62,541 nucleotides of DNA from Elusimicrobiota bacterium (lineage in GTDB: Bacteria; Elusimicrobiota; Elusimicrobia; FEN-1173): assembly GCA_022703335.1 (NCBI GenBank), contig JAKLDV010000001.1, positions 1 through 62,541 on the forward strand, written 5' to 3'. Under the pieces are notes generated by a model that saw only the letters and a program-made list of their open reading frames with translations, did not search any database and had not been told where the DNA came from. This document shows positions 1-62,541 of this stretch, piece by piece; positions within the stretch are counted from its first letter, which is position 1; every line of letters begins with the position of its first letter. A program made the translations under genes and the position numbers.

Positions 1-807
1 ATGGATTCGGGCGTGGGCGTGGCCGTCGTCGCCAGCAACTGGGGTTGCGGCGCAGGCTGCATCTTTGCGCGGGGCTGGGGTTTTTGCACCGGCACGGGCA
101 GCGGCGTGGGCGGTGGCGGCGAACTCCGCGCCGGCGCTGAAAATGTTTTTTCCTTGAACCAATTGCCGGCCGGCGTCGACGGCGACCGTCACGAATTTAT
201 GTTCGTAGGCCGCGCCGAGACGCAGGGTGCGGGGGAGGTCGTAATCGCCCAACCGGCCGACGAGGTTTTGTCCCGCCGCGCCGAACCGGTAATTGGAGAT
301 CCGGTGGAGGGTCCCGACGTCCAGCGTGGTGGCGTTTTGGCTGAACCCGGCGATCTTTTCCGAGTAATATTTGACGACGGCTCCCGCGGCGGAATTGTTC
401 TTGCGATAGGAGACGCCGCCCGGCAACAGCGTCCCCTCATATTGAAACGTGGCGCCGGTGGGGGCCCCCTGGGCGTCGTAGACGGGTTCTTCTTTCATGG
501 AGAGAAGGGCCGGCGCGGCGGCCAGGGAAACGCGGCCCAGGGGCTGGACGAATCCGAGGAACTCGGCGGTGACGTCCTGCACGTAAACCTGGTGGAGGAA
601 CGAGGCCATCGGCGAAGGAACGAAAGCGATCCCGGCGGGGTTGTAATTCAGGCCGAACGGCTCGTCGGCGAGCGCGGTGAAGGTCTCCGCCATGCCGCCG
701 GCGCGGACCGAGGAGGGGAGTTCCAGGAACGCGCCTCCGCTCTGTCCGGCACGGAGCGCGGAGGCGGACAAGAGAACGAGCCCGAAAACGGCGAGTCTTT
801 TTTTCAT
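1..807 (-). CDS. Outer-membrane beta-barrel protein, PorV/PorQ (UPF0164)-like; C-terminal part cut by window edge
   Basis: Not in the supplied track because it runs off the window. My translation from ATG at 807: MKKRLAVFGLVLLSASALRAGQSGGAFLELPSSVRAGGMAETFTALADEPFGLNYNPAGIAF... The frame stays open to position 1. It has a signal peptide plus the G-x-A-x-A-D...NPAG motif typical of PorV/UPF0164-type barrels. The ATG overlaps the TGA of the upstream Kelch gene (ATGA at 804-807). Confidence 0.55.
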   Translation of the reverse strand, partial: MKKRLAVFGLVLLSASALRAGQSGGAFLELPSSVRAGGMAETFTALADEPFGLNYNPAGIAFVPSPMASFLHQVYVQDVTAEFLGFVQPLGRVSLAAAPALLSMKEEPVYDAQGAPTGATFQYEGTLLPGGVSYRKNNSAAGAVVKYYSEKIAGFSQNATTLDVGTLHRISNYRFGAAGQNLVGRLGDYDLPRTLRLGAAYEHKFVTVAVDAGRQLVQGKNIFSAGAEFAATAHAAARAGAKTPAPRKDAACAATPVAGDDGHAHARIH

Positions 808-2462
808 CCCTTGACGGCGATCTTTCGCACTTCGCGGCCGCCGGGGTAGTCGTAATGCAAAAGATACAGTCCCGGCGGAACGAAGCTGTTGTCCGCGTTG
901 CGGCCGTCCCATATTTTCTGGAAATCGCCGGCCGGTTCGGGCTGGTCCAGCAGGGTCCGGACCTCCCTCCCGAGCAGGTCGTAGAGGCGCAGCCGCACGT
1001 TCCCCGGCTGGGGCACGCTGAAAACGATGGTGCAGGAACCGCCCTGGCGGGGATTGAAGACGTTGTTGTAGAGGGTGGAGTGGAAATCCGTCTGGAGGGG
1101 CGGCCGGGTCGTGATCCCCTCGGGCACCTCCGGCGCCGCGGTGGCGGTGGTGAGCATGCCGACGGCGGTGCTGCCGTTGAGGTCGTAGGCCTCGAAGAAA
1201 TGGGCGTAATCGGCGCCGACCGTCAATCCGGAGAGGGCGTGGGAGTAAATTTTGCCGTCGGTGTAGACGCCGTCGGCGGAATTGGCGGCGGTCATGGAGA
1301 AGGGGCTGCCGGGGATTTCCGCGCCTCCTTTGCGGAGGTGCAGGCGGGGATATCCGGCGATGGGCGGCTCGTTGTCATCGTCGGTGTATTTGATGCGGAA
1401 GAGGAAGACGGTCTGGGAGTCGCCCGTTTCCGGGTGCAGGCCGTCGGTGGTGTAGTGGGGTTCCCCGGTGGCCGACAGGGCGGGCACGCCGGTCAAGATG
1501 CCCCGATAGACCAGGCTGTCCGCCTCGTCGACGGCGCTTTTCCCGCCCTCGATCACGTAGACTTTGTTGTCGACGGCCGCGACGGCGTGCTGGGCCCGCG
1601 GCGCGGGGAGCGATATCTTCGCGGTGAACCGGTCCTGGGAGGGGTCGTATTCCTCCACGGTGGAAAGGGTGTTCGCGTTTTTCCGTCCGCCGAAGAGGTA
1701 GATCTTGTCTTCCAGGGTCAGCGCGACGGCGTCGTTCCGGGCGTCCAGAAAAGACCGGGTGGTCCAAGTATCGGCGACCGTGTCGTACTCGTCCACGTTA
1801 TAGACGTAGCCGTCGGTGACGGCTTCTCCTCCGAACAGGAAGATCCTGTTGCCGTAGGCGCAGGCGGTCGCGTGCGCCCGCGGGACGGGCAGGTTGGCCT
1901 TCGGGCTCCAGCCGTCGATGTCCGGGGAGTAGACCTCGACGAGGTTCGTCACCCCGCCGGAGGTGGACCCGCCGAAGGCGTAGATCTTGTTGTTCACCGT
2001 GCAGACGGCCAGGTATTTCCGGGGGGTGATCATGTTGGCTTTGGATGTCCACGCGTCGGCGAGGGGGTCATACATTTGCAGGGAGGGGTTGGCGAGGGGG
2101 TCTCCTCCGACGACGTAGAGTTTGTTGCCGATGACCGCCACGCCGAACTCCGTTTTGGCGGAGAGGAGGGGGGTTTTCGCGCTCCAGGCATCGGCGCCGG
2201 GGTCGTATTCCTCCACGGTGTCCACGGGCGTGGCGGCGGAGGCCCCGCCGACGACGTAGAGTTTGCCGTTGATGGCGCCCGCCCGGAGCCCCCGTCGGGA
2301 GACCTGTCCGGCGCGGAGGTTTTTTTGGGACCAAGCGAAATCTTTGGCGAAGAGGAGGGGCGCGGAGGCCGCCGCGCCGAGGAACAGCGCGGATAAAAAG
2401 AGTATCCGTGCCGGAAAGGAAGAGACGGAGGGGCTCGGTCTTGCCGCCGCGACGGAGCGCAT
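804..2462 (-). CDS. Secreted Kelch-repeat (beta-propeller) protein with C-terminal FlgD-Ig/T9SS-sorting-like domain
   Basis: 552 aa with a signal peptide. Repeated GNKLYVVGG / NKIYAFGG / GNRIFLFGG / DKIYLFGG / DNKVYVIEG Kelch motifs. The C-terminal ~85 aa (VFNPRQGG..VRLRLYDLLGREVRTL..WDGRNADNSFVPPGLYLL) matches the FlgD-Ig / Por-secretion-tail pattern. Confidence 0.8.
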   Translation of the reverse strand: MRSVAAARPSPSVSSFPARILFLSALFLGAAASAPLLFAKDFAWSQKNLRAGQVSRRGLRAGAINGKLYVVGGASAATPVDTVEEYDPGADAWSAKTPLLSAKTEFGVAVIGNKLYVVGGDPLANPSLQMYDPLADAWTSKANMITPRKYLAVCTVNNKIYAFGGSTSGGVTNLVEVYSPDIDGWSPKANLPVPRAHATACAYGNRIFLFGGEAVTDGYVYNVDEYDTVADTWTTRSFLDARNDAVALTLEDKIYLFGGRKNANTLSTVEEYDPSQDRFTAKISLPAPRAQHAVAAVDNKVYVIEGGKSAVDEADSLVYRGILTGVPALSATGEPHYTTDGLHPETGDSQTVFLFRIKYTDDDNEPPIAGYPRLHLRKGGAEIPGSPFSMTAANSADGVYTDGKIYSHALSGLTVGADYAHFFEAYDLNGSTAVGMLTTATAAPEVPEGITTRPPLQTDFHSTLYNNVFNPRQGGSCTIVFSVPQPGNVRLRLYDLLGREVRTLLDQPEPAGDFQKIWDGRNADNSFVPPGLYLLHYDYPGGREVRKIAVKG

Positions 2463-2618
2463 GAGGGGATATTAGCAAATAAGCCCCAATTCCGGCCGGG
2501 GGTGGTCCGTCGCCGCCGGGAGAGGGGAGCGGCCGCAAATTGTGTATAATGGAAAAAGAACGGTCGCGATCCGTCCGCGCGCCGTTTTTTCGTTTTTGAA
2601 AGGGAAAATCAAACCGGC

Positions 2619-3707
2619 ATGACGAAAGAGAAATCCTCCAAAAACACCTCGGGCGTTCTTCGGAACCCGGCGAAGGGGAAAGAGTTCGACGCGTGGGACC
2701 CGAAGGTCCTCCGGCGCATCGACGAGCTGGTGGCGCTGGCGGACGTCCCCGGCGCCGTGCAGGACAACCGCGACCTGGTGCGGGAGATCATCGTCACCGC
2801 GTTGAAGACGCACCACTCGCAGATCGACCGCGGCGACGTGAAGATCCTCAGCCGTTCCCTGCGGGAGATGCGTTACGGGTTTCGGGTGTTCAAGGAATAC
2901 CGGCATTTGCGGAAGGTGACGATGTTCGGGTCCGCCCGTACCCCCGAAGGGCACGCCGAATACCAGCAGGCCCGTCAATTCGCGCGGCGGATGTCGAAGA
3001 ACGGCTACATGGTGATCACGGGCGGTGGGCCGGGGATCATGGAGGCGGGCAACGAAGGCGCCGGTCCGGGGAAGAGTTTCGGCATCAACATTCGGCTTCC
3101 GTTCGAGCAGGGCGCCAACAAATACATCGCCACTCAGCCGGACCTCTACATCGACTGCCGGTTCTTCTTCACCCGGAAACTGTTTTTCCTGAAAGAGACC
3201 AGCGCCGCGGTCTTTTTCCCGGGAGGGTTCGGCACCCTCGACGAGGCGATGGAGGTCCTCACCCTGGTGCAGACGGGCAAGTCCGACCCCATGCCGATCG
3301 TGTTCATCAGCCCGTCGGGCAGCCGCTATTGGTCCGACTTGAAACATTATATGGAGAAACATCTGTTGAAGACCGGGAAAATATTGCCGGCTGACCTGAG
3401 CCTCTTCTACGTGACGAATTCCGTGTCCGCCGCCGCCGCGGAGATCCTCCGTTTTTACAAGAACTATCACTCCAAGCGTTACGTGGGGGACGATCTGGTG
3501 ATCCGCCTGCAGCGGCCCCTTCCGCCGGCCGGCCTGAAAAAGATCACGGAGCGGTTCGCCGATATCTGCCAGAAAGGGGGGTTCCATCTCGGCGGCGCCT
3601 TGCCGGAAGAGAACGAATATCCGGACCTCCCGCGGCTCGTCTTCCGGTTCAAGAGAATGCGGTTCGGCCGGCTGCGGCAGCTCATCGACGTTTTGAATAC
3701 CTATTAA
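2619..3707 (+). CDS. LOG family (TIGR00730-type Rossmann fold) nucleotide 5'-monophosphate nucleosidase-like protein
   Basis: 362 aa. Motifs VTMFGSAR, ITGGGPGIMEAGNEGA and PGGFGTLDEAMEVLTLVQTGK are diagnostic of the LOG/PpnN family. Confidence 0.8.
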   Translation: MTKEKSSKNTSGVLRNPAKGKEFDAWDPKVLRRIDELVALADVPGAVQDNRDLVREIIVTALKTHHSQIDRGDVKILSRSLREMRYGFRVFKEYRHLRKVTMFGSARTPEGHAEYQQARQFARRMSKNGYMVITGGGPGIMEAGNEGAGPGKSFGINIRLPFEQGANKYIATQPDLYIDCRFFFTRKLFFLKETSAAVFFPGGFGTLDEAMEVLTLVQTGKSDPMPIVFISPSGSRYWSDLKHYMEKHLLKTGKILPADLSLFYVTNSVSAAAAEILRFYKNYHSKRYVGDDLVIRLQRPLPPAGLKKITERFADICQKGGFHLGGALPEENEYPDLPRLVFRFKRMRFGRLRQLIDVLNTY

Positions 3708-3783
3708 GGAGCTTTTTCGGGGGGGCCTTTAAATGCGGCGGCCGGGGGGGCTGTCCGCGGCAAAGCCCGTGTTTTTGATGCCC

Positions 3784-3813
3784 TTGACAAAATGCATTTT
3801 CTCAGCTAAAAAT
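3784..3813 (+). promoter_or_regulatory. Sigma70-like promoter candidate for hup
   Basis: TTGACA (3784-3789), 17-nt spacer, then TAAAAA(T) at 3807-3813. It lies about 75 nt upstream of the hup ATG, in an AT-rich patch. Confidence 0.4.
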
Positions 3814-3889
3814 AGATATAAATCGAATTATGGACAGGACCGGTCGCGGGTTGTAAGGCTGGTGCGACGATTTTCCGGAGGTTGTGCTC

Positions 3890-4165
3890 ATGAATAAATC
3901 GCAGTTGATCCTGAAGATATCCAAAGACGCCGGTTTGCGCCGGGCCCAGTCGGTCCGCGCCGTGAAGGCGCTGGTGGGGTCCATTCGGGAAACCATCAAG
4001 AACGGCGGGAAGATTTCCCTCACCGGGCTGGGGACGTTCAAGGTGAAGGCCCGAAAGGCCCGGCCGGGGCGCAATCCCAAAACCGGGGAAACCATCGCCA
4101 TTCCGGCGGGCCGAAAGATTTCTTTCAAGCCGAGCCTGTCGCTGAAAAAGCTGATCAAGGCCTGA
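3890..4165 (+). CDS. hup: HU family DNA-binding protein
   Basis: MNKSQLILKIS...GLGTFKVKARKARPGRNPKTGETIAIPAGRKISFKPS is the canonical HU/IHF arm. GGAGG lies 9 nt upstream of ATG 3890; the track ORF starts at GTG 3884. Confidence 0.9.
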   Translation: MNKSQLILKISKDAGLRRAQSVRAVKALVGSIRETIKNGGKISLTGLGTFKVKARKARPGRNPKTGETIAIPAGRKISFKPSLSLKKLIKA

Positions 4166-4225
4166 CCCTCCGGAAGCGTTTGCGGGGGGAGAAGTTTCCA
4201 CGTCGGGCCTTGAGGGTTTCCATCG

Positions 4226-4522
4226 ATGACTGAAAAAGTGGCAGTCCGCGCCCTTCCGCGTTTGGCGGCCGTTCTTTTTATGGGGTGGGGAACTCTCTTC
4301 TTTATCAAGGGGATGTGGGATTGTTTCGTCGGCGGCCCGGAAGCCAATTTTTATTCGTCCCGCCCCTGGGAATTCGTCACGCGGGAACAGTGGTTCCGCT
4401 TCGCCGGTTTCGAGGCGTTCTACGGGGCGGCCGTCTTTTTTCTTGGACGGGCTTTGTGGATTTTTTCGAAACGCCTGCCGGCCTGGCGGGAACGGGAGAA
4501 GAGTTCCTTCGAACCGATTTGA
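4226..4522 (+). CDS. Small hypothetical membrane protein
   Basis: 98 aa with two hydrophobic segments (LAAVLFMGWGTLFFI, AFYGAAVFFLGRALWIF). I recognise no family. Confidence 0.4.
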   Translation: MTEKVAVRALPRLAAVLFMGWGTLFFIKGMWDCFVGGPEANFYSSRPWEFVTREQWFRFAGFEAFYGAAVFFLGRALWIFSKRLPAWREREKSSFEPI

Positions 4523-4564
4523 CATGTGCGGCGCCGCGGCGGCGCCGGGAAACGGAATTGAAAA

Positions 4565-5827
4565 ATGATCCAGTGCGCACGTAAACTCAAACAGCTTCCT
4601 CCTTATTTGTTCACCCGCATCAAGGCCCTCACGGCCCAGGCGTACGCCAAAAAGCTGGACGTGATCGACCTGGGGATGGGAAATCCGGACGTCCCCACCC
4701 CGCCGCACGTCGTGGAGCGGCTGATGGACACCGTGAACAATCATCCGCGCACGCACCGCTATCCGCAGGCCAAAGGCATGCCCCGCTTCCGCAAGGCCGT
4801 GGTGAAGCACATGGAACGGCGGTTCGGCGTGGGGCTCGACCCGGACAGCGAGGTGCTGGCGCTGGTCGGCTCCAAAGAGGGCATCGCGCATCTTTGCGCC
4901 GCTTATCTCAACCCCGGCGACGTGGCCTTGGTGCCGGTGCCGGCGTACCCCGTGCATTTCAACGGGGTGATCCTCGCCGGCGGGAAGGTGCAGCCGGTGC
5001 CGCTCAGGCCGGAGAACGGCTATCTGCCCGATTACGGGAAGATCCCGCGGCGCGTTTTGGAGCGCGCCAAACTTATCTTTCTGAATTACCCCAACAACCC
5101 CACCGCGGCCGTGGTGGAGGACCTCGCCTTCTTCAAGGAGACGGTGCGTTTCGCCAAGAAGAACGACCTTCTGGTGGCGTACGACAACCCCTACTGCGAG
5201 ATCACCTTCGACGGGTACAAGGCGCCGAGTTTCCTGGAAACGCCCGGCGCGCGCGACGTGGCTTTGGAGTTCCACTCCTTCTCCAAGACCTACAACATGG
5301 CCGGCTGGCGCATGGGATGGGTCTGCGGAAAAAAGGAACTCCTCGCGCCGCTGGAAAAATTCAAGTCCTTCGTGGATTACGGCGTGCCCACGTTCCTTCA
5401 GCTGGCCGGCGCGGCCGCCCTGGAGGGATCGCAGGAGTGCGTCAAACAGACGGTGGAGGTCTATCGCCGCCGCCGCGACTATTTCGTCAACGAGCTGAAC
5501 CGCATGGGCTGGGCCGTGCCCATGCCGAAAGCCACCATGTACGTCTGGGCGCCCCTTCCGGAACCTTTCCGCGCCATGGGTTCGCTGGCCTTCGCCGAGA
5601 AGCTGGTGCTCGAAACCGGCATCGCCGTGGCGCCGGGCGTCGGGTTCGGCCAGCAGGGGGAGGGCTATGTGCGGTTCGCGCTCGTCACCCACGACAACCG
5701 TTTCTACGACGCCGCCCTGCGGATCAAGAAATTTTTCCGGAAGCACGGCGCCCTTCCCGCCCGTCCCGCCGCCGCCCGAGAGGAGCGCCGCCCGAGACCG
5801 CGTCCCGTGGAGGCGGAAACCCGATGA
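4565..5827 (+). CDS. Class I/II PLP-dependent aminotransferase (AlaA/DapL-like)
   Basis: 420 aa. Motifs LPPYLF..IDLGMGNPD, NYPNNPT and SFSKTYNMAGWRMGW (PLP lysine). Arg/Pro-rich C-terminal tail. Its TGA overlaps the hom ATG (5824-5827). Confidence 0.8.
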   Translation: MIQCARKLKQLPPYLFTRIKALTAQAYAKKLDVIDLGMGNPDVPTPPHVVERLMDTVNNHPRTHRYPQAKGMPRFRKAVVKHMERRFGVGLDPDSEVLALVGSKEGIAHLCAAYLNPGDVALVPVPAYPVHFNGVILAGGKVQPVPLRPENGYLPDYGKIPRRVLERAKLIFLNYPNNPTAAVVEDLAFFKETVRFAKKNDLLVAYDNPYCEITFDGYKAPSFLETPGARDVALEFHSFSKTYNMAGWRMGWVCGKKELLAPLEKFKSFVDYGVPTFLQLAGAAALEGSQECVKQTVEVYRRRRDYFVNELNRMGWAVPMPKATMYVWAPLPEPFRAMGSLAFAEKLVLETGIAVAPGVGFGQQGEGYVRFALVTHDNRFYDAALRIKKFFRKHGALPARPAAAREERRPRPRPVEAETR

Positions 5828-7152
5828 AGAAAGACGTCGTCAACATCGGCCTCGTCGGCTGCGGCACCGTCGGGCTGGGGGTGGCCAAACTCCTGCAGAC
5901 CAACCTGCCCGTGTTGGAGAGCAAGGCGGGGGCGAAGATGCGCCTGCTGTGGACGTGCGACAAATATGGGAAACCCGTCCCGCCGCGCGGCGTCCAGAAG
6001 CCCCGCTTCACGCGCGACTGGCGCGACGTGGTGAACGATCCCCACGTGGACATCGTGGTGGAACTGATCGGCGGGTACGAGCCGGCGCGCACCCTGGTGC
6101 TGGCCGCGTTGAAATCGAGGAAACACGTGGCCACCGCCAACAAGGCGCTCCTGGCGAAATATTGGGGGGAGATGAGCGTCGCGGCCCAGCAATCGGGAGC
6201 GCTCCTCTATTTCGAGGCCGCCGTCGGCGGAGGGATCCCGGTCATTCAAGGCATCAACGAGGGGCTGGCGGCCAACCGCATCGAAAAGATCTACGGTATC
6301 CTCAACGGCACCACCAACTACATCCTCGGCCGCATGACGGAGGACGGCATGGATTTCGCCGCCGCCCTGAAAGGCGCCCAGGAGGCCGGGTTCGCCGAGG
6401 CCGACCCCACCTTCGACATCGAAGGGATCGACGCCGCCCATAAGCTGGCGGTCCTCGCCTCCCTGGCCAGCGGCGCCTGGATCCGCCTGGAGGACGTGAC
6501 GCGCGAGGGGATCTCCTCCCTCGACGTGTGGGACGTCCACTTCGCGCGCGAACGGCTCGGGATGGTGACCAAACTGTTGGGCATCGTCGAGCTTGGGAAA
6601 GACCGGTTTTCCGCGCGCGTCCACCCCACGCTCATTCCGGGCACCCATCCTTTCGCCAATGTGCCGAGGGAATACAACGCGATCTTCGTGCACGGCGACG
6701 CCGCCGGCGACGTCATGTTCTACGGCAAGGGGGCCGGCCAGATGGCGGCTTCCAGCGCCGTCGTTTCCGACGTCATCTACCTGGCACGCCAGGTGGCCAA
6801 CGGCACCGCGGGACAGATCCCGTACGTGACCTACAATCCCGCCGTTCAATTGAAGCCGATCCCCTTCGACCAGCTCCAGTGCCGTCATTACCTGCGGTTC
6901 ACCACGGTGGACCGGCCGGGCGTCCTGGCGCAGATCACCCGGTTCCTGGCCCGGCAGAAAGTTTCCATCTCCTCCGTGCACCAGGAAGACACGGAGTCGG
7001 CGTTGGGGGCGGCCGTCCGCGGCGGCGTGCCCATCGTGGTCCTCACACACAAAGCTCCCGAGGGGAGGGTGCGCGAGGCCGCGCGGAACATCGACCGTCT
7101 CGCCGTCGTCCGGCGGAAGACCGTCCACCTCCGCATCGAGGACTCGTTTTAA
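5824..7152 (+). CDS. hom: Homoserine dehydrogenase
   Basis: Starts MKKDVVNIGLVGCGTVGLGV (NAD-binding GxGxxG) inside the long 4894..7152 track ORF. It has a C-terminal ACT-like region (RHYLRFTTVDRPGVLAQITRFLA) and is followed by thrC. Confidence 0.9.
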   Translation: MKKDVVNIGLVGCGTVGLGVAKLLQTNLPVLESKAGAKMRLLWTCDKYGKPVPPRGVQKPRFTRDWRDVVNDPHVDIVVELIGGYEPARTLVLAALKSRKHVATANKALLAKYWGEMSVAAQQSGALLYFEAAVGGGIPVIQGINEGLAANRIEKIYGILNGTTNYILGRMTEDGMDFAAALKGAQEAGFAEADPTFDIEGIDAAHKLAVLASLASGAWIRLEDVTREGISSLDVWDVHFARERLGMVTKLLGIVELGKDRFSARVHPTLIPGTHPFANVPREYNAIFVHGDAAGDVMFYGKGAGQMAASSAVVSDVIYLARQVANGTAGQIPYVTYNPAVQLKPIPFDQLQCRHYLRFTTVDRPGVLAQITRFLARQKVSISSVHQEDTESALGAAVRGGVPIVVLTHKAPEGRVREAARNIDRLAVVRRKTVHLRIEDSF

Positions 7153-7159
7153 CCGCCCC

Positions 7160-8224
7160 ATGAGCTATCAGGGAATCATCGAAAAATACCGGAAGCACCT
7201 TCCCGTCTCCGCCGCCACGCCGGTGGTGTCGCTGAAAGAAGGCAACACCCCGCTCATTCCCGTTCCCCGGTTGGCCCGATGGGCCGGCGCGCCCGGTCTC
7301 CGGCTCTTTGTGAAATACGAGGGGTTGAACCCCACCGGGTCCTTCAAGGACCGCGGCATGACCATGGCCATTTCAAAAGCGTTGGAGGAAAAATCCAGGG
7401 CCGTGGTGTGCGCTTCCACCGGCAACACTTCCGCCTCGGCGGCCGCTTACGCGTCGCGGGCGGGGCTCCGGTGCGTGGTGCTGATCCCGGCCGGCGCCAT
7501 CGCCCTCGGGAAACTCTCCCAGGCGGTGATGCACGGCGCCGAGGTTTATTCCGTGGCGGGGAATTTCGACGACGCCCTGGAGATGGTGAAGAAAGTGAGC
7601 GCCACCGGGAAACTGACGCTGGTCAACTCCATCAACCCCTATCGCATCGAGGGGCAAAAGACCGGGGCGTTCGAGATCGTGGACGATTTGTCCGATGCGC
7701 CGGATTTCCAATTCATGCCCGTCGGGAATGCCGGCAACATCACCGCCTATTGGAAAGGTTACAAGGAATATTCCGACCTGAAGAAGGCATCCCGGCGGCC
7801 GAAGATGATGGGATATCAGGCCGAAGGGGCGGCCCCCATTGTTCGAGGGGAGCCTGTGAAGTCCCCTCAGACCATCGCCACCGCCATCCGCATCGGCAAC
7901 CCCGCGTCCTGGAAACAGGCCGAGGCCGCCCGCGACGAGTCCGGCGGGCGCATCGATTCGGTCACCGACGACGAAATCCTCTCGGCGTATAAGGCGTTGG
8001 CGTCTCAGGAAGGGGTCTTCTGCGAACCCGCCAGCGCGGCTTCCGTCGCCGGCTTGAAAAAATACGCCGCCCGGGACGACGCGTTCGCCCGGTCCGCGGC
8101 CACGGTGGTGTGCATCCTCACCGGGCATGGGTTGAAGGACCCGGACCGCGCCATGGCCGTGATGCCGGCCCCGAAATCCGTCGAACCGCGCGCCGACGCC
8201 ATCCTGAAAGAACTCGGGCTGTGA
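7160..8224 (+). CDS. thrC: Threonine synthase
   Basis: 354 aa. FVKYEGLNPTGSFKDRGMT (PLP lysine motif) and the GNAGN loop. Confidence 0.9.
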   Translation: MSYQGIIEKYRKHLPVSAATPVVSLKEGNTPLIPVPRLARWAGAPGLRLFVKYEGLNPTGSFKDRGMTMAISKALEEKSRAVVCASTGNTSASAAAYASRAGLRCVVLIPAGAIALGKLSQAVMHGAEVYSVAGNFDDALEMVKKVSATGKLTLVNSINPYRIEGQKTGAFEIVDDLSDAPDFQFMPVGNAGNITAYWKGYKEYSDLKKASRRPKMMGYQAEGAAPIVRGEPVKSPQTIATAIRIGNPASWKQAEAARDESGGRIDSVTDDEILSAYKALASQEGVFCEPASAASVAGLKKYAARDDAFARSAATVVCILTGHGLKDPDRAMAVMPAPKSVEPRADAILKELGL

Positions 8225-8286
8225 TTTTTTCCGCCCGTTAAGCGCCCCGTTCGGTTTCAGCAGAGATCCTGACCAGAAGCCCCTGA

Positions 8287-8673
8287 ATGCCCGCCGTTAA
8301 AGAAAAAAATTCCCTCAAAAAGTTTCTTTCCTCATCGACCCCCTATCTTCTCCTGGCGGGTTTTTTCTATGCGGCCGGTTTTGTGTCGGCGCTCCGGGAG
8401 GCCGGGTGGGACGCCATTTCGTGGAGCCGCTTCGCCGTTTTGTTCCCCACCGTTCTTTTGGTCGTCGGTTTCCTCAATCGCCGCCGCCGATCGAGGCGTC
8501 TCGCTTTTTTTCTCGGCGTGGCCGGGGCCGCGGCTTCCGTCGCGATCCTGTGGGCTTTGGGGGCGCACCTGGACCATCCGGCGGACGTTCCCTGGGGCGT
8601 CTTCGGCCGTGCGGGGGGGCTCTATCTGGGGCTGACCTTCGCCGGCTACTTCCAATTTCGGGCCGACCGGTAG
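8287..8673 (+). CDS. Hypothetical membrane protein
   Basis: 128 aa with four hydrophobic helices. It lies 4 nt upstream of the symporter gene. Confidence 0.45.
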
Positions 8674-8677
8674 AGAC

Positions 8678-10024
8678 ATGAAAATCATGGTGCAGAGGAT
8701 AAGCGATATCGTCTGGGGGCCGCCCATGCTGGTTCTGCTGGTGGGCACGGGTCTCCTTCTGACGGTGGTTTTGCGGGGGCTCCAGTTCCGCCTGCTTCCC
8801 AAGGCCCTGTATTTGGCGTTTTGGGTGAGGCACGAGGAAGGGGCCTCGGGCGACGTGAGTCATTTCCAAGCGCTGATGACCGCTCTGGCGGCCACCGTCG
8901 GAACCGGAAACATCGCCGGCGTGGCCACCGCCATCGCCTTGGGAGGGCCCGGAGCGCTTTTTTGGATGTGGGTCACGGGACTGGTGGGCATGGCCACCAA
9001 ATATTCCGAGGCCCTGTTGGGCGTCAAATACCGCGTGACGGAATCCGACGGCACCATGAGCGGGGGACCGATGCACTACATCGCCCGGGGCCTCGGCGTC
9101 CAATGGCTGGGAACGGTTTTCGCGCTGTGCGCCGCGGTGGCGGCCTTCGGGATCGGCAACATGGTGCAGGCCAACTCCGTGGCCCACGCCGTCCACGACG
9201 CGCTCCGCGTCCCGACCTATGTGACGGGACTTGTCTTGGCGGTGGCCACCGCGCTGGTGCTGATCGGGGGCATCCAGTCCATCGCCCGAACATCGTGCTG
9301 GATGGTGCCGGTGATGTGCGTGGTCTATATGCTGGGGGGCGGTGTGATACTGGTAATGAACGCGGATAAAATACCGCAGGTGTTGGCGCTGATTTTTCGG
9401 GACGCTTTCACCGGAACGGCGGCCGCCGGCGGTTTCGGCGGGGCCTCCGTCATGCTGGCCGTGCGGTACGGGGTGGCCCGCGGCGTTTTCTCCAACGAGT
9501 CGGGCCTCGGCACCGCGGGTTTCGCGGCCGCCGCCGCCAAGTCCAGCCACCCGGCCCTTCAGGCCCTCGTCTCCATGACACAGACGTTTTTGGATACCCT
9601 CGTCGTCTGTTCCGTCACCGGTCTCGTCATCCTGGTCACCGGCGCCTGGACGCAGCCGGATGCCGCCGGCCGGCTTCTCACCGGTTCGCCCCTCACCATG
9701 GCCGCTTTTTCCACCGGCCTTCCCGGCCACTGGGGCGGCTGGGTGGTGACCATCGGACTGGTCCTTTTCGCCTATTCCACGCTCATCGGCTGGTCCTATT
9801 ACGGCGAAAAGGCGTTCGTCTATCTTTTCGGACTCCGCGTCGTCCGGCCTTACCGGATCGTTTTCTGCGTCGCGGTCTTTTTCGGGGCGATGACGGAACT
9901 GACGATGGTTTGGAATTTGGCCGACATCGCCAACGGCCTCATGGCCTTGCCGAACCTGATCGGTTTGCTGTGTCTGCTGCCCGTGGTGTTGAAAGAGTCG
10001 CGGCACTCTTGGGGCGAATCTTAA
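8678..10024 (+). CDS. Alanine/glycine:cation symporter (AGCS family)
   Basis: 448 aa, polytopic. [33 protein letters not shown] is the AGCS signature. Confidence 0.85.
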
Positions 10025-10046
10025 AAACAGAAAAGGGGAGGACGAT

Positions 10047-10358
10047 ATGACTGAACAAAACCCGGCGGTCCCGCCGCAGGAGCTTTCCATTGAGATGGAC
10101 GACGCTACGGCCAACGGCGTCTATTCGAATCTGGCGCTCATCACGCATTCTGAGACGGAGTTCGTGCTCGACTTCATTTTCCATTCGCCGCAGCCCCCCA
10201 AGGCCCGGGTGCGCTCCCGCATCATCACCAACCCCGCCCACATGAAACGGTTCCTGTTGGCTTTGCAGGACAACATCTCCCGCTATGAGGCCCGCTTCGG
10301 CCCGATCCGGACCTCCGGCCAGCCGCCGGCCGACAATAAGGTCGGTTTTTTCCACTGA
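10047..10358 (+). CDS. DUF3467 domain protein
   Basis: 103 aa. GVYSNLALITHSETEFVLDFIF...ARVRSRIITNPAHMKRFLLAL matches the DUF3467 pattern. Confidence 0.7.
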   Translation: MTEQNPAVPPQELSIEMDDATANGVYSNLALITHSETEFVLDFIFHSPQPPKARVRSRIITNPAHMKRFLLALQDNISRYEARFGPIRTSGQPPADNKVGFFH

Positions 10359-10375
10359 GGCACGTCCCCCTCGTT

Positions 10376-11668
10376 ATGAACGGGCCGCCTCGGGTTGAGT
10401 TGCTTTGCGTGGGCAGCGAGCTGCTGTCCGGCAAGGTCAACACACACGCCGCCGCCGTGGCCGGCCGTCTGGCGGAGGTGGGGCTGGCCCTTTCGCGCGA
10501 GGTCACCGTCGGGGATGATCCCGCCGAAATGGAGAAGGTCTTTCGGGAGTCCTGGCGGCGGGCCCAGGTGGTCCTTTGCACGGGAGGACTCGGGCCGACC
10601 TTCGACGACCTCACGCGCGACGTTTGGGCCAAGGTGACCCACCGCCCGTTGCGCTTCCAAAAACCGCTCATGGACGACATCCGAAATAAATTCCGCCGCC
10701 GGCGGTGGCCCATGCCGAAGGAAAACCGGCGACAGACCTATGTGTTGGCCGGCGCCGCGGTGATGCAGAACCCTTACGGCACCGCCCCGGGCCAGGTGCT
10801 GGTGGCGGGGGGGAAGGTCCTCGCCCTTTTTCCGGGTCCGGCCCGGGAGTTTTTTCCCATGATGGAGGGAAAATTTTTGCCGTTCCTCCGGACGCGCCTC
10901 CCGCCGCGGACTCGCAAGACGAAGATATACCGGCTCTTCAACTTCTCCGAATCGGCCGTGGACGAGCGATTGGACGGCCTTCGCCGACGGTCGCGCGCGC
11001 CCGGGAAAATCGAAGTCACCTGGGGCATCCTCGCCCAGCGGTTCATCATCGACGTGAAGGTCACGGTGGCCGGTCCCGCGCCGGCGGCGGTGGAATCCGC
11101 GTTGGCGAGGATCCATTCCGCCGTCCTGGCGGAGTTCGGCGGGGATGTTTATGGGTTCGGCGAGGAGACGCTTCAAGAATGCGTCGGCCGGGACCTCAGG
11201 CGACGGAAGGAGACCGTGTCCACGGCGGAGTCGTGCACGGGCGGGTTGGTGGCCGAAAAATTGACCCGCGTTCCCGGCAGTTCCGATTATTTCATGCAGG
11301 GGTCCGTGACCTATTCCAACCGGAGCAAAAGGCGGCTCTTGGGCGTTCGGCAGGAAACGCTCCGGCGGCACGGCGCGGTTTCGGCGGAATGCGCCCGGGA
11401 GATGGCGGCGGGGTGCCGTCGCCGTGCGGGCACCGATTGGGCCTTGGCTCTCACCGGCGTCGCCGGCCCTTCCGGCGGTACCCCGCAGAAACCCGTCGGT
11501 CTGGTGTACATCGCCTTGGCGGGGAAGAGGGGGGTCTCCGTCACCGAACATCGATTTTCCGGGACGCGGGAGGATATCCGCGAACGGAGCGCGCTCACGG
11601 CGCTGGACCGGCTTCGCCGGGCGTTACAGAAAAAACGGTCCGGTGGCCGGTCCGGGACTTCCGGGTGA
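10376..11668 (+). CDS. cinA: CinA family protein (MoCF-binding domain plus nicotinamide-nucleotide amidase PncC domain)
   Basis: 430 aa. N-terminal VELLCVGSELLSGKVNTHA..TGGLGPTFDDLTR and C-terminal STAESCTGGLVA..LTGVAGPSGG. Confidence 0.85.
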   Translation: MNGPPRVELLCVGSELLSGKVNTHAAAVAGRLAEVGLALSREVTVGDDPAEMEKVFRESWRRAQVVLCTGGLGPTFDDLTRDVWAKVTHRPLRFQKPLMDDIRNKFRRRRWPMPKENRRQTYVLAGAAVMQNPYGTAPGQVLVAGGKVLALFPGPAREFFPMMEGKFLPFLRTRLPPRTRKTKIYRLFNFSESAVDERLDGLRRRSRAPGKIEVTWGILAQRFIIDVKVTVAGPAPAAVESALARIHSAVLAEFGGDVYGFGEETLQECVGRDLRRRKETVSTAESCTGGLVAEKLTRVPGSSDYFMQGSVTYSNRSKRRLLGVRQETLRRHGAVSAECAREMAAGCRRRAGTDWALALTGVAGPSGGTPQKPVGLVYIALAGKRGVSVTEHRFSGTREDIRERSALTALDRLRRALQKKRSGGRSGTSG

Positions 11669-11671
11669 ACG

Positions 11672-12448
11672 ATGCGGCAAAAGTGGGGACAGAACTTTCT
11701 CGTCGATAAGAACACGGCCGAACGGATCGTTGAATCGCTGGCCCCGTTTTCAGGGCCGGTCATCGAGATCGGTCCCGGCAAGGGGATCCTCACCGGGCTT
11801 TTGGCCGAGCGGACGTCCGATCTGACCGCGGTGGAGTTGGACAGGGATCTGGCGGCGGGGCTGGCGCAGGGATGGCCGAAGGTCCGCGTGGTGGCGGAAG
11901 ATTTTTTGGAGTGGCCGTTCCCCGCCGGGCCGGGTCCGGTCGCTTTCATCGGAAACCTCCCCTACTCGGCGGCCAACGCGATCTTACGCAAGGTCTTGGA
12001 CTGGACCGGGTGGGACCGGGCGGTGTTCATGGTGCAGAAAGAGGTGGCGGACCGGATCGTCGCGGCGCCGTGCAGTCGGGATTACGGGATTTTGACCTTG
12101 GCGGTGCAGGGAAAAGCGGAGGCGGAGTCTCTGTTCGATGTGCCGCCGAGATGTTTTCAGCCGCGGCCGCAGGTCACCTCCACCGTGGTTCGTCTAAAGA
12201 GATGGCCGGCCTCGAAAATCCGGGATGAAAAGAAATTCTTCCGCGCCGTCCGCGCGGCCTTCGGTCAAAGACGGAAGACCATCGGCAACAGCCTCTCGCG
12301 CGTGCTGGGACTCGAAAAAAACGCCGTGGAGGATTGCCTGAAACGCGCCGGATTCGACGTCGTCCGCCGCGCCGAGACGTTTACCCTCGAGGAGTTCAAC
12401 CGCCTGGCGGAAATCCTGCCGGAAAACGGCCAGGGACAACGCCAATAG
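11672..12448 (+). CDS. rsmA: 16S rRNA (adenine1518/1519-N6)-dimethyltransferase
   Basis: 258 aa. MRQKWGQNFLVD, EIGPGKGILT and GNLPYS motifs. Confidence 0.9.
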   Translation: MRQKWGQNFLVDKNTAERIVESLAPFSGPVIEIGPGKGILTGLLAERTSDLTAVELDRDLAAGLAQGWPKVRVVAEDFLEWPFPAGPGPVAFIGNLPYSAANAILRKVLDWTGWDRAVFMVQKEVADRIVAAPCSRDYGILTLAVQGKAEAESLFDVPPRCFQPRPQVTSTVVRLKRWPASKIRDEKKFFRAVRAAFGQRRKTIGNSLSRVLGLEKNAVEDCLKRAGFDVVRRAETFTLEEFNRLAEILPENGQGQRQ

Positions 12449-12465
12449 GGGGTGTCCGGCCAGGG

Positions 12466-13800
12466 TCACGCCGACTCCAGCGGGATGTCGGCGCAGAAAA
12501 CGAATTCCTGGTTTGCCGCATCCCGGAAAAGACTTGAAACGGTGAGACACAGACTGCCGGAAGCGAGGGAGATGTAGGGCTCGGTGGTGAACCGGTTGAC
12601 GAAGGCGTCGTTGAGAAGATAAAAGTATTCTTTGGCGGAGTGGTCGGCCCCCCGTTTCGCCGGGGCGAAGAGGCTTTTTTTCTTGTACGTTTTTCCCTTC
12701 ATAAACACCGTTTCGGTCACTTGAACGCCGTTTCTGTCCAGGATGTAGGCGCATTCCAGGGAAGGGTGTTTTTCGAGCACCTCGGCCAGTTGGGCGTCGA
12801 AATGTTCCCGAGACGACTTGTTCAGCCCTCGTAAAATCTCGGTCACGAGTTTTTCATGTCCGCGGGCTTGTTCCCGGCGGTCGCTGTTTTTCCTGACGAG
12901 AGTGTCCTTGAGTCCGGCCCCGATCCGGTCCATGGTTCCTTCCAGGAGGGAGCGGGTCTCCGCCGGGTCGCCGTCGGGCGAAAGCCGAAGACCCAGCTCG
13001 ATCATGTCCGCGCCCAGCCCCAGGGCGGACACCGCCTCCTCTTCCCGCTCCATCCCCGTCGCAACGATCAGCGCTCCCAATTTTTTCGACAGGTGGGTCA
13101 ACGCAGTGAAAATCTCCCGGCAGTAATAATCCCGGTCGATGTTCTTTGTGAGGCCGCTCCCGATCTTGAGCAGGTCGGGCCGCGCCAGCATCAGCCGGTT
13201 CATGTTGGAATGCCCGGATCCGACTTCGTTGAGGGCGATGAGGAACCCGTGCCGGCGGTAGGTTTGTATGAATTCCTTCAGGGCCGAGGTGTCGGGGACG
13301 CCGGAGGCCGCGAGTTCGATCACGATGTTGTTCGGGTCGAGGCCCAGGTCGCGCACGAGGCCCGACAGGTGTCCCGAGCCGACCACGTTGGAATCAATGA
13401 TGGCGGTGTCGAGGCGGACGAAAAGAAGGAGGTCGCTGCTCTTCCCCGGAAGTCCTTTGAAGGTTTCCAGGGCTTTTTTTCGGAGGAGTCGGTCCATCTG
13501 CAGGCGGGTGCCGGGAGACGCATCCAGGCGGAGGAGGGCGTTGGCCGGGATATCGGCCCCTGTTTCGGGATCCACCCCGCACCCGACCTCGCTGAGTCCG
13601 ATGAGAGACTTTTTTTTAACGGAAAGGATGGGGTCGAAATAGACCCGGACACTTTCGTTTTTCAGGATTTGAGCGGCTTTTATCTCCATGGGATCCCCTG
13701 ATCCGGTTTCCCCGGCCTCCCGAAAGAATTGCGCCGTCGGAAGACCGGGGAGTTCTTTTTCGTCTCCCGGCTTTTCGGTCGGGAGACGGCGGAGCGTCAT
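12466..13800 (-). CDS. Degenerate EAL-domain protein with C-terminal Cache/PDC-like sensor fold
   Basis: 444 aa (alternative start MEIKAAQ at 13689). It has the EAL-domain layout, but key motifs are substituted: EVG for EAL, NEVGSG for DDFGTG, KIG for KID, TGME for EGVE. The C-terminus (AYILDRNGVQV..EYFY..EPYISLASGSLCLTVS) is Cache/PAS-like. Confidence 0.65.
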   Translation of the reverse strand: MTLRRLPTEKPGDEKELPGLPTAQFFREAGETGSGDPMEIKAAQILKNESVRVYFDPILSVKKKSLIGLSEVGCGVDPETGADIPANALLRLDASPGTRLQMDRLLRKKALETFKGLPGKSSDLLLFVRLDTAIIDSNVVGSGHLSGLVRDLGLDPNNIVIELAASGVPDTSALKEFIQTYRRHGFLIALNEVGSGHSNMNRLMLARPDLLKIGSGLTKNIDRDYYCREIFTALTHLSKKLGALIVATGMEREEEAVSALGLGADMIELGLRLSPDGDPAETRSLLEGTMDRIGAGLKDTLVRKNSDRREQARGHEKLVTEILRGLNKSSREHFDAQLAEVLEKHPSLECAYILDRNGVQVTETVFMKGKTYKKKSLFAPAKRGADHSAKEYFYLLNDAFVNRFTTEPYISLASGSLCLTVSSLFRDAANQEFVFCADIPLESA

Positions 13801-13802
13801 GC

Positions 13803-14936
13803 CTAAAACGCGTAGATGATCTGTGCCCCCACGGTGCTCTGCGTGTCGTCGGGCAAGGTCTTGTTGTCGAAAAAGACCTTTCGGGTGGCGTCGTCTTGGC
13901 GGTATTCCAGCCGATAAATCACCCCGTTGTGTTTGCGTTGAAGCGTGGCGGTGAGGGAATGCAGCACCACCGGCTGGTTCAGCCCCAGCCGAGACTGGTT
14001 GGAAAGTTCGCCCTCGTCGTCAAACGTTTCCCAGCGCAGGGCGGCCGAGGTGTCGTCCGTGAAGCCGTAGACGGCGTAGAGGGCCAGGCCCTGCCAATTG
14101 TAGGTGGTGTTGTCCGCCTGCGCGGAGACCAGTCCCTCTTCGATGCCCCAGTCGTGGTTGGCGATGAGGGTCAACTTGTCCGTCGGGCTCACTTTCAGGA
14201 TGGTATCGACCACGCTTCGGCTGTTTTTTTCGGTGCTGGGGGTGGGCGGGACGGGGGTCGTCTGTTCCGGGCCGTAGGTTCCGCTCACCGTCAGGGATAT
14301 TTTTTCTTTCGGCAGGAGACCCACGCCGGCATGGAGGGTTTTTCCCTTGTTGTTGTCTTGGAGGTTGTCCCAGCCGTTCACGACGCCCAGCATGGTGGTG
14401 AAAGCGTCTCCCCAGGCCTTGTCCCATTTCACGCCGGTGTGGGTGTAGGGGATGGCGTAGGTGAACAGGAAGCCTCGGGAGATGTTGTAGTCGTCCTTGG
14501 CCTCGATCACCTCGGCCCCGTGCTGGGTGACGAATTTCCCGACGGTCACGGTCCCGCGGGTGAGGGGACACGGCACCGTGATGTAGGCCTGTTGGATGTC
14601 CGTTTGCAGTGTCCCGTTGCCGGTGGAGGTGAACCCCGCCGAATGGATCAGGGAGGCGTCGTAGCCGTAATCCACATCCACCCGGTAGCCGACGTTGCTT
14701 TGTGATCGTCCCTCGGCCACCAATTCGGCGTTTTGAAGGGTGAGGGAATTGGCGTTGGCGTCGAACCCGCGCAGGGTGTTGATGGTGCGGCCGTTGAAGT
14801 TGTAGTTGTAGCCGAAGTCGATGAACCCGCTGAAAGCGGGGCCTTCGGCGGCGACCTGCCCGGAGAGGGCGAGAACGGCGGAGAGGGCGGCAAGGACCAA
14901 CCTGTTTCCGATGCGGCGTTTCGGATGTGTGAACAT
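13803..14936 (-). CDS. Outer-membrane porin (OmpL/BBP2-like beta-barrel)
   Basis: Starts MFTHPKRRIGNRLVLAALSAVLALSGQVAA (signal peptide), with AAGGAG upstream of ATG 14936. Alternating beta-strand pattern and terminal ...AQIIYAF. The longer track start at 14987 would overlap the glnA terminator. Confidence 0.65.
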   Translation of the reverse strand: MFTHPKRRIGNRLVLAALSAVLALSGQVAAEGPAFSGFIDFGYNYNFNGRTINTLRGFDANANSLTLQNAELVAEGRSQSNVGYRVDVDYGYDASLIHSAGFTSTGNGTLQTDIQQAYITVPCPLTRGTVTVGKFVTQHGAEVIEAKDDYNISRGFLFTYAIPYTHTGVKWDKAWGDAFTTMLGVVNGWDNLQDNNKGKTLHAGVGLLPKEKISLTVSGTYGPEQTTPVPPTPSTEKNSRSVVDTILKVSPTDKLTLIANHDWGIEEGLVSAQADNTTYNWQGLALYAVYGFTDDTSAALRWETFDDEGELSNQSRLGLNQPVVLHSLTATLQRKHNGVIYRLEYRQDDATRKVFFDNKTLPDDTQSTVGAQIIYAF

Positions 14937-14984
14937 GATATCTCCTTTTGAAGACGAGTAGTCGTCGAGTCGGTGTAACGCGCT

Positions 14985-15033
14985 CAAAAAACGAAGACGT
15001 TCGTCACTATAGCAAAATGACGAACGTCTTCGT
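14985..15033 (-). terminator. Rho-independent terminator downstream of glnA
   Basis: Perfect 16-bp inverted repeat ACGAAGACGTTCGTCA (14991-15006) / TGACGAACGTCTTCGT (15018-15033) with an 11-nt loop. On the minus strand it is followed by a T6 run (plus-strand A-run 14986-14990). Confidence 0.7.
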
Positions 15034-15081
15034 TCGAAATTCGCCGCACGGCCCCGTGCGGCATGGAAACATCCCGCGGGG

Positions 15082-16566
15082 TCAGCAGTCGTAGTAGAGG
15101 TGGAACTCGGCTGGGTGCGGGCGAAGCCGCACGAAGTCGTGTTCCTTCTTCTCCTTGTATTCGATCCAAGTCTCGATGAGCTCTTTGGTGAACACGCCCC
15201 CTTCCAGGAGGAAGGCGTGGTCGTCTTCCAGGGCCTGCAGGGCGGCGTCCAGCGAGCCGGGCACTTGCGGGATCTCCCGCGCCTCGTTGGTGGAGAGCTC
15301 GAAGATGTCCACCTCGTAGGGCTTGCCCGGGTCGATCTTTTTCCGGATGCCGTCCAGCCCGGCCATCAACATGGCGGAAAACGCCAGGTAGGGATTGCTG
15401 GCGGCGTCCGGCGGGCGGTACTCCACGCGTTTTTGTTTGGGTTCGTTGGAATACATGGGGATGCGCACCGCGGCGGAACGGTTCCGGGCCGAATAGGCCA
15501 GGTTGGTGGGCGCCTCGTATCCCGGAACGAGCCGGCGGTAGGAGTTGGTGGTGGAGTTGCAGATGGCGCACAGCGCCGGGGCGTGTTTGAGCAGACCGCC
15601 GATGTACCACAGCGCCAGCTGGGAAACGCCGGCGTACCCCTTCTTGTCGAAGAAGAGGGGGGCGCCGTTCTTCCAGAGGGACTGGTGCGTGTGCATGCCG
15701 GTGCCGTTGTCGCCGAACAGGGGTTTCGGCATGAAGGTGACGGTTTTGCCGTGTTCCCGGGCGACATTTTTAAGGATGTACTTGTAGAGCACCAGCTGGT
15801 CGGCGGCGGAGGTGAGCGTACGAACGCCCACGCCGATCTCGCCCTGTCCACCGGTGGCCACCTCGTGGTGGTGCAGGTCGATGTCCAATCCGGCCTCGAT
15901 CATCCGCAGGATGGCTTCGGAACGGAAATCCTGCAGAGTGTCCATGGGCGGCGTGGGGAAATAGCCCTCCTTGTTGCGGATCTTGTAGGCCAGGTTGGGC
16001 TGCCCCGCGTTGTCCTTGCCGGTGTTCCAGATGCCTTCGACGGAATCCAGCTCGTAGAAAGAGCCGTGCTGGCCCAGGTCGAAACGCGCGCTGTCGAACA
16101 CGAAAAACTCCGCCTCGGGGCCCCACCAGCTCTCGGTGGCGATGCCGGATTTGAGCAGGTACTCTTCGGCCCTCCGCGCGATGCTGCGGGGATCCTTGAG
16201 ATAGCCTTTGCCGCTGACGGGGTCCTTCACGGTGCAGAGGAAAGACAGGGTGGGTATCTTGAGGGCCGGGTCGATGAAGGCCGTGGCCGGATCCGGCAGG
16301 AGGAGCATGTCGGATTCGTTGATGGACTGGAACCCGCGGATGCTGGAACCGTCGAACCCGATGCCTTCGGCGAAGACGCTTTCTTTCAGTTTGTCCGCCG
16401 CGTAGGAGATGTGTTGCATCGTCCCGAGCAGGTCGGTGAACTTGTAGTCCACGATCTTCACGCCGGATTTTCGGGCCCAGGCGACGGCCTCGGCCGCGTT
16501 TTGGGGGTGCTGCCCCTTCGATTTCGATGCGTCCTTGATGCTGGCCTTCGTTTTGTTTGCGTCCAT
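15082..16566 (-). CDS. glnA: Glutamine synthetase, type I
   Basis: 494 aa. VDYKFTDLLG, FDGSSIRGF, MPKPLFGDNGTGMHTHQSLW and NSYRRLVPGYEAP motifs. It has about 25 aa of Lys/Ser-rich N-terminal extension. Confidence 0.95.
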   Translation of the reverse strand: MDANKTKASIKDASKSKGQHPQNAAEAVAWARKSGVKIVDYKFTDLLGTMQHISYAADKLKESVFAEGIGFDGSSIRGFQSINESDMLLLPDPATAFIDPALKIPTLSFLCTVKDPVSGKGYLKDPRSIARRAEEYLLKSGIATESWWGPEAEFFVFDSARFDLGQHGSFYELDSVEGIWNTGKDNAGQPNLAYKIRNKEGYFPTPPMDTLQDFRSEAILRMIEAGLDIDLHHHEVATGGQGEIGVGVRTLTSAADQLVLYKYILKNVAREHGKTVTFMPKPLFGDNGTGMHTHQSLWKNGAPLFFDKKGYAGVSQLALWYIGGLLKHAPALCAICNSTTNSYRRLVPGYEAPTNLAYSARNRSAAVRIPMYSNEPKQKRVEYRPPDAASNPYLAFSAMLMAGLDGIRKKIDPGKPYEVDIFELSTNEAREIPQVPGSLDAALQALEDDHAFLLEGGVFTKELIETWIEYKEKKEHDFVRLRPHPAEFHLYYDC

Positions 16567-16709
16567 GGTGGTCTCCTTCTGGATTGAGGATAGCCCTCAG
16601 AGTTATTCCGTCCGGTCGCGTTTCGAGATGGCCGGCCGGCGACAGAATCCAAAAACACGCCTTGCGGCTGTCGAGACCCCCTCGTCCCCCCTGGGCTTCA
16701 TGTCCCGGC

Positions 16710-16741
16710 AAAAAAAAATCCTCCCCAGTCACTGAGGAGGA
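16710..16741 (-). terminator. Hairpin plus T9 run downstream of the CaCA transporter gene
   Basis: Minus strand reads TCCTCCTC-AGTGACT-GGGGAGGA followed by TTTTTTTTT (plus-strand A-run 16710-16718). The stem has one mismatch. Confidence 0.5.
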
Positions 16742-16830
16742 CGTCTTTGTCCTTGACGAATGAAGCTTATGAAAGCTGCTGTCGCACAACGCTGTGCTAC
16801 AACTACTTTACTACGGAATCGGAGGGTTTG

Positions 16831-18048
16831 TCAAGCTCCCCGCTGTTTTCGAAAAAGCTGGAACAGGCACTGTCGCCGCCGGCCGGAGAAAACGAGGAGG
16901 CCCAGGCCCAGCGCGATGTATCCGTAGGCGTAGACGTAGCGGACCGCTGTGCTGGGGAAGAGGAGCTGCGTGGAGAACAGCACCGCCAACAGGGCGGCTT
17001 CCCACCAGCCGAAGGTGAAATCAATGATCAGCACCAGGGCGAAGAAGGACTGCGCCGAGGTGAGGAACATCTCCTCCGTCTGGCGTTCATCCATATGCAT
17101 GGGGCCCATGTGTCCGGCCGAAAGCGCGAAGACCATCGGCAGCATGCCCACCAGGAGCGTCCACTGGTTCACCTTGGAGGAGATCAGCGTGCCCATGCCG
17201 GCCCCGGCCAGTCCGCGCAGGGCGAAGATGACCGCCACGATGAATTCGGGGGATTCCGACGCCAATGGCGCCAGCCACTGCACGAGGATGAACTCCTCGA
17301 TGCCGAGGGTGCGGCCGGCCTTCAACAGTCCTTCCGCGAAGGGTTCCGCGGCGAAAAAGATGGTGGATCCCGCCAGGAGGAAGAAGAGAGCGGTCCAGAA
17401 GCGCCGCACCGCCGGACGATACCGCGCGATGATTTCTGTCGGTCCCTCCAGTTCCGGCTCGTGGACTTCGGCGTGGATGGCGCCCCAGAGGTAGAAAATG
17501 AAGATTGCCACCAGGATGATGAAATCCACCAGCGACAGGGAGCGTTTCATGGGGATGACGAAACAGTAGACGGTCGCCAGAAGAAGGGCGCGGAACTCGA
17601 TCTTGTGGCCGGGTTCCAGCGTGATGGAATCTTTGCGGGAGCCCCACCAGAAGGCCAAAAGCACCACCGGCCAGCCCAGGCCGATGAGAAGCCGGTTCGA
17701 GCCCGTCATGTTGGCCGTGGCGTAGGCGGTGTATTGGGGGTCTTTGCCGGCCATCCAGGCGAAATACATGTCCACGGCGTATTCGGGAAGGACCGCGATC
17801 AGGGCCAGAAGCAGGAGGGCCAGGGTCTGGGGAAGGTCCAGCTGGAGGAGTTCCGCTCCCCAGGAGAGCACGTAGGCGGCGCCGAAGATGGCGATGCCGG
17901 GGAGGAAGGCGCCGAGAAGGACGTTGTGAAACTCCGCGCCGGAGGCCCGGAGGAAGAGCCATTGGCCGCAGACGAGCGCCATGGCCGAGATGAACAGCCA
18001 GGTCTTCGTCGTGCTTTTATCTTCGGAAATCTTTTCGGACTGGTTCAT
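16831..18048 (-). CDS. CaCA (sodium/calcium exchanger) family cation antiporter
   Basis: 405 aa, polytopic. It has two alpha-repeat-like motifs, AVLPEYAVD and LASESPEFIVA. Confidence 0.6.
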   Translation of the reverse strand: MNQSEKISEDKSTTKTWLFISAMALVCGQWLFLRASGAEFHNVLLGAFLPGIAIFGAAYVLSWGAELLQLDLPQTLALLLLALIAVLPEYAVDMYFAWMAGKDPQYTAYATANMTGSNRLLIGLGWPVVLLAFWWGSRKDSITLEPGHKIEFRALLLATVYCFVIPMKRSLSLVDFIILVAIFIFYLWGAIHAEVHEPELEGPTEIIARYRPAVRRFWTALFFLLAGSTIFFAAEPFAEGLLKAGRTLGIEEFILVQWLAPLASESPEFIVAVIFALRGLAGAGMGTLISSKVNQWTLLVGMLPMVFALSAGHMGPMHMDERQTEEMFLTSAQSFFALVLIIDFTFGWWEAALLAVLFSTQLLFPSTAVRYVYAYGYIALGLGLLVFSGRRRQCLFQLFRKQRGA

Positions 18049-18069
18049 GAAGGCTCCTCCGTGCGTCGG

Positions 18070-19146
18070 CTAGAAATGAAAAAGGACCACGTAATAGATC
18101 GCCATGATCGAAAAGCCGAGCGGCAGTCCGATGACCGCCCACTCCCGGCTGCCGATCTTCAGCTTGCTGGCGGAGATGATGTTGGGGATGTTGCCGGGGA
18201 TCAGCATGCCGCCGGCGATGAGCAGGCCCATCAGGACCGCGCGGATCTGCGGGAGGGCCATCTTCGGGCTGATCTCCGCGGCGGTCAGCGTGGCGTTGTC
18301 CAGGACGGCGGAGACCGTGTTGATCCAGTAGAGCAGGCCGCTCGGGAGGGAGATCACATACGCGTCGATGACCGGCTGGAACCCGGCGCCGAGCAGGACC
18401 AGCGCCATGACGAAAAGATAGATCTTTCCCGCCCGGACGAAGACGTCCCGGAGGGATTCCGGCGCGTCCTGTTCCAGGTGGCTCTTCGGCGTCTCCTTGC
18501 CGGGATGGAACGTCATGGAGAACAACCCCAACGCCACGACCCCCGCCAGGACGCACCAGCCGAGTTCTCTCAGAAGGAACCAGAACCCGGCGTGGAACGG
18601 TTCCCCCTGGAGCTTGGCCACCGCGATGGTGGCCAGGGGTTCGCCCACCGGGGTGAGCACCGCCCCCAGTCCGATGGAAAAACAGGTGACGACCACAAGT
18701 TTCACTTCCGTCTTGCGGTTGAAATGCAGGGCCGTGGCGACCTCGCTCAAGACCAGTGCCGCGATGATGGCGGTGATCACGCTGGAGAGCAGCCCCAGGA
18801 ACACCACCAGGAAAAAGAAGAACAGACGCGTGCCGAGAAGACGTTCCAGCGCCGTGACGTAGCCTCGGATATGGGTGCGGAGCGCGCGGAAGATCAGTCC
18901 GGCGATGAGCACCGCTTCCACGATGGGGTGTTTGAGGCGGATGGGGTCCAGCAGGGCGTCGCGGACGAGATGGCCGCTCCAAAGTCCCGAAATGCTGACC
19001 GCGACGACCCCCATCACGAAGAGGAATATCTCCAGTTCGTGTTCGATCTTCTTGAAGACGAACGGAAGGAGCAATACCGCCAGCAGCACGGCGGAAAGTC
19101 CGGCGGTGATGAGGGGGGAAAGAGGGGCGGCCGCGAGGGTTTCCAT
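18070..19146 (-). CDS. DUF1646-like / ArsB-NhaD superfamily putative cation transporter
   Basis: 358 aa with about 10 TM segments. The family call rests on my recollection of DUF1646 and needs an HMM check. Confidence 0.45.
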   Translation of the reverse strand: METLAAAPLSPLITAGLSAVLLAVLLLPFVFKKIEHELEIFLFVMGVVAVSISGLWSGHLVRDALLDPIRLKHPIVEAVLIAGLIFRALRTHIRGYVTALERLLGTRLFFFFLVVFLGLLSSVITAIIAALVLSEVATALHFNRKTEVKLVVVTCFSIGLGAVLTPVGEPLATIAVAKLQGEPFHAGFWFLLRELGWCVLAGVVALGLFSMTFHPGKETPKSHLEQDAPESLRDVFVRAGKIYLFVMALVLLGAGFQPVIDAYVISLPSGLLYWINTVSAVLDNATLTAAEISPKMALPQIRAVLMGLLIAGGMLIPGNIPNIISASKLKIGSREWAVIGLPLGFSIMAIYYVVLFHF

Positions 19147-19191
19147 GTCAGAGGCGGAAATTATAGTCCATTGGCGCGGAGAAATCCATGC

Positions 19192-21153
19192 TTATCCCGG
19201 AAGGCGCTGCGGCAGGCGCACGCGGATGGGAAGGATGACCACCTCGAGGCCGCTGAAGAGGAGTTTGCGCTGCAGGGCGAAAGCCGTCTGGTTGTGGAGG
19301 AAGCGGGTGAGGAACGTCTCCCCCTCGAAGGCGAGCTGGCCCGTGAAATAGACTTTTTTGTGCCAATCGGACGACACTTGTTGACAGAGCTGTTCCAGTC
19401 CTTCAATGACGTCCGTCTCAAAGGCCATGTGCGACTCCGCGTAGAGCCCCATGCGGTTGGCCAGGCGGACGTATTTGTCGAGGTCGATTTGAACGGCGGC
19501 CTTGAATTTCTCGATTTCCTCCGTGTCCTTGAATCGGTCGCTGTCGATCACGCCGACGCTCAGAAAGACGAAATTCTTGAAATGCCCCGGGAAGAACCGG
19601 TGGATGGCGAGGAACGAATGGATGCCCATGCCGTTGTAGCCGTTCACCATCAGGATCGCCGACGGTTTTTGGGGGAGTTTTTCCGGGGATTCCGCGGCTT
19701 CCGGCAGGGGGAGTTGCGTCAAAATTTCGTCCAGGTGGCGCAGGGTCTTGTAGGTGTCCGAGTAATGCTGTTTCACCCAGAGGCAGAAGAGGACGAGGGT
19801 GCCCGTCACCGCGATGGTGACCCAGCCGCCTTCCTTGAATTTGAGCACGGAGGTGATGAGAAGGATCCCGACGGTGAGGAGGAGCGCCAGGAGGGGGATG
19901 GGGAGTTTTCGGAACCGTTGGGGAGGGCGGGTCTTGACCCAGTGGCGGACCATGCCCCATTGGGAGAGGGCGAACGTGAGGAACACGTTGATGCTGTACA
20001 TGACCACGAGGATTTTCACCGAAGCATTGGTGTAGAGGAGCACCAGGAGCGCCGCCAGCCCGATGGCCAAAACCCCGTCCTTGATCACCAGTCGGTCGCT
20101 CAGGTTCGTGAAGCGGCGCGGCAGCCAGTTGTCCACGGCCATGTTGGACATGACGCGCGGGCCGCCCAAAAAGCCCGTCTGCGCCGCCACCAGGAGCAGC
20201 GCTCCTTCGGAGAGCAGCGTGATGAAAACGATGATATTCCCCAGGGGCCATGGGGCGGTCAGGGTGTAGAAGAGGGTGGCGTTCAGTGTGCGGCCCGGGA
20301 TGTGATGGACGTTGTTGAGGATGTAGGCGACCAGCAGGCCGCCGGCCGTGAAAGCGAGGGAAATCGCCATGTACATCATGGTTTTCTTCCCGGTCTTGAC
20401 GCGCGGTTCACGGAGGATTGCCAAGCCGTTGCTGACCGCTTCGATGCCCGTGTACGTTCCGCCGCCGAGGCTGAAGGCGCGGAGGAGGATGAACAGCATG
20501 GCGAACGAACCGAGCTCGGCCACGCCCAGCCGCGTTTCCTGGACGGTGTCTCCCATCAGGGCGGGAAGTTCGGCTCCGTGGGAAAAAATGCCGTAGAAGA
20601 TCATCAGGAGGTGCGTGATGAGGAAAACGATGAAGATCGGCGTTAAAATGAGGACCGATTCTTTGACCCCCCGCAGGTTGAGGATGATCAACAGGAGGAG
20701 ACACAGGAGCGTCGCCAGGAACTTCCACCGCAGGAGGTCGTGGGGGAGGAAACTGAAGATGGCGTCCATGCTGGAGGCGATGGAGACGGCCACGGTGAGC
20801 ACATAGTCCACCAGAAGCGCGCAGCCGGAGACGAGTCCCGTCTTGGGGCCGATCAGCCGGGACGCCACCAGATAACCGCCGCCGCCCGCCGGGAACAGTT
20901 CGATGATCTGCGAATAGCTGGCGGACAGAATGAAGACCGTCACCGCCGTCATCAGCGCCAACGGCAGGGCCAGGTGGGTGAAATGACCGAGGGACAGGAA
21001 AGCCTCTTCCGGGCCGTAACACGACGAACTCAGCCCGTCGGCCCCCAGACCCACCCACGCGAAGAAGGCGATGAGGGAGACTTTGTGGAAGACCTTCGGG
21101 TCCAGAGGACTCTTCGGTTTACCAAAAAGAAGCTCTTTGATTTTTTCGAGCAT
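19192..21153 (-). CDS. APC-superfamily permease with ~180-aa cytoplasmic C-terminal domain (KimA-like K+ transporter candidate)
   Basis: 653 aa. N-terminal APC-fold helices (LGADGLSSSCYGPEE, ELFPAGGGGYLV) plus a soluble C-terminal domain. This architecture resembles B. subtilis KimA. Confidence 0.55.
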   Translation of the reverse strand: MLEKIKELLFGKPKSPLDPKVFHKVSLIAFFAWVGLGADGLSSSCYGPEEAFLSLGHFTHLALPLALMTAVTVFILSASYSQIIELFPAGGGGYLVASRLIGPKTGLVSGCALLVDYVLTVAVSIASSMDAIFSFLPHDLLRWKFLATLLCLLLLIILNLRGVKESVLILTPIFIVFLITHLLMIFYGIFSHGAELPALMGDTVQETRLGVAELGSFAMLFILLRAFSLGGGTYTGIEAVSNGLAILREPRVKTGKKTMMYMAISLAFTAGGLLVAYILNNVHHIPGRTLNATLFYTLTAPWPLGNIIVFITLLSEGALLLVAAQTGFLGGPRVMSNMAVDNWLPRRFTNLSDRLVIKDGVLAIGLAALLVLLYTNASVKILVVMYSINVFLTFALSQWGMVRHWVKTRPPQRFRKLPIPLLALLLTVGILLITSVLKFKEGGWVTIAVTGTLVLFCLWVKQHYSDTYKTLRHLDEILTQLPLPEAAESPEKLPQKPSAILMVNGYNGMGIHSFLAIHRFFPGHFKNFVFLSVGVIDSDRFKDTEEIEKFKAAVQIDLDKYVRLANRMGLYAESHMAFETDVIEGLEQLCQQVSSDWHKKVYFTGQLAFEGETFLTRFLHNQTAFALQRKLLFSGLEVVILPIRVRLPQRLPG

Positions 21154-21197
21154 AGAAAAAAAAGACCCCCTCTCAACGAAGGAGTCACATGGGTAGG

Positions 21198-21226
21198 AAT
21201 GTATTATAAAGCCGACTCCCTGTCAA
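21198..21226 (-). promoter_or_regulatory. Sigma70-like promoter candidate for the KimA-like gene
   Basis: Minus strand reads TTGACA (21226-21221), 17 nt, TACATT (21203-21198). It is about 45 nt upstream of the ATG, and a GAGAGGGGG SD lies in between. Confidence 0.35.
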
Positions 21227-21283
21227 GCTCGACGGAGGCGGGGGTGTGGCGGGGGAACGCGATAACTTCTAAAATGAGCCATT

Positions 21284-21688
21284 ATGGCACGGGGGACCTT
21301 CAACGACTTGATAAAAATCATGGCCCGTCTGCGCGGACCCGGCGGATGCCCCTGGGACCGGCGGCAGACGCACCGCTCTCTCCTGCGCTATTTGCGGGAG
21401 GAGGCGGGGGAGGTGGCCCGGGCCGTGCGCCGGAAGGACGACGCCAACCTCTGCGAGGAGTTGGGGGACGTTCTGCTCCAGGTGGTGTTCCATGCCCAGA
21501 TGGCGAGCGAACGGCGAAAATTCGACATTCGTGACGTGGTGGCCGGCCTCTGCCGGAAACTGGTCCGACGGCACCCGCATGTCTTCGGACGAAAGAGGCT
21601 GAAAACGGCGGCGGAGGTCGTGGTGTTGTGGCGCGAACTGAAACGCCGGGAGAAGGCGCGTCGAACGCGGAGGGGGCGCCGGGGATGA
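21284..21688 (+). CDS. mazG: MazG-type nucleoside triphosphate pyrophosphohydrolase domain protein
   Basis: 134 aa. CPWDRRQTHRSL..YLREEAGEV...EELGDVLLQVVFHA...RRHPHVF. Confidence 0.85.
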   Translation: MARGTFNDLIKIMARLRGPGGCPWDRRQTHRSLLRYLREEAGEVARAVRRKDDANLCEELGDVLLQVVFHAQMASERRKFDIRDVVAGLCRKLVRRHPHVFGRKRLKTAAEVVVLWRELKRREKARRTRRGRRG

Positions 21689-22374
21689 GCCGGATCAAAG
21701 CCGTTTTTTTCGACGCCGGCGGCACACTGTTCCGTCCCCACCCGTCCGTCGGCCACGTCTACGCCGGCTTGGCGCGGAAATACGGATGTGACGCCTCGGC
21801 CGAATGGGTGGATCGGCGTTTCCGGGCCCAATGGCGCCGCCGCAACGGTTTGGAATTCCTCAAAAATACCGACGAGGGGGAGGAAAAGGCCTGGTGGTCC
21901 CGCCTGGTTCGGGCCGTTTTCGGCCGCCGTATGTCGGAGGAAACGTTTCGCCCCTACTTTGAAGAGCTCTACGATCTCTTCGCTCAGCCGAAGACCTGGC
22001 GTCTTTTCCCGGACGCCCTGCCGACTTTGAAAAAATTGAAAAAGAGGGGCGTGCCGGTGGGGATCGTGTCCAATTGGGACTCGCGCCTTTTTGAATTGTG
22101 CCGGGGGCTCGGCGTCGCGCCGTGGGTGGACTTCATCCTCGCCTCCGCCGTGGTGGGATCCGTCAAGCCGCATCCGGGGATATTCCAAAAAGCCCTGAAA
22201 CTGGCCGGGGTGCGCCCTTCGGAGGCCATCCACGTGGGGGACAGTTTCCGGGAGGATTATTGTGGGGCGACGCGGGCGGGGTTGAAGGCTGTTTGGCTTT
22301 GTCGCGCCGGCGGGGGGAGCCGGCGGGCTGCGTGCATCGGTTCTTTGGCGGACGTAGGTGAAATGATGTCGTGA
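21685..22374 (+). CDS. HAD-superfamily hydrolase
   Basis: Starts MSRIKAVFFDAGGTLF (DxG/DxD-type motif I), then SNWD and GDS..D motifs. Its ATG overlaps the mazG TGA (21685-21688). Confidence 0.8.
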   Translation: MSRIKAVFFDAGGTLFRPHPSVGHVYAGLARKYGCDASAEWVDRRFRAQWRRRNGLEFLKNTDEGEEKAWWSRLVRAVFGRRMSEETFRPYFEELYDLFAQPKTWRLFPDALPTLKKLKKRGVPVGIVSNWDSRLFELCRGLGVAPWVDFILASAVVGSVKPHPGIFQKALKLAGVRPSEAIHVGDSFREDYCGATRAGLKAVWLCRAGGGSRRAACIGSLADVGEMMS

Positions 22375-22382
22375 GGGCCGGG

Positions 22383-22994
22383 TCAGCCCTTTGAGAAATA
22401 GTTCCGGAAAGCCGCTGTGATTTTTTCTATCAGCATCTCGGGCGCGATGTCCACGAGCTCCGTCCGCACGTCGCCCTCATAGAGGAAGCCCCACCGCGTC
22501 GCCCGCAACGCCCCTCCCGCCACTTTTTTCCCCCGCCACATCAGATCGTCCGTCACCGGTTCGGAAAAACAGAGTCCCGGTCCGGCCTTCCTTGAAGTCT
22601 CCGGCACAAAAAACGAGGTTTCTGTCCCGCATTCGCGCAAGGCGGTTTTCAGGATTTGGTGAACCGTGCGATAGAGGGACCGGGAGGAAGCAGGGAAGGC
22701 GCGGGATCGGCGCGGCCAGGTCAACGAAAGGCTGAGGTTCTTGTCGTGTAAGACCATGCCGCCGCCGGTGGGCCGCCGCACGACGTGGGCGGCGCCGAAC
22801 GCCTGGGCGGCCTGCCGCGCCGGCCCTTCCCCTTGTAATTTTCCATACGTCAGGGTGGGGCTGCTCCACCGGAAGAACCGGAGGGTCGGCCGGGCGTCGG
22901 GACGGCGCTGGTTTTCCAGGAGTTCGCGGTCCCGGCGCATGTTCTCTTCGCCGGAGAGGGCGCCGTCGTGGAGGAGACGCCAGTCGTGGGACAT
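22383..22994 (-). CDS. Lipoate-protein ligase / octanoyltransferase family (LplA/LipM-type catalytic domain only)
   Basis: 203 aa. RRPTGGGMVLHD and GKKVAGGA (catalytic Lys region). It is the last gene of the gcv/lipoylation operon. Confidence 0.7.
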   Translation of the reverse strand: MSHDWRLLHDGALSGEENMRRDRELLENQRRPDARPTLRFFRWSSPTLTYGKLQGEGPARQAAQAFGAAHVVRRPTGGGMVLHDKNLSLSLTWPRRSRAFPASSRSLYRTVHQILKTALRECGTETSFFVPETSRKAGPGLCFSEPVTDDLMWRGKKVAGGALRATRWGFLYEGDVRTELVDIAPEMLIEKITAAFRNYFSKG

Positions 22995-23003
22995 GGGGTG
23001 GGA

Positions 23004-24476
23004 TTAAGGGATGCGTTTGAAGCGGAGGTCGGGTTCGCGTGCGGCTTTGACCTCGTCCACGCGCCGTATCGGAGTGCGGTGCGGCGCCGACGTCACTTTT
23101 TCGGGGGACGTCCGGCTTTCTTCCACGATCGATTCCAGGGTCTTGCAGAAGAGGTCGAGGGTTTCCTTGGTCTCCGTTTCCGTGGGTTCGATCATCAGCG
23201 CTTCCGGGACGATCAGCGGGAAATAGATGGTGGGCGCATGGAACCCTTCGTCCAGGAGCCGCTTGGCCACATCGAGGGTGTGCACGCCCGGGCCGAAAGC
23301 GCCTTCTCCGGACACCACCACCTCGTGCATGCAGGGTTTCTTCGGCATCTTGGGGAAGAGCGGCGCCAGTTTGACCCGGAGGTAGTTGGCCGCCAGGATC
23401 GCGTTCTCGCTGACATGGCGGATGCCTTCTTCTCCCAGAAGACGGAGATAACAATAAGCCCGCAAGACGATGCCGACGTTCCCCATGAACCCGTGGATTT
23501 TCCCGATGGATTTAGGGAAGTCCATCCGCCGACGGTAGACGCCGTCCTCCTTCACCACGCGGGGCGTGGGGAGAAATTCGCTGAGGAACGCCTTGACCCC
23601 CACCGGGCCGGCCCCCGGTCCGCCGCCGCCGTGGGGCGTGGAGAACGTCTTGTGCAGGTTGATGTGGAGGAGGTCCACGCCGAGGTCCCCCGGCCGCAAC
23701 AGGCCCACCAGGGCGTTGAGGTTGGCGCCGTCCATGTAGAGCAGCGCGCCGGCGTCGTGCACCATCTTCGCGATCTCCCGGAGGCGGGGTTCGAACAGCC
23801 CCAGGGTGTTGGGGATGGTCAACATCACCAGCGCCACGTCCGGCCCGAGTTTGGATTTCAAGACGTCGACGTCCACGTGGCCGTCCGGGGTGGAGGCGAT
23901 GGTCACGGCGGTGAGACCCGCCACCGCCACGCTGGCCGGGTTGGTGCCGTGGGCGGAGTCGGGAATGAGGACGACGGGGCGGTTCTGGCCGCGGGATTCG
24001 TGATAGGTCCGCGCGATCAGCACCCCCGTCAGTTCCCCCTGGGCGCCCGCCGAGGGCTGCAGCGTGAAGGCGTCCATGCCGCAGATGGCGCAGAGCCAGC
24101 GTTCCGTATCGTGCAGGATTTCCAATATCCCCTGGCTCAGGGTGTGCGGCCGCAGGGGATGAAGCCCGATGAAGTCCGGCAGGAGGACCACCCGGTCCGC
24201 GGCTTTGGGGTTGTGTTTCATGGTGCAGGAGCCGAGCGGATAGAAGTGGGTGTCCACGGAAAAATTCAGCTGGGAGAGCCGGGTGAAATGGCGGACCACC
24301 TGGGGTTCCGCGACCTCCGGCCATTCCGGAGGCGTCCGCCGCCGGAGCGCCGCGGGAAGGGGGGATTCGTTTTCCGCTTCCGCGATGTCCGGTTTCGGCC
24401 ACGGCAGGCCCCGCCGTCCGGCGACGCTGAGCTCGAAGATCAACGGTTCCAAAGGAGGCGGGGTCTCTATCGGCAT
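23004..24476 (-). CDS. gcvPB: Glycine dehydrogenase (decarboxylating) subunit 2
   Basis: The real start is MPIETPPPLEPLIFELS at 24476, inside the 602-aa track ORF. It contains NLHKTFSTPHGGGGPG (PLP lysine) and overlaps gcvPA by 10 nt. Confidence 0.9.
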   Translation of the reverse strand: MPIETPPPLEPLIFELSVAGRRGLPWPKPDIAEAENESPLPAALRRRTPPEWPEVAEPQVVRHFTRLSQLNFSVDTHFYPLGSCTMKHNPKAADRVVLLPDFIGLHPLRPHTLSQGILEILHDTERWLCAICGMDAFTLQPSAGAQGELTGVLIARTYHESRGQNRPVVLIPDSAHGTNPASVAVAGLTAVTIASTPDGHVDVDVLKSKLGPDVALVMLTIPNTLGLFEPRLREIAKMVHDAGALLYMDGANLNALVGLLRPGDLGVDLLHINLHKTFSTPHGGGGPGAGPVGVKAFLSEFLPTPRVVKEDGVYRRRMDFPKSIGKIHGFMGNVGIVLRAYCYLRLLGEEGIRHVSENAILAANYLRVKLAPLFPKMPKKPCMHEVVVSGEGAFGPGVHTLDVAKRLLDEGFHAPTIYFPLIVPEALMIEPTETETKETLDLFCKTLESIVEESRTSPEKVTSAPHRTPIRRVDEVKAAREPDLRFKRIP

Positions 24477-25792
24477 GCCCGCTCCAATAGATCGGCGAAA
24501 CAGTCGATGTCCTGGCGGGTCTTGATTTCCGTCACGCAGACCAGGAGGTGGTCCTTCAGTTCGGGAAAATAGCGTCCCAGCGCCAAGCCGGCGAGCACCT
24601 TGTCTTTTGCCAGGCGCTCGGCGATCAGTTCCGGCGGTTTCGGGCATTTGACGGCGAATTCGTTGAAGAACGGTTGGGGGAACGCCGTCGGGAATCCTTT
24701 TTCCGCCAGCCGTTTCGAGGCGTAGCGGGCTTTTTGGAGGTTGAGGAGGGCGAGTTCTTTGAGGCCGGATTTTCCAACGAGGCTCATGTAGATGGCGGCG
24801 GCGAGGGCGCACAGGGACTGGTTGGAACAGATATTGGAGGTGGCTTTTTCCCGGCGGATGTGTTGTTCCCGCGCCTGGAGGGTCAGGACGAACGCGCGGC
24901 GGCCGTCACGGTCGACGCTCCGCCCCACGACGCGGCCGGGCATCTTGCGCATCAGTTCCGTTTTGCAGGCGAAGAGCCCCAAATAAGGGCCGCCGTATCC
25001 CAGCGGCAGGCCCAGGGGCTGGCCTTCGGCCACGGCGATGTCGGCGCCGTACTCGCCGGGCGGGGAGATTAGTCCCAGCGCCGTCGGATAAGAGGAGGCG
25101 ATGAGGAGCGCTCCGGCGGCATGGGCGAGGCGCGCTATTTCGTGGGACTCCTCCAGACACCCGAAAAAGTTCGGAGTTTGGAACAGGACGGCCGCCGTTT
25201 CTTGCCCGAGGGCGGCCTGGAGCCGTCCCAGGTCGGTGGTGCCTTCCCGCCGGGGGACGGTGACGATGTCGGCGGGGCTGTGGGCCAGATAGGTTTGAAT
25301 CACCTGGCGCGTGTGAGGGTGCACGGTCTCCGGGATCACGATCCTCCGTTTGCCCGTGTGGCGCAGGGCCAGAAGACAGGCCTCCGCGGCGGCGCTGGCG
25401 CCGTCGTATAACGAGGCGTTGGCCACGTCCATGCCGAAGAGTTCGCAGATGAGGGATTGGAATTCATACAGGGACTGCAATGTCCCCTGGCTGGCTTCCG
25501 CCTGATAGGGGGTGTAGGCCGTGGCGAACTCGCCCCGCAGCGCCAGCGACCAGACCGCCGACGGAATGAAATGTTCGTACGCCCCCGCGCCCAGGAACGA
25601 CAGGGCCAGATGGTCCTTGGCCGCCAAGGACTCCATGTGCCGCACCATCTCCATCTCCGAGAGGGACGGCGGCAGATTCAGGGGCGGCCGCCGGATGTCG
25701 GAAGGCAGATCGGCCAGGAGGTCGTCGAACCGGCGGACGCCGATCTGATCGAGCATCTGTTTCTTTTGTTCTTCCGTGTGGGGCACGAACAT
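24467..25792 (-). CDS. gcvPA: Glycine dehydrogenase (decarboxylating) subunit 1
   Basis: 441 aa. MFVPHTEEQKKQMLDQIGV...FLGAGAYEHFIP..YTPYQAEASQG. Confidence 0.9.
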   Translation of the reverse strand: MFVPHTEEQKKQMLDQIGVRRFDDLLADLPSDIRRPPLNLPPSLSEMEMVRHMESLAAKDHLALSFLGAGAYEHFIPSAVWSLALRGEFATAYTPYQAEASQGTLQSLYEFQSLICELFGMDVANASLYDGASAAAEACLLALRHTGKRRIVIPETVHPHTRQVIQTYLAHSPADIVTVPRREGTTDLGRLQAALGQETAAVLFQTPNFFGCLEESHEIARLAHAAGALLIASSYPTALGLISPPGEYGADIAVAEGQPLGLPLGYGGPYLGLFACKTELMRKMPGRVVGRSVDRDGRRAFVLTLQAREQHIRREKATSNICSNQSLCALAAAIYMSLVGKSGLKELALLNLQKARYASKRLAEKGFPTAFPQPFFNEFAVKCPKPPELIAERLAKDKVLAGLALGRYFPELKDHLLVCVTEIKTRQDIDCFADLLERACR

Positions 25793-25831
25793 TCGAGCGG
25801 TGACCTTTCGGCGCGAGTCGGGATGGAATCG

Positions 25832-26209
25832 TCAGTGAGTTTCGCTTTTCAAAAAGGTTTGATATGTCTCGTGGGTCATCAGACCGTTGCGTTCCTCTTC
25901 CCGGTCGGCCTTCACTTTGAACAGCCAGCCGGCCTCGTAGGGGGATTGGTTCACCAGTCCCGGCGTTTTCGTCACCGACTCGTTCACGGCCGCGATGGTC
26001 CCCGAGACGGGGGCGTAGATGTCGAACGCGGCCTTCACCGATTCCACCGCGGCCACGGCTTCGCCGCTTTTCACGACGCGGCCCGGTTTCGGCAGTTCCA
26101 CGAAGACCACGTCCGTGATCTCATGCTGGGCATGGTCTGAAATCCCCACCGTGCCGTCGGGGGCGATCCATTCGTGCGTTTCGACAAAACGAAGTTCTTC
26201 GGGTTTCAT
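25832..26209 (-). CDS. gcvH: Glycine cleavage system H protein
   Basis: 125 aa. THEWI...[16 protein letters not shown] (lipoyl-lysine motif). Confidence 0.95.
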
Positions 26210-26240
26210 GGCGGATCTCCTTCGATTTTAAGGAACGGAT

Positions 26241-27308
26241 TTATTTGTGATAAAACGGGAGCTTGACGATCGAGACGGGCACGTCGCGGTGGTGGATCTC
26301 GACCGCGAGCGGCGCGGCGGCAAAACGGGACTCCACGTAGCCCATCCCGATCCCGGCCTGGAGCGACGGGGAGAAGGTGCCGCTGGTGACTTCACCGGCG
26401 ATCTGGTTGCCGGCCGAGAGTTTCCCGCCGTGCCGCGGCACCCCCGGTTCGGTCGGACGAAAAGCGATGAAACGCCGTTTGGGGCCGCGTTCTTTTTCTT
26501 CCCGGAGGGCGTCCCGGCCGATGAACTCCTTTTTTTCCAGGCGCACGGTCCATCCCAGCCCGGCCTCCAGGGGGGAATGGTCTTCGTCCAGGTCCTGACC
26601 GTAGAGGCGGTATCCCATCTCCAGGCGCAGTGTGTCTCGGGCGCCCAGTCCGCAGAGGTTCAGCCCGCGCGGTTCGCCCAGTTCCCATATTTTTTGAAAG
26701 ATACGCCGCAGGTTTTCCGCGGAGGCGAAGATTTCAAACCCGTCTTCCCCGGTATAGCCCGTCCGGCCGATGACGCATCCCGATCCTTCGATGGTGAAAG
26801 CGCCGACGCCGTTCCGGCCCAGGGCCAGGGCCGGAGCACAGAGCAGATTCAGGAGGTCCGGCGAATCCGGCCCCTGCAGCGCGACGGCCGCGGCCTCGGG
26901 CTGTTCCGAGATGTTCACGCCCCCCGGCCGGTGCCGCCGGATCCAGTCGAGATCGGCCGTTTTCCGGGAGGCGTTCACGATGAGGAGGAAACGGTCCGTC
27001 GTCAGCCGGTAGACATAAAGATCGTCGATGACCCCGCCGTTTTCGCGGCACATCACGCTGTAGAGCCCCTTTTGGGGCGGGAGCGCGGCGATGTCGTTCG
27101 TCAGAAGGCCGTTTAAAAACGACTCGGCCCCGGGGCCTTCGGCCCAGACCTGTCCCATGTGGGAGATGTCGAACAATCCGGATTTCTCGCGGACGGCCTT
27201 GTGTTCGGCGAGGATGCCCTTGAATTGGAGCGGCAGTTCCCAGCCGCCGAAATCCATGAACCGCGCGCCGAGCTGTTTTTGCAGGGGGTAGAGCGGGGTC
27301 CGGTTCAT
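26241..27308 (-). CDS. gcvT: Glycine cleavage system aminomethyltransferase T
   Basis: The real start is MNRTPLYPLQKQLGARFMDFGGWELPLQF at 27308, inside the 670-aa track ORF. Its ATG overlaps the lipA TGA (27305-27308). Confidence 0.9.
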   Translation of the reverse strand: MNRTPLYPLQKQLGARFMDFGGWELPLQFKGILAEHKAVREKSGLFDISHMGQVWAEGPGAESFLNGLLTNDIAALPPQKGLYSVMCRENGGVIDDLYVYRLTTDRFLLIVNASRKTADLDWIRRHRPGGVNISEQPEAAAVALQGPDSPDLLNLLCAPALALGRNGVGAFTIEGSGCVIGRTGYTGEDGFEIFASAENLRRIFQKIWELGEPRGLNLCGLGARDTLRLEMGYRLYGQDLDEDHSPLEAGLGWTVRLEKKEFIGRDALREEKERGPKRRFIAFRPTEPGVPRHGGKLSAGNQIAGEVTSGTFSPSLQAGIGMGYVESRFAAAPLAVEIHHRDVPVSIVKLPFYHK

Positions 27309-28216
27309 CGGGCGCCGGCCATTTCCGCGGCGTGGTAGGAACTTCGCACCAGCGGCCCCGCCAAGACGTTCTCGAAAAGGCCCGCCGCCTCCTCTCGGAT
27401 GGAACTGAACTCTTCCGGAGAATAAAGCCGGTCGAGCGGACGATGCCGGGGGCTCGGCGGAAGGTATTGGCCGACCGTCAGAAGGGAGACGCCGTTTCTT
27501 TTCAGGTCGGTCAACGTTTCGCGGATCTCTTCCCGGGTTTCGCCCAGCCCCACCATCAGCCCGGACTTGACGCGCAGCCCCGCTTCGGCCGCCCAGCGCA
27601 GTATTTGCAGGGAGCGGTCGTAAAGCGCCCGCGCCCGCACTTCGGGCGTGAGGCGGCGCACGGTTTCGAGATTGTGGTTGAAGATGTCCGGTCGCATTTG
27701 GATGATACTTTTTAGCAAATCCGGACGCCCCTGGAAATCGGGGACCAGAAGCTCGACGGTGGTCCGCGGGATTTCTTTTCGCAAAAATTCCAAACAGGCG
27801 ACGAACTGGCCGGCGCCGTGGTCCGGAAGGTCGTCCCGGGAGGGCGACGTGATGACGACATGGGCGAGGCCCAACCGCCGCGCCATCGCCGCCAGTTTTT
27901 CGGGTTCGGAGGGGTCGGGGGGTCGGGGCCGCCCGGTTTTTTCGCCGCAGAAGGCGCATCGCCGCGTGCAGAGGTCGCCCAGTATCTGGAAGGCGAGCGA
28001 GCCTCCCGACCAGCATCCGGCCCGGTTGGGGCACAGGGCTCCCTGGCAAACGGTGGAGAGCCCCGACTCTTCCAGGAGGCGCGTCACATGAAAAAATTTC
28101 CGTCCGGCGGGAATGGACTGTTTGTGGTGGGGCAGGAGCTTCGGCCTCCAGGATTTTTTTGGCCGGTCCTCGGGGGGCGCCTTCGCGATGGAACGAATCT
28201 GCCGGGGACCGTTCAT
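27305..28216 (-). CDS. lipA: Lipoyl synthase
   Basis: 303 aa. Auxiliary-cluster motif CQGALCPNRAGC, radical SAM motif CTRRCAFC, and C-terminal RSSY. Confidence 0.9.
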   Translation of the reverse strand: MNGPRQIRSIAKAPPEDRPKKSWRPKLLPHHKQSIPAGRKFFHVTRLLEESGLSTVCQGALCPNRAGCWSGGSLAFQILGDLCTRRCAFCGEKTGRPRPPDPSEPEKLAAMARRLGLAHVVITSPSRDDLPDHGAGQFVACLEFLRKEIPRTTVELLVPDFQGRPDLLKSIIQMRPDIFNHNLETVRRLTPEVRARALYDRSLQILRWAAEAGLRVKSGLMVGLGETREEIRETLTDLKRNGVSLLTVGQYLPPSPRHRPLDRLYSPEEFSSIREEAAGLFENVLAGPLVRSSYHAAEMAGAR

Positions 28217-29307
28217 CCCGGGATCCCGCTGTCCCGTGGGAGTTGAACGGCATCCGCTGAGGGCTTCTCCTGGAGGACGCGTTGGAGATGGGCGGCGATT
28301 TTACGGTTCCCCAATTCGTTGAAGTGGGGGTTGGTGAGGAAGAGGTGCGCGGAAAAATCCGCGGAGGGGGGGACGTCTTGCCAAAGGGAGGACGACCGAT
28401 TCAGGACGACCAGGGGCACATGATGCGTTTGGCTCCAGGCCGGGAGTCCCAATGTTTCAAGAAAATGATCATCGGCAAAGGCGATGACGATCAAATGCGC
28501 GCCGTGGCGTTCGGAGAGGCCCTTGATCGCCGCGATGTTGTTCGTTGTCCGGGCGAGCTCGTCGGGAGGGTAGGTTTCGGGGATCGGGGGAGTGAGGGGG
28601 GGTGAAAAAAAACGTGTGCCGATGAATTCCATTCCCCAGCGGGCGAACATAAAACAAAAAACGGAGCGGTTGAAGGGGAAGGTTTCTGCGACGACACGGC
28701 GAAGACGGTCCGGGCGCGGGAAGAGGCCGGCGCGGGGATGGGAGGGATGTGTTCGGTCGGCCCGGCGGTTGTCGTCGAGGACGTCGTTGAAACAGATCTG
28801 GAGGAGGACGACGTCCGCCCGCGCGACGGGAAGGATGAGTTCGGCGCAACGGAGGTGATGTTCGGTTCCCGTTCCCGTTCGAGCCAGGTTGAGAAAACGT
28901 TTCCGGGTCGCCTGGGAAAGGAGGCTGACCCACCCCTCGCTGTCGTCAAGATAGAGATTTTCCGAATAGGAATCGCCGAGGACGACGCCGTGGACGGGCG
29001 CGTCGTCGAGCAGGCCGTTTTTCCGGTATCTCAGGGGCCCTCCCGCCGTCTCAATGGCCCCGGCCGAGTAACGAAGCGGCAGGCGGGGGGAGACGAAAAC
29101 GAAACGGGATCCCTCGGGGGAAGACGGCCGATCGGAGAAATACGACTGAGTGCGGCGATAGATGATTCGCGCGTCGTATTCCCGGAGGATGTCCCTGTGC
29201 AGGCGGGTGTCGACGAGGCGCAGGGAGGACTCGGCGAGGGCCGCGGCGGCGAGAACCCCCGACAAAAGGAGGGCGGCGGCCGACACATATTTTTTCAAGA
29301 GCGGCAC
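28213..29307 (-). CDS. Membrane-anchored SGNH/GDSL-like hydrolase family protein (AlgX/DUF1574-like)
   Basis: 364 aa with an N-terminal TM/signal segment. SGNH-like blocks VVLGDSYSE, NLARTGTG, ICFNDV and NPHFNELGNRKIA. Its TGA overlaps the lipA ATG (28213-28216). Confidence 0.5.
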   Translation of the reverse strand: MPLLKKYVSAAALLLSGVLAAAALAESSLRLVDTRLHRDILREYDARIIYRRTQSYFSDRPSSPEGSRFVFVSPRLPLRYSAGAIETAGGPLRYRKNGLLDDAPVHGVVLGDSYSENLYLDDSEGWVSLLSQATRKRFLNLARTGTGTEHHLRCAELILPVARADVVLLQICFNDVLDDNRRADRTHPSHPRAGLFPRPDRLRRVVAETFPFNRSVFCFMFARWGMEFIGTRFFSPPLTPPIPETYPPDELARTTNNIAAIKGLSERHGAHLIVIAFADDHFLETLGLPAWSQTHHVPLVVLNRSSSLWQDVPPSADFSAHLFLTNPHFNELGNRKIAAHLQRVLQEKPSADAVQLPRDSGIPG

Positions 29308-29349
29308 GGAGGATTCACAAAACGCCCGCGGTCGGGGAGGGGCGGCGGG

Positions 29350-30708
29350 TCATCCGCGCGAAAGGGCTCCACGAAGGCTTTCGCTGAGGGTGGGGTGGGC
29401 GAAGACCACGGAACGCAGTTGATCCGTGGTCAGCTTGGCGCGGAGCGCCACCGAAACGAGGTGGATGAGTTCCGTGGCGTGAGGGCCGACGATCTGGGCC
29501 CCGAGGATCCGACCGGTGTTTTTGTCTGAAATGAGCTGAAGGAATCCCGTGGCTTCGTCGCTGGCCCAGGCTTTGGGGGAACCCTGAAAGAAGAACCGGT
29601 GCGCTTTCACGACGAATCCCTTGGTTTCGGCGGTGTGTCTCCATTCACCCACGCTGGCCGCTTCCGGCCAGGTGTAGAGACAGCGCGGGACCTGGAGCGG
29701 GTCGTAGGGGTCTGTCTGCACTCCCGCCGCATGGTCGGCGGCCGTTTCGCCTTGGGCCGCGGCGGCGTGCGCCAGCAGGGAGTGTCCGTTGACGTCGCCC
29801 ACGGCGTAGATGTGCGGCCGGGAGGTCTGAAGGAACTCGTTGACCGGAAGGCGGCCGTTCTCCGGCCGCAGCCCCGCGTTTTCAAAACCCAGTCCCGTCA
29901 GCATCGGCCGCCGCCCGACGCAGAGGAGGACCTCGTCGACCTCCATCGTCTCGCCGCCGCCCAGTCGACACCGCCAAACGCCGTCTTTCCGTTCCAAATG
30001 GTCCACGGTGGAGGCTGTTTTTATTTGGATGCCGCGTTGTTCGAAGGAGGTCTGGAGGACTTGGACCAGCGCGGCGTCCTCGCCGGGAAGCAGGGCGGGG
30101 GTTTTTTCCAGAAGGACCACGCGGCTTCCCAATTCATGAAAGAGGCAGGCGAATTCGCAGCCGATGGCCCCGCCGCCCACGATCAGCAGGCGCTTCGGAA
30201 CCCGGGCCAGGCCGAGGGCTTTGTCGCTGTCCAAGAGGTCGTGTTCCACGGCCGGGAAGGGCGGCGGAACGAGGGGGACGGATCCGGTGGCGACGATGGC
30301 CCGGTCAAAGGAGAGGCGGTCCTCTACCCCGTCCGAATGGACGACGAGGGTGTGATCGTCGAGGAATCGGGCCTGGCCGCGAAGGAGTTTTATTTTTTGG
30401 CGCGCGAAGGCGTCGGCGATGGATTTTCGGAAAAGGGACACCACCTCCGTTTTCTTCTTTTGAAGAGCGTCCCATTCCACCCGGAGCCCGTCGCTCCCTT
30501 TCAGGTAGGCCGACGCGGCGCGGGCCCGGTTCAGCAATCGTCCGGCTTCCAGCAGCGTCTTGGTCGGCACGCAACCGCGGTTCAGGCAGAGCCCGCCCAG
30601 GTCCGCCTTTTCGACGACCGTCACCTCCGCCCCGTGGGCGGCGGCTTTTTTGGCGGCGGCCTCCCCTCCCGGCCCGGCCCCCAGAACGACCACGGAAAGT
30701 TTTTTCAT
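29350..30708 (-). CDS. lpdA: Dihydrolipoyl dehydrogenase
   Basis: The real start is MKKLSVVVLGAGPGGEAAAKKAA at 30708, inside the 611-aa track ORF. It has the redox-active GGLCLNRGCVPTK and a C-terminal HAHPTLSE. Confidence 0.9.
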   Translation of the reverse strand: MKKLSVVVLGAGPGGEAAAKKAAAHGAEVTVVEKADLGGLCLNRGCVPTKTLLEAGRLLNRARAASAYLKGSDGLRVEWDALQKKKTEVVSLFRKSIADAFARQKIKLLRGQARFLDDHTLVVHSDGVEDRLSFDRAIVATGSVPLVPPPFPAVEHDLLDSDKALGLARVPKRLLIVGGGAIGCEFACLFHELGSRVVLLEKTPALLPGEDAALVQVLQTSFEQRGIQIKTASTVDHLERKDGVWRCRLGGGETMEVDEVLLCVGRRPMLTGLGFENAGLRPENGRLPVNEFLQTSRPHIYAVGDVNGHSLLAHAAAAQGETAADHAAGVQTDPYDPLQVPRCLYTWPEAASVGEWRHTAETKGFVVKAHRFFFQGSPKAWASDEATGFLQLISDKNTGRILGAQIVGPHATELIHLVSVALRAKLTTDQLRSVVFAHPTLSESLRGALSRG

Positions 30709-30721
30709 TTCAAGAATTATA
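30709..30721 (-). promoter_or_regulatory. -10 box (TATAAT) 7 nt upstream of the lpdA ATG; possible leaderless transcript
   Basis: Minus strand reads TATAAT (30721-30716) tcttgaa ATG (30708). There is no SD, and the -35 is weak (TGGAAG at 17-nt spacing). Confidence 0.3.
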
Positions 30722-30852
30722 CAAAGGCCGCACCGGCCCTTCCAGAGGCGGGGAGAGAAAATGGTAAAATAGCCGCGGTCACCGGGGAATTGGAAACTTC
30801 CGGAAGGGCGGTCCGGTGGACCGGGAAGAGACGACGGAGGAGGTTCGAGGAT

Positions 30853-32007
30853 TTGAGAAATTCCGGCGGCATTTATTTCGACAACGCGGCGACCTCGTTT
30901 CCAAAACCACCCGCCGTGTTGGCGGCGATGGTTTCGTTCCAGAAAAAGATCGGGGCCAGCGCGGGGCGGGGCGTTTATCCCCGCGCCGTCGAGACCGGCC
31001 GCATCCTGGCCTCCGGCCGACGCGCCCTGGCGCGGCTCCTGAACGTGGCCGACGAGCGGCGCCTCGTCTTCACCCTGAACGCCACCGACGGACTGAGCCT
31101 GGCCGTCAAGGGGCTCCCCTGGAAACGCGGCGACCGGGCGCTCATCTCCCCCTACGAACACAATTCCGTCCTGCGGCCGCTCCACGAACTGAAAAAACGC
31201 GTCGGCGTCGGGATCGATGTGATGCCCGTGGACGGCGAGGGGCGCGTGATCGTTGAGAAATTACCGGCGGCCCTTCGTCCGCGGACGCGTTTGGTGGCCT
31301 GCGTGCATGCCTCCAACGTGACCGGCGTGATCCAGCCGGTGGAGGCGGTGGGGCGTTTCGCCCGGTCGCGCGGCATCCCCCTTCTCATCGACGCGGCCCA
31401 GTCGGCCGGAGCCCTCCCGGTGGACGTGCGGGCCTTCCGTGCTGATTTTTTGGCGTTCCCCGGACACAAAGGACTGCTGGGACCTTTGGGCACCGGCGCC
31501 CTTTATATCCGTCCCGGACGGGAACTGCAGACCCTGCGCGAGGGCGGCACCGGCAGCGTCTCCGAGGTGGAAACCCAGCCGCTGTTCCTGCCGGACCGCT
31601 ATGAATCCGGCAGCCACAACGCCTTGGGGATCGCGGGCCTGTTGGCGTCGGCGACGTACGTCCGGCGGCGAGGCGTTTCCGAGATCCGCCGGCATGAGTT
31701 GGAACTGACGGAACATTTTCTGGAGGAACTGCGGCGGATGAGGGCGGTGCGTTATTTCGGTCCGCGCGCGGCGGAAGACCGGGTGGCGGTCGTTTCCTTG
31801 CGTGTGGGGGACCGGGACCCGCTGGCCGCCGCCCGCGCGCTTTGGCGGAACGACGGGATCATGGTCCGGGCGGGGCTCCACTGCGCCCCTTGGGCCCACC
31901 GACATATCGGCACGTTCCCGCACGGCACCGTGCGGTTTTCCCTCGGCCCTTTCAACACTCACCGGCACATCGAAAAGGCCGTCGCCGCTCTCCAAAAATT
32001 GATCTGA
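30853..32007 (+). CDS. Class V aminotransferase / cysteine desulfurase family protein
   Basis: It is the 3' part of the 802-aa track ORF, whose 5' part is antisense to lpdA. IYFDNAATSFPKP, FPGHKGLLGP (PLP Lys) and VRAGLHCAP motifs. There is no in-frame ATG, so the TTG at 30853 is assumed as the start (uncertain). Confidence 0.7.
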   Translation: MRNSGGIYFDNAATSFPKPPAVLAAMVSFQKKIGASAGRGVYPRAVETGRILASGRRALARLLNVADERRLVFTLNATDGLSLAVKGLPWKRGDRALISPYEHNSVLRPLHELKKRVGVGIDVMPVDGEGRVIVEKLPAALRPRTRLVACVHASNVTGVIQPVEAVGRFARSRGIPLLIDAAQSAGALPVDVRAFRADFLAFPGHKGLLGPLGTGALYIRPGRELQTLREGGTGSVSEVETQPLFLPDRYESGSHNALGIAGLLASATYVRRRGVSEIRRHELELTEHFLEELRRMRAVRYFGPRAAEDRVAVVSLRVGDRDPLAAARALWRNDGIMVRAGLHCAPWAHRHIGTFPHGTVRFSLGPFNTHRHIEKAVAALQKLI

Positions 32008-32055
32008 TGGGCGGCGGCCCGGCGCGTCGGGCCGCCGAACGGAAGTCCGCCGCCC

Positions 32056-33315
32056 TCAATAGAGAAATTCGCGGATGTCGTAAAGACCGCACATGGGCCG
32101 CTCCGTCGGCGGCCGTTCGTCCAGCGGCCGGCGCAATTCCAACATCTGATCCCACTGGCCTTCCTCCGACAAATTGGTCCAGCGGTTCTCCTTCAGCCGG
32201 GGGCCGTGTTCCGACGAAAAATCCTCCCGCAACGGCGAAAAATAGACGATGTCCCTCCGGCCCAGCGGCGCCTCCCGAAGGAACCGTGCGCTGGTTTCGA
32301 CGTGTTCTCGGCCGTTCTCCCGGCCGCCCAGCCCGAGGAGGAAGATCAGCCCAACGTCCAGCCCGGCGTTTTTCAAACGTCGGACCGTTTCGAGGGCTTG
32401 CCGGGCCGTGCCCGGTTTGCCGCTCCATCGGCGCAATGTGTCCGAGCCTGATTCCAATCCGAGATAGACCCGCCTCAACCCGGACCGGGAGATTTCCGCC
32501 AGGTCCGCGTCTTCCCATGTTGAAAGGGACGCGATTTCGCCGAAGGCGTAAAGTCCGCCGAACCCGTCTTTTTGAGGGACGGCCAGGCGCGGGAATATTT
32601 CGGCCAGCGTCCGGCAGGTCCAGAGGAGGAGGTCCGGCGGGGCGTCGAAGGCGTTGGCGTCGCCGAGGAAAATGGAGCAGCGCCGGGGAAGCGCCCGGCC
32701 CCAATACCCCCGCACCGCATCGATGTGCCGGAGGATTTCGTCGCGGGATTTCACGCGGGCCGGGGTTTCGGGGCGGAACACACAGAAGGCGCAGCGCTTC
32801 CAAAAACATCCTTCGGTCACCTGCACCACCAGGGCGAGGTACTGGTCCGGCGGCAGGATGCCGAGCGCGGGATAGAGTTTTCGGAATTGTTCCGCGTCCG
32901 TCCGCCATCGGACGGTGTTGAAGGCGAGGAGGTGCCGCAGGACCCGTCCCGCCCGCCTGGCCGTGGCCACGCCCCGTTTGCCGTTGAACCAGAGTTGCAG
33001 GCGTTTCCCGGCTTGGAGTTCCGGCAGCCGTTCTTCGCAGGCGTGCAGGATATCGACGAGGCGTTCCCTCAGGCGGCGCGACTCGTCCGTCGACAGGAGC
33101 CGCAGGTATCGTTTCCGTCTCTCCGCGTCCTCCGGCCGCCATTTCTTCTCGATGGCGCGGCCGTCCAGCCCGAAGGCGTAATAGGACCCGTTTTGGTAGA
33201 GACCGATGGGTCTTCCGGAAAAATCGAAGGTCAGCGTGGCTTGCGGGGAAACGACGAGGGAGAGGGAAACGCCGGTGAGTCCGAGGGTGAGCGATTCGGG
33301 GGCGGCGGGGGTCAT
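32056..33315 (-). CDS. Radical SAM domain protein with ~170-aa N-terminal domain of unknown function
   Basis: 419 aa. The cluster motif reads GCFWKRCAFC (CX4CX2C spacing as written in the track translation). Downstream Elp3-like core: IFLGDANAF, YLGLESGSD, GLIFLLGLGG. Its ATG overlaps the crp-family TGA (33312-33315). Confidence 0.6.
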   Translation of the reverse strand: MTPAAPESLTLGLTGVSLSLVVSPQATLTFDFSGRPIGLYQNGSYYAFGLDGRAIEKKWRPEDAERRKRYLRLLSTDESRRLRERLVDILHACEERLPELQAGKRLQLWFNGKRGVATARRAGRVLRHLLAFNTVRWRTDAEQFRKLYPALGILPPDQYLALVVQVTEGCFWKRCAFCVFRPETPARVKSRDEILRHIDAVRGYWGRALPRRCSIFLGDANAFDAPPDLLLWTCRTLAEIFPRLAVPQKDGFGGLYAFGEIASLSTWEDADLAEISRSGLRRVYLGLESGSDTLRRWSGKPGTARQALETVRRLKNAGLDVGLIFLLGLGGRENGREHVETSARFLREAPLGRRDIVYFSPLREDFSSEHGPRLKENRWTNLSEEGQWDQMLELRRPLDERPPTERPMCGLYDIREFLY

Positions 33316-33983
33316 GGACCCTCGTCGACGAGTTTCCGCAGGTGTTCCGGCCGCACCAGCGCGATGGCTCCCGGTTTGGCGGTCAGCCAGCCTTTTTCCT
33401 TGAACTGAAGCACCACGCGGATGGCGGTTTCGGGAGCCACGCCGGCGATCTCGGCGATCTCCCGCCGGGGCACGGCGAGCGGGGAACCGGTCTTCTCCCG
33501 CAGCCAGAGGAGGGCGGCGGCCACTTTTTTATCGGCGGATTCCGCGTCCAGCGCGCGCAGGCGGTGCGCCCTCTGGATCCGCTGACTCACCTCCGTCAAC
33601 ACGCCCTGGGCCACGGAGGGACAGGCCCGCGCCAGGGCCGCCAGCGCCTCGCCGGGCAGGCGGGCCGCCGCGCCTTTGGTCACCGCCACCGCGCTGGCCG
33701 GGTAATGCGACATCCGGATGACGCCGGCCGGCCCGAATATCTCGCCCGGCATCAGCATCTCCATGGTGATCAGCCGTCCCTGCGGCGTGCTTTTGGCGAT
33801 CTTGACGAATCCTTCCGTCACCCACCAGGCCGCCTCGGCCGGTTCCCCTTCCTGGAAGAGGTAATCGCCTTTTTTGAAAGGCATCCGGCGCGATTGCCAG
33901 ACGAATTTTTGCAATTCGGAAACCGGCACGTTCCGGAAGAACGGCAGGGAGGCGAAAAATTTTTCAGGGTTCCAAACGGCCAT
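33312..33983 (-). CDS. Crp/Fnr family transcriptional regulator
   Basis: 223 aa. cNMP-binding beta-roll (FKKGDYLFQEGEPAEAAWWVTEGFVKI) and a C-terminal HTH (RREIAEIAGVAPETAIRVV). Confidence 0.85.
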   Translation of the reverse strand: MAVWNPEKFFASLPFFRNVPVSELQKFVWQSRRMPFKKGDYLFQEGEPAEAAWWVTEGFVKIAKSTPQGRLITMEMLMPGEIFGPAGVIRMSHYPASAVAVTKGAAARLPGEALAALARACPSVAQGVLTEVSQRIQRAHRLRALDAESADKKVAAALLWLREKTGSPLAVPRREIAEIAGVAPETAIRVVLQFKEKGWLTAKPGAIALVRPEHLRKLVDEGP

Positions 33984-34060
33984 GGGAAATTATACAGTTT
34001 TCTTGACGCCCGCACGGCGGCGACAACGCCTCGGGCGCTCCTCCGGGAGAAAACAGAGCC

Positions 34061-35152
34061 ATGCTGAAACCGTCCCTCCGTCTGGTTTTTTGGGAATCCA
34101 CGGCCGCCTGCAATTTGCGGTGCCTCCATTGCCGCCGGTTGGAGGTGCGGGATACCTTTACCCAGGCCGACATGGACACCGCCGCCGCCCGCCGCATGAT
34201 CGTCGACATCGTCGCGGTCGGGCGGCCCATCCTCGTCTTCTCCGGCGGCGAACCGCTGCTGCGCGGGGACATCTACGACCTGGCCGCGTTCGCCCGCGAA
34301 CAGGGCCTGCCCACCGCGGTGGCCAGCAACGGGACCCTCCTCGACGAGGAGGCCGCGGTCCGGCTCCGCGGCGCCGGCGTGGGCCGGGTGAGTTTTTCCC
34401 TGGACGGGGCCTCGGCGCCGGCGCACGACCGCCTGCGTGGACCGGGGAACTTCGAGAAGACGATCAGGAACGTCAGTTTCCTGAAGGCCGAAGGGCTGGG
34501 GTTCCAGATCAACACGACGGTCACCCGCCGCAACGCCCAGGAACTGCCGGCCCTCCACGATCTGGCCGTGCGGCTCGGCGCGAAGGCCCTCCACCTCTTC
34601 ATGCTCGTGCCGGTGGGCTGCGGCGCGCAGATCGCCGACGGCGAGATGCTCTCCTCCGAGGAGACCGAGACATGGCTCTCCTGGCTCCACGACCGCGCCT
34701 CGGAGCGCCGGCTGGAACTGAAGGCCACCTGCGCCCCGCAATACACCCGGATCTCCCGCCAAAAATCGAAACGGCCGGGGTCCCCGCCGGGATCCCCGGA
34801 ACCCCCGGTTTCAAGGGGGTGTCTGGCGGGCGTCGGCGTCTGTTTCGTCTCCCACCGGGGAGATGTTTTCCCTTGCGGGTATCTGCCCCTCCGGGCCGGG
34901 AACGTCCGCACCCAGCCGTTCCGGGAGATATGGGAGTCGTCCCCTGTTTTTCAAAAGCTGAGGGATCCGGAATTTTTGGAAGGCAAATGCGGCGCGTGTT
35001 CCTTCAAGGTCCTCTGCGGCGGATGCCGCGCCCGCGCCTATTATCAGCACGGAAGCGAGTTGGGCGAAGAACCGACCTGCGCCCACGTCCCGCCCGCCCG
35101 CGCTCCTCGAACAAACGGCCCGGTTCCCCGGCGCCGTTCCTCCTCAAAATAA
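34061..35152 (+). CDS. Radical SAM/SPASM-domain protein (NirJ/AhbD-like)
   Basis: 363 aa. STAACNLRCLHC (CX3CX2C), FSGGEPLL, and a C-terminal Cys-rich SPASM region (CLAGVGVCFVSHRGDVFPCGY...CGACSFKVLCGGCRARAY). The exact function is not assignable. Confidence 0.7.
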   Translation: MLKPSLRLVFWESTAACNLRCLHCRRLEVRDTFTQADMDTAAARRMIVDIVAVGRPILVFSGGEPLLRGDIYDLAAFAREQGLPTAVASNGTLLDEEAAVRLRGAGVGRVSFSLDGASAPAHDRLRGPGNFEKTIRNVSFLKAEGLGFQINTTVTRRNAQELPALHDLAVRLGAKALHLFMLVPVGCGAQIADGEMLSSEETETWLSWLHDRASERRLELKATCAPQYTRISRQKSKRPGSPPGSPEPPVSRGCLAGVGVCFVSHRGDVFPCGYLPLRAGNVRTQPFREIWESSPVFQKLRDPEFLEGKCGACSFKVLCGGCRARAYYQHGSELGEEPTCAHVPPARAPRTNGPVPRRRSSSK

Positions 35153-35273
35153 AATCTCCCGCGTTCGGCCCCACGGCCGAGTCACGCGGCGGTTCTTGCG
35201 CGGCGATGGTTTTCTTGGCGCCGTCTCGCCCCTTTTGACGACATCCGGGACCGACGGGCCATTTTCCGGGGAG

Positions 35274-35708
35274 TTAGGGGACGGTGTGGGTGGCGTCCCA
35301 GGCGCGGTGGAGTTCCTGGGCCTCGGCGATCTTTCGACGGAACGCGGCCAAGAAGAGGCGTTCGCCGTCCTTCAAGGAGTCTCCGGCGGTCCGAAATCCT
35401 TCCAGTTCCGTCTCCATCCGCCGGGCGGCGATCTCGTTGATGCGCCGATGCACCGCCTCGTGCTCCGTCAACCGGGGCGAAAGGGCGGTCACATAGCGGG
35501 TGTCGTTTTTCAGCGTCACGCGCACCGTCCGCGCGGCGGTGGACGCGCCTTCGGCCGCCAACACGTACTGGAGTCGGAACAGCCCTTCCGTCCACGCCTT
35601 GATCTTTCCCGGCGCGGAGGGGAGGGACGCCCGTGTCGTCTCCGTGGGCCGGGCCGAGGAGGGGAGTAGAACGAGGAAAAAAAGAATCTGGAATCGCCGA
35701 CGGGTCAT
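35274..35708 (-). CDS. Small secreted hypothetical protein
   Basis: Starts MTRRRFQILFFLVLLPSSA (signal peptide) inside the 273-aa track ORF. Its ATG overlaps the AMMECR1 TGA (35705-35708). Confidence 0.45.
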   Translation of the reverse strand: MTRRRFQILFFLVLLPSSARPTETTRASLPSAPGKIKAWTEGLFRLQYVLAAEGASTAARTVRVTLKNDTRYVTALSPRLTEHEAVHRRINEIAARRMETELEGFRTAGDSLKDGERLFLAAFRRKIAEAQELHRAWDATHTVP

Positions 35709-36256
35709 TCGGCGCCCCCGTCTTCCCGGAGGATTTCCACCGTGAAGACATACAACTCCGTGGAGGGCTCGCGCCAGGCGTTTTCCGGCAGGCCCGCTTT
35801 CTGACGGCAAAGGGTGCCCAGGAACGTTTCCCGTTCCCGCAGCGTTTCCCATACCTGCGGGAGGAAGACCCCGGAGAGGGGGCCCCGCCGGACCATCACC
35901 CCGTGCCGGCCCGGTTCGATCTCCTCCGCTCGCGATACGCGTTGAAGGGGGGACAGTACGGACACCTCCACCTCGATGTCCGGATATTCGCGTTGGGTCA
36001 GGGGTGAAAACCGCGGGTCCTCGAACGCCGCCGCCAGCGCCATCTCGGTGAGCGATCGGGAGAATTTTCCTTCCGGCCGCATAAGACCGATGCACCCGCG
36101 CAGCTCTCCTTTGGCGTGCAGGGTGACGAAAAGCGCGTAAGCGGCGTCGGCCAGTTCCGGCCGCAAGGTCGCCGCGGGAACGGAGATCCCCAGCCGTCCG
36201 GCGATGGCCGAACGGGCCTGCTGAAGGATGGCGTGTTGGTCTTCGATGGAGAACAT
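35705..36256 (-). CDS. AMMECR1 domain protein
   Basis: 183 aa. LFVTLHAKGELRGCIG...AAFEDPRF.PL...IEVEVSVLSP is the AMMECR1 signature. Confidence 0.85.
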   Translation of the reverse strand: MFSIEDQHAILQQARSAIAGRLGISVPAATLRPELADAAYALFVTLHAKGELRGCIGLMRPEGKFSRSLTEMALAAAFEDPRFSPLTQREYPDIEVEVSVLSPLQRVSRAEEIEPGRHGVMVRRGPLSGVFLPQVWETLRERETFLGTLCRQKAGLPENAWREPSTELYVFTVEILREDGGAE

Positions 36257-36362
36257 ACCTATATAGGTAGGCGAAAAAAGCCTAAACGTATTCTATGTGC
36301 GAACTTTCGGTCCTGTCAAGGTTTCTGATGCGCGTGCAATGTTAAAAAAATATAAAAATGGA

Positions 36363-36391
36363 TTGACAATTTACCGTGTTCCATTTAACAT
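36363..36391 (+). promoter_or_regulatory. Sigma70-like promoter candidate for the barrel-LysM / signalling cluster
   Basis: TTGACA (36363-36368), 17 nt, TAACAT (36386-36391). It sits in a conspicuously AT-rich intergenic patch. Confidence 0.45.
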
Positions 36392-36479
36392 TAAGTGTGT
36401 TAAAAAGTTTTACACAGTTTTAATTTGCAGGTTTTTTGAACTCCGAGGTGGGGAAATCGAGCCGGTGCTCAAGAGACGA

Positions 36480-37880
36480 ATGATAACAAGGACGGTCATG
36501 CTGGGCGGATGCGTCGCGCTCTTCCTGGGCGCGGTGTCGCCTTTGTGGGGACGCAACCGGCCGCTCCCGACGGCCGGCGCCCGCGCCATGGCGCTGGGCG
36601 GCGCCTATTCGGCGGAAGACCAGGACGTCAACGCCCTCTTTTACAACCCCGCCGGATTGACGGGCCTCACGGGGTCCCAGATGAGCCTGAACTACGGCCG
36701 GCTGAACGTGGGCACGCTCAACACCACCTCGGAGATCCACGGCGCTTTCGGCATGCCCGCCAGTTTTCAAGGGAGGCCCATCGGCGCGGCGGGCGGGTTC
36801 CTGGCCCAATCGCTCGCTCCGGGCGCGCACGTGTTCGATCTCTACAGCGGTTTCGGGATGGATGTCCCCACCCGCGGCCGGGTGCCGTGGCCGGTGCGCG
36901 GCGGCGGCGTGCTGAAGATCCGACAGCAGAACGGGGACGAAAAGGACGACGCCGTCGGAAAGACCAAGGTCGGCTTCGGCCTGGACGGCGGCGCGCTGGT
37001 GCAGTTCAACGAAGATTTCACCCTGGGGTTCGTCCTGCGGGACCTGTTCCCGAGCGGGGTGAACCCGCCGGGCCCGCAACTCCGTCTGGGAGGGAAATAC
37101 CGCTACGTCCAAAAGGTGATCCTGCTGTCCGACCTGGAGGTCCGGCGGAACGTCACGGCGCTGCACTTCGGCGCGGAATGGCTTTTCTACCGCGACCTGC
37201 TGCGCCTGCGCATCGGCAACTCGTTCCGGGCCAACAGCGCCAACCACATCGCCCTCGGCGCCGGGTTCAACTTCTCGCCCGCCCAGATCGACGTGGCCTA
37301 CGCCGTCCCCACGGAGGATTTCAACGAGCCGTCCGACCAGTTCCGCATCACGCTCATCTACCGTTTCAACGCCCCGCGTTTTTCCGAACTCTATTTCGAC
37401 CGCGCCCTCGACATGGCGGACGAGGTGGACCGCCGCGTGGCCCAGCTGGAGGAAAAGGAGTCGCAGCTGAAAACCTCCGTGCAGGATCTGGAACAGGCGC
37501 GCCGCCTGGCCGAGGAGGAGCTGGCCCGGGTGAGCGTGCGCCGCGCCGAAGGCCAGCGGGACGTGGAGGAACGCATCCTGCAGGCGGAGACGCGCGCCTC
37601 CGAGGCGGAACGCCGCGCCGCGGACCTGGAAGACAAGGTCCGCGTCTCCGAGGAAAAGATCCGCCGGGCGGAACGCCTCACCGCGCCGCGGCCCGCCTCC
37701 ACCGAGAAACCCAAGCCGAAGATCCGCACCCACGTCGTTCAGCCCGGCGACTCTCTGCGGTCCCTCGCCGCCAAATATTACAACGACCCCGAACGCTGGA
37801 AGACCATCTTCAACGCCAACCCGAAAAAAGTGGACCGCGGCCGCCTCCTCCCCGGCGCCGAACTGGTCATCCCGGAGTAG
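36480..37880 (+). CDS. PorV/UPF0164-like OM beta-barrel fused to a ~100-aa coiled coil and a C-terminal LysM domain
   Basis: ATG 36480 (MITRTVMLGG..., signal peptide; the track ORF starts earlier). GARAMALGGAYSAEDQDVNALFYNPAGL motif. The barrel ends ...ITLIYRF. A heptad-rich segment follows (VAQLEEKESQLKTSVQDLEQARRLAEEELARV...). LysM region: THVVQPGDSLRSLAAKYYNDPERWKTIFNANP...LVIP. Confidence 0.7.
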   Translation: MITRTVMLGGCVALFLGAVSPLWGRNRPLPTAGARAMALGGAYSAEDQDVNALFYNPAGLTGLTGSQMSLNYGRLNVGTLNTTSEIHGAFGMPASFQGRPIGAAGGFLAQSLAPGAHVFDLYSGFGMDVPTRGRVPWPVRGGGVLKIRQQNGDEKDDAVGKTKVGFGLDGGALVQFNEDFTLGFVLRDLFPSGVNPPGPQLRLGGKYRYVQKVILLSDLEVRRNVTALHFGAEWLFYRDLLRLRIGNSFRANSANHIALGAGFNFSPAQIDVAYAVPTEDFNEPSDQFRITLIYRFNAPRFSELYFDRALDMADEVDRRVAQLEEKESQLKTSVQDLEQARRLAEEELARVSVRRAEGQRDVEERILQAETRASEAERRAADLEDKVRVSEEKIRRAERLTAPRPASTEKPKPKIRTHVVQPGDSLRSLAAKYYNDPERWKTIFNANPKKVDRGRLLPGAELVIPE

Positions 37881-37884
37881 TGTT

Positions 37885-39300
37885 GTGGCCGACGAAAAGA
37901 AAGAACCTTTGCCGACCATCCTCCCGGCCGATCTCAAGCCGAAGCTCGACTGGCCCGCCCTGGTCCACCAGACCAAGGAGAAGCTCGCCAAGATCCTTTG
38001 GGCCACGGAAGGCATTTCCGACGGCGCCCGGGAACTGGCCCTCAAGGAGGTCCTCTGGGAACTGGAACAGTTCCAGAAGAAAGTGGAGGACGTGGCCGGC
38101 CGGTGGGAGAGCGTCGAACGCATCTTCCGGGAGGAGAATGAGCTCCTGCGTTCGCTCCTGGGCACGGGTGAACACGAACTTCGCGCCCGGGTGCTGGCGT
38201 TGGCGCAGGAGATCCACAACCTGCGCAAGGACCTGCTGACCAGCCGCGACGAGGCCGCCGCCCTCACGCGCAAGGCCGGCAGCTACGCCGAAAGCAACGA
38301 GGACCTCCGCCGCCAATTGGGCGCGGCGCAGCAACGCATCGCCGAACTGGAGGCCGAGAAGTCGCACGAGTGGCACAGCCAGATGTCCGATTTCTCCCGC
38401 GAACAGTCCGCTCTCCAGGAACAGTTCACCAAACTCAACGAGGACCTGCTCCAGGTGCAGTCCATGTTGTCGGTCAAGAGCCGGGAGATGACCTCGGAAA
38501 AACAGGCGGAGTTGACCGCCCTCCAGACCAAACTTCTCCAGGAGATGGAGGAGGCCCTGCACCAGAAGGAGGAGCTCCTCTGGGCGGAGGAGGAGATCTT
38601 CGCCCGCGGCGTGGCGCAGAAATTGCGGGGAGAGATGCAGTCGGCCATGGGCCGGCTGCAGTTGACGCTGGAAAAATTCCATCTGCTCGAGGTGCAGGAC
38701 AAGCCCGGCGCCGGGACCTGGGAACAGTGGTGGCGCCTCATCAAGGTGGGGCCCGACGAGCTGCGCCGGGGATTCCAGGAGGTGGCGCAGGAACTCCGAC
38801 GGGGCGTGGAGACGCTGGAGGAATACCTGGCGCTCACCCATCGCCGCGTGCCGGCCCGCGCGGAACTGAACCTGCCGGAGATCGTCCACGCCCAGGTGGC
38901 CAAACTCTACACGGACCGACTGGAGAAAGGCACCCTGGAGGTCATCGTGCCGGAGGTGTTCCCCGTCTTCATGGGAGACGGCGAACTCCTCGCCGCCGTT
39001 CTGCAGGCGCTGATGGACAACGCCTTCGAGTCCCTGCCCCGCGCGGGCGGACGGGTGCGCCTCCGGGCGGAAAAAAGCCCGGACGAAAAAGAACTTTGGA
39101 TCACGGTCAGCGACACGGGGTGCGGCATCCCCCAGGGCCAGCGCGACCGGCTCTTCCAGCCGTTTTTCACCACCAAGGACGGACACCGCGGGCTGGGACT
39201 GGCCCGGGCGAAACGTTACGCCGAATGGCACCACGGCCGGCTTGAACTCGTGGACAGCGGCGCCGAGGGCAGCGCTTTTCGGCTGGTCTTGCCGGTATGA
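37885..39300 (+). CDS. Soluble histidine kinase with long N-terminal coiled-coil region
   Basis: 471 aa, GTG start, no TM segment. HATPase_c motifs (LMDNAFES, VSDTGCGIP, FQPFFTTK, GLGLA). It lacks a classical H-box; the candidate His lies in LALTHRRV. Confidence 0.75.
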   Translation: MADEKKEPLPTILPADLKPKLDWPALVHQTKEKLAKILWATEGISDGARELALKEVLWELEQFQKKVEDVAGRWESVERIFREENELLRSLLGTGEHELRARVLALAQEIHNLRKDLLTSRDEAAALTRKAGSYAESNEDLRRQLGAAQQRIAELEAEKSHEWHSQMSDFSREQSALQEQFTKLNEDLLQVQSMLSVKSREMTSEKQAELTALQTKLLQEMEEALHQKEELLWAEEEIFARGVAQKLRGEMQSAMGRLQLTLEKFHLLEVQDKPGAGTWEQWWRLIKVGPDELRRGFQEVAQELRRGVETLEEYLALTHRRVPARAELNLPEIVHAQVAKLYTDRLEKGTLEVIVPEVFPVFMGDGELLAAVLQALMDNAFESLPRAGGRVRLRAEKSPDEKELWITVSDTGCGIPQGQRDRLFQPFFTTKDGHRGLGLARAKRYAEWHHGRLELVDSGAEGSAFRLVLPV

Positions 39301-40433
39301 GCCAGGTCCTGATCGTCGCCCGGGATCCCGCGGTGCGGGACCAGTTGAAGGACGTGGCTCGTCAGGCCGGCGTCACGGTGGACCTGCTGGAGGATTTCGA
39401 CCCGGCTTTCGCCGCCATCGAGCGCGAGCCCCCGGTCCTGGTGTTCGCCGAGAACCCTCCCAGCGACGACGTCATGGAACAGCTGCGCAAGACGCTCAAG
39501 GTCCACGCGCCGGTGACGCCGCTGCTCCTCTATCTCCCGGAACGGAACAGCGCGCTGGCGCTCAAACGCATGACGGAAGGCGCCTACGACTGCCTCTCGT
39601 CGCCGGTGACGCCGGGCGATTTCCTGGCGGCGGCCAAACGGTCGGTGTCGCGCCTGGGCCGGCGGTTGCTCACCTCGCGCCAGGTGCGGCCGGCGGTGTG
39701 GTGGCGCCGCCCGGCGGTGGTGGCGGCTTTTTCGGTCCTGATGGTGGCGGGTTTCCTCGTCCTGGGCGTCCTGCGGTTCTGGTCGCCGCCTTTCCAGATC
39801 TTCAAACTCGCCTCGGACCACCCGGTGGCCGTGGGCGGCGACGAGGACACCCTCTGGGTGGCGGATTGGTCTCAACAGAACCTCACCCGCGTGGCGGTGC
39901 GCGGCGACTATCTTTCCATCGTTCAGGTCAACCGGTTCGAGGATTTTCAGCCGGTGGCCTCGGCGCTGGCGCCCTACTACGCCTACACCGCCTCCGCCGA
40001 CGGCCGGCTCCGGCGGCATCGGCTGGACGACGCGCTCTCGTCGGTGGCTTTGGTGCCCAGCCCCGGCCCTTCGCCGTCGGGCCTGGCGTGGGACGGTGCC
40101 GCCCTCTGGTCCTGCGATTCCTACACGGGGAAGATTTACGAACACGACGCCCGCCTGGGCGTCAAGAACATCTTCGACGGTCCCGCCGCCAAGCCCGTGG
40201 GGCTGGCCTGGGTGGACGACACGCTCTGGGTGGCCGACGGGGAACACAACACGCTCTGGCGCCTCAACCGCACCGGGGTGGACTGGGAGAAGAAGGGTCC
40301 CTTCGCGCCCCTCGTCTTCGCCCATAACCGGAACTTCCAACTCAGCGGGTTCACCGTCTGGAAGGGCAGCGTGTGGATCGTCTCCGAGGCCGGCGGCGTG
40401 CTGATCAAGGAACGGCTCCCCAAGGTGAAATGA
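39297..40433 (+). CDS. Pseudo-receiver (degenerate REC) - TM - beta-propeller-like repeat protein
   Basis: 378 aa. It has a REC-like N-terminus, but the phospho-acceptor position reads VLVFAENP (no Asp) and the conserved Lys position reads CLSSPV. One TM segment (AVVAAFSVLMVAGFLVLGVL). Repeats of the type GLAWDGAALW / GLAWVDDTLWVAD / GSVWIVSE. Its ATG overlaps the HK TGA (39297-39300). Confidence 0.55.
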   Translation: MSQVLIVARDPAVRDQLKDVARQAGVTVDLLEDFDPAFAAIEREPPVLVFAENPPSDDVMEQLRKTLKVHAPVTPLLLYLPERNSALALKRMTEGAYDCLSSPVTPGDFLAAAKRSVSRLGRRLLTSRQVRPAVWWRRPAVVAAFSVLMVAGFLVLGVLRFWSPPFQIFKLASDHPVAVGGDEDTLWVADWSQQNLTRVAVRGDYLSIVQVNRFEDFQPVASALAPYYAYTASADGRLRRHRLDDALSSVALVPSPGPSPSGLAWDGAALWSCDSYTGKIYEHDARLGVKNIFDGPAAKPVGLAWVDDTLWVADGEHNTLWRLNRTGVDWEKKGPFAPLVFAHNRNFQLSGFTVWKGSVWIVSEAGGVLIKERLPKVK

Positions 40434-40759
40434 TGAACGACCTTCGCGCCGGTCCGCGTCTGTCCACCTCCCTGCCGGTGATTTTGCAGTTCCCGGACGG
40501 CGTCCCCACGGAAGGGTGGGGGCGCATCTTGGACCTGTCCCTCTCGGGGGTGAAACTGGAGTCGCGTTGGCCCCTCAAGGTGGGCCAGGCGGTGTACATC
40601 ACGTTCGAGCCGCAGCACGAGATGCGCCTGGAGAACCTGCGCGCGCGCGTGGTGCGGGTCCAGTGGGAGGAAGGCTACTACGTGGCCGGCCTGTCCTTCG
40701 ACGAGTCCGTGGACCAGGCCTATCTGAGGGAGGCTCTCATCTCCCTCATGAGCCGGTAA
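40430..40759 (+). CDS. PilZ domain protein
   Basis: 109 aa from MMNDLRAGPRLST. It has an R-x-x-x-R-like N-terminus and D.S.GG (ILDLSLSGVKL). Its ATG overlaps the upstream TGA (40430-40433). Confidence 0.65.
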   Translation: MMNDLRAGPRLSTSLPVILQFPDGVPTEGWGRILDLSLSGVKLESRWPLKVGQAVYITFEPQHEMRLENLRARVVRVQWEEGYYVAGLSFDESVDQAYLREALISLMSR

Positions 40760-40769
40760 AGGGGGCGCC

Positions 40770-41840
40770 GTGAAGTCCACCTGTTCCCTGCTGATCCCTT
40801 TCGACCTGGGTCTGGAACTGGATTTCGAGGGAAAGGACGCGCGGGAGATCGTCAAAGAAGTCTCCTCCCGTCCGGCGGCGCCGCTCACCTTCGAGGGCCG
40901 GATCTTTTCAAACGCCACCATCACCACGCGGATCTACAAGTTCGGCGTGGGGCTCATCCAGCTCTCGTTCCCGGTGGAGGGGGACATCGGTTTTTTAACG
41001 GCGCTCTCCTGCCGCGCGGAGGCCATCGCCGTCGGAAAGACGGCCGTCTCGACCTGGGCGCGCACCCTGGTGGACGGGCTCATCGAACGCGCCCGGAAGT
41101 TCGCCAGCCACACCTACGAGCGCCGCCTGGAGGAGGTGGACATCTTCCCGGTGTTCGTCTTCGAAAAGGGGGTGGTGTCGTCGGCGGGCGAGTTCGTCAA
41201 GCGGAACCACAAGGCGCTCTTTGGCATCGTCTCGGGGGAGGCCAACTACGACGACCTCTCCGACTTCGCCCTGGAACAGGAACGGCTCGTCAATTTCGGC
41301 TACTACGAGAACGAGCTCATCCTCATCAAGCGGTTCGGCGCGGTGGTGTCGTCGGGCGAGGCGCACACCATCCTGGAACTCATCCGGCTGGCCTACGCGC
41401 TCTTCTGGAACCTGCGGGGCTACAACTTTTTCCTGGACCGGGAGATCGACAGCGCCCAGGCGCTCATCTCCCGCCTGCCGCCCTACTACAAGGTGTGGGT
41501 GATGCCGCAGCGCTATCAGATGTTTTCCCGGGAGGCCATGGGGTTCGGCATCGACAAGCTGGCCATCGTGGACTCGCTTTACAACGTGTCGGCCAACATC
41601 CCGCACATCGATTCGGACTGGCACCTGCGCACCATCTACCGCAACGTGCAGAAGGAGTTCGACATCGACGAGCTCTCCAAGATGGTGGAGGTGAAACTGG
41701 AACGCATCGAGGACACCTACAACTCGGCGCGGGACTTCCTTTCGACCAATTTCTTCATCGCGGTGGAGATCGTGCTCATCCTCTCGCTCTTCTGGATGGT
41801 GCTCGACACCTCCTTGCTTTTCACGATCGCTCAAAAATAG
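40770..41840 (+). CDS. Hypothetical protein with C-terminal TM helix, DUF155/RMD1 (YagE)-like
   Basis: 356 aa, GTG start. The C-terminal coiled segment followed by FFIAVEIVLILSLFWMVL resembles the DUF155 architecture. The family call is tentative. Confidence 0.4.
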   Translation: MKSTCSLLIPFDLGLELDFEGKDAREIVKEVSSRPAAPLTFEGRIFSNATITTRIYKFGVGLIQLSFPVEGDIGFLTALSCRAEAIAVGKTAVSTWARTLVDGLIERARKFASHTYERRLEEVDIFPVFVFEKGVVSSAGEFVKRNHKALFGIVSGEANYDDLSDFALEQERLVNFGYYENELILIKRFGAVVSSGEAHTILELIRLAYALFWNLRGYNFFLDREIDSAQALISRLPPYYKVWVMPQRYQMFSREAMGFGIDKLAIVDSLYNVSANIPHIDSDWHLRTIYRNVQKEFDIDELSKMVEVKLERIEDTYNSARDFLSTNFFIAVEIVLILSLFWMVLDTSLLFTIAQK

Positions 41841-41857
41841 GAAAGAAAGAGGAACGC

Positions 41858-42541
41858 ATGGCTTCAAAAATACTGGTGGTGGAAGACGATCCGGACGTCA
41901 TGGCCTTCGTCCGCGCCGGGCTGTCCTTCAAGGAATACGACACCCTGGAGGCCATGAACGGCCGCGACGCGGTGGCGGCCGCCAAGGGGAAACTGCCGGA
42001 CCTCATCCTGCTCGATTTGATGCTGCCCGACATGGACGGCATGGAGGTCTGCCGCCAACTCAAGGCGGACGAGAAGACCAAGTCCATCCCCATCATCATG
42101 ATCACCGCCCGCCACGACGTGGCCGACATCGTCCGCGGCCTGGAGACCGGCGCCAACGACTACGTCACCAAACCTTTCGACGTCATGGAACTGGTGGCGC
42201 GCGTGCGCACCCAGCTGCGCCTGGCCGACGAGCGCCGCGGCTTCCCCAAAATGATCGAGCGCGACGGTCTCTCGCTCGACTGGTTCCAGCGCACCGTTCA
42301 GCACGAAGGGGCCGTCGTCTCCGACCTCACCGATAAGGAGTTCGCCATCTTGTTCCACCTGGTCCTCTACTCCCCCAAACTGCTGGGCCGCCAGGAGATC
42401 TTCGAGAACGTCTGGGGCAAGGAATATAAAGGCACCTCCCGCACCATCGACGTGCACATCCAGCGGGTCCGCGAGAAGATCGGTTCCAAACTCTCGCGCC
42501 GCATCATCTCCATCAAGGGACAGGGCTACAAGTTCGTTTAG
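41858..42541 (+). CDS. OmpR-family response regulator
   Basis: Starts MASKILVVEDDPDV...PDLILLDLMLPDMDG...DYVTKPF, with a winged-helix C-terminus (LTDKEFAILFHL...IDVHIQRVREKI..IISIKGQGYKF). Confidence 0.9.
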   Translation: MASKILVVEDDPDVMAFVRAGLSFKEYDTLEAMNGRDAVAAAKGKLPDLILLDLMLPDMDGMEVCRQLKADEKTKSIPIIMITARHDVADIVRGLETGANDYVTKPFDVMELVARVRTQLRLADERRGFPKMIERDGLSLDWFQRTVQHEGAVVSDLTDKEFAILFHLVLYSPKLLGRQEIFENVWGKEYKGTSRTIDVHIQRVREKIGSKLSRRIISIKGQGYKFV

Positions 42542-42570
42542 CGCGTCCCACCGACGGTCGCGTTCCATAA

Positions 42571-42604
42571 AAATCCCGCCGGGTGTCGGCGGGATTTTTA
42601 TTTG
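42571..42604. terminator. Bidirectional Rho-independent terminator between convergent genes
   Basis: Perfect 11-bp stem AAATCCCGCCG (42571-42581) / CGGCGGGATTT (42587-42597) with loop GGTGT. A T-run lies downstream and an A-run upstream. Confidence 0.75.
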
Positions 42605-42643
42605 TGGCCGCGAGGAAACGCCCCTCGGTCGGGAGGGGGAGGT

Positions 42644-43447
42644 CTAAAGATGGTGCTGGGTCAGGGTCTCCCAGACGGAAAGTCCGGTCGGCGCGGGAAG
42701 GACCTTCGGCGCCGAGGGAAGGGGGAGCGGGGCTTCCGGCGCCACTTTCGGCGCCGGGACCGGTTTTGCGGCTTCTTTTTTGACCGCGTCCCTCGAGGAT
42801 TCCAGCAGGGTGGCGAGGAGTTTTAGTCCGCATTGGCGCAGGTGCGCGGCGAGACGTTCTCCCCGCCGGGTAAAACCGGATCGGAAGAGCCCCGTCACCG
42901 CCGCCGCCGAGATCCCCGCCATCAGCGGCCACAGGTCCGGCGAAAAATTCGTCAGGGCGTTCAGCCCCGCCGCCGACCACCCTTCCGCCGCGGGCATCAG
43001 GGAGATCGCGCTCCCCGCCGCTCCCGCGGCCAGGCACGCCGCCGCCCCGCCGGCCAGCAGCGCGCGCGCCCGGCCCTGGCGTTGCCGGTGTTCCTGCAAC
43101 ACCGATTCCACGGCGTCCGCCGCGTCTTCCCGGCCTTGCGCGGAATAATCCAACGCCGCCAGATAAAGTTCCGCGAACACCCCGGGCGTCGTTTCGGCCA
43201 GGGCGGCGGCGTCTTTGGTCCGATGCTGAAAGACGAGGGAAAGTATCCGATCCCACAGCTCCCCGTCAAACGTCCCCTCCTCCGCCAGGATCCGTTCCCG
43301 CCAAACCCTATAAAGGAGGGTCATCAGGAAAAGACACAGGACGGTTTCCACTCCCGTTCGGACCGTGGGATCGCCGGGCAGCGCCTCGTTCAGGCGCGTC
43401 GCGTGTTGAAGAAAGACGGAAAAAATCGAGATCGCGGTATCCACCAT
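42644..43447 (-). CDS. Hypothetical protein (helical N-domain, Ala/Gly-rich hydrophobic segments, Pro/Lys-rich tail)
   Basis: 267 aa. The codon usage looks native. I recognise no family. Confidence 0.45.
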   Translation of the reverse strand: MVDTAISIFSVFLQHATRLNEALPGDPTVRTGVETVLCLFLMTLLYRVWRERILAEEGTFDGELWDRILSLVFQHRTKDAAALAETTPGVFAELYLAALDYSAQGREDAADAVESVLQEHRQRQGRARALLAGGAAACLAAGAAGSAISLMPAAEGWSAAGLNALTNFSPDLWPLMAGISAAAVTGLFRSGFTRRGERLAAHLRQCGLKLLATLLESSRDAVKKEAAKPVPAPKVAPEAPLPLPSAPKVLPAPTGLSVWETLTQHHL

Positions 43448-43691
43448 GGGAGTCCTCCTAATGTAAAATCTCTTTACTATAGCGTATACCCGGAGCGGCG
43501 TTTTGTCAAGTAAAAGTTAAAAAAATTTACAACATGGACAATAAAATTAATATAAAAACGTATTGATTTATAGACATGTTTTAATATAAAAATGGAAAAT
43601 TCCGCGATTGGAAGGCAAAAAGATCCGAGAATGAAATACTTCCTCCCGTCGAGCCCGGTGGCTGTTTTTGACTTGTAAATCAATTTAACCA

Positions 43692-43720
43692 TTGACAAAA
43701 AGAGGTTTCGGGCCTAAACT
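43692..43720 (+). promoter_or_regulatory. Sigma70-like promoter candidate upstream of the four-helix-bundle gene / rplU operon
   Basis: TTGACA (43692-43697), 17 nt, TAAACT (43715-43720). An AAGGAGAG SD lies before ATG 43763. Confidence 0.45.
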
Positions 43721-43762
43721 GTAAAGGAGAGAGGTTTAAAATTCCGGGGGAAAAGGACGGCC

Positions 43763-44194
43763 ATGGGACACATTTCCTGGAACGACGGACAGGCGATTTT
43801 TCAGAAGGCGCATGTTCTCGCCTCCGAGGTGTACCGCTCCACGCGGACCTTCCCCATCTCCGAGGGCAGCGGGCTGGTGTATGAAATGCGGCAGTCTTCC
43901 CTGGCCATCTCGGCTTTTCTCTCCGACGCGCTGCGCAAGGACCAAAAATCCTACCTGGTCGACGTTCTGGAGACCGTCCTGAAACACCTGGCGGACTTGC
44001 GTCGCAACGTGGTGGTGTCGCGGTTCCTCACCTACCTCAGCGACGACGATTTCGAGAAGTTGGACCGGCTGGCCGAGGTCTTCCGGGCGGACGTGGAGAC
44101 GTGGAAGGAGTCTCTCGACACGTTCTCCCGCCCCGGCGACCGTCGCCCCGGCGATCCGGCCCCGACCCGCCTTTCCGTCCACCGCAGCGCCTGA
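43763..44194 (+). CDS. Four-helix-bundle protein (23S rRNA intervening-sequence protein family, TIGR02436-like)
   Basis: 143 aa. A..LA.EVYR.TR.FP..E...L..QMR.S..SI.. pattern (AHVLASEVYRSTRTFPISEGSGLVYEMRQSSLAISAFLSDA). Confidence 0.65.
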   Translation: MGHISWNDGQAIFQKAHVLASEVYRSTRTFPISEGSGLVYEMRQSSLAISAFLSDALRKDQKSYLVDVLETVLKHLADLRRNVVVSRFLTYLSDDDFEKLDRLAEVFRADVETWKESLDTFSRPGDRRPGDPAPTRLSVHRSA

Positions 44195-44208
44195 AGCCGT
44201 TTGACGGG

Positions 44209-44238
44209 TTGACGTACCCCTCCCAAATGAGATATGAT
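44209..44238 (+). promoter_or_regulatory. Second promoter candidate directly abutting the rplU start codon
   Basis: TTGACG (44209-44214), 18 nt, TATGAT (44233-44238). The rplU ATG at 44247 lies only 8 nt after the -10 box, and no SD is present. Confidence 0.35.
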
Positions 44239-44246
44239 TCCCGCCT

Positions 44247-44576
44247 ATGAAAAGCGATTCCTACGCCGTCATCCGCACCGGCGGCAAACAATACGCCGTT
44301 TCTCCCGGGGACAAGATCCGCGTGGAAAAACTCCCGCAGAACCAGGGCGAGGAGGTCCGGTTCGGCGACGTCCTCTTCGTCAAGAGCGGCGACCAGGCCC
44401 GCGCCGGGCGGCCCACCGTGGCCGGCGCCGAGGTGGTGGGGCAGGTCCTCCGTCAGATGCGTGACAAGAAAGTGCTCGTTTTCAAGAAACGTTCTAAGAA
44501 GGGCTACAAGAAACTCCAGGGGCATCGCCAATTCCTCACCGAAGTCCTGATCAAAACGGTTCAGGCGGGAAACTGA
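44247..44576 (+). CDS. rplU: 50S ribosomal protein L21
   Basis: 109 aa. [24 protein letters not shown]. Confidence 0.95.
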
Positions 44577-44577
44577 T

Positions 44578-44868
44578 ATGGCACACACCAAATCGCAAGG
44601 CTCCTCCACCAACGGACGCGACTCGCAGGGACAACGTCTCGGCGTGAAGTGTTTCGGCGGAGAACTCGTCACGGCCGGCGCCGTCATCGTTCGGCAGCGG
44701 GGCACGCATTTCGCCCCCGGCCGCAACGTGGGCATCGGTTCGGACGACACCCTCTTCGCCAAGTCGGCCGGGGTGGTGCGCTTCGAATACCTGCGCGGCA
44801 CTCTGGGCCGCCGCGGCGGCCGCCGCCGGGTCAGCGTTTATCCCGGCACCGCGCCGGCCGCTTCCTAA
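44578..44868 (+). CDS. rpmA: 50S ribosomal protein L27
   Basis: 96 aa. [48 protein letters not shown]. Confidence 0.95.
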
Positions 44869-44965
44869 GCGGCCTTTCATCCCACGCTCCCTCTCCCATC
44901 CAACGACCGGTTCCTTCCAGGGGACGGCTCCGTCTTTCTTCCCCCGCTGAACCCGCCGACGCCCT

Positions 44966-46234
44966 ATGTTCACCGATAAAGCGCACATCATCGTCTCCGG
45001 CGGCCACGGCGGCGACGGCTGCCTGTCGTTCCGCCGGGAGAAATACGTGGAAATGGGCGGACCCGACGGCGGCAACGGCGGCCGCGGCGGCGACGTCTGG
45101 CTGGAGGTGGACCCCCACAAAACCACCCTGGCCGATTTCGCCTATCGGCCCCACTTCAAGGCCGGTTCCGCCCTCAGCGGACACAGCGCCAACAAGACCG
45201 GCCGATCCGGCGAGGACCTTGTCATCCGCCTGCCGCCCGGCACCATGGTCTATCGCGAGGGAAAACTCGTGTGCGATTTGAAAAATCCGGGGGAACGGTT
45301 CCTGGCCGCCCACGGCGGCCGCGGCGGCCGCGGCAACGCCTCCTTCAAGACCAGCACCAACACCGCCCCCCGCATCGCCGAGAAGGGGGAGACCGGCGAG
45401 TCCGCCGAATTGGACCTCGAACTCAAACTTTTGGCGGACGTGGGACTGGTGGGTTTCCCCAACGCCGGCAAGTCCACCCTGCTGTCGCGCATCACCAAGG
45501 CCCACCCCAAGATCGCCGATTACCCCTTCACCACGCTCTCGCCCAACCTGGGCGTGGCGCACGTCGGCGAACGTTCCTTCGTGGTGGCGGACATCCCCGG
45601 CCTCATCGAGGGCGCCCATCAGGGCAAGGGCCTGGGGGACGAATTCCTCCGGCACGTCGAACGCACGCGCGTGCTGATCCATTTGGTGGACGTTTCCGGC
45701 TGGGACGGAAAATCCGCCTATCAAAATTTTTGCGCGGTCAACAAGGAGTTGGGGGCCTATTCGGAACGGCTCCTCCAGAAACCGCAGGTGGTGGCCGCCA
45801 CCAAGATGGACCTGACGGACGCGGAGAAAAAAAGGACCGTTTTCGCCCGGCGGCTGAAGAAGACCCGGGTCCACGCCATCTCCGCCGTCACGGGGCTCGG
45901 CCTGGCGCCGCTCCTGGCCGCGGTGCTCAAAGCGCTGGACAAAGCCCCCGACGCCGACCTCTTCGTGCCCGCGCCGTCGGCCCTCTACCGCCTCGAACCG
46001 GATTTTTGGGTGGAGAAGGAAGGCGAGCTGTTCCGCGTGCGGGGAAAAGGGGTCGAACGGCTGGTGGCCATGACCAATTTCGATCAGGACGAGGCCATCG
46101 CCCGCCTGCAGAAAATTTTTCGTAAAATGGGTGTTGAGAAGACGCTCGAACAAAAAGGGATCGCCGCGGGGGACCTCGTGGCCATCGGAGATTATGAGTT
46201 CACCTACAAGCCGGAACCGCCCCGTCGTCGTTAA
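44966..46234 (+). CDS. obg: GTPase Obg/CgtA
   Basis: 422 aa. MFTDKAHIIVSGGHGGDGCLSFRREKY, glycine-rich Obg fold, G1 GFPNAGKST, DIPGLIEGAH, and a C-terminal OCT domain. Confidence 0.95.
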   Translation: MFTDKAHIIVSGGHGGDGCLSFRREKYVEMGGPDGGNGGRGGDVWLEVDPHKTTLADFAYRPHFKAGSALSGHSANKTGRSGEDLVIRLPPGTMVYREGKLVCDLKNPGERFLAAHGGRGGRGNASFKTSTNTAPRIAEKGETGESAELDLELKLLADVGLVGFPNAGKSTLLSRITKAHPKIADYPFTTLSPNLGVAHVGERSFVVADIPGLIEGAHQGKGLGDEFLRHVERTRVLIHLVDVSGWDGKSAYQNFCAVNKELGAYSERLLQKPQVVAATKMDLTDAEKKRTVFARRLKKTRVHAISAVTGLGLAPLLAAVLKALDKAPDADLFVPAPSALYRLEPDFWVEKEGELFRVRGKGVERLVAMTNFDQDEAIARLQKIFRKMGVEKTLEQKGIAAGDLVAIGDYEFTYKPEPPRRR

Positions 46235-47309
46235 AGTCGGCACCGCCATGTTGAGCCGCCCTCAGGGCGGACTCAACACGGCCCGCGTCCGCTCCCTCGC
46301 CGAGGAACTGGTCGCCCTTCAGAAACGGGGTTCCCCCGTGGTGCTGGTCACCTCGGGCGCCATCGGCGCCGGCATGGACAAGTTCGGCTGGAAGACCCGC
46401 CCCACCGTTCTGTCCGACAAACAGGCCGCCGCCGCCGTGGGCCAGGTGGTCCTCATGGAGGCCTACGAGAAGGCCTTCGGTCGTTTGGGCGTCACCGTGG
46501 CGCAGGTCCTCCTCTCCCGCTCCGACATGGAGGACCGGGAACGCTACCTCAACGCCCGCAACACCCTCAGCGCCCTCCTCTCGCGCGGCGTCCTTCCCAT
46601 CATCAACGAGAACGACACCGTGGCCACCGAGGAGATTCAGTTCGGCGACAACGACTCGCTGGCGGCCCTGGTGGCGGCCAAGGTGGGGGCGGGAAAACTC
46701 TTTTTACTGACGGACGTGGACGGCCTCCTCTCGGGACGCGAACAGGACGCCCGGCTCCTGCCGGAGGTGTTCCAAATCACTTCGGAGATCGAGGCCCTGG
46801 CCGGCGCCAAGGGCGGCAGCCACAAGAGCGTGGGCGGCATGAGCAGCAAGCTCCGTGCCGCGAAACTCGCCATGGCCTCCGGCGTGGAGGTGTGGATCGC
46901 TTCGGGAAAACGTCCCGGCGTGATGGGGGAGATATTGCAGGGGCACGGCGTGGGCACCCGGTTCCAGGCCCGGGCGGACAGCCTCAACGCCCGCCAACGC
47001 TGGATCGCCCTGGGCCGCCGGGTCAAGGGGACCCTCGTTCTGGACGCCGGCGCCGAGGCGGCCATTTTGCAGAACAAGCGGAGCCTGCTGCCTTCGGGCA
47101 TCGTGCGGGTGGAGGGGACCTTCCACGCCGGCGACACCGTCAAACTGCTCAACGGGTCGGGCGTGGAGATCGCCCGCGGGTTGACGGCCTACTCCTCGGA
47201 AGAGGCGAAAAAGATCCGCGGCCGAAAAAGCATCGAATTGGAACGCCTCCTCGGCCGCCCTTGCCCCGCCGAAGTCATCCACCGCGACAACCTGGTGTTG
47301 CTCACCTAA
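46194..47309 (+). CDS. proB: Glutamate 5-kinase (with PUA domain)
   Basis: VVVKVGTAML..VVLVTSGAIGAGM..., with a C-terminal PUA domain (GTLVLDAGAEAAILQNKRSLLPSGIVRVEG). ATG 46194 is assumed, giving a 41-nt overlap with obg; the start is uncertain. Confidence 0.85.
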   Translation: MSSPTSRNRPVVVKVGTAMLSRPQGGLNTARVRSLAEELVALQKRGSPVVLVTSGAIGAGMDKFGWKTRPTVLSDKQAAAAVGQVVLMEAYEKAFGRLGVTVAQVLLSRSDMEDRERYLNARNTLSALLSRGVLPIINENDTVATEEIQFGDNDSLAALVAAKVGAGKLFLLTDVDGLLSGREQDARLLPEVFQITSEIEALAGAKGGSHKSVGGMSSKLRAAKLAMASGVEVWIASGKRPGVMGEILQGHGVGTRFQARADSLNARQRWIALGRRVKGTLVLDAGAEAAILQNKRSLLPSGIVRVEGTFHAGDTVKLLNGSGVEIARGLTAYSSEEAKKIRGRKSIELERLLGRPCPAEVIHRDNLVLLT

Positions 47310-47312
47310 AAC

Positions 47313-48227
47313 ATGCGCCGCCTCCGCCGGCTGCCGGTCTGGATCGGCAAAGGCGTCCTCATCGTCCTTCTGGCGGAGATCGTCCTCCAACTCACCGGCC
47401 GGCTCTATTACGCCACCCATCGGCATTTTCTCCAGCCGCCCTCCGAGACGGCCGCCACGGCGGATTTCGTCATCCTCTTCGTCGGCGAATCCACCACGGC
47501 CGGCGACGGCGCGGAAGATCTTCGGACCGGCCCTTTTCCCGCCCAATTGGAAGTCCTTTTGGAAAGGCGTTTCCCCGGGATGGATTTTGCCTGTGTGAAC
47601 TTGGGGCTGAAGGGGACCACGACCCCGTACCTGCTCAACAAACTAAAGACGGACCTGGATGCCTATCGGCCGGACCTCGTCGTCATACAGGCGGGGAACA
47701 ATCTGCCGGCCCCCCATTTCATGCTCGTCCCCGTGGTGCGACTCGGGAAATGGACATGGGAAGATGTCGTGTTTTTTCTTCAACGATCGAGGATTTATCG
47801 CTTTTGCCGGCTGGTCGGAGAGATCCTTTGGCGCGGCGGGAGCGAACGCCTGTACAAGGCGGTCAACGATAACGAGGATATCCCCCGCCGGATGAGATCG
47901 CTCCTGGTCCATCACAGCGTCGCCGATATACGGAACATGGTGCGTACGGCGCGGCGGCAAGGGGTGAAACCGGTGCTCTGTAATTATTTTGAAAGCCGGT
48001 CCAATCCGTTCCTGGCGCGACTCGCCGCGGAGCTGGACGTCCCCCTTTGCGACAACCAACTTGTTTTTGGAAGGCTTTTGAAACGGGGGGAGGCGCGGAA
48101 TTATCTTTCGGCGGACGGCTGGCATCCCAACACCGCCGGATACCGCCTCATCGCGGAGAACCTGCTGCGCACGCTTATCGAAAAAGGGCTTCTGCCTCGA
48201 ACGCCGCCGCGGTCGGGCGCGGCCTGA
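47313..48227 (+). CDS. SGNH/GDSL-like hydrolase family protein, membrane anchored
   Basis: 304 aa with an N-terminal TM segment. Blocks ILFVGESTTAGDG, NLGLKGTT, IQAGNN and ADGWHPNTAGYRLIA. It is a paralogue-like relative of 28213..29307. Confidence 0.6.
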   Translation: MRRLRRLPVWIGKGVLIVLLAEIVLQLTGRLYYATHRHFLQPPSETAATADFVILFVGESTTAGDGAEDLRTGPFPAQLEVLLERRFPGMDFACVNLGLKGTTTPYLLNKLKTDLDAYRPDLVVIQAGNNLPAPHFMLVPVVRLGKWTWEDVVFFLQRSRIYRFCRLVGEILWRGGSERLYKAVNDNEDIPRRMRSLLVHHSVADIRNMVRTARRQGVKPVLCNYFESRSNPFLARLAAELDVPLCDNQLVFGRLLKRGEARNYLSADGWHPNTAGYRLIAENLLRTLIEKGLLPRTPPRSGAA

Positions 48228-48233
48228 GCGTGT

Positions 48234-48734
48234 TTAGAATTTTTCCCAGTGGATCACTTCGTCCAGCGGCCGTTTGGCCGGCGGCCGGCCGGCCGCCGCG
48301 GCGTAGCCGAGAGGCACCAGGGACACCAGTTTGTAGCCGTCGGGCAGGCCGAGCCGTTCCGCCACCGCGCCGCCGTACGGTTTCTTGTCGCCGGCCACCC
48401 AGCAGGACTGCACCCCCAGCGCGGCCGCGGCGATCATCAGGGCGGTGGTGGCGTTGCAGCCGTCCTCCAGATAATATTTCGTGTCCTTGCAGAAAACGGC
48501 CACGCACGCCGGCGCCTGTTCGATGAATTTGCCGTTCTCCGCCAGCCCCGCGATCTGTTTCCGCGCGGCCGCGTCGGTCACCACCACGAACTCCCACGGC
48601 TGCACGTTCCGCGCCGTCGGGGCTCTCCGGCCCGCGTCCACGATCTTCTCGAGCACGTCTTTGGGCACGGGTTTGGAAGTGTAGCTCCGTTCGCTGTATC
48701 GTCGGGCGATAGCTTCTAAAGCGTCCATGGTCAA
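48234..48734 (-). CDS. Nitroreductase family protein
   Basis: 166 aa. RRYSERSYTSKPVP...AGRRAPTARNVQPWEFVVV. Confidence 0.85.
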   Translation of the reverse strand: MTMDALEAIARRYSERSYTSKPVPKDVLEKIVDAGRRAPTARNVQPWEFVVVTDAAARKQIAGLAENGKFIEQAPACVAVFCKDTKYYLEDGCNATTALMIAAAALGVQSCWVAGDKKPYGGAVAERLGLPDGYKLVSLVPLGYAAAAGRPPAKRPLDEVIHWEKF

Positions 48735-48845
48735 AACCTCCGGAAGAAAGGATAGGCCTCCATTGTATCATCTTGTGAAAAATGACGCAGCCGGCGCCCG
48801 GCCCCTTTTCGTTGGATCCGGTGGTTGGATCTTGGGAAGTATCGC

Positions 48846-49838
48846 ATGAATTTTTCGGAAGGCAACGAAGTTGCCGTCGGCTGCGCGGCCTGGCTGGACC
48901 GCTCCCTTCTGAAAGACGGCGATTTTTATCCGCGCAAGACCATGACCTCGCGCGACCGGCTGGCCTGGTACGCCCGCTTCTTCCCGTTCGTGGAGGTCAA
49001 CTCCAGCTACTACGCCCTGCCCGCCCCGCCGACCGTTTCCCAGTGGGCGGAGGCCACCCCGCCCGGCTTCCTTTTTGGAGTCAAGGCCTGGGGCCCCCTG
49101 ACCGGCCACACTGTTCAGGCGCTCGCCGTGCCGCCGGCCCTGCGGCGATATTTCCTCAACGTCCCCCGGAACGCCCGCGGCGAAATCGAAGCCCGGCATT
49201 TCCCACCGTCCGCCCGGGAGGCCTCGTTCGAACTCCTCCGGGAGGCCGTGTCTCCGCTGGTCCGCTCCGGCAAACTGGGGTATTTGCTTTTTCAAATGGC
49301 GCCCTGGGTGTCCGACACCGCCGAGGGGCGCCGCGCCCTCGCCGCCCTGCCCCGCCGGTTCCCGTCCATCCCCGTGGCCGTGGAGTTCCGCCATCCGGAC
49401 TGGATTCCCGGCCGCACCGAGGACACCCTGAAATTTTTGGAGGACAACGGGCTCAGCCACGTGGCGGTGGACGCGGTCTGGATGCCGCGGGTGGCGGCGG
49501 CCACGGGGCCGGTGTTCGTGTTGCGCTGTCACGGCCGCAACGAGGCCGGCTGGCGCGCGCAGAAAGAGGGCCGGGCGCCCACGGTGGCGGAAAAATACGA
49601 TTACCATTACAGCGACGGCGAGGTCGACGAGTTGGTGGCGGCGGTGCGCCGGGAGGCCGGCCCCCGCCGACGGGCGTTCCTGGTGTTCAATAACAACAAC
49701 AAGGATTATCCGGTCCGCAACGCCCTGTCGGCCCGGAAAAAACTGGGTCAGCCCGTCCCGGACCTCGCCGCCGCCCAGAAGGCCTGGCGTTCCGACCGTT
49801 CCCCGCGGGACCCCGCCGCCGAGCTCTTCAAATGGTAA
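48846..49838 (+). CDS. DUF72 domain protein
   Basis: VGCAAWLD...LAWYARFFPFVEVNSSYYALP...VEFRHPDW matches the DUF72 pattern. ATG 48846 is chosen; the track ORF starts at TTG 48825. Confidence 0.75.
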   Translation: MNFSEGNEVAVGCAAWLDRSLLKDGDFYPRKTMTSRDRLAWYARFFPFVEVNSSYYALPAPPTVSQWAEATPPGFLFGVKAWGPLTGHTVQALAVPPALRRYFLNVPRNARGEIEARHFPPSAREASFELLREAVSPLVRSGKLGYLLFQMAPWVSDTAEGRRALAALPRRFPSIPVAVEFRHPDWIPGRTEDTLKFLEDNGLSHVAVDAVWMPRVAAATGPVFVLRCHGRNEAGWRAQKEGRAPTVAEKYDYHYSDGEVDELVAAVRREAGPRRRAFLVFNNNNKDYPVRNALSARKKLGQPVPDLAAAQKAWRSDRSPRDPAAELFKW

Positions 49839-49851
49839 AATAGGAATCGTT

Positions 49852-50208
49852 GTGAAACACCTCCTGTGCGCATTCCTCCTGTTGTTCACCGGGTTCGCCG
49901 GGGCGTTCCTCGGCAAATCCCGCAGCGGGGCCGCTCCCGCGTGGGCGCGTTGGCGCGGGCTCTTCCAGCTCCTCTTCCCCGCGGGTTTCCTGGGCCTCAT
50001 CGTCTATGTCTCTTTTTCCTATCGATGGTATGTTTCCCTCCTCCTTATCGCGCTCCAGTTCGGCGTCGTTTCTCTGTTTCGGAAAATTTTTCTCTCCGGA
50101 GAGGACCGTTCCCAGGAGGACCTGTCGTTCCGGCAGGGGCTCCAGGAAAATCTCAAGCGGCTCCAGGAATTGAACGCCGCCAAACTGCGGGAACGATCGA
50201 AGAAATAG
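49852..50208 (+). CDS. Hypothetical membrane protein
   Basis: 118 aa, GTG start, three hydrophobic helices and a charged C-terminus. Confidence 0.4.
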   Translation: MKHLLCAFLLLFTGFAGAFLGKSRSGAAPAWARWRGLFQLLFPAGFLGLIVYVSFSYRWYVSLLLIALQFGVVSLFRKIFLSGEDRSQEDLSFRQGLQENLKRLQELNAAKLRERSKK

Positions 50209-50247
50209 AGGTCTCCGTCGTTTTTCAAAAAGAACCGAGGAGGAATC

Positions 50248-50655
50248 ATGAAACGTGCCTTGTTCGTTGTGGGAGTCGTCAGCCTGTCCGCCGGCCTGTT
50301 GTTCGCGGGCGATATGAAAATGCCGTCCGTGGGAAAGGTCTCGGCCGAACCGCCCGCCGCCGCCCCGGCCGCGGAGAAGTTCACCTGTTCCATGTGCGGC
50401 GGGGAATACACCGGCGCCGGCAAATGCGCCAAATGCGGCATGGACCTCGTCAAAAAAACGGAGGAGAAGCAGGTTTACAGCTGCCCCCAGTGCGGCAAAG
50501 AGTCGGATGCCCCGGGTAAATGCATGAAGTGCGGCGTGGAAATGAAAGTGAAGGAGATCAAGGCGAAAGCCGAAGAGATCTCCACCCAGGTGCAGGAAGC
50601 GAAGCCCGCCCTGGAAAAGGCGAAAGAGAAGGTCAAATCCAAGAAGAAGAAATAG
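50248..50655 (+). CDS. Secreted protein with two tandem CxxC...CxxC heavy-metal-binding-domain (HMBD)-like zinc-ribbon modules
   Basis: 135 aa with a signal peptide. FTCSMCGGEYTGAGKCAKCGMDLVKK and YSCPQCGKESDAPGKCMKCGVEMKVK, followed by a Lys/Glu-rich tail. Confidence 0.6.
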   Translation: MKRALFVVGVVSLSAGLLFAGDMKMPSVGKVSAEPPAAAPAAEKFTCSMCGGEYTGAGKCAKCGMDLVKKTEEKQVYSCPQCGKESDAPGKCMKCGVEMKVKEIKAKAEEISTQVQEAKPALEKAKEKVKSKKKK

Positions 50656-50831
50656 TTCTTTGGGATCGGCGGTCCCGATGATGGATGAACGTCTTCGGGG
50701 CCGCCGGTCCGCCGATTTTCAAGACGTTTTCCGCCGTTGTTCCGTGCGGCGCGCCGGCCGTGCCGGGGAATTTCGAATCGGGGCCGCGTGTGGTCGCCGG
50801 CCCTTTTCAAAAAATCAGGAGGAAGTTTCGT

Positions 50832-51410
50832 ATGATCGGAAAAATGTCATGGAAGCAGGGACTGGTGTGCGTGGTTCTGCCGTTCTTCGTTTCGTGCGCC
50901 AAGCCGCCCACCCAGGAAATGTCCGACGCCGAAGCCGCGGTGACCGCCGCCGTGCAGGCCGGCGCGGAACAATACGCCAAGACGGAGCTGGCCGCGGCCA
51001 ACGACGCCCTCGCCGACGCCCGCGCCAAACTGGAAAGCAAGGACTATAAAGGCGCCAAAGCGGCCGCCCTCGAAACCAAGGCCAAGGCCGACGTGGCCCA
51101 GAGCGCCGTGGAGCCCAACAAGGCCGCGGTGATGACCACCGTGCAGGAACGCATGAACGGGCTGAAACCGGAGATCGACGCGGTCCAGTCCGCGGCGTCC
51201 AAGCTGAAAGGCCGGGGGGTCGAACCCATCAAGGCGGAGGCCGCCGCGTTGACCGACCTGTGGGCGGGCGTGCAGACCGCTTTCGACGGCGGCGACTACA
51301 ACGGCGCCTTGCAGAAGCTGGACGAACTCCAGCCCCAGCTCACGGCCGCCCGCACCTCGGTGGACGCCGCCGCCAAGGCCCGGCTGCCCGGTCAGGCGAA
51401 AAAGAAATAA
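50832..51410 (+). CDS. DUF4398-like lipoprotein
   Basis: Starts MIGKMSWKQGLVCVVLPFFVSC (lipobox). Ala/Lys-rich helical repeats (AEQYAKTELAAANDALADARAKLESKDYKGAK) are typical of DUF4398. Confidence 0.6.
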   Translation: MIGKMSWKQGLVCVVLPFFVSCAKPPTQEMSDAEAAVTAAVQAGAEQYAKTELAAANDALADARAKLESKDYKGAKAAALETKAKADVAQSAVEPNKAAVMTTVQERMNGLKPEIDAVQSAASKLKGRGVEPIKAEAAALTDLWAGVQTAFDGGDYNGALQKLDELQPQLTAARTSVDAAAKARLPGQAKKK

Positions 51411-51429
51411 GTTCCTCCCGTCCTTAAAA

Positions 51430-51467
51430 ACGGTCTCGCGGGCCGAAACTCGCGGGACCGTTTTTTT
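51430..51467 (+). terminator. Rho-independent terminator after the DUF4398 gene
   Basis: Stem ACGGTCTCGCG (51430-51440) / CGCGGGACCGT (51451-51461, one G-U pair), followed by T7. Confidence 0.7.
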
Positions 51468-51500
51468 GGCGGACACCGATATCCCAAGGAGAACGGAACC

Positions 51501-53174
51501 ATGGCGGGCGAATACGTCTTCGTTTTGTCGGGGCTCAGCAAGTCCTACGGCCCCAAGGTCGTCTTCAAGGACATCCACCTGTCCTTCTACCACGGCGCCA
51601 AGATCGGCATCGTGGGGGAAAACGGCACCGGCAAGTCCACCCTGTTGCGGGTCATGGCCGGCGTGGAAAAGGATTTCATCGGGTCGGCCGAGCCCAAGAA
51701 GGGCGTGCGCATCGGGTACCTGCCCCAGGAACCCCGCCTCGACCCCGCCAAGACCGTCCGCCAGGAGGTGGAGTCGGCCTTCAAGCACATCACCGACCTG
51801 GTGGCGGAATATGAGAAACTTTCCGACAGCATGTCCCAGCCCATGTCGGACGACGCCATGGAAAAGACCCTGGAGAAGATGGGCCGCCTTCAGGAGACCA
51901 TCGAGGCGGCGGACGGGTGGGACATCAAGCGGCACGTGGACGTGGCCATGGACGCGCTGGTGCTCCCCCCGGACGACCTCGCCACCACCAAGATCTCCGG
52001 CGGCGAGGCGCGCCGCGTGGCCCTCTGCAAACTCCTGCTCCAAAAACCGGACATCCTCCTTTTGGACGAGCCCACCAACCACCTCGACGCCGAGACCGTC
52101 AACTGGCTCGAAGGCACCCTGCGCGATTATCCCGGCAACGTCATCATCGTCACTCACGATCGCTACTTCTTGGACAACATCACCCGCTGGATCCTGGAAC
52201 TCTACCGCGGCGAGGGGTTCCCCTTCGAAGGCAACTACTCCGCCTGGCTGGAACAGAAGTCCAAACGGCTGGAACTGGAGGAGAAAAAGGCGTCGTCCCT
52301 GCAGCGGCGGCTGAAGGAGGAGCTGGCCTGGATGCACCTCACGCCGTCGGCCCGCAGCGGCAAGAGCAAGGCGCGCATCCGCGAATACGAGACGCTGGTG
52401 TCTCACCAGAAGACCGTGGACGTCAACTCGCTGGACATCCAGGTGGTGCCCGGCGCGCCGCTCGGCGCCAAGGTCATCGAGGCCCGCCACCTTTTCAAGG
52501 GATACGGCGACAACCAGCTCCTGCAGGACGTCTCCTTCGACATCCCCCGCGGCGCGGTGGTGGGGCTGGTGGGCCCCAACGGCGTGGGCAAGACCACCCT
52601 GTTCCGCATGATCGTGGGCGAAGAAAAACCGGACAAGGGCGAGCTGGTCGTCGGCCCGTCGGTGTCGTTGTCCTACGTGGACCAGAAACGCGAGACCCTG
52701 GACGAGACCAAGACGGTGTTCCAGGAGATCAGCGGCGGGGTCGACCACCTCGATATCGGCGGCAAACTCGTTCCGGCGCGGGTGTATCTGTCACGGTTCA
52801 ATTTCAAGGGCACGGACCAGCAGAAGAAAGTCGCCGCCCTCTCCGGCGGCGAACGCAACCGGCTCCACCTGGCCAAACAGATGCTGAAAGGGGGCAACGT
52901 GCTCCTGCTGGACGAGCCCACCAACGACCTGGACGTGGACACCATCCGCGGGCTGGAGAACGCCATCATGGAATTCAGCGGCTGCGTGCTGGTCATCAGC
53001 CACGACCGGTTCTTCCTCGACCGCATCTGCACGCACCTGTTGGTGTTCGAGGGGGAAGGCGAACTGCGTTGGTTTGAGGGGAACTTTCAGGAATACCAGG
53101 AAGTGCGCCGCCGCGAGCTGGGCGGACGCGAAGAATCCCGCCGCAGCAAATACAAAAAACTCACGATCAAATAG
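51501..53174 (+). CDS. ettA: Energy-dependent translational throttle protein EttA (ABC-F ATPase)
   Basis: 557 aa. Two ABC cassettes (GENGTGKST, LSGGERNRLHLA, LLLDEPTNDLD) and the characteristic length and N-terminus of EttA. Confidence 0.9.
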   Translation: MAGEYVFVLSGLSKSYGPKVVFKDIHLSFYHGAKIGIVGENGTGKSTLLRVMAGVEKDFIGSAEPKKGVRIGYLPQEPRLDPAKTVRQEVESAFKHITDLVAEYEKLSDSMSQPMSDDAMEKTLEKMGRLQETIEAADGWDIKRHVDVAMDALVLPPDDLATTKISGGEARRVALCKLLLQKPDILLLDEPTNHLDAETVNWLEGTLRDYPGNVIIVTHDRYFLDNITRWILELYRGEGFPFEGNYSAWLEQKSKRLELEEKKASSLQRRLKEELAWMHLTPSARSGKSKARIREYETLVSHQKTVDVNSLDIQVVPGAPLGAKVIEARHLFKGYGDNQLLQDVSFDIPRGAVVGLVGPNGVGKTTLFRMIVGEEKPDKGELVVGPSVSLSYVDQKRETLDETKTVFQEISGGVDHLDIGGKLVPARVYLSRFNFKGTDQQKKVAALSGGERNRLHLAKQMLKGGNVLLLDEPTNDLDVDTIRGLENAIMEFSGCVLVISHDRFFLDRICTHLLVFEGEGELRWFEGNFQEYQEVRRRELGGREESRRSKYKKLTIK

Positions 53175-53183
53175 GAAGCGGCC

Positions 53184-54095
53184 TCACACGTTTTCCGGGG
53201 CGGTGGGGCCGGCCTCGGCGCGCGTGCGGCGGTGGTTCACCAGGAAGATGCCGGCCAGCACCAGCGTGCCGCCGATGAGCTGGTGCGTCCGCAGCGTTTC
53301 GCCGAACAGCGGGATGGCCAACAGCGCCGTCACGAGGGCCTGCCCCAGCAGACTCACCGACAGCGGCGCGGCCCGCAGGTGCCCCAGCGCGTAGTTGATG
53401 GCCAGCCACCCCGCCAGATGAGAAATCAGCCCCAACCCCAACAGCGACATCCACGCCTTGGCCGAATAGCCCGAAAACGACAGCCCGAACAACGCCACCC
53501 CCGCGCCGAGGAGCGCCAGGCTGGTCAGCGTGGAGAGCGTCATGAACGTCAGTGTGTCCACGTGGGCGCGGGCGTGCTGGGTGGAAAGCAGATACACCGC
53601 GTAGCACCCGCTGGCGGCCAGGGCCATCAGGTCGCCGGCGTTCAGCCGATGGCTGTACCACGCCGTCTCGCCGATCAAGATCGTCATGCCGGCCAGGGAC
53701 AAAGCCAGCCCCACCCAATACAACCCCGGCAATTTCTCCCGGAAAAGCCACAGACTTCCCAGCCCCACCCACAGCGGCGCGTTGTTGGCCAGCAGGGTGG
53801 CGGTGGCCGCCGGCGTGAGCAGCAGACTGGAGTTCCACAGCACCAGATCCACGGCAAAGAACACCCCGCCCAACAGGATGAGCCGCATGTCTTTCCTTCC
53901 GGGCAGGCGCGGGCCCCGTCCCAGCCACCACGGCAGAAGCGCGGCGCTCGCCACGAAAGTGCGGTAAAACGCGGACACCGGCCCCGGCACTGCGGCGAAC
54001 TTCACAAAGATGGCCGAGAACCCGATGCACAGAATGCCCGCGCCCAGGGCCAGATACGCTTTAACGGAGGAGGAGCGGGAAGAGCGGGGCGTCAT
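53184..54095 (-). CDS. DMT-superfamily (EamA-like) transporter
   Basis: 303 aa, 10 TM segments, with the duplicated EamA pattern. Confidence 0.8.
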   Translation of the reverse strand: MTPRSSRSSSVKAYLALGAGILCIGFSAIFVKFAAVPGPVSAFYRTFVASAALLPWWLGRGPRLPGRKDMRLILLGGVFFAVDLVLWNSSLLLTPAATATLLANNAPLWVGLGSLWLFREKLPGLYWVGLALSLAGMTILIGETAWYSHRLNAGDLMALAASGCYAVYLLSTQHARAHVDTLTFMTLSTLTSLALLGAGVALFGLSFSGYSAKAWMSLLGLGLISHLAGWLAINYALGHLRAAPLSVSLLGQALVTALLAIPLFGETLRTHQLIGGTLVLAGIFLVNHRRTRAEAGPTAPENV

Positions 54096-54110
54096 GCGCG
54101 GTGGGGGCGG

Positions 54111-55157
54111 TCAGAGGAGGTCATGAAGGACGGAGAGGAGTTGAAACATCAGTTTCTCCAGGAAACGTGCCCGCACGTCCGTGTTGCAGTACAGCGACAC
54201 CAGGGTTTTCCGCGCTTCCACATAATAGGAAAAGCCCGCAAAGCCGGGCCCTTCGCCGCCGTGGCCGAAGATCTTGCCGAACCGCGGGTCGTCGTAATAG
54301 CGCAGGCCCAGCCCGTAGCCCGGCGAGGCGAAAAAGGGATGTTTGAAGGGAATGAGGACGGGTTTCTTCATTTCCGAAACAAAGTCCGGCGACAACAGCC
54401 GGCCGTTCAAAAGACCGTCGAAGAAAACGTTCAGCTCTTCGAGCGGGGCGCCCACCACGCCGTGGGCGATCCATCCGGGATGGAAAACGGCGCGCACGTC
54501 CTCCGGCCGGCCGGCGGGGTTGAACTGGCGGGCGTAGCCGGGCGTGAGGCGTCGCATGTCCGCCGGGCCGTTCAGCAAAAATGTGCGGCGCAGGCGGAGA
54601 GGTTCCAGCACCTGTTCGGAGAGCAGCTGGGAAAACGGCCGGCGCGCGGCCGCCTCGGCGGCTTTGCGCAGGAGGAGATAGCCCGTGCCGGAATACAACC
54701 AGGCCGTGCCGGGCTCGAACAGGAATTTTTCGGCGAACACGGCCTCCAAAAACCGCGGTTCGTCCCACGGGGCGGACGGCGATTGCGCCATGCCCGCCTT
54801 GTGGCTGTTCAGGGCGCGGTAATCCGGCAGGCCGGAGGTGTGGTTGAGCAGCTGGCGGAGCGTCACCGGTTTGTCAAAAGGCAGGTCGGGCAGCCAGCGG
54901 CGCAGCGGGTCGTCCAGGCCGAGGAGGTTGTCCTGCGCCAGGCGCAGCACCACGGCGGCGATGTAGCTCTTGCTGGCGCTGTACGCCGGAAAGGCGGACT
55001 CGACGGACAGGGGGCGCTTCTTTTCCGGGTCGGCGAAGCCGGCGAAAAGGGGGAGCGGTCGGTCGCCGGTGATGTGCACCGCCACGCCCAGAACGTTGAA
55101 GTCCTTCAGCCAGGGGTCCACGTAGGCCCGCAGTCGCTGTTCCAGGGGAAGGGTCAT
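54111..55157 (-). CDS. Serine hydrolase, beta-lactamase/PBP4*-like family
   Basis: 348 aa. SxxK motif (YSASKSY), YSGTGY, and HGGEGPGF near the C-terminus. Confidence 0.75.
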   Translation of the reverse strand: MTLPLEQRLRAYVDPWLKDFNVLGVAVHITGDRPLPLFAGFADPEKKRPLSVESAFPAYSASKSYIAAVVLRLAQDNLLGLDDPLRRWLPDLPFDKPVTLRQLLNHTSGLPDYRALNSHKAGMAQSPSAPWDEPRFLEAVFAEKFLFEPGTAWLYSGTGYLLLRKAAEAAARRPFSQLLSEQVLEPLRLRRTFLLNGPADMRRLTPGYARQFNPAGRPEDVRAVFHPGWIAHGVVGAPLEELNVFFDGLLNGRLLSPDFVSEMKKPVLIPFKHPFFASPGYGLGLRYYDDPRFGKIFGHGGEGPGFAGFSYYVEARKTLVSLYCNTDVRARFLEKLMFQLLSVLHDLL

Positions 55158-55527
55158 GAGGGGGGAAGGGGAAGAGTCATCAAGGGTTCGGGTCTCGAGA
55201 AAAGAAGGTGAACCAAGGTCCGTATTTCCCGCACGTGTCCACCCAAAACACGTCTCGGCGTTTTTGACGACATCGCGCGCTCTTGGCGAAAAAAACGCGG
55301 CCCTTCGCCGGTCCGGCCCGCGCCGTCAAACGTTCTTTCCCGGATACGGCGCATAATTTTTGGGACAACCATCGCCCGGCCGAAGAGGCCGGCGCCGAAT
55401 CGACGAAGCTCTGGGATTTTCACTTCTCCTCCAACATGCGGAACATGGAGAACACCGGCTAATTTTGTATCATGACATTCCGTCGACGTTACGCTGAAAG
55501 TCCAGCAAGGGATAGGCCCGACATGAA

Positions 55528-56019
55528 ATGATGGGAAAAATAAAAATCTATGACAAGTTGTTTGGCAGCGGGCCCGTCGGCGTATTGCTGAGCCTTGTTC
55601 TTTTGTCCGCTGCCCACCAGCTCAACAGGCGGATTCACCTTCCCCCCGTCACAAACAACCGATTCCTTCCGAGTTTGGCATTTTTTGTTTCAATTTTAAT
55701 AACGGCGGTCATCATCGTTTGGAGTGTCAAGTCGTTGCCCGTCGCCGACAGGGGCAATAAACTCTGCACGACCGGGGCATTTAAATACGTCCGCCACCCG
55801 CTTTACGCGGCGTTTCTATCGGTATTTAATTTCGGATTGGCCGTCTACCTGAACAGTTATCTTTACCTCCTTTGGGCGGTGCTTTTGCATCCCCTTTGGC
55901 ATCTCCTCATCCGATCGGAAGAAAGAATGTTGGTCGACCTGTTTGGAGAAGGTTACATCGAGTATCAGAAAAAGACGGGACGATTTTTTCCTAGACTGTT
56001 CCGGAGAGGAACAGGATAA
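55528..56019 (+). CDS. Isoprenylcysteine carboxyl methyltransferase (ICMT/PEMT) family membrane protein
   Basis: 163 aa. GAFKYVRHPLYAA..., EERMLVDLFGEGYIEYQKKTGRFFP. It is visibly lower in GC than its surroundings. Confidence 0.7.
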   Translation: MMGKIKIYDKLFGSGPVGVLLSLVLLSAAHQLNRRIHLPPVTNNRFLPSLAFFVSILITAVIIVWSVKSLPVADRGNKLCTTGAFKYVRHPLYAAFLSVFNFGLAVYLNSYLYLLWAVLLHPLWHLLIRSEERMLVDLFGEGYIEYQKKTGRFFPRLFRRGTG

Positions 56020-56194
56020 AAAATCCGGAGGAAACCTTCAAAAATTCGCCCCATCCCTCCGGCCGTGTCGCCCCCGCCGCTGACAATACAAAAAACCAAC
56101 GATCCGCCGACCCGGATTCTCCGGCCCCGTCGCCGGCCCGGCCCGCTCCTTCGACGGGGGAGTGTGGACTTATTTTTCTGATCTTTGCGGCGGG

Positions 56195-56872
56195 CTAGAA
56201 CCGGACGGACGCTCCGATGAACGGGAGAAAAAGGTGCTCGGGCGTATCGACCGCTTCTTTTTCCAAGATCGGCCCGTTCGGTGATCCGCCGCGGAACCCG
56301 GTCGTGGTCAGATATTCGCCGTGTTGGAAGACTATCAGGTTCTTTAGTCCCACGTGGAGGTGGGAATTGGAACCGATCCGGCAGGACCCCCCCACCGAAA
56401 AAACCAAAGAAGGGTCGTAGTGACTCATGTTCTGGGTGGAAATGCCTTGTCCCTCCCAGGATTGTCGGAGATAGGTCACCCCGACGCCGCAACGAAAAGA
56501 AGCGCCGAACCGGGATCCCTGCAGAAGGGCCTCCATATACGGACCGAGATATCCGCCGGACAATTTATAATTCAGCGACCAGGATCCGGTCTGGGTAAAA
56601 AGGCCCGTGATGGGTTCTTTTTTCGGGTCGAGATACGCCAATTCCGCGCCGACGTTCCAACGGGGCGACAGTGTGTGCGACACGGACAGCCACGGCATCG
56701 ATTGATGGTGGAGGAAGGTCGCGGAATCCGTCGCGGTTATTTCCGAGAGCTCGAGGGCGATCTGCCATTCCGGGCGAAGCTCGCCGGCCCCGTCGGCGCG
56801 GCCGATGGCCGGACCGTACCCGCAACAAAGACCGAAGACCACAAAAGCCTTCAGCGTATTCCTTTTGACCAT
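56195..56872 (-). CDS. Hypothetical outer-membrane beta-barrel protein
   Basis: MVKRNTLKAFVVFGLCCG signal, GGGAGGGG SD upstream of ATG 56872, alternating strands, and terminal ...IGASVRF. Confidence 0.5.
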   Translation of the reverse strand: MVKRNTLKAFVVFGLCCGYGPAIGRADGAGELRPEWQIALELSEITATDSATFLHHQSMPWLSVSHTLSPRWNVGAELAYLDPKKEPITGLFTQTGSWSLNYKLSGGYLGPYMEALLQGSRFGASFRCGVGVTYLRQSWEGQGISTQNMSHYDPSLVFSVGGSCRIGSNSHLHVGLKNLIVFQHGEYLTTTGFRGGSPNGPILEKEAVDTPEHLFLPFIGASVRF

Positions 56873-57040
56873 GATCCCCTCCCGTATCCGAATTCCCCGC
56901 ATGAGGAATCATTATATCAATCATCCGGCCGTCCGGTCGGGGCCGGCTTCTTTTCTATGTGGCTGAGGGCGGTTTTCGGGCTGGGGTGCGCGCGCAAGAC
57001 GGGAATTGAAAAACTTTTGGCCGTCGGCCAATTGGTTCCC

Positions 57041-57080
57041 AAAAAGAAAAAGGGCCTCACCCCCATAAGGGGTCAGACCC
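57041..57080 (-). terminator. Rho-independent terminator downstream of tRNA-Ala
   Basis: Minus strand reads GGGTCTGACCCC-loop-GGGGTGAGGCCC (11 of 12 positions paired), followed by TTTTTCTTTTT. Confidence 0.6.
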
Positions 57081-57108
57081 TTCGCCTCAGTTCGAGGCGC
57101 AAATTAAG

Positions 57109-57181
<73 letters not shown>

Positions 57182-57204
57182 AAAGTAACGACCATTGTCG
57201 CGTG

Positions 57205-57262
57205 GGGCAGTCCCTGACGTGCTGGAAAAAGCATCACCCTTTCCAGCGATTACGGCAGGGGC
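57205..57262. repeat. Copy A of a 58-nt direct repeat containing an imperfect hairpin
   Basis: GGGCAGTCCCTGACGTGCTGGAAAAAGCATCACCCTTTCCAGCGATTACGGCAGGGGC. Inner stem GCTGGAAA (57221-57228) / TTTCCAGC (57240-57247); outer CCCTG/CAGGG. Confidence 0.8.
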
Positions 57263-57361
57263 CCCACGCAGAGCTTTGGGATCTGCGGCACCGCATCGCG
57301 GTGACAACTCCGCAGACAGCCCCAAAAACTTCAAAATATCAGTATGAAAACAACTGTTGCT

Positions 57362-57419
57362 GGGCAGTCCCTGACGTGCTGGAAAAAGCATCACCCTTTC
57401 CAGCGTTTACGGCAGGGGC
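57362..57419. repeat. Copy B of the 58-nt direct repeat (57/58 identical to copy A, offset 157 nt)
   Basis: My manual alignment shows the same sequence as copy A except A->T at the position matching 57249. Confidence 0.8.
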
Positions 57420-57556
57420 AGCCCCAAAAAAATGTCAAAAAACTTCCGCAATTCAATGCTTCTCAGTTTCGCTGAAATTATAGCACATCCCGGGGACAGG
57501 TCGACGAAGGCGGGGCGCGATGATTTGGAAAGAGGTCGGTGTTGGGGAAAAGAGAA

Positions 57557-58000
57557 TTAAGGCCGGAGCAGTTCGAAGCCGCTGTCCGGCTCGAAAGCGC
57601 GCACGGCCGACGTATCCAGCAATTCAACCAAGATCACTTCCAGCACATGCCACACCCGCACACCCTCGCGCACGCAGCCGGTCACAGTCGCCTTCTTCCG
57701 GCCGCATGCCACGTGCATGTGCAGCACGGGCTCGCCTTTTTCGTTGGGAAAAAGGGTGCCGGTGCCGGTTACCTCATGGACGTTGTCCAAGAGGTGTTTC
57801 ATGGGGACGATCGGCTTGCTTCGGCCGGCCTTGGGCCCCACGACCAGCGTGCTGTCCGTGTCGGCCCCGCCCAAAACGACCAAAAACCCGGCCCGAACGG
57901 AATGTGTTTGGGCGAATTTTTCGATTTCCCGATGGATGATGTCCCCGTCTTCCAAACGGATGATGAAGGTCCGGCCTTGTTTTGCCTGAGAAAATTTCAT
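57557..58000 (-). CDS. PPC (DUF296) domain protein
   Basis: 147 aa. RTFIIRLEDGDIIHREIEKFA....GFLVVLGG..., GTGTLFP.EKGEPVLHMHVAC is the PCC/DUF296 pattern. Confidence 0.75.
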   Translation of the reverse strand: MKFSQAKQGRTFIIRLEDGDIIHREIEKFAQTHSVRAGFLVVLGGADTDSTLVVGPKAGRSKPIVPMKHLLDNVHEVTGTGTLFPNEKGEPVLHMHVACGRKKATVTGCVREGVRVWHVLEVILVELLDTSAVRAFEPDSGFELLRP

Positions 58001-58172
58001 GGATTCCTCCGCTTTTCAGAACTCATCGCAAAAGACCCCAACGGAAATTATATTCAATTAGTCCAATTTTTGAGGGGGACGTCAAATGGAGGGTGGCTGC
58101 GATGGCTGAAATCGAAGGGGGCCGGAGAATGTCAGGGAAACCGGCACCCGGCAAAACGGGCGCGGTTTTCGA

Positions 58173-58916
58173 TCAAGCTTTCGACGCCAACACGGCCGGC
58201 GCCTTTTCAAACCGTTGTTTCACAAGCGCAATGAGCGCGTCCACCGCGCTCTCCAGAGGGACCCGGCTCGTATTGATAACGGCGTCGTATTCCAGCGGGT
58301 CGGCCGCGTTCCGGTTGAAAAACGTCTTCACCAGCCGTTGCCGGTCCTGGTCCAGTTGGGCGACGGTGGTTTCCGCTTTGTCACGGGGCAGGTCCCTTTC
58401 GCGCATCATGTATTGGATGCGCTGTTCCTTCTCCGCCACCAGCCGCACGTGGATTCCCAGGGGCAACAGCCGCGTGACGAAAGATCCGGCCCGGCCGACG
58501 ACGACCACTTTCCCAACGCTGGCCAGGGACATGATGAGGCGGAAGATTTTCGTGTAGACCGCCACCTGCGGCGAGGTGCCGCCGATGATTTGCGACAGAT
58601 AATCGTTCAGTTCGCTGTTGAACCTTTCCGACAGCAGCGGCTCAAGGGAGGTCTTCATTTTCGGGTCGGCAAGGACGGCTTCGCAAATTTCCTGATCGAG
58701 CATGTGCCATCCTTGATAGACCGGAAGGCTTTCCTTCTCCATTCGTTTCAGGATGGCTTGCGCCAGTAAATGTCCGCCCGCCCCCGCTTCGCGGGAAATC
58801 GTGATGAAGGGATAAAGGTTTTTATGCTCGGTTTCGATGTGGACCGCTACTTTGGCCTTCAAATACTGTTGAAACTCCGCGATGGATGCCGCCAAAGACC
58901 CCGTGGAAGATCCCAT
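58173..58916 (-). CDS. Cytidylate kinase-like family (Cytidylate_kin2-type P-loop) protein
   Basis: 247 aa. ITISREAGAGGHLLAQAI (degenerate P-loop typical of this family) and VVVGRAG. GGAGG SD. Confidence 0.6.
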   Translation of the reverse strand: MGSSTGSLAASIAEFQQYLKAKVAVHIETEHKNLYPFITISREAGAGGHLLAQAILKRMEKESLPVYQGWHMLDQEICEAVLADPKMKTSLEPLLSERFNSELNDYLSQIIGGTSPQVAVYTKIFRLIMSLASVGKVVVVGRAGSFVTRLLPLGIHVRLVAEKEQRIQYMMRERDLPRDKAETTVAQLDQDRQRLVKTFFNRNAADPLEYDAVINTSRVPLESAVDALIALVKQRFEKAPAVLASKA

Positions 58917-59043
58917 AAAAATACCTCCGTGCTATCGGGTTTTCCAACATCCCTGGAATAAAAAAACCGCCACTAATGGAAGAGCCGGAGATGGTTCGCA
59001 ACTGTTAAGACAAGCACCAGCCCTGGTTGAATTTTATGGGCGG

Positions 59044-59658
59044 TTACCACCCGCGTTCTTTTTTGCACTTGTCGAGAAATTTCCATCCAAAGAGGATAGG
59101 GGTTAAGATTCCCGCCAAGAAAGAAACTCCGCCAACATAAATAATCAGTTTTGTATGTTCTTCCGAAATGCCGATGGGTTTAAATCGTTGTGCCGCCGCC
59201 GTTACTCCAAGAATAAAAACAAGAAAAGAAATCCAAAATATTTTTATTATTTCCGGAGGTGTGACCCAGGGAATTGGCATCCAGCGATGGTGCAAAAATG
59301 CACTTTTTCGGAAGGCCTCGACACTCCTGGGCCACGCGAGCAACATGGCATCTTTCATCCCGAGGATAATCTCGAGCTTTGCCAATTCAAAAACGATATA
59401 GCGAAAATTATAACCCAGGGCTAGGGAATAAATTGCACCGAGAAGAAGCGCAAGCAATACGCCAATAGTCCCAGGAACAAAAGCCGAGGCGGCTTCTTTT
59501 TTGTAGCACAACCAAATAAATCCACCAAGGGCTGGTCCGAGAATGGCGAGATATTGAAAAATTTCTTGCTCCCTGTGTCGGAGGGCTTCAAGCATGAGTT
59601 GGTGCATGTTCTCGAGCGCTGTTCGGTCATTCTGGGACGGGGGCGCTTGATTCGGCAT
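59044..59658 (-). CDS. Hypothetical 4-TM membrane protein (low-GC island)
   Basis: 204 aa. Hydrophobic helices ILGPALGGFIWL, GTIGVLLALLLGAIYSL, IFWISFLVFILGVTAA and IIYVGGVSFLAGILTPILF. CAGGAGGA SD. I recognise no family. Confidence 0.5.
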   Translation of the reverse strand: MPNQAPPSQNDRTALENMHQLMLEALRHREQEIFQYLAILGPALGGFIWLCYKKEAASAFVPGTIGVLLALLLGAIYSLALGYNFRYIVFELAKLEIILGMKDAMLLAWPRSVEAFRKSAFLHHRWMPIPWVTPPEIIKIFWISFLVFILGVTAAAQRFKPIGISEEHTKLIIYVGGVSFLAGILTPILFGWKFLDKCKKERGW

Positions 59659-59934
59659 CAGGTCCTCCTGTGGTGCTTGGTTTCAGGCAAAAACGGTATT
59701 AAATGTTACCGAAGTTGGCAGTTGAGACTTGCCTCTTTCCCTGGGGCGCGTTGCTGAATCTACCAACTATCAAGACAGGTGCCAGCTTGCACGTCCTGAA
59801 GCGGCGCCGAGGGCGAACGCCGTGGCGAATTAAGTATCCTGTCCCCGGATTTCCACCGGATTTCCACTCGTTTTTGAGACTTTTTCAGAAGCTATTGGCC
59901 GTTAGCAGGAGAGGTCGATCTTCGGTCTTTTCAT

Positions 59935-61035
59935 TTAAACCTGAATATATTTTTCTTCAATCCCATCGAGATAGCGTCCGTTGGGGAGCCCTAGCATAAT
60001 GGCAATATTTTGCCTTCTTACTGCACGCCGAAATGTTCGCACCTGGCGATCTGTCCAGTTTTCGTGGACAAAATAGTCCGTCGCTTTTTGGCCTTTAGCT
60101 CGGGGTCGATATCCATCCTGGATGCTATTTAATGGTCGAAACCGACAATCTATTACGCGTACCCCCCATCTCCGACATGCATCCAACTTGGCCCGCATTT
60201 CATCATAGCTGAGCCGATGGTTATAGAGCATGAATACAAAAATATTATCGCTGGAAAACCCGGCTGTTCGAAGGGAGAATATTTGTTCTTTAATTTGTGG
60301 CCACATCAGGTATGGCCCATCCCAGGCAATTCGCGGATTTTTAAAGTGAGCCTTTTTTAATAAAACGGCTATTCCAGGATCGCTAGTTAACAATCTTCCA
60401 TCAAGACCGCTTTGGCCTTCACATTCAACAGTGCAGCGATTAGGGAATCTAAATTCCGCGAGTTCGCCAAGAATATTTTTTATATGAGGGTTAGCCAATA
60501 GATTGTTGTCATAAAAAATTAATTTCTTTTTTTTAATCTCGGGCTGAATAGTTTTTTTGAATGACACCAGCGGTTCAACCTTCCAGGTTCCGCAAAAATT
60601 GCATCTGCGAAAACATCCGCGAGAAGCATGAATTATTTGATAATCCACATCCACCATATCGTAAGCAGGGATATAATTTTCTGCCACGCCATTGCGATAT
60701 AAACCAGGTTCAACCGTATCGCAGCCTGTTTGTTTGGCATGTTCGGGCATAAGGGACGCATAAATTCCGCCTAATTCAATTTTGGCTTTGGGGTAAAGAT
60801 TTTTATAGTAACGGACGCTTTCCCAAACATACGCCGACCAATATGTAAAAAGTGAAGTAATTTTTATTTCATCGGGATATCGTAATGCCGGGTAGTTTCC
60901 TCGATGTAGCTCTACGCGATCCCTGAGATGTCGATGATATGCTGCGATTTTTAATAATCCCACAGGCAAAAAATTTGAGTGATTTTTGCTTTTGGAGGGT
61001 ATTGGGAAATCGGGTTCTACGAGGAGTGTTTTCAT
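59935..61035 (-). CDS. Radical SAM enzyme with N-terminal B12-binding-domain-like Rossmann module (low-GC island)
   Basis: 366 aa. The N-terminal FLPVGLLKIAAY... pattern resembles class-B rSAM N-domains. CX3CX2C in ASRGCFRRCNFCG. Its ATG overlaps the TGA of the ParB-HEPN gene (61032-61035). Confidence 0.7.
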   Translation of the reverse strand: MKTLLVEPDFPIPSKSKNHSNFLPVGLLKIAAYHRHLRDRVELHRGNYPALRYPDEIKITSLFTYWSAYVWESVRYYKNLYPKAKIELGGIYASLMPEHAKQTGCDTVEPGLYRNGVAENYIPAYDMVDVDYQIIHASRGCFRRCNFCGTWKVEPLVSFKKTIQPEIKKKKLIFYDNNLLANPHIKNILGELAEFRFPNRCTVECEGQSGLDGRLLTSDPGIAVLLKKAHFKNPRIAWDGPYLMWPQIKEQIFSLRTAGFSSDNIFVFMLYNHRLSYDEMRAKLDACRRWGVRVIDCRFRPLNSIQDGYRPRAKGQKATDYFVHENWTDRQVRTFRRAVRRQNIAIMLGLPNGRYLDGIEEKYIQV

Positions 61036-62426
61036 TTTATGGATTTATTTAAAAAAATGTGATTACAGATTTCTTCGAAAATGGTTAAAACACGATTAAC
61101 TTTTAGATCGATGTTTGTGGGATGGGCACAATCGCATCGCGTGTCATATGCGCTTTTCAGCTGCTTATAATCGGCCATGTGGATAATTTTTTCATACAAC
61201 AGATAATTTAGTAATTGATAATCATTGCCATCTCTTAACCCGTCCTCGTCGGAAACTTTTCGATAATGCGTATAATTATATGGTTTACATTTTTTGTCGG
61301 CCAACTCCTTCATTCGGTCAACCGCCGAATTATATTTCGAAATATTATTTGAAATAAAATCGATTATCCGGCTAATCCCCGTAGCCCAAATCATCACGAC
61401 AGATGCCTTTAGGCATGCTGCCCGCATGCAGCTAAACGCTTCTTTAATATACGCCAATTCTTCGCTTGTCAAACTACTGCGCAGGAAACGTTTTTCGATG
61501 TCTGCCAATTTTGTCTGTTGCTGTGGCGTCGTTTTCAAAATTAACTGATGGGCGGCCGCCGGTTTATTCTTGGTAGATTTGGACTTTGATTTATGGCCCA
61601 ATCCGAACTTTTTCATAAGGGCCTTGTCGGTTTCTAAATATTCATTAAAAGCCGTTTCAATACTTTTATCTTTTGAATTTAAAAAACGTTTTATAATACG
61701 TTTTATTTTTTGATGGTTTTTTTCATCTCGAAAAACATATTTGAAGGTATCCATTAAATAGCGGCTCTTAACGAGTTTGCTATCCAATGCTTTCTGCGCC
61801 ATTATTTTTCTTATTTTATCTTCCGTATATGTAGCGACTAAATCGGGGTATTTCCTTTTCAGGGGGGTTATAAAACTCTTTTCATTTTGAATTAAATAAC
61901 TCATATCTAATTCGTCACGCAGAACCTTGTCGATAATAACATCGTCATATTTACAAAGATTCATTAAATCGTCGATCTCATGGTCTTTGTGTTTAGTAAT
62001 TTCAAGTAGCTTCTTTTTTAAATCGCCGTCTGAAATCTTCGGATTTTCTTGCATAAGATCGGCAATTATGGACTTGATGGATTTTGTTTCAGATGCTTTC
62101 TCCCATTGTTTTCGTAACATGTGAATTTGATAAGCTAAAACCCGGCCATTGGTGTCGCTATCGGCAATAATAGCAGGGGCTTTTGGCAGGCTAATTTTTT
62201 TTGCGGCGCGCAATCGTCTTTCCCCATCGATTAAAACATAGGTGTCTTTTTGTTTTGTTTCCTCCTTGACAACAAGCGGCTCAAGTATGCCGAATTCTTT
62301 TATTGATGACACCAATTTTTCGAATTCAGGATCTTTTAAAATTACTTCCTCGGATTCTCCGCGCGGGTTTTTCTTGTCGAAATGTATATTTTCGACAGGT
62401 AGTTGGGCTGGCGCAAACGAATTCAT
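61032..62426 (-). CDS. ParB/Srx N-terminal domain protein with C-terminal HEPN-like (Rx4H) domain (low-GC island)
   Basis: ATG 62426 (MNSFAPAQLPVENIHFDKKNPR...) is preceded by AAGGAG; the track ORF starts 21 codons earlier. ParB-N motifs NPR and YVLIDGERRLRAAK. The C-terminal helical domain ends ...YDTRCDCAHPTNIDL, fitting the Rx4-6H HEPN motif. Confidence 0.65.
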   Translation of the reverse strand: MNSFAPAQLPVENIHFDKKNPRGESEEVILKDPEFEKLVSSIKEFGILEPLVVKEETKQKDTYVLIDGERRLRAAKKISLPKAPAIIADSDTNGRVLAYQIHMLRKQWEKASETKSIKSIIADLMQENPKISDGDLKKKLLEITKHKDHEIDDLMNLCKYDDVIIDKVLRDELDMSYLIQNEKSFITPLKRKYPDLVATYTEDKIRKIMAQKALDSKLVKSRYLMDTFKYVFRDEKNHQKIKRIIKRFLNSKDKSIETAFNEYLETDKALMKKFGLGHKSKSKSTKNKPAAAHQLILKTTPQQQTKLADIEKRFLRSSLTSEELAYIKEAFSCMRAACLKASVVMIWATGISRIIDFISNNISKYNSAVDRMKELADKKCKPYNYTHYRKVSDEDGLRDGNDYQLLNYLLYEKIIHMADYKQLKSAYDTRCDCAHPTNIDLKVNRVLTIFEEICNHIFLNKSIK

Positions 62427-62541
62427 TTTATGCTCCTTGTGGGATAAGCGGTGGGAACTCTCGGATGTTAATGCCGGTCTGGGCAGCATAGGCTGATTAG
62501 TTGGTTTCTCCTAAATAGTGCCGGAGTTGACATTTGGCACT

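Follow-up and report, generated by a model that had tools for sequence, protein, structure and literature searches.

Two overlapping genes at the end of a contig from an Elusimicrobiota bacterium, within the 62,541-nt stretch of DNA that was analysed (the window), may form a horizontally acquired, modification-based cassette directed against phages or plasmids, in which a radical SAM enzyme would mark nucleic acid, probably DNA. We give this reading an even chance. One gene encodes a ParB-like protein fused to a HEPN-like domain and the other the radical SAM (rSAM) enzyme. An earlier note on this DNA had proposed a phage-defence or nucleic-acid-modification module, and this general reading is supported by the conserved linkage of the two genes, by their genomic contexts, by the catalogue searches and by the properties of the C-terminal domain of the fusion protein.

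Both open reading frames are found on the minus strand where they were first placed. The ParB-HEPN fusion gene (61032..62426, stop codon included), identified by its open reading frame and by PF02195, encodes 464 aa, and the rSAM gene (59935..61035) encodes a 366-aa protein with a Rossmann/B12-binding-like N-terminal domain and a radical SAM core. The start of the fusion gene is backed by alignment to homologues and by a Shine-Dalgarno sequence, AAGGAG (62433-62438, minus strand), six nt 5' of the ATG; compared with this start, a 485-aa version of the frame starting at 62489 is without support. The TGA of the fusion gene overlaps the ATG of the rSAM gene (ATGA, 61032-61035, minus strand), as was verified in the sequence, and direct reading of the sequence preceding the rSAM ATG revealed no recognizable Shine-Dalgarno. 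The AT-richness remarked on earlier is also real, with a GC content of 0.36-0.42 across both genes and about 0.64 elsewhere in the window. Some 115 nt of contig lie 5' of the fusion gene, so that the cassette lacks its upstream side here.

The N-terminal half of the fusion protein is a bona fide ParB-like fold. Pfam ParB_N (PF02195) matches residues 8-91 with 53.1 bits (cutoff 26.3), TIGR00180 is borderline (58.3 bits against a cutoff of 58.45), and a protein from an Elusimicrobiota MAG (P0001) that is 100% identical to the fusion carries precomputed PF02195 and PF27235 assignments. The ParB/Srx N-terminal domain (residues 1-125; 62052..62426, minus strand) contains an NPRGE box and a GERRLRA box (62205-62225, minus strand). 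The latter was rightly recognized as the GERRxRA box of ParB_N: 57 homologues all share G68, E69, R70, R71 and R73, and A74 is kept in at least 90% of them. Foldseek searches with the AlphaFold (AF2) model of the fusion (pLDDT 90) match the N-terminal half to M. xanthus ParB, Noc, KorB and Spo0J (E = 5e-8 to 1e-4), with alignments that span 200-250 columns of the ParB/Noc/KorB chains, including the DNA-binding domain (TMt up to 0.62). By the same searches, the helical middle domain (residues 126-280; 61587..62051, minus strand) is the equivalent of the ParB central/HTH region, and a separate HMM of this region finds a match in every ParB-type partner. The "Lys-rich helical middle" of the earlier note is thus helical and ParB-like over residues ~126-277, but its Lys-rich part is a disordered linker (residues about 281-300; 61527..61586, minus strand), with pLDDT below 50 over residues 278-293 and with a length and sequence that differ between homologues.

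The nucleotide pocket departs from that of the CTPase ParBs. Box III of M. xanthus ParB (E-N-x-x-R, here ENLQR) aligns with IHMLR in the fusion protein; across the family the catalytic Glu is replaced by I or V and the Asn by an invariant H102. Judged from this alignment, the pocket lacks the catalytic Glu. With an intact GERR box but no hydrolytic Glu, the ParB module would act as a switch or clamp rather than as a fast CTPase. Searches of PADLOC v2 with the fusion protein gave only weak N-terminal matches to MTase_II (2e-6) and PD-Lambda-5_A (1e-5).

A genuine ParB fold also invites the explanation that the genes are a selfish maintenance or partition module of a mobile element, with ParB serving segregation or silencing and with no immune role. 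Horizontal acquisition of the cassette fits this explanation, as does the occurrence of some homologues on plasmids or next to integrases. However, no ParA-type ATPase is adjacent in nine annotated homologous contexts (in the window the upstream side is missing), nuclease domains stand in place of the ParB C-terminal dimerization domain, and ParB itself is exchangeable for GHKL, DGQHR or ABC partners. A role confined to partition or maintenance is very unlikely.

The C-terminal domain (CTD) of the fusion protein (residues 301-464; 61035..61526, minus strand) falls in Pfam family PF27235 ("AF_1680"). It is all helical over residues 301-458, with pLDDT mostly above 88 in the AF2 model, and its real extent is about 160 aa, not the ~130 aa first estimated. 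Residues E323, E329, C333, W347, D402, R430, H435, P436 and T437 are invariant in the 57 homologues, R430-x4-H435 forming part of the RCDCAH motif (61122-61139, minus strand); E323 and E329 supply the acidic residue that HEPN domains carry in their first helix. Across 58 diverse members of the CTD superfamily E, W, R and H remain invariant (consensus RNxCAHP), giving an invariant signature E…W…R-N/C-x-C-A-H-P. A CTD profile matches the PDB entry "Dandelion-hepn" (9wx2_A, E = 8.7e-4) over helices 1-2 only, and two of the 58 relatives match DUF4145 (6e-4) and one matches Abi_2 (3e-3). The fusion protein itself has no direct Pfam HEPN match in the local library, and hhalign of the CTD to single DUF4145 and Swt1 domains gave nothing significant; the Foldseek list is filled by ParB matches. 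Since the domain is all-alpha, contains an invariant R-x4-H and is linked to HEPN by the "Dandelion-hepn" match and by the DUF4145 and Abi_2 matches of its relatives, the case for a HEPN-type domain is moderate, not decisive. Of the proposal that the CTD is an Rx4-6H HEPN, the all-alpha fold and the invariant R430/H435 have stood, while the profile support is weak.

The rSAM enzyme has the canonical CX3CX2C motif that was claimed for it (CFRRCNFC, 60592-60615, minus strand): none of C141, C145 and C148 varies among 45 close and 16 divergent homologues. C287 and C297 are invariant residues too. Pfam scores are below threshold both for PF04055 (13.9 bits, cutoff 29.5, with the motif region alone covered) and for the B12-binding family PF02310 (13.8 bits, cutoff 32.1). 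PF04055 is precomputed on some homologues, and phrog_9298 ("radical SAM domain protein") matches the enzyme at 1e-31. With the AF2 model (pLDDT 91.6) as query, Foldseek finds MiaB (7mjw, E = 9.6e-10, TMq 0.63); TokK and CysS align as well, and so do corrinoid proteins. The predicted radical SAM fold and B12-binding assignment of the window enzyme therefore rest on modelled structure, not on Pfam score; the B12-binding-like N-terminal module described earlier is a candidate one, backed by the likeness to TokK and CysS but not by PF02310. The best match in BFVD is a viral tRNA methylthiotransferase, and NCBIfam MTTase models reach an E of about 1e-3 on rSAM relatives. In the AF2 model the C-terminus is a basic helix; no TRAM or other RNA-binding domain was found in the enzyme, and its homologues have no conserved Cys in residues 1-120, the region of the MTTase auxiliary cluster. 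The family has motifs of its own (TSLFTYW, YDNNLL, DCRYRPL and FRRAVRRQNI). It comprises at least 2148 protein clusters at 90% identity, with best matches 57-73% identical, and spans Nitrospirota, Elusimicrobiota, Planctomycetota, CPR bacteria, DPANN, Asgard archaea and viral contigs.

Elsewhere the pairing of a ParB-like gene with an adjacent rSAM gene is conserved, the rSAM gene lying immediately downstream of its partner in nine of nine look-ups (eight ParB-CTD homologues and one ParB-REase). Nine of the 11 related ParB-CTD loci have a 4-nt ATGA/TTGA overlap. Identity is 35-51% for the ParB partners, against 57-73% for rSAM. In a survey of 63 species-level genome loci, the upstream partner was ParB-type in 22, PP_RS20740-like (NF047698, ~330 aa) in 25, GHKL–HEPN in three and DGQHR(DndB/DpdB-like)–HEPN_Swt1 in one; in four loci PbeA, PbeC and a DndE-like gene lie upstream. 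The rSAM enzyme is thus the conserved core of the cassette and the upstream partner its swappable part, with ParB-HEPN only one of several interchangeable partners. In ParB–PD-(D/E)xK variants, a clear nuclease domain (D380…E391-x-K393) takes the C-terminal slot that is HEPN-like in other partners. On plasmid pNL1 a distant rSAM gene lies between those for a DGQHR protein and a GHKL ATPase; the pNL1 proteins and the partner in locus L058 give weak matches to DpdB models. In L065, L067 and L049 the rSAM gene directly follows PbeA, PbeC and the DndE-like gene, and the long rSAM protein of L065 matches no family in PADLOC v2. No recognizable nuclease was found in the ~330-aa partner, in which methyltransferase-like motifs (YLGLPG and NLDFCG) can be seen by eye; because this partner accounts for about 40% of loci, a restriction arm is not universal.

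The interchangeability of partners bears on the possibility that rSAM is a maturase of its partner protein, acting for example on a Cys near RCDCAH, with the two genes forming a toxin plus activator or neutralizer for addiction or abortive infection and no nucleic-acid modification involved. Many radical SAM enzymes modify peptides or proteins, and there is a weak NCBIfam match to the MCR glutamine C-methyltransferase family. In the CTD, C333 and C338 are invariant and C433 is nearly so, and the translational coupling suggests a stoichiometric interaction. On the other hand, rSAM also pairs with partners that have no CTD (PD-(D/E)xK, PP_RS20740-like, PbeC/DndE-like and DGQHR) and occurs alone in viral contigs, which makes a maturase quite unlikely.

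The many loci without any nuclease could also mean that rSAM is itself the effector, triggered by the sensor to damage or alter invader DNA or nucleotides (viperin-like nucleotide chemistry or radical damage), with nucleases as back-up. Prokaryotic viperins are the precedent that radical SAM enzymes can serve as antiviral effectors, and the ParB fold, with its GERR box intact, binds nucleotides. An early speculation linking viperin, CTP and the ParB fold receives no backing: the enzyme resembles MiaB and B12-dependent radical SAM methylases, and the ParB pocket is without the CTPase Glu. The enzyme shows no viperin similarity, and a search of PADLOC-DB v2.0, viperin models included, returned no family at E <= 1. 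Moreover, conflict systems usually vary their effectors and keep their sensors, whereas rSAM is here the most conserved component, and a host effector would not be expected to occur in viral contigs without its partner. An effector role for rSAM is accordingly rated as improbable.

Base composition indicates that the cassette has been horizontally acquired. Its GC content is below that of the flanks in 37 of 38 loci (median -8 points). Neighbouring genes include type I/IIG restriction-modification, AbiEii, DUF87, MmeI-like and Mrr/GmrSD genes, as well as RES, GajA-like, caspase-helicase, integrase and transposase genes; loci L003 and L080 have no obvious defence genes nearby. The contexts are neither partition loci nor biosynthetic clusters, and are often defence or mobile islands. 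In eleven IMG/VR viral contigs rSAM is present without any partner, and by analogy these copies resemble the orphan methyltransferases of phages.

The preferred reading, a modification-based cassette, would work as follows. Co-transcribed and translationally coupled, the two genes have a conserved linkage, and their products may form a complex. The ParB-like N-terminal and helical domains would bind DNA and nucleotide and bring the system to DNA. The rSAM enzyme, with a predicted [4Fe-4S]/SAM core, would covalently label host nucleic acid, most likely DNA, as "self". Nucleic acid that is invading or lacks this label would then license the HEPN-type nuclease domain of the CTD to cut RNA, so that infection is aborted or growth arrested; the PD-(D/E)xK DNase that fills the effector slot in sister systems would cut DNA directly. 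Such an arrangement would function much like restriction-modification and have its analogues in Dnd, Pbe and Dpd, except that a radical SAM enzyme would do the modifying.

The substrate could instead be RNA, in an RNA-level form of restriction-modification: rSAM would modify host tRNA or rRNA, and the HEPN RNase would cut unmodified (e.g. phage-encoded) RNA, or host RNA when infection blocks modification. HEPN domains are RNases (PMC3710099), which suits a system centred on RNA no less well than one centred on DNA. The nearest solved structures are RNA-bound tRNA methylthiotransferases, in line with the best BFVD match, and the extreme conservation of rSAM across domains of life would suit a universal RNA substrate. 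Against this, the partners handle DNA (ParB, DGQHR/DndB/DpdB-like, GHKL, and CxC-ABC with DndE-like), the alternative effectors are DNases (PD-(D/E)xK and the HKD nuclease of PbeA), and rSAM lacks both the RNA-binding domains and the auxiliary-cluster Cys of the MTTases. We consider an RNA-level system rather unlikely.

A bolder version of the DNA-directed reading is put forward tentatively, as less likely than not: rSAM may be the first radical SAM enzyme to modify DNA directly as the "M" arm of an immune system, making a novel radical-generated mark (for example C-methylation or another C-H functionalization) that would be read by ParB, DndB, GHKL or ABC sensors coupled to HEPN or REase-fold nucleases, and phages may have taken the enzyme alone as a counter-defence. 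It counts against a DNA mark, in the preferred reading as well, that tRNA (MiaB/MtaB) or small molecules (TokK, CysS), not DNA, are the substrates of the closest structural matches. If the preferred reading is right, a radical SAM enzyme would be at the centre of a large family of immune cassettes with wide phylogenetic spread, and new nucleic-acid modification chemistry might come to light. The family would be a natural example of a conserved modifier with swappable sensor-effector proteins, could explain the recurrence of ParB/DndB-type NTPase modules beside modification enzymes, and provides testable hypotheses for PF27235 (AF_1680) and NF047698 (PP_RS20740).

The statement that the pair is unlike any named system agrees with our searches, in which rSAM has no match in PADLOC v2, with its models for viperin, Dnd, Dpd, Pbe, BREX and PDC candidates, and no description of rSAM with a partner was found there or in the searchable literature. 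To our knowledge, radical SAM enzymes have so far been recognized in prokaryotic immunity only as viperins. The window enzyme shares with the prokaryotic viperins (pVips) a radical SAM enzyme in a putative antiviral context, but resembles them in neither sequence nor structure, and we know of no viperin paired with ParB or HEPN partners. With MiaB/MtaB, TokK and CysS it shares a Rossmann-like N-terminal domain and radical SAM barrel (E 1e-9 to 8e-6, TMq 0.52-0.63), but only about 10-14% sequence identity, and it has neither the three N-terminal auxiliary-cluster Cys nor the TRAM domain of MTTases.

Dpd likewise combines a ParB-superfamily NTPase with a DNA-modifying enzyme, here a candidate one, but a DpdA/TGT-like gene is absent. 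The ATPase activity of DpdB is required for base exchange by DpdA, and the radical SAM enzyme of Dpd, QueE, acts only in precursor synthesis and has a different architecture. In prophages, pairs of TcmP (three-Cys-motif partner, methyltransferase-like) and Gp37/Gp68 join a Cys-motif Fe-S/SAM-type enzyme to a small Rossmann-like partner; the likeness is one of analogy only, and NCBIfam makes no TcmP assignment for the ~330-aa partners. The GHKL partners recall the BbrUII and HgiDII restriction enzymes.

Fusions of ParB with HEPN (Saro_3948 being one), and GHKL(paraMORC)–HEPN fusions in restriction-modification neighbourhoods, were described in the 2013 HEPN survey, which also identified DUF4145 as HEPN (PMC3710099). 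A radical SAM partner is never mentioned there ("radical SAM" occurs 0 times), and the window CTD, unlike the HEPN fusions of that survey, falls in a separate Pfam family. Another parallel is with Dnd and PbeABCD, which likewise combine a DNA-handling part of the ParB superfamily (DndB/DGQHR) or an ABC ATPase with an Fe-S enzyme and nucleases, including HEPN. By ORF, Pfam and PADLOC search, neither DndA/C/D/E nor PbeA-D is encoded in the window, PbeA (HKD-SF2), PbeC (CxC ABC) and the DndE-like protein being present only in sister loci L049, L065 and L067, and the window enzyme is a true radical SAM protein rather than a PP-loop/4Fe-4S DndC. CxC-ABC/DndE (PbeABCD) cores recruit alternative modification enzymes, the variable neighbouring gene being the modifier, either phosphorothioation genes or cytosine methylases (PMC10853773); in the three sister loci, it is rSAM that occupies this modifier slot.

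The two genes of the cassette lie side by side on the minus strand. The first (61032..62426) encodes the 464-aa ParB-fusion protein from an ATG with AAGGAG upstream, and its product is 100% identical to a database protein, P0001, annotated as a 'ParB N-terminal domain-containing protein'; homologues do not support an alternative ATG further upstream, which would give 485 aa. The second (59935..61035 by ORF call) encodes a 366-aa radical SAM enzyme (rSAM). The earlier note described the genes as overlapping and unusually AT-rich, and both statements hold: the first gene ends and the second begins within the ATGA at 61032-61035, and GC drops to 0.42 and 0.36 in the two genes, against ~0.64 across most of the window. 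The sequence upstream of the rSAM ATG carries no Shine-Dalgarno of its own.

In all four public contigs with this locus the sequence breaks off at one and the same base, ~115 nt upstream of the ParB-fusion start (window 62427-62541), which points to a break in the assembly at a repeat or variable junction. On the other side, a tRNA-Ala(CGC) gene (57108-57181) lies 2.7 kb downstream of the cassette. A search for a tRNA-derived direct repeat bordering the low-GC segment found none, and the other end of the island is off the contig. Just 5' of the tRNA gene are two 58-nt direct repeats (57205-57262 and 57362-57419; 98% identical), each a long hairpin when read on the minus strand; the 241-nt region folds with z = -6.3 and has no Rfam match. 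Directly downstream of rSAM, in a 1-kb interval with a GC of 0.48, is a 204-aa ORF (59044-59658, minus strand) that by eye looks hydrophobic and membrane-like. It has zero matches in Pfam, NCBIfam and PADLOC, and its best PHROGs hit is not significant (E = 0.25). Because it is not kept beside the cassette elsewhere, it may be a separate cargo of the same island.

The proposed ParB N-terminal domain with its GERR box is well founded. Residues 8-91 match Pfam ParB_N at 53 bits (cutoff 26) as well as PDB chains of ParB, Noc and KorB, and among 57 aligned homologues neither the NPRG box nor G68-E69-R70-R71-x-R73 varies. With a pLDDT of 90.2 the AlphaFold model is confident; in Foldseek its first ~250 residues align structurally with ParB/Noc/KorB entries that take in the central helical DNA-binding region (E values as low as 5e-8, TMt at most 0.62). 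The middle of the protein had been called Lys-rich and helical; the helical part survives as this ParB-like central region, but the Lys-rich stretch is a disordered linker (residues 278-293). At Box III the protein reads 'IHMLR' where the canonical sequence is 'ENLQR': it lacks the Glu with which partition ParBs hydrolyse CTP, and has an invariant His in place of the Asn. Judged from these residues, nucleotide binding is plausible and CTPase-type turnover doubtful. A role as a partition ParB was rejected, as no ParA gene adjoins the cassette in the nine annotated loci and the C-terminal dimerisation domain is replaced by nuclease-type domains.

The C-terminal domain (CTD; residues ~301-464) is all helical and is annotated as Pfam PF27235 'AF_1680'. 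The 57-homologue alignment leaves E323, E329, C333, W347, D402 and R430-x4-H435-P-T invariant. A profile search recovered 708 representative clusters, and the residues still invariant in a diverse set of 58 members are just E, W, R and H, with the consensus RNxCAHP. Two of these relatives match DUF4145 and one matches Abi_2; DUF4145 and the Abi2/AbiD/AbiF family count as HEPN in a 2013 survey (PMC3710099); one CTD relative carries an MNT-type nucleotidyltransferase domain. A further match of the CTD profile (E = 8.7e-4), confined to the first two helices, is to 'Dandelion-hepn' (9wx2), a domain of solved structure. Support for the earlier assignment to HEPN comes from the invariant Rx4H, the helical content and the Dandelion-hepn, DUF4145 and Abi_2 matches. 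Direct hhalign comparison with the C-terminal domains of two single sequences, one DUF4145 (L022) and one Swt1-like (L058), gave no significant score (E = 0.3-0.8), and these single-sequence comparisons were not counted as HEPN evidence. In Foldseek the best 50 matches of the full-length model were all ParB-like. The CTD is probably HEPN-like.

Most of the 708 clusters (the superfamily sampled as P0264-P0390) are proteins of ~250-285 aa with an uncharacterised ~120-aa N-terminal domain, and a few members carry GHKL, LRR, integrase or MNT-type nucleotidyltransferase domains. The two PDB entries that share the first two CTD helices, 9wx2 and 9wxf, are named 'Dandelion-hepn' and 'Dandelion' (460 aa); no paper on them was found in the searchable literature.

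The radical SAM motif fared well: the CX3CX2C cysteines (C141-x3-C145-x2-C148) are invariant in close and divergent members alike, and the core family also keeps C287 and C297 without exception. Homologues of the protein form 2,148 clusters, the best of which are 57-73% identical. The protein matches phrog_9298 'radical SAM domain protein' at 1e-31, and scores about 14 bits, below threshold, against both Pfam Radical_SAM and B12-binding. Its AlphaFold model (pLDDT 91.6, pTM 0.87) is closest to RNA-bound MiaB (E = 1e-9, TMq 0.63) and MtaB, followed by the cobalamin-dependent methylases CysS and TokK; comparison with BFVD gives the same picture. For the B12-binding-like N-terminal module suggested earlier, a Rossmann-like domain that may bind cobalamin, support comes from the structural matches to CysS and TokK and not from the Pfam profile. 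A MiaB-type methylthiotransferase is ruled out, because conserved cysteines are absent from the N-terminal domain and the protein lacks a TRAM domain. A viperin-like enzyme was rejected too, the protein having no similarity to viperin.

The pairing of the two genes, a central point of the earlier note, is conserved. In look-ups of nine partners (eight ParB-CTD homologues and P0115, a variant with a PD-(D/E)xK nuclease in place of the CTD), rSAM was immediately downstream in 9/9, and the identical four-base overlap occurs in nine of 11 ParB-CTD loci. A scan with the rSAM alignment, using one genome per species, found 73 loci in many bacterial and archaeal phyla; at the 63 where the upstream gene is present, that gene was classed by domain HMMs, clustering and library scans. 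ParB plus middle domain is followed by the CTD at 10 loci and by a Pfam PF18742 (DpnII-MboI) domain with a clear PD-(D/E)xK motif (D380…E391-x-K393) at five. A split ParB-like protein plus a ~505-aa gene accounts for four loci, a short ParB-like protein for three, GHKL ATPase plus CTD for two, and GHKL plus DUF4145 and DGQHR (DndB/DpdB-like) plus HEPN_Swt1 for one each. Four loci have the order PbeA, PbeC (DndD-like ABC), DndE-like 'dnd_assoc_4' and a long rSAM; ~330-aa proteins matching only NCBIfam NF047698 'PP_RS20740 family' occur at 25, and eight partners were not classified. The rSAM is the conserved element, and its partners are DNA-handling NTPases with interchangeable RNase-type or DNase-type domains. 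In two less favoured readings, rSAM would itself be the effector, or it would be a maturase of its partner.

In the three-gene variant (L033, 5478-9101; also L048, L027 and L028), a ParB-like protein of ~330 aa with no effector domain precedes a ~505-aa protein with no family match and then rSAM; the complete genome of Ca. Velamenicoccus archaeovorus LiM contains one of these loci. In the commonest partner (L007, L010 and 23 other loci), inspection by eye shows methyltransferase-like YLGLPG and NLDFCG motifs; in P. putida, a PP_RS20740 point mutation is reported to raise furfural tolerance (PMC9630843). No conserved gene follows rSAM across the loci, and a biosynthetic cluster is ruled out because the neighbours of the cassette are not conserved.

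The GC content of the cassette is below that of its flanks in 37/38 loci (median -8 points). Individual annotated loci have as neighbours a type I/IIG restriction-modification system with DUF87 and AbiEii; an MmeI-like enzyme, DEAD helicase and T5orf172; a SWI2/SNF2 helicase, Mrr_N-GmrSD and RES toxin; Mrr_cat and a transposase; or a caspase-helicase, RadC and integrase, and a GajA-like ATPase is also annotated. A PADLOC/Pfam scan of 116 neighbouring proteins returned mostly restriction-modification, PbeA, MADS, OLD/TOPRIM and helicase families; at some loci no defence gene is obvious among the neighbours.

Mobile elements also carry the gene. The conjugative plasmid pNL1 of N. aromaticivorans encodes a 26%-identical rSAM (537 aa) flanked by a DGQHR protein and a GHKL ATPase, in an operon (L086, 118850-125348) adjoined by a second DGQHR protein (769 aa) and a PIN-like/ATP-binding pair. 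Because this is a conjugative plasmid of a cultivated organism, the operon is a possible experimental model. A viral-contig scan with the single rSAM protein gave 0 loci, and one with the rSAM alignment gave 11; the enzyme is encoded in eleven IMG/VR contigs (L088-L098) and in Marinitoga camini virus 1 (L087, 37383-38465). These viral proteins are 30-55% identical and set among small co-directional genes, and none of the cellular partner families was found beside them. These partner-less copies resemble orphan methyltransferases. A mobile-element maintenance module is another of the rival readings.

We favour a restriction-modification-like defence, a reading about as likely to be right as wrong, in which rSAM would mark nucleic acid, probably DNA, and the ParB-HEPN protein would serve as sensing and effector arm. 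It is favoured because of the DNA-handling NTPase partners, the modifier slot that rSAM takes at three loci (see below) and the partner-less viral copies; one rival reading is an RNA-level form of it.

The earlier note recognised no named system here; rSAM matches no PADLOC v2 model, and the searchable literature, which does not include Krishnan et al. 2020 (PMC7544218), has no account of the system. The CxC-ABC systems were reportedly first described by Krishnan et al. ParB-HEPN and GHKL-HEPN fusions were already catalogued in 2013, with no radical SAM link (PMC3710099). The cassette would be a new version within modification-associated defence, with a genuine possibility that rSAM performs new chemistry. 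In Dnd, Pbe and Dpd, modification enzymes are accompanied by the same kinds of DNA-handling NTPases as the rSAM partners. CxC-ABC/DndE cores pair with differing modification enzymes, which may be phosphorothioation genes or cytosine methylases (PMC10853773), and at L065, L067 and L049 it is rSAM that stands in the modification-enzyme position of such cores.
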